From NCBI GenBank assembly GCA_964035545.1, contig CAXIUT010000220.1:1-18046 (forward strand): a DNA stretch of 18,046 bases. The letters are read 5' to 3'. This DNA is from Bugula neritina (taxonomy: Eukaryota > Animalia > Bryozoa). The notes beneath the pieces were generated by a model that saw only the letters and a program-made list of their open reading frames with translations, was not told the DNA's origin and did no database searches. The first letter of the stretch is position 1; every line of letters starts with the position of its first letter. A program made the position numbers and the translations under genes. Below are positions 1 to 18,046 of this stretch, piece by piece.

Positions 1-75
1 CCCAACCCCAACCCCAACCCCAACCCCAACCCCAACCCCAACCCCAACCCCAACCCCAACCCCAACCCCAACCCC
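1..75 (-). repeat. Left telomere, C-strand (CCCCAA)n; reads (GGGGTT)12 GGG on the minus strand
   Basis: Perfect C4A2 hexamer repeats from base 1 to 75, then unique AT-rich sequence. G4T2 is the Tetrahymena-type ciliate telomere repeat. Confidence 0.97.
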
Positions 76-148
76 TTATTTTTATTAATCAAATATCTTC
101 AATAAATAAATTTTATACACAAGTTATAGTAATTAATAACTAATAGGG

Positions 149-3100
149 ATGTCGATTCCTTCAGAGTAGCAACTTAAAATTAGAATATTCAACTAACAAG
201 TTGAAGATTCTTTAATTTACTATAGTATAGCCAGAAAATAACAAAAAAGTTTATCCATCTTTAAAAATAATAGACTTCTCATCTTTGATTACACCCAAGC
301 TAAAATATTTTACATAAACTACAATAATAACCTACCTTTCAAACAACATCTGCCACAACCTAAAAACTAATTTGCTTTTCTCAATAGAACCACCATCAGA
401 CATTCACCGAACACCAATTATATAGAATTCGTGTTTTACTTCAATAAATAAAGTCAATTCTGGAACTTTTAATTCGCTAGTAACTAACTAGCTGATTAAT
501 GGATAAGATTATTTGATGCAAAAAGACTTTAACTAGAATAAAAACCACCATCGAAAGTCATAGTCAGCAGTCCTGTCTATGATCTTCCAAAAGTTTAAGA
601 ATAAAATGCCAATGATATAGTTAAATAATCACAAAGAGATATTCCCAATGATTAATCAAGACTTATCAGTCAAGTCATTCTTTCCAAAAGCAGAATATCA
701 CAAAATATCGAACCATAAAAACAATAGGTATCTGTTGTAAGGAGTCAAAATGTCAATTCTAAAGATTGGAATCTCAGATTTTATAACAATAGAGATATAG
801 AAACCCTTTTCGAGTTCAGAAGAGTAGCAGCTGATGCCTTTTTTGTCTCTTTTAAAAAAGATATCTCCAACAATAAATAATCAAGAGTTTATCAAAACGA
901 TAACTTGATAATAAAAATCGCTAATAGATATACAAGCTAAGCTAAAAAGTTAAAAAACTAATATAGAAACTATCATTTTATTATGTAAGCAACTAACAAA
1001 CATTTCGTAGTCGGAGTACCTCTAGCCTGTCTAATTGAGTTCTAAAGTGTAGTCGGATTAGTAAAAGCTCAATTACCAGACAGAGCCAAACAAATCAGTT
1101 ACGATAATGCCCTCAAAGAACAGTTTAATTAGCTCTAAAGGTATACTAGAATAAAAAATAAAGTACTTTAAAAATCTGTAATTTTCAACTTAGCATAAAA
1201 TTATGATCCTAGAAAACCATTTCTCATGTACCTAGATGAACTCACTCAATATTTGCCTCTTAACTTATAATTTCCAAATGAGCAAACTTTGATAAGACCT
1301 GAATATATGCTTGATTAGGTTGATTATTTTATTTTTAGTAACTATCCTGATAAAAATGGGAAAGAATATTCAAGATAGTTGAGATAACTCAGTCTAAAAG
1401 TAACATAAAAAATAAAATTATTTAGTAATAACTTCTACTCCTTGTCTTTTCCTATCTGTAGAATCACATAGCTCAAAAATATAATGCATTAGGCCGGTTT
1501 AAATTTTAAGTACCTTCCCTATGTTTATTCTTACTGTAAAAACAAAGAAGTTAAAAGGTACATATATAGCGCAATGACAGCTAAAATTGTTAAAGACTAC
1601 ATTTTTGAAAGCATAATCAAGACAAAAGAGTAGAACAATGAAGTTAGGTTTTAAAATGGAGTAGAATAATCGATATCTCTTCTTTTAGCTGGTGATAACA
1701 AAAAGAGTAATGAGCTTTGGAAAGAAATATCTTTGATATTCAAAAAGAAATACAACCTTACTCTTTATAATAAAGAACTTTTGCCTGGATTCTTTCTCAA
1801 TTCAGTGATGGAACTTATTCCAGCTACCTATGATATCATCAAACTTGATATAAAAAAGAGAATATTTCAATAAAATAAGATAATATAGCCTGGATTTGTT
1901 AAAATTTTACAACCCAAAATAAAAACTTTTGATAGATTTTTACCATAACATCTATAAAAATTAAAAAATGATGCTAAAACATATACCAAATCAGAATAAG
2001 TCAGCAATGCAATTAAGACATAACTATTTTAAAGAAATTCGTCTAATAAAAATAGTTACTAATTTGGTAATAATGATGAATGGATGGTTTAATATTTAAG
2101 TCTCTATTATCCTCCTTAGTAAATAGCCTCAGAAAATTAATAAAAATATCCTTATCTATTCGATAGAATCAATTAGTAACCTCCATCTAACTTTTCACTA
2201 AATTTGACTAAAAATTATCTTTAGTGGTGCAATAAAAAATAAAATACATAAGAATTCAATAAAATATTCAACATATCAATGAAAATAGCTGATTATTGGC
2301 TTGATTAAGTCCATCCCATGAGAAGTGATCTCCTACAAATACTATCAGACTACTATTCTATCATAGGATTAAACGATCAAATGTTAAAATATATGAAGAA
2401 TTCAGTTAATTTGTCAATAAAGTTTTGGGGAAATGAAGCACATCAAACAGGAATCAAGTACTACTAGTTAGCAGACAGGTATCTTAGAGCAGGTAAAAAG
2501 AAATAAGCTTAATAGTATTTTATAAAAGCAAAAATAAATATGGAACTAAATAAAAGCAAAACAAATAAACTTGGACTTACCCACATCAAACTGTCATCAA
2601 TATATTTATCAGATCTTTAATACTAGAAAGCAACTAAATAGGCAAGATAGTCAATTACTGCATTTGAAGATTACTAGAGGAGGATAAAAAGTTTTGGAAT
2701 ATTCAACTAACCTTATAAAATAAAAGCTTTTTAGCTGCTATCAAGGATATTCTAGATATGTGACCAAAGAACCAACTATAAAGAGTTGGCTTTGAGTTGT
2801 GCTAAAAAGTTTAACTCAACTAGAAACAAAGAGGTCTATGAACAAATGATCAGAATTTGTTTGGCTGCATCAATATACAAATCAACTGTTGAAAGGTGTG
2901 AGTCTTTCTTAAAACTGATCCTTAACCTCTAACAATAAAGTAGATAAAACTAAACACTTCAACCGATTGATGAGCTGATGAAAAAAAGTGAAGATATTAT
3001 TGTGATGGAAAGGTTTATGTATAAATTTTAGTTTCTTGAAAGATCAATCGTTTAGATCAGTAATAGAAAAAAGCATCAGCCTAACTAAGATAATCGTTAG

Positions 3101-3190
3101 TTCGCTAATATACTTAAAAATATTGTAGTTATTTTAGGAGTTTAGTATATTCAAGGAGTCATAGAATAAAAATTAAGTTATGGACCATGA
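149..3190 (+). CDS. 1013-aa protein with an N-terminal PH-like domain, a CLU (clustered-mitochondria)-like central domain and C-terminal TPR-like repeats
   Basis: ATG at 149 opens a frame with no TGA until 3188-3190 (TAA/TAG read as sense). Motifs seen with UAR=E: FWNFEFASNELADEWIRLF (PH-type terminal helix with Trp); DWNLRF, KKLKNEYRN, PLACLIEF..VGLVKAQLP, LIRPEY, IMHEAGLNFKYL and SNELWKEI (resembling CLU-family motifs in order); HP-containing and YYELADRY..GKKKEAEEYFIKA TPR-like helices. Domain names are by motif recognition, not a database search. Confidence 0.85.
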
Positions 3191-3302
3191 TTATGTTCAC
3201 TTATTTATTTAGTTTTTTTTTTTAAAATTTTTAGATTTACAAACTTTAGAATATTCAAGAGTATTTATAAATCATATTAAATAATACTTCGATTTCTGAA
3301 AG

Positions 3303-4517
3303 ATGAAAATACGAAGGGTGCTATAAAAGAAACAAGAAAATCAGATATTATTGAATGAAAAAGTCAAAAGATCTATTTCTGTTCCCAATTGTACCAAATA
3401 TTAGCTAAAGAATTTAATGAGTAGAAATAAACAATAACTTAATACTAGATCTAAATCTTATAGTTCTTCATTATGTGATAAAAATAAAAATGAGTGGTTC
3501 AATATGATTAAAAAAAGTTCCAATTTTTGTCATGTTCTCAGACCAAGAACAGCTACTAGTAAATAAAATTGGAAAAGTAATAAAAAGAAACTATTTCTAA
3601 AAGAATAAAAAAGATCTATAAAATAATATTAGGTCGATAATTTAGTTAACAAAATTAATAGTTAATAATTTGGATTTAAAACTATCAATAAATAGTTAAA
3701 GTTATTGATAAAATAGGGTGAAAGTTTATCTTCTAATGAAAATTATAATTTATTTTAAAATTCTATCTTAAATAAAGTAAATTTTGGATAGTTAAATAAT
3801 GTTAAAGAAGATTTTAGATAATTTTTAACTTTAATATAAAAATATTTTTAAATAAAAGAACAAAAAAACATAAAAAAATAAAGAAAAATAACTTTTGGTT
3901 TACAAAATTAGATAAGTAATTTACAAATCAAAATAACTAAACAAAAATATGAATTAGATCAAAATTAAAAATATATTAAATATCTTAGTTTAAAATTAGA
4001 TGAGGCATAAAAATAGATAAGTTCAATCAAAGATAAATTAATGATCTTTAAGCAATAAAAATTAAAAGAAAATACTTTATGGGATAACATTTAACTAATA
4101 GAAAAATCTAAAAAATGTTAGAGATAATAATATGACTTGTAAAAGAATCATAATATAAATAGAACGTGTGGCTTATCTTTATCTAGTTTGATTTAGAAGT
4201 ATAAAAAGTAATTAAGATAGATTAAAAAGCAAAATTAATAGTTGTTAGAAGTTTTAGCTGTTTTAAATCATCAAGGAGTCAACATAGAAAGTGCATATCA
4301 TTCAATATTGTAAGGAAGAAACGATATTTCTGATGATTTTAGCGAGTAAAGTTTGATTTATCAACTCATGTAAAAATCAAGAATAATAAAACAATAACCA
4401 AATAGTTCTTGCTCACTTAATTGCTAATCCTTTAGTAGAGTTAGTATCAATTTATAAAATAGTAATTAAGAAATAATAATTGAAAAATTAAAAGAGGAAC
4501 AAAAATATTTAAAATGA
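3303..4517 (+). CDS. 404-aa hypothetical K/E-rich coiled-coil protein
   Basis: ATG 3303 to TGA 4515-4517 with no internal TGA, much longer than expected by chance. Heptad-like segments such as KKELREIKKQNEELLEVL. No family recognised. Confidence 0.7.
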
Positions 4518-5318
4518 TTTGAAATCAAGATAAAAAAGATGATCTTAATAATTTTATAATTTATAATATTAGTATTTTCGATATAATACAACCAAATCAG
4601 AGTTTATCTGATAAAATAAATTGGATTTTATTGTTTAAAATATCTTTTTCTATGTTCTTTTCACAGTAAACTGCTAATTTATTAATTTTTAAACATTTAT
4701 TGTTTTGAAAATAATATTAAAATGCAGTCATAGTAAAAAAGATAAAATGAATAATGACCTATTTTTCGATAATAGCACAAGAAAAGGAGAGATAAAAAAG
4801 AAATAAGTCTATATTATAGATTTGGTTTCACAAAAACAACCTCAAGAGAATACATTTATGTCCAAATTTGATAAAAAATAAGAATTAACAACTGAGTTAG
4901 AACAATAATTCTTGAAGAAATAGTGAGATCTACTTGAATAAAGTCTAAAAAGGTTAAAAGAAGGTAAATTATTAATAAGTGACCAGCATCTATTCAATTA
5001 AAAAAACAATAAATAAGCTAAATAAAATACTATAAGAGATGAAAACAACTTTATTTAATTATTTACTTTATTTTAAACAAAACATTAGGCCCTTAGATTA
5101 TTTTTATTTTAGCTATTTTTCTCTAAAGACTACTATTTTTGTTATTTTATTAATAAAATATAAGATATCGAAATTTAAATGTCAAATTTCTAAAGATTTT
5201 ATTGAGAATAAGTCAAAAAGAATTGTTATTAAATGAATAAATAGAAGATATATTTTAGATAGTTTTATTAGAATTATTATCAACAAGACTATATAGTTAT
5301 AGATTTTTATTAAAATAT

Positions 5319-5393
5319 GGGGTTGGGGTTGGGGTTGGGGTTGGGGTTGGGGTTGGGGTTGGGGTTGGGGTTGGGGTTGGGGTTGGGGTTGGG
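5319..5393 (+). repeat. Internal telomeric tract 1: (GGGGTT)12 GGG, followed by TAAG
   Basis: Directly visible, 75 nt, perfect repeats, with unique sequence on both sides. Confidence 0.97.
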
Positions 5394-5527
5394 TAAGGTT
5401 GCTGATAATTTTCTTAGGTCTTAGTTTTATTTAGATGAAAATTATATCATTTTAATTTGATGTTTAATTCTGATGCTATTTTATCAAGAGAATAAGATAC
5501 GACCACAACTTGATAATTAATTAGTTT

Positions 5528-8500
5528 ATGAAGCAATTCTTGCTCTTCACGTCTCTCGTAACCCTATTACTTCTCTGGCAGCCTGTGCTAGCATGTAACC
5601 CAGGTGAATATGATGACGGCGGGGTCTGTACTCCTTGCGCCACCAATACATTTGCTCCAACAGGCAACTAAACTCGATGCGCAAAATGCTTTAACTGTCT
5701 TGACTGCAATCCCACTAACGGAGACTGCACTATTTGTCCTGCAGGGTCTTAACCCGCTGCTGATGACTGTTCTGTCTGCCAAGCTCAAACATATTCCGAT
5801 GGCACCCGTCCATGCGCATAATGTCCAGGATGTTATACCTGTAACTCTTTAAATGGTTCATGCAGCAGCTGTAAAAAAGGATTTGAACTAAGAGGATAGG
5901 CTTGCTTCCCTTGTGCGAATGGAACTTATTCGACTGGAGGTGAGGGTTTATGTCTGTAATGTACAGGATGCACAGCATGTGATGCTGAAAATGGAATGTG
6001 TACTTCTTGTAAACCAGGATTTGGTCTATCATTTGGCTAATGTATAGCATGTTCGACTGGAACCTACTCACCTGGAGGTACTGGCGATTGTATCGCATGT
6101 GCTGGATGTTCTGCTTGCGTTTCAACAACAGGAGTTTGTTCAAGCTGTTTGGCTGGTTATGGATTTAGCAATGGAACTTGTGCTGCCTGTGCCCAAAATA
6201 CTTACTCAACAGGAGGAATAGGACAATGTATTCCTTGTACAGGATGTTCTAGTTGTGCTTCAGCCACTGGAGTTTGTTCCAGTTGTATTGCTGGGTATGG
6301 ATTCCAGTCAAACGGGACATGTACTTTTTGTTCTTAAAGAACATTTTCTCCAGGAGGAACCTAACAATGTCAAACCTGCCCTGGATGTGCTGATTGTGCT
6401 CCTTAAAATGGAAACTGTTCAACTTGTCTAGCAGGTTATGGATATCTAAATCAAAAATGTACAGCCTGCCCTAGTGGATAATATTCTCCTGGAGGAACTG
6501 TAGTATGTCAGAACTGCATTGGATGTGATTAATGTATTAGTACTTCTGGAAAATGTTCAACTTGTTTCGCTGGATACGGACTAATAAATGGAACATGTGT
6601 ATCATGTCCTGAAGGTAGCTACTCCCCTGGAGGAACTGGCTTGTGTCTTGATTGTTTAGGTTGTACACAATGTATATCTACAACTGGAGTCTGCACCTAG
6701 TGCAATCCAGGATACGGATTCTAATCGAATGGAACTTGTCTTTCATGTCCAAAAGGCACCTTTTCCTTGGGAGGAACTCAACCATGCCAATCATGCCCTG
6801 GATGCTCTGACTGTACTTCAATCAATGGAAAGTGCACAGCCTGTCAAGCTGGCTTTGGATTGAACAATGAATCATGCACAATGTGTCAACCTGGAACTTT
6901 CTCAAGATAAGGAAATGTTGGCCCCTGCCTAAACTGCAGTGCAGGATGTGATAGTTGTGCTGCTACTTCTGGTGATTGCAGCAGCTGTAAAGCAGCTTTC
7001 GGATTAGTGAACGATAGCTGTATAGCTTGCGCTAATCAAACTTATTCAACAGGAGGAACTGGAGAATGTCAATAATGTGTTGGCTGTTCAGCTTGTACAG
7101 CAAGTGACGGAGTGTGTTCAACTTGTAAAGCAGGTTTTGGTTATTAGATCAATGGTTCATGTACAACTTGTCCTAATGGAACTTATTCTACTGGAGGCAC
7201 TACTACTTGTCAAAATTGTATTGGATGTGATACTTGTGACTCAACTTCTGGATCATGTGAGACTTGTAATCCTGGTTTTGGACTTAAAAATGGTACTTGC
7301 ATTGTTTGTTCAAATGGAACCTACAGTCCTGGTGGAAATAATACATGCGTTGCTTGTGTGGGATGTGTTAGTTGTGCTCCTTCTTCAGGAGTCTGTACGG
7401 AATGTATTGCTGGATATGGATTCTAAGCTACTGGAATATGTACTGCTTGCTCACAAGGTAAATTCTCCCCAGGAGGTACCCAGCAGTGTCAATCATGTCC
7501 TGGCTGTTCTATGTGCTCTTCAGTAAATGGAAGTTGCACAGCCTGTCAAGCTGGCTTTGGACTCAATAATAATTCTTGCACATCATGCCCAAGTGGTACT
7601 TTTTCAAGATAAGGAAGCACAGGTCCTTGTCAGAACTGTAGTTCAGGATGCAATACTTGTGCAGCAACTTCTGGTGACTGTCTGAGTTGTAAAGCAGCCT
7701 TTGGATTAGTGAATAGTAGTTGCATTGCTTGTGCTAATCAAACATATTCGACAGGAGGAACTGGATAATGCCAAGAATGTGTTGGTTGTTCAGCTTGCAC
7801 AGCTAGTAGTGGAGTGTGTTCTGGTTGCAAAGCAGGGTTTGGTTATGAAAATAATAGTTCTTGTTTAAGTTGTGCGAATGGAACTTATTCAACTGGAGGC
7901 ACTCAACAATGTATTAGTTGTGTTGGATGCAACTAATGTATTTCTACATCTGGATCTTGTGCGACATGCTTTGCGGGATTTGGTCTTGTCAATGGTTTTT
8001 GTGTTGGATGTTAATAAAACACTTATAGTACTGGAGGAAATGGAACATGTCAGCCTTGTGTGGGATGTTTGACCTGTCTACCTCAATCAGGCGTCTGCTC
8101 AGGCTGCAATCCAGGCTTTGGTTTCAATAGTGGACAGTGTACGGCTTGTTAATCTCAGCACTATTCTACTGGAGGAAACTCTACTTGTAAACAATGTCTG
8201 GGATGTTCAGCTTGCTCACAAATAAATGGAGCTTGTTCAGGATGTCTAGCTGGATATAATCTTATCAACAGTGCTTGTCAGGCTTGCTAGCAGGGTTCTT
8301 ATAGTCCTGATGGAGCAGCTTGTAGAATATGTGTGGGATGTGAAGCCTGTTTGGCTACCACTGGTGTCTGTTCTTCTTGCTTGGCTGGTTTTGGATTAAC
8401 TAATGGATCTTGTCAAGCATGCCCTGCTAAAACTTTCTCAAGAGCAGGAAGTTCATCTGTCTGTCAAAACTGTACTGGATGTTAGGCTTGTGGACAGGCT

Positions 8501-11500
8501 ACTGGAGAATGTTCTTCTTGTTCAGCTGGTTATGGTCTTTATAATACAACTTGTACTAGTTGCGCTAACCCTAGTTTTTCATAAGGAGGTACTGGTTAAT
8601 GTAAAAATTGTTTGGGCTGCTCAACTTGCAATAATATCAATGGTTCTTGTTCTGGATGTGTTGCTGGTTTCTAACTGAATGGTACAAACTGTGACCTATG
8701 TAAGCCTGGAACTTATTCTACAGGTAATTCTTCTTGTATGGACTGTAATGTAAACTGTTCATAGTGTTCAGTTTCAAGTGGAGCCTGTCTGGTTTGTAAG
8801 AGAGGTTTCCAGCCTAATGGTATGAGTTGTAGTACTTGCCCTGTACATACATTTTCTGATGATGGCAGATATTGTGAGGAGTGTTTGAAGAACTGTGCTA
8901 CATGTAGTGTTGAGACAGGTTTTTGTCTTACTTGTGTTGAAGGAAGTCAACTATAAAACAACGTCACTTGCAATAATTGTTCAGTGAGAACTTATTCTCC
9001 TGGAGGTAATATTTTGTGTAAAGATTGCGATGTTCACTGTGCTAGTTGTGACTCAGTTAATGGCAGTTGCTTTACCTGTTTTGCTGGATTTGTTCCTAAC
9101 ATCACCAAATGTGATTTATGTCCTGATGGAACTTATTCTATTGGTGTTGGAGATTGCTAAATATGCAACGCTATCTGTGTTACTTGTAATGTAACTAACG
9201 GCTACTGTACTACCTGTGCTGCAGGAACCCAACCTAATACTTCTAGTTGTAGTGATTGTCCTACTGATACTTTCAGTGCTGATGGAAAGGCTTGTCAAGT
9301 TTGTGATAGTTGTTTGACCTGCAACAGTACAACTGGAGCCTGTTTATCTTGTGTAAGTGGAAAAGGACTCAATGATACAAAATGTAGTCTTTGCAAGACA
9401 AATCAATTTACTAACAGTAGTTCATATAAGTGTTAAAATTGTGATAGCAGTTGTGCTTCGTGTAGTGGTAGCAAAAACAATCAATGTACTAGTTGTGATT
9501 AAGACTGGGGTTTTAAAAATAATACCTGTACTATTTGCCCTAATGGAACTACTTCTGATGGTTTGCGTCCTTGTGAGCAATGCAACACATCTAACTGCAA
9601 AGCCTGTACTCAAAATGATGTCTGTCAAGTTTGTGACTTTGACTTTGTTTTACTTAACAACTCTGAATGTGGTTTTACTTGTGACTTGACTATCAAAGGG
9701 TGTGAACTATGTCAGATCTAGAGTTAGTGTTATATGTGCCAACCTAAATACATTGATGATGGTAAGGGAGGTTGCGTTTTTTGTGCTATAAGTAGCTGTC
9801 TGAACTGTTCAGCTGATAATCAATGCAGTTCGTGTAGTGATGGTTTGGTTCCATCTACGACTAAAGATTCTTGTATCAGTTGTTTTGACTAAAACTGTGT
9901 GAGTTGCGGCAGATCGAATTACTGTGATGTCTGTGTTAAAGACTATGGATCAATAAATGGTTTTTGTTACCTTTGTGGAGTTATAAATTGCAAAATATGT
10001 GACAATACAAACACTTCTTTAAAATGTTCTGCTTGCCAGAATAACTATGTTCTTGACATAACTCAAAACAAATGCTTTGCTAACTGTTCAATTAATAACT
10101 GTTCGGTCTGCAATACACCCAACGTATGCTTTAGCTGTGCTGCTAACTTTACCCTCAACCCTAGCAATAATACTTGTGTCCCTAACTGTGGAATCAATAA
10201 TTGTGTCATGTGCAGTGGAACTACTTGTTCAGGTTGCCTAACTGGGTATATCTTACTAGGATCTTCATGTATTTTAAGATGCAATATTGCTAACTGTGTC
10301 CAATGTATTACTAATGCCTTTGATGTGTGTCAGCAATGTGTAACTGGATTCCAACTTTCTTCTGATAAAACTGTCTGTGGAACTTGTAATATTCTTAACT
10401 GTATTACTTGTAACCGTAAAAATCAATGTGATCGTTGCTCTGGAGACTTGATCTATCAGAGCGGACAGTGTCTCTCTTGCAAAGTTGATAACTGTCAGGT
10501 CTGTAGTTCCAATGATACTTGCAGCATCTGTTATGATGGATATAGTTTAAATAATACTGCCTCACTAGATAGTCAGTGCATGACTTGTCTTAATCCTTGT
10601 GCAAATTGTTATCCTGATGGAAGTTGTATTACTTGTGTTTCTCCCTACAGTCCAGTAACTTTAACTCAAGGAAGTTCATGCTTCTTCTGCTTCGATCCTC
10701 ATTGTGCCTCTTGCTCTAGTTCTTCTGAAGGAGCCTGTACATCATGTACTTCACCCTATTCTTTGAAAAGTGGAGCTTGTGTGGTTCAATGTATTGAAGG
10801 ATGTCTGATTTGCACAGATTAAACTACATGTCTACTCTGTTCCAGTTACTACTACTTAGATTTTAATACCACTACCTGCCTTCGATGCCCCAATATTCCT
10901 GCCTGCCAAAGTTGCAGCGCTTCTGATCCAACTGTATGCAATCAATGCAACCCTGGATATTATATGGTGAATAGTACTTGTATAGCATGTCCAGCTTATT
11001 GTGCTACTTGCTCATCAGCTACTAAGTGTCTTTCTTTGGTTCAATAAACAGGCTACACCCTTATGATGATAAATCAAACTAGTAACTATCCAACTCTCTG
11101 TGATCCAGGCTGTGAGATCTGTTCTAATGCCAATCCAACTATCTGTACTGACTGCTATGACGGATACTATCTGACTTCTCAAAGCTACTGCATGACATGT
11201 AGAATTGGACATTCTTGTGCTACATGTTCCTTAACCAATCCCTCTATCTGCCTTACCTGTTTCCGAGGATACTTCTTAAAAGACTCAATCTGTGTTTCAT
11301 GCACTTATCCTTGTACTTCATGTGAAGGCCAGTAGGCAGAGAAATGTACTGCTTGTGCTATAGATTACACCTTAACATCAAATAATACCTGCTTATTGAG
11401 TTCAAGTCTTCGTAGTTCTTATGGTAATGTCACTTAAAATTGTGCTAACTCTATTCTCACGATTGTTGCTAATAGTAGTACTGAACTTGATTGTTCCCTT

Positions 11501-12774
11501 TGTCTGCAAGGTTATGCCTTTACTGCTGCAGGTTGTGTTCCTTGCATTTGGGGATGTAGAACTTGTAACCCTAAAATTCTTACTCAATGTTACACATGTT
11601 TGGCAGGTTTCTTCTTGAACAGTACAAATGTTTGCTAGCCTTGTACAACTCACTGTTAAAGTTGTGTTGATTTTGGTTGCCTTCGTTGTTCAGGAGGCTA
11701 TATGTTGAATAGATAAACTTTCAAGTGTTAACTTTTATGTTTAGCTCCTTGTGCTACTTGTTCATCATAGTCACCAGCTTTGTGCAGTTCATGTTTGAGT
11801 GGATATAAATTGAGTGGTAGTCGATGTTTAGCTGATACTTCTTGCAATAATGATAATTAGAATGCCTGTCTGGTTTGTCCCTATGGATATTCAATCAAAA
11901 TCGTTCAAAATAATGATACAAGATTATCTCAGCAATGTCTCACCTGTGTGACTGAAAATTGTGCCAGATGCAATACTGATAATCTTACTCAATGCTATAC
12001 TTGCAAAAATAGCTACTATCTTTTGGACAACAGATGTATCTCCTGTAAAATTGGCTGTGCCTTATGTGTCAATAATATCACCTGCACTAGTTGCGCCATG
12101 GGATACATTCCTACTCAAAGTGGAAAATCAGTTGGCAACTTGGCCTCAGGTATTTTGAATTGCATTGTTTGTGATAATCCCTGTGCAACTTGTTTAGGAA
12201 GTGCCAGTACATGTACTTCTTGCCTTGAAGGATATCAACTTAAAGGAAGTATTTGTGTTAGTAACTTCAACTATCAGGTTAAAATAGTATTCAATGTAAC
12301 TCTTCCTCAGTTTGAGAATAACTGTCTCAATTTCTTGAACCAGGTAGCCGAAGCAGCTAGAATTAGTATCAAACGCATCCTTATGTTAAGCATTAAACTT
12401 GGTTCTGTTGATGTTTAGATGTTGATTACTTCTGAAACCTCTGCTGCATCTTCTGAATCTATTCAATCAGAGAACAATCTTAAGGACTTATTTGCTGAAG
12501 GAGGATCAATAGCTAATATGGGAGTTGTCAGCAATTCTATAACTTATAATGGAGGCAACAATCATCCTGACACTCCTGACGATGATGATGAAGGAATATC
12601 TACTACTACAATAATTATTTTAGCTGTGGTGATTCCATTGGTCATAATACGTACTTTTAAATTAATTTAGTGATAATCATTGCGATTGTGATATATAGAA
12701 GAAAGAAGAAGCAGAGTGCTGCTAAGTAGTGGGATCCTGATCGTAAGGAGGAGAAAGAAAAACTTGTTGAGTGA
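5528..12774 (+). CDS. ~2408-aa cysteine-rich type-I membrane surface protein, join(5528..12650,12671..12774): signal peptide, 6-Cys TYS-x-GG repeats, furin-like CxxC repeats, SEA-like domain, TM helix, short charged tail
   Basis: Starts MKQFLLFTSLVTLLLLWQPVLA (signal peptide). One frame has no TGA for over 7 kb, and track ORFs 6149, 9899, 11063, 11948 and 12419 are fragments of it split at TAA/TAG. Periodic Cys and many NxS/T sequons. SIKLGSVDV motif near 12389-12415. The TM segment IIILAVVIPLVII|LIIIAIVIY-RRKKK is completed only after removing the 20-nt intron. TGA at 12772-12774. Confidence 0.92.
5594..9590 (+). repeat. Coding tandem array of ~45-47-aa six-cysteine repeats (CxxCxxGTYSxGGxxxCxxCxGCxxCxxxxGxCxxCxxGY/FG)
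   Basis: Recurrent acttattc..ggagga and ggatgt motifs about every 140 nt. Boundaries are approximate. Confidence 0.85.
12651..12670 (+). other. 20-nt spliceosomal intron GTACTTTTAAATTAATTTAG
   Basis: GT..AG ends and AT-rich. Retention gives TGA at 12671. Removal joins the two halves of the TM helix and adds an RRKKK stop-transfer sequence. Confidence 0.88.
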
Positions 12775-13576
12775 TTATTTCATCAGCAAATTACATATTA
12801 ATCATAAATATTAATAACTATCATCATAAAGTGTCATTAAAATAAATAATCAAGCATAATCAAGATAATAATCTTCAAAATGACATAATTGGATAGTTTT
12901 TACAAAAAAAGTAAATAATGAAAATATCATATTAACATATTAGATAATTATTTTGAATTTAAATTAAATCCAAGCAATTCTCTTATTGAATACTTTTATA
13001 GATAATAACTAAGAATTGATAATGTAGTACTTTCGAGCAAGAAAAATAGACATAGTCTTGCAAAACTATTGCCAATAATTTAACAGTTACAATTTTAAAT
13101 TTAGTTCAAATTAATAAAATTAAGCTTAACAATAGGTTTGTTAAAAGAAAATGTTGAAAATAAACTAAATAATATAAAGATATTTAAATTATATTTTTAC
13201 AATAAGTATTTTATTCATAATACTATCTAATTTCATATATTCTTTATATTTAATCTTAAATCATTAGTGTGTTAAAAAATCTTAGTGATCAACACCTTTA
13301 CTTTCCTTTAAAGATATCCTTGAAAATTATTACCATTTTGAAGAATAACATAAAATAAATGTTTTCACTGCTTTTCTAATCAAATCTTTCTTACTTTTTC
13401 AATCACATCTCATAATGTCTAACCCAAATACATTGTCTCAAATGCTATTTAGTAAGTATAAACTTCATAGATGGTTTCTATTGGGCTAAATCTTTCCCAT
13501 AGGAATGTTTTAAGAGTCTAATTGAAACTTTATTCAATAAAAGTGACCAATATAAATCTTGTTTTGGATATTAAAT

Positions 13577-16500
13577 ATGTTATTAACTTCACCAAAAATG
13601 GATTAATCGTTTAACTGGACATGCCTCTTCATGAAAATGATATTAATAGAGTCTTAGATGATATTTTTTTGTTAGAGATATCCAACTAAATTTATCTTTC
13701 TTGAAGATTTTCTGAGTAAGAGTAAAAAAAAAAACAGTAGAAATTAATAATATGACTTTTTAATGCGGAAGGAAGTATTAGAAAATAAAAGCACTTTTTT
13801 TTTAATCGGGGGTATTGAATATTTTGATTAGTTTACTATAATATTATCAATCATAATATTCTTTATTATATTTACTTAGAATAAAAGAATCTTTAAAAAT
13901 CAATCTAAAACTTTTTTATTGTTTAAAAAGGAAAGTATTTTACAAAGGACTATTTAGCAAATAAATAATTAGAAAATAAAAGTTAATCTTGATAGTATTT
14001 TTTCCTTGTTTTTAGATCTTTATGATCTTTACAATAGCTCAAGTATTTAGAATACAAAATTATACTTTTAATTGACTTATAAAATTTTATTTTTCTACAA
14101 TATTAATAAAAGTAAATTCATTAAAAGACTTCTTTTTAATAAACTTTCAATTTTTGTAGCAAGGTTTAAAATATAGAATCCTAAAAATAAAAAGGTAAAG
14201 TTTAACTTTTTATTTTTTATTTTTAATGCTAATTATCATTAATTATAATCCCACTTCATAGTTATGGAAGATTAAAAAAGGAAAGACAATCATTTAGATT
14301 CGGCATAGCAACTTGAACAAACAAAGGAAACTTCTTCATAGAGTTAGTTTTTAGAATAGTATAAAGAAAAAACAAAAATATACCAAAAGTTATTAATAAT
14401 GTAGAGTATCAGCAAAATGAAGGAAACATTTTATAAATAAAAAGTTTTCATAGATGATAGTTAGAATTTTAATTAATAGATATAATTAACAATAGTTTAA
14501 AAATCAATTAATAAAGAAGTAGTTGTCATATTAGGGGTTGGGGTTGGGGTTGGGGTTGGGGTTGGGGTTGGGGTTGGGGTTGGGGTTGGGGTTGGGGTTG
14601 GGGGGGTTGGGTAAGAAGGTTAGAATGGAATGGTTTATTGTGGAACTTTAAAAAAAGAGAAGATAGCTATGAAATGCATTCCTATTCGATCATAGTCAAC
14701 TAGATGTAGAGCTATTAAAGAATGGTTTTTGCTGAAAATAGGATCAATAGCTGAGGTTGGTCCTAGAATATAACCTTACTTTGGCTTTGATATTCTGATG
14801 TTCAAAGAATGTTGTTAATTTGCAACATAGATATGTTTACCTTGTTAGTGGTCTCAATATAATTAAAATACTATCTACTGGAATTTGGTTGTAATGCATT
14901 CTTTACATTTGGTTCATCTTGATATTAAGCCTTAGAACATTATGTACAGTCCGAAATATCAAAAACCTGTGTTTATTGACTTTGGATTATCAAGTTTAAT
15001 AAAATAGAATATTGGTTTTAAGACTTTATCTGATTTCAGAGGCAGCATTAATATTTGTAGTCAATAGATGGGCGAGTGTTTGATTCTAGGTAAATCTAAG
15101 AAGATAGACCTATATCAAAATGATTTAGTTTGCCTTTAAAAAAGTATAGATTTTCTAAAATAAAGCTTTAAAAATCTTTAGTTATTTAAACAGTAAAATA
15201 AAGAATCCATAAATAATTTAAAGGAATTGTTTAGTCTCAGGTTGTATTAACTCAAATATTATTTATTTAGAAATTAATTTGATTTATTTACAAAATAGTT
15301 ATCTACAGTAATATAGATTTAGAATGGAGACTTTTATCGAATTAGATCGTTATAATTTTTAGTTGAACTAATTCCTCATCCAAAATTACATAGAATATTT
15401 TTGAAATATGTGACTTAAAAAGAAAGTGATTCTTCTTAGATTATAAGATTAAAAATAGCCTATTAAATGAGTAGCAAATATCTTTTTACTGTCTAAATCT
15501 TAAAAGACCAATAAAAATACAACTTATTTTCAAAATATTGTGAAGAATATTTTAAAGATGCAATTGACTTAAAAGATCAGTTAAAAGCCAGAAATAAATT
15601 GATTCCTTAATTAATCAAACAAAAATAAATGATTCAAAAATTATCTTTTCAAAAATATATTAAAATCTACATGGAATACATGAGTTATACTAACAACATC
15701 TTCAAAGTGACAGCTCTTCAAAGATCTGAAGCAGCTGCTGTATACTATTCTCTATTCATTGATTCATAAGTTCCTTCTGACATTACAGGAAGAAAGTTAG
15801 TTGAATAAACTATAAGGCATATTCTCAAATGGATTCTTTAGAATTATATTTTAAAAAATAGTAATTATTTATTTGCTATACTAGCTTTTAAAGTTCATGA
15901 TTTTTTGTCTATATTAGATATTGGAACAATTGAATAGCAGATAAATTGGCTAGAATCAATTTATAATCATTAAGCTCTTCCCATTTAAACTAAAGCTTAT
16001 TTCATAAGTAGAGTTCTTTAAACTAATTAGTTAAATTTGTTTAGAATTAGAGGAAAAAATAATACTAGAAATAAAATCAAAAAAATCAATAGGTGGGTTA
16101 CTTCCAAATTTAACTAATTTTAATTCTATACAAATAAATTTTTAAGAAAAAAATAAATAAAGTAAAAGTAATGTGAAAAAAATACAAATAATAATATTTA
16201 TGTTAAGAATTTTTATGATGAATTTGGATATTAAATATAAAAATATTATCAACTAGTAATAATTGACTTAGATTCAAAAAATATCCCTTAATAAATTAAT
16301 CTATTTAGTCAACTCAATTATAAAAATTAGAATTCCAAATTTTATTACTTCACACTTCATTTATACACTTATCTTAGATAAAGATAGAAAAATATTTCGA
16401 CTTGTTCAAAAATAATCAATATTTTTAAATCTAATTTAGCTGATTAATAACTCTTTTAATAAGAATTTATTTTTTCAACTAATCTAGGATATTTTAAAGC

Positions 16501-16585
16501 CATTTCTTTTAAGATCATATAAATCTAAAAAATAATGTTAAATATTGTGTTAAAAATTATATAATTTTTTATAGTAAATCCCTGA
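13577..16585 (+). CDS. Divergent non-RD protein kinase domain (~14520-15140) within a long ORF; interrupted in frame by telomeric tract 2; start and 3' exon structure uncertain
   Basis: Frame open from 13526 to TGA 16583-16585, first ATG at 13577 (alternatives include 13763 and 14264). Kinase motifs: VIL[tract]EEGENGMVY, IAMK, AIKEW (alphaC Glu), FATEIC (hinge), VHLDIKPENIMY, FIDFGLS, RGSINICSQEM, DLYQNDLVCL. Confidence 0.8.
14534..14611 (+). repeat. Internal telomeric tract 2: (GGGGTT)11 GGG GGGGTT GGG, followed by TAAG
   Basis: Directly visible, 78 nt, 12 TT units, one G7 run at 14600-14606. Confidence 0.97.
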
Positions 16586-17885
16586 AAAAGATTATATTAT
16601 GATTTAATTCTTTTTGAAGGATATATTCTAAGAAATTTATTACAAAATTTGTTTATAATAATAAGAATTTAACATCTTCTTTTCAAAATAGAGTGTCTTA
16701 AATAAGATAGTGAAAAGTTTAGTAAGTTCTTATGAAGAGATATTAAAGGATACATAAGGTTGGCATTAATGCCTTTAATAAAATATTATAAGAATTATCA
16801 ATAGAATCACATTCTTATCTTTTTCATAAGAATATAATGCAATTTAAATATTTTCAAATTAATCATTTATTAATTAAATAAAATGTCAAAATTGTCGCAT
16901 TGTTCTTCAATTTAGTATTAAATTTAAATAAATTAAAGAATAATTCGATAACTTATATAACTTAATATGTATAAAAGATAATAAAGATTAGTCTTAATAG
17001 GAAAAATCTATAAAAAAAATATTTAATTTATCTGATAGTTTTAATTAATCTCTTATTGAGCAAAATTGTTAAAATTCTGATAAAATAACCCTTTTATTTT
17101 ATTGTTCGCGTTTATGTTCATTAGCTTGTTGTCTTAATTAGGGCTATGAATCAAAGTATCATGGAATACTAAACTATTATCGAATGACTCTTAAGTATAA
17201 TCGAATACAAACTTATCTCAACCAAAATATAAGAGAGAATAACCTTATATTCTACATGACTTGTTTTCTTCTCTGGAAAACAAATAAAAAATCACTTTTA
17301 GTATTTATTTTTAAAATTGTTAAAACTGTCTAATTAAATTATAACTAACCTTATGGAAATAATATTATTTATTACTTTACTTAATTCTTCCTAAATTTTA
17401 GTCAATAAGAATTATTCTAATTATTTCTAAATATTAAATCATAAAACTAATTAAAATAAAATCGAATAAACTGTGTAGCTATTATTTATGTTTTACTTTA
17501 TATTTTTTTCAATAATCATTAAAAATAAAAATTAGTAATAAAATAAACTTTAAAATTATTCAATAAACTTTATTTTTCTTTGAAAAGATAGTTATTAATT
17601 AAAATTGGTTATAAATTTTATCAAGATAGCCTTTGTGTTTTATAAAAACTTAAATAAATGAAAAATAGATCTGGATAATTCTTAGAAAAGAAGAATATCA
17701 TGATTGAACAAAAAAAAGTAAAAAGAAAATTAAGATATTGTAGAAATAGATTGATAAAATTATTTATAAATATGGGAAGAGAAGGTTAAAAATTGATGAA
17801 GAAAAGAAAGAAGGATAGTTTAAAAGATATTTTAGAATAAAAGCTGTCAAAAATTAAAAGATTAAAATATTGGAAGTAGTATTGA
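16575..17885 (+). CDS. Long +1-frame ORF: probable 3' exon of the kinase gene, or a separate hypothetical gene
   Basis: This frame has no TGA from 15711 to 17883-17885 (about 725 codons), and the last ~435 codons lie beyond the kinase-frame stop. The 5' boundary is uncertain (candidate acceptor TTTTTTATAG ending 16574; ATG at 16599). Confidence 0.6.
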
Positions 17886-17970
17886 AATATCAATGAGAAT
17901 GATAACTATCAATTAAACATAAATATTTTATTATGTATTATTTAGATATATTTAATATTATTGAAGAAGA

Positions 17971-18046
17971 GGGGTTGGGGTTGGGGTTGGGGTTGGGTTG
18001 GGGTTGGGGGTTGGGGGTTGGGGTTGGGGTTGGGGTTGGGGTTGGG
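17971..18046 (+). repeat. Right telomere (GGGGTT)n: 12 TT units plus GGG, with one G3 and two G5 variant units
   Basis: Terminal G4T2 repeats in the correct orientation for a right chromosome end. Confidence 0.97.

Follow-up and report, generated by a model that had tools for sequence, protein, structure and literature searches.

Can a chromosome carry a telomere in the middle of a protein-coding gene and still keep its reading frame open? The question is raised by an 18,046-nt stretch of DNA (hereafter, the window) that forms one entire contig (C229) of the Bugula neritina genome assembly GCA_964035545.1. On its forward strand, at 14534-14611, lies a 78-nt tract of G4T2 repeats, composed of 70 nt of perfect hexamer repeat and then an irregular end, whose length and end phase are those of the contig termini. 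The frame that runs through the tract (coordinate mod 3 = 2) is free of TGA for 329 codons on the left and 657 codons on the right, and it reads the repeats as (Gly-Val)n, with EEGENGMVYCGTLKKEKIAMK directly after. An earlier note, made from the sequence alone, had described a tract inside an open frame with kinase motifs downstream, all of which the contig does contain, and had interpreted it as a precise in-frame insertion in the glycine-rich loop of a protein kinase.

The assembly (216 Mb in 321 contigs) mixes the DNA of a host and a ciliate. The host accounts for the large contigs (C1-C9), which use the standard code, and the ciliate for about 310 small contigs of 17-100 kb, in which TAA and TAG encode Glu and the telomeres are G4T2. 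We checked the code in the SDHA gene of another contig of the same ciliate (C231), where the invariant Glu residues of the TEGCRGEGG and CGEA motifs (two positions) are encoded by TAA and TAG. The Glu of the kinase HRDxKPEN motif is likewise a UAR codon. Our initial assumption that UAR specifies Gln was dropped after the SDHA check, and the Glu reading of TAA and TAG in the earlier note proved right. The nuclear code of the ciliate is the peritrich code, and the kinase-like gene was translated accordingly in genetic code table 30 (UAR = Glu). Because it combines UAR = Glu with G4T2 telomeres, we refer to the organism as a peritrich-type ciliate; the window is one of its macronuclear chromosomes, co-assembled with the host.

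The chromosome is capped at its left end by a C4A2 telomere (1-75) and at its right end by a G4T2 telomere (17971-18046), and it contains a second internal G4T2 tract on the forward strand (5319-5393). This other tract is intergenic, about 80 nt upstream of a 2399-codon open reading frame (5474-12670, forward strand); it has the same orientation as the tract at 14534-14611 and stops in the ..TTGGG phase. The segment 1-5393 starts with C4A2 and finishes with a full-length G4T2 tract, and looks like one complete 5.4-kb short chromosome copy that served as the first read of the layout. The 2399-codon frame differs in composition (37-45% G+C) from the remainder of the contig (16-30% G+C). For a 307-aa stop-free piece of it (9899-10819) we found no homologues, and an rDNA minichromosome as the source of the GC-rich part (5.5-12.5 kb) was rejected because a search with Rfam detected no RNA family in the window.

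The gene that holds the tract at 14534-14611 has its 5' part at 14264-14533 (forward strand), with in-frame ATG codons at 14264 and 14417, and a kinase-like catalytic region at 14612-15200 on the same strand. In the table 30 translation, the catalytic region comprises a remnant of the Gly loop, IAMK with its Lys (14663-14674), HLDIKPEN (14915-14938) and DFG (14978-14986). The last two correspond to the catalytic loop HRDxKxxN and the DFG of PF00069, and they have the usual spacing. Since the catalytic loop and DFG are matched (26.8 bits) by a local profile built from six kinases found in this ciliate, of which five are encoded at loci with PF00069 matches at E ~1e-67 or better, we conclude that the gene is a divergent kinase-like gene. 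Further, blastp aligned the catalytic region to one PF00069-matched kinase locus (E 2.7e-5). The PF00069 scoring took in 129 candidates of the assembly, a set to which the window's kinase-like gene did not belong, and Pfam searches with its stop-free pieces, only 22-25 aa long, returned no match. No close kinase paralogues were found within about 230 kb of ciliate DNA, and searches of the assembly for an empty allele or a second copy of either flank returned self-hits only.

The two flanks of the tract contribute unequally to the kinase profile. The right flank reads x-E-G-E-N-G-M-V-Y ... IAMK, and the part that belongs to the Gly loop aligns at -2.5 bits; the first Gly position of the loop and the strand that precedes it lie beneath the tract. 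The left flank adds nothing to the score, which is 27.9 bits with or without it, and so gives no backing to the claim that removal of the tract restores the kinase spacing. That claim, of an exact L-G-x-G-x-x-G spacing, also falters on the residues themselves. Clean removal of the tract yields L-E-E-G-E-N-G, which lacks the first Gly, and the ILG variant obtains its Gly from the tract's own first GGG and drops three non-telomeric bases.

Sequence of the locus is present in three sequencing runs, which we refer to as X1, X2 and X3. Of 395 words sampled from window positions 12600-16600, run X1 contains a share of 0.98, as expected if the only losses are at about 68 word positions, those that cross the junctions and the irregular end. 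It is its identity to the window elsewhere that leads us to regard X1 as probably the source sample. The evidence from this run consists of assembled contigs built from 31-letter words (k=31). One of them (10209 nt, depth 12.6) shows no differences from the window wherever the two align, which includes the 5' part of the kinase-like gene as far as the repeat mask. Window positions 12600-14525 correspond to 7049-8974 of the X1 contig and positions 14614-15760 to 9063-10209, both without differences. Between these pieces, window positions 14526-14613 and X1 positions 8975-9062 (88 letters in each) do not align. The ends of the aligned pieces are the edges of the repeat mask, at which the alignments were trimmed; the contig nevertheless aligns straight through the other masked repeat (14181-14241) but not over the tract. 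In a k=31 contig each word is used once, and 70 nt of perfect hexamer repeat cannot occur in it. Together with the missing alignment, this property leads us to infer that, at the site of the tract, about 78 nt of the main DNA form are non-repeat sequence. Indirect evidence thus shows the telomere to occupy the place of 78 nt of ordinary gene sequence.

The same X1 contig carries both flanks, which makes them true neighbours. Here the earlier note was correct in regarding the flanks as colinear parts of one locus and in dismissing a random end-to-end fusion; the fusion of unrelated chromosomes, which we had considered as well, was rejected on this ground. As an assembled sequence, the X1 contig does not present left flank, repeat and right flank as one molecule. 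It passes the site without a branch, so the telomere-capped form is rare at position 14533. Metagenome contigs, scanned twice for exact patterns taken from the flanks, gave no match.

Two other runs contain pieces of the locus. In run X2, a second sample of the study that produced X1, window positions 14125-14427 are represented by two forms, one identical to the window and the other about 6% different, a divergence that may separate two strains of the ciliate or two of its alleles. Run X3, which has a different organism label and comes from a different study, contains short contigs of the locus that cover window positions 14742-15008 and other short stretches; one of them is identical over 267 nt. 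The same ciliate seems, therefore, to occur with another host or in another sample.

The X1 contig bears directly on whether the tract was added to the gene or took the place of part of it. An artefact of pure insertion, in which one read contributed its telomeric tail between two reads and no sequence was lost, would be undone by deletion of the tract. Such a deletion produces a plausible strand-plus-loop sequence (VVVIL-EEGENGMVY), and the evidence for pasted read ends that is seen across the genome (described below) fits this explanation equally well. However, there are 88 letters, not 10, between the anchor points in the X1 contig, a count that also contradicts the earlier statement of no apparent sequence loss, and the left flank adds no profile score. 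Together with the shortened N-terminus that pure insertion would leave in SDHA (see below), these observations make it very unlikely. The main conclusion of the earlier note, a precise in-frame insertion without loss, is unsupported for the same reason: the tract stands in place of an equal length of non-repeat sequence.

Internal tracts are not confined to the window, and were found in many other ciliate contigs. We read C4A2 at the window's own start and at all 18 further contig starts sampled, and G4T2 at both of the contig ends that were read. Across the whole assembly, a 36-nt repeat pattern had 5054 matches on the forward strand and 2716 on the reverse. At about 90 nt apiece, the telomeres at the starts of some 310 contigs account for nearly all of the reverse count, and the forward excess is thus attributable to internal tracts, of which we estimate some 300, nearly all on the printed strand. 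The sample of internal tracts has the same bias: 16 tracts in 10 contigs are of the G type, versus 2 of the C type in a single contig (C41), and orientation is uniform inside every sampled contig. In contig C41 (positions 1-10000 read), the two C4A2-type tracts (7162-7241 and 7717-7829) are 476 nt apart, and the first adjoins a long (TAAA)n run. In contig C15, an internal tract lies at 6730-6817 as counted within the stretch 20001-30000, directly ahead of letters that read as N.

The orientation of the tracts weighs on the possibility of a real interstitial telomere, that is, of a break healed by telomerase whose capped end was then rejoined, in frame, in some or all of the macronuclear copies. 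Several features of the locus agree with this scenario: the tract stands in the deposited contig in frame with the sequence on either side, its flanks are genuine neighbours, and the repeat, like that of true chromosome ends, is immediately preceded by an A. Yet the orientation of a real interstitial telomeric sequence is expected to be independent of the output strand, and we observed 16 against 2. A telomere-to-telomere chromosome looks alike on both strands, so a bias toward the printed strand is computational rather than biological, and suggests an origin in the layout or stitching of reads. Neither this bias nor the uniform orientation in each contig has a biological cause, and healed breaks should yield C4A2 to the right and G4T2 to the left with equal frequency. 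Furthermore, the X1 contig, at a depth of 12.6, keeps a stretch of equal length that does not align to the tract, the junction words are apparently missing from run X1, and the end phase of the tract is the same as that of read termini. We therefore consider a real interstitial telomere very unlikely. The strand bias and the shared end phase also argue against the first model of the earlier note, a break that was healed and religated. It is similarly hard to believe that a minority of macronuclear copies truly carries the tract between colinear halves of the kinase gene by healing and rejoining. If it were true, the process would have operated at hundreds of ciliate sites and always on one strand per chromosome.

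Other internal telomeric repeats offer points of comparison. Vertebrate interstitial telomeric sequences derive from the action of telomerase during double-strand-break repair and, as insertions fixed in the germline, appear in every read. The tract of the window resembles them in that the repeat stands between colinear flanks, but the main DNA form lacks it and the pattern follows the strand of the assembler. Among oligohymenophorean ciliates, Tel-1 C4A2 repeats are germline-limited and flank transposon-like elements with conserved adjacent sequence; in 1985 Cherry and Blackburn reportedly described such internal C4A2 repeats in the Tetrahymena micronucleus, at the ends of Tel-1 elements. The tracts studied here share with them the G4T2/C4A2 repeats, a non-terminal position and an oligohymenophorean ciliate as their source. 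Unlike the Tel-1 repeats, they are in telomere-capped somatic contigs, and no conserved adjacent sequence was present at 32 junctions. A germline (Tel-1-like) origin was rejected on these two grounds.

How the internal tracts begin and end brings them close to the termini of contigs. Their length is 64-113 nt (mean 85), versus 56-106 nt (mean 88) for contig termini. Among the termini, 20 of 22 stop at ..GGGGTTGGG (the ..TTGGG phase), and 11 of 13 internal tracts, a set that includes the SDHA tract of contig C231, stop in that same phase and are followed by a base other than G. The two exceptions are as expected where the next true base is G. At internal sites and contig ends alike, the repeat starts after an A with GGGG or TGGGG. 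A search for a conserved motif within 100 nt inside the 32 junctions (20 terminal and 12 internal) found none; the sole conserved position is the A at -1, which results partly from the definition of the tract edge. As expected of internal telomere-addition sites, then, the internal tracts have full length and begin and end like true chromosome ends. Position 14533, the last base ahead of the repeat, is the probable telomere-addition site of a shortened chromosome copy.

A purely technical origin would dispense with the shortened copy, the telomere-tailed read being instead a chimera of the library or of the consensus. The telomere-capped form must indeed be rare at this site, as the k=31 contig of run X1 is unbranched, and a one-base slip in an A-run of SDHA is among the signs that the consensus of the ciliate contigs has low coverage. 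We nonetheless find it highly unlikely, because the internal tracts start like true ends and have the full length and phase of telomeres, and because work on other ciliates has thoroughly documented both internal telomere addition and nested chromosome isoforms (PMC6937825). By reasoning on primer polarity, too, the 3' ends of the telomeric G-strand point outward, and chimeras formed through telomere homology could not connect a telomere with the interior of a chromosome. It is by this reasoning only that we rejected a PCR or ligation chimera via telomere homology, in which outward-pointing G-strand 3' ends could not prime into the chromosome body.

Among the tracts examined, the kinase tract and one other are the only ones with open frames on both sides. 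SDHA on contig C231 is a second gene with a tract. Its 94-nt tract (18141-18234) begins 7 codons past an ATG at 18120, and the frames on either side differ (0 on the left, 2 on the right), so tracts are not generally in frame. From the ATG to the FAD-binding motif there are about 50 codons if the tract is counted and about 18 if it is not. In mitochondrial SDHA, the FAD-binding motif is usually about 50 codons from the start. The distance weakly favours replacement over insertion, as pure insertion would put the FAD motif no more than about 18 residues from the N-terminus. The change of frame means either that the replaced length was inexact or that the ATG at 18120 is not the true start.

Two further irregularities were noted in SDHA. 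Near 18642-18661 of contig C231, a change of frame is mended by removal of a 20-nt GTAAG..CAG stretch, which restores GK..QAYRTCAVADRTGH; judged by its sequence, this stretch is a putative tiny intron, of a kind known from Paramecium. Near 19695-19705, the frame slips in a run of five A, and an extra A restores ..AAVYRTEKTLQEGADKI. The slip probably reflects a homopolymer error in a consensus of low coverage.

Tiny introns of this sort are the one point of contact with the proposal that the tract is genuine but taken out at a later stage, whether as an intron or as an internal eliminated sequence: the ciliate has them, and the 20-nt GTAAG..CAG stretch fits the frame change in SDHA. At the kinase-like gene, however, the GT..AG pairs that surround the tract span 79 or 87 nt, and they break the frame or remove the Gly loop. 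A telomere-capped contig represents, in addition, somatic DNA whose processing is complete, and the main DNA form lacks the hexamer tract at this site. These results make removal of the tract at the DNA or RNA level, which the earlier note had listed as its third model, extremely improbable.

Taken together, the co-oriented tracts, the strand bias, the terminus-like lengths, the shared end phase and the X1 contig lead us to conclude that the tract at 14534-14611 is most likely an assembly artefact, in which the telomeric read end of a shortened chromosome copy overwrote 78 bases of the gene. At least one sequenced molecule would have been a shorter copy of the chromosome that ended at 14533 with a telomere of about 78 nt. 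The assembler would have tolerated the short unmatched telomeric tail as an overhang and kept it in the contig, and the next read would then have been appended at an extrapolated coordinate. Overwriting of equal length would preserve the reading frame across the tract and leave the total length unchanged. The pattern is not specific to this gene, and the evidence for a pasted end includes the lack of profile score in the left flank and an SDHA distance that fits replacement. Neither a molecule with an interstitial tract nor a kinase with a poly-Gly-Val loop need exist. The second model of the earlier note, in which the assembler merged capped and uncut copies, is the best fit to these data, with the amendment that the tract replaces gene sequence instead of being inserted in it.

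Overlap-layout assemblers of the miniasm type accept short unaligned read ends and extrapolate positions. Such tolerance of overhangs predicts a pasted end of overhang length, an unchanged total length, a uniform orientation in each contig and a bias toward the output strand. Two observations count against a pasted read end in this exact form. The prefix layout of miniasm/hifiasm-type assemblers would paste C4A2 ahead of the chromosome body, the opposite of the dominant arrangement of G4T2 after the body, which fits a stitcher that appends suffixes better than a prefix-based layout. The out-of-frame tract of SDHA, for its part, counts against an exact replacement.

The shortened copies that would have supplied the pasted ends have precedents. 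Ciliates are well known to add telomeres at internal sites and to have nested chromosome isoforms, the shorter of which assembly pipelines tend to fold into the longer chromosome (PMC6937825). As in those isoforms, the shorter copies proposed here end internally with full telomeres. The peritrich-type contigs differ in that the merging left the telomere inside the contig rather than hidden, and, unlike the nanochromosomes of spirotrichs, they belong to an oligohymenophorean ciliate with chromosomes of 17-100 kb. A literature search for nested telomere-capped copies in a peritrich-type macronucleus found no description of them.

What the locus contains, then, is most likely not a biological in-frame insertion of a telomere, a reading that is most likely wrong; a kinase with a poly-Gly-Val loop and a programmed interstitial telomere are both unsupported. 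The consequences extend to the rest of the ciliate contigs. At about 300 places, 60-110 nt of true sequence have probably been overwritten by telomere, and some of these places are inside genes, such as the kinase-like gene and SDHA, where the gene models would be wrong as a result. The pasted ends would also map where shorter telomere-capped copies end in a peritrich-type macronucleus. That nested chromosome isoforms are widespread in this ciliate, with telomere addition inside genes, is a proposition for which we see the chances as about evenly balanced. The pattern thus calls for caution in the use of the assembly, and it hints that a peritrich-type ciliate has chromosome isoforms.
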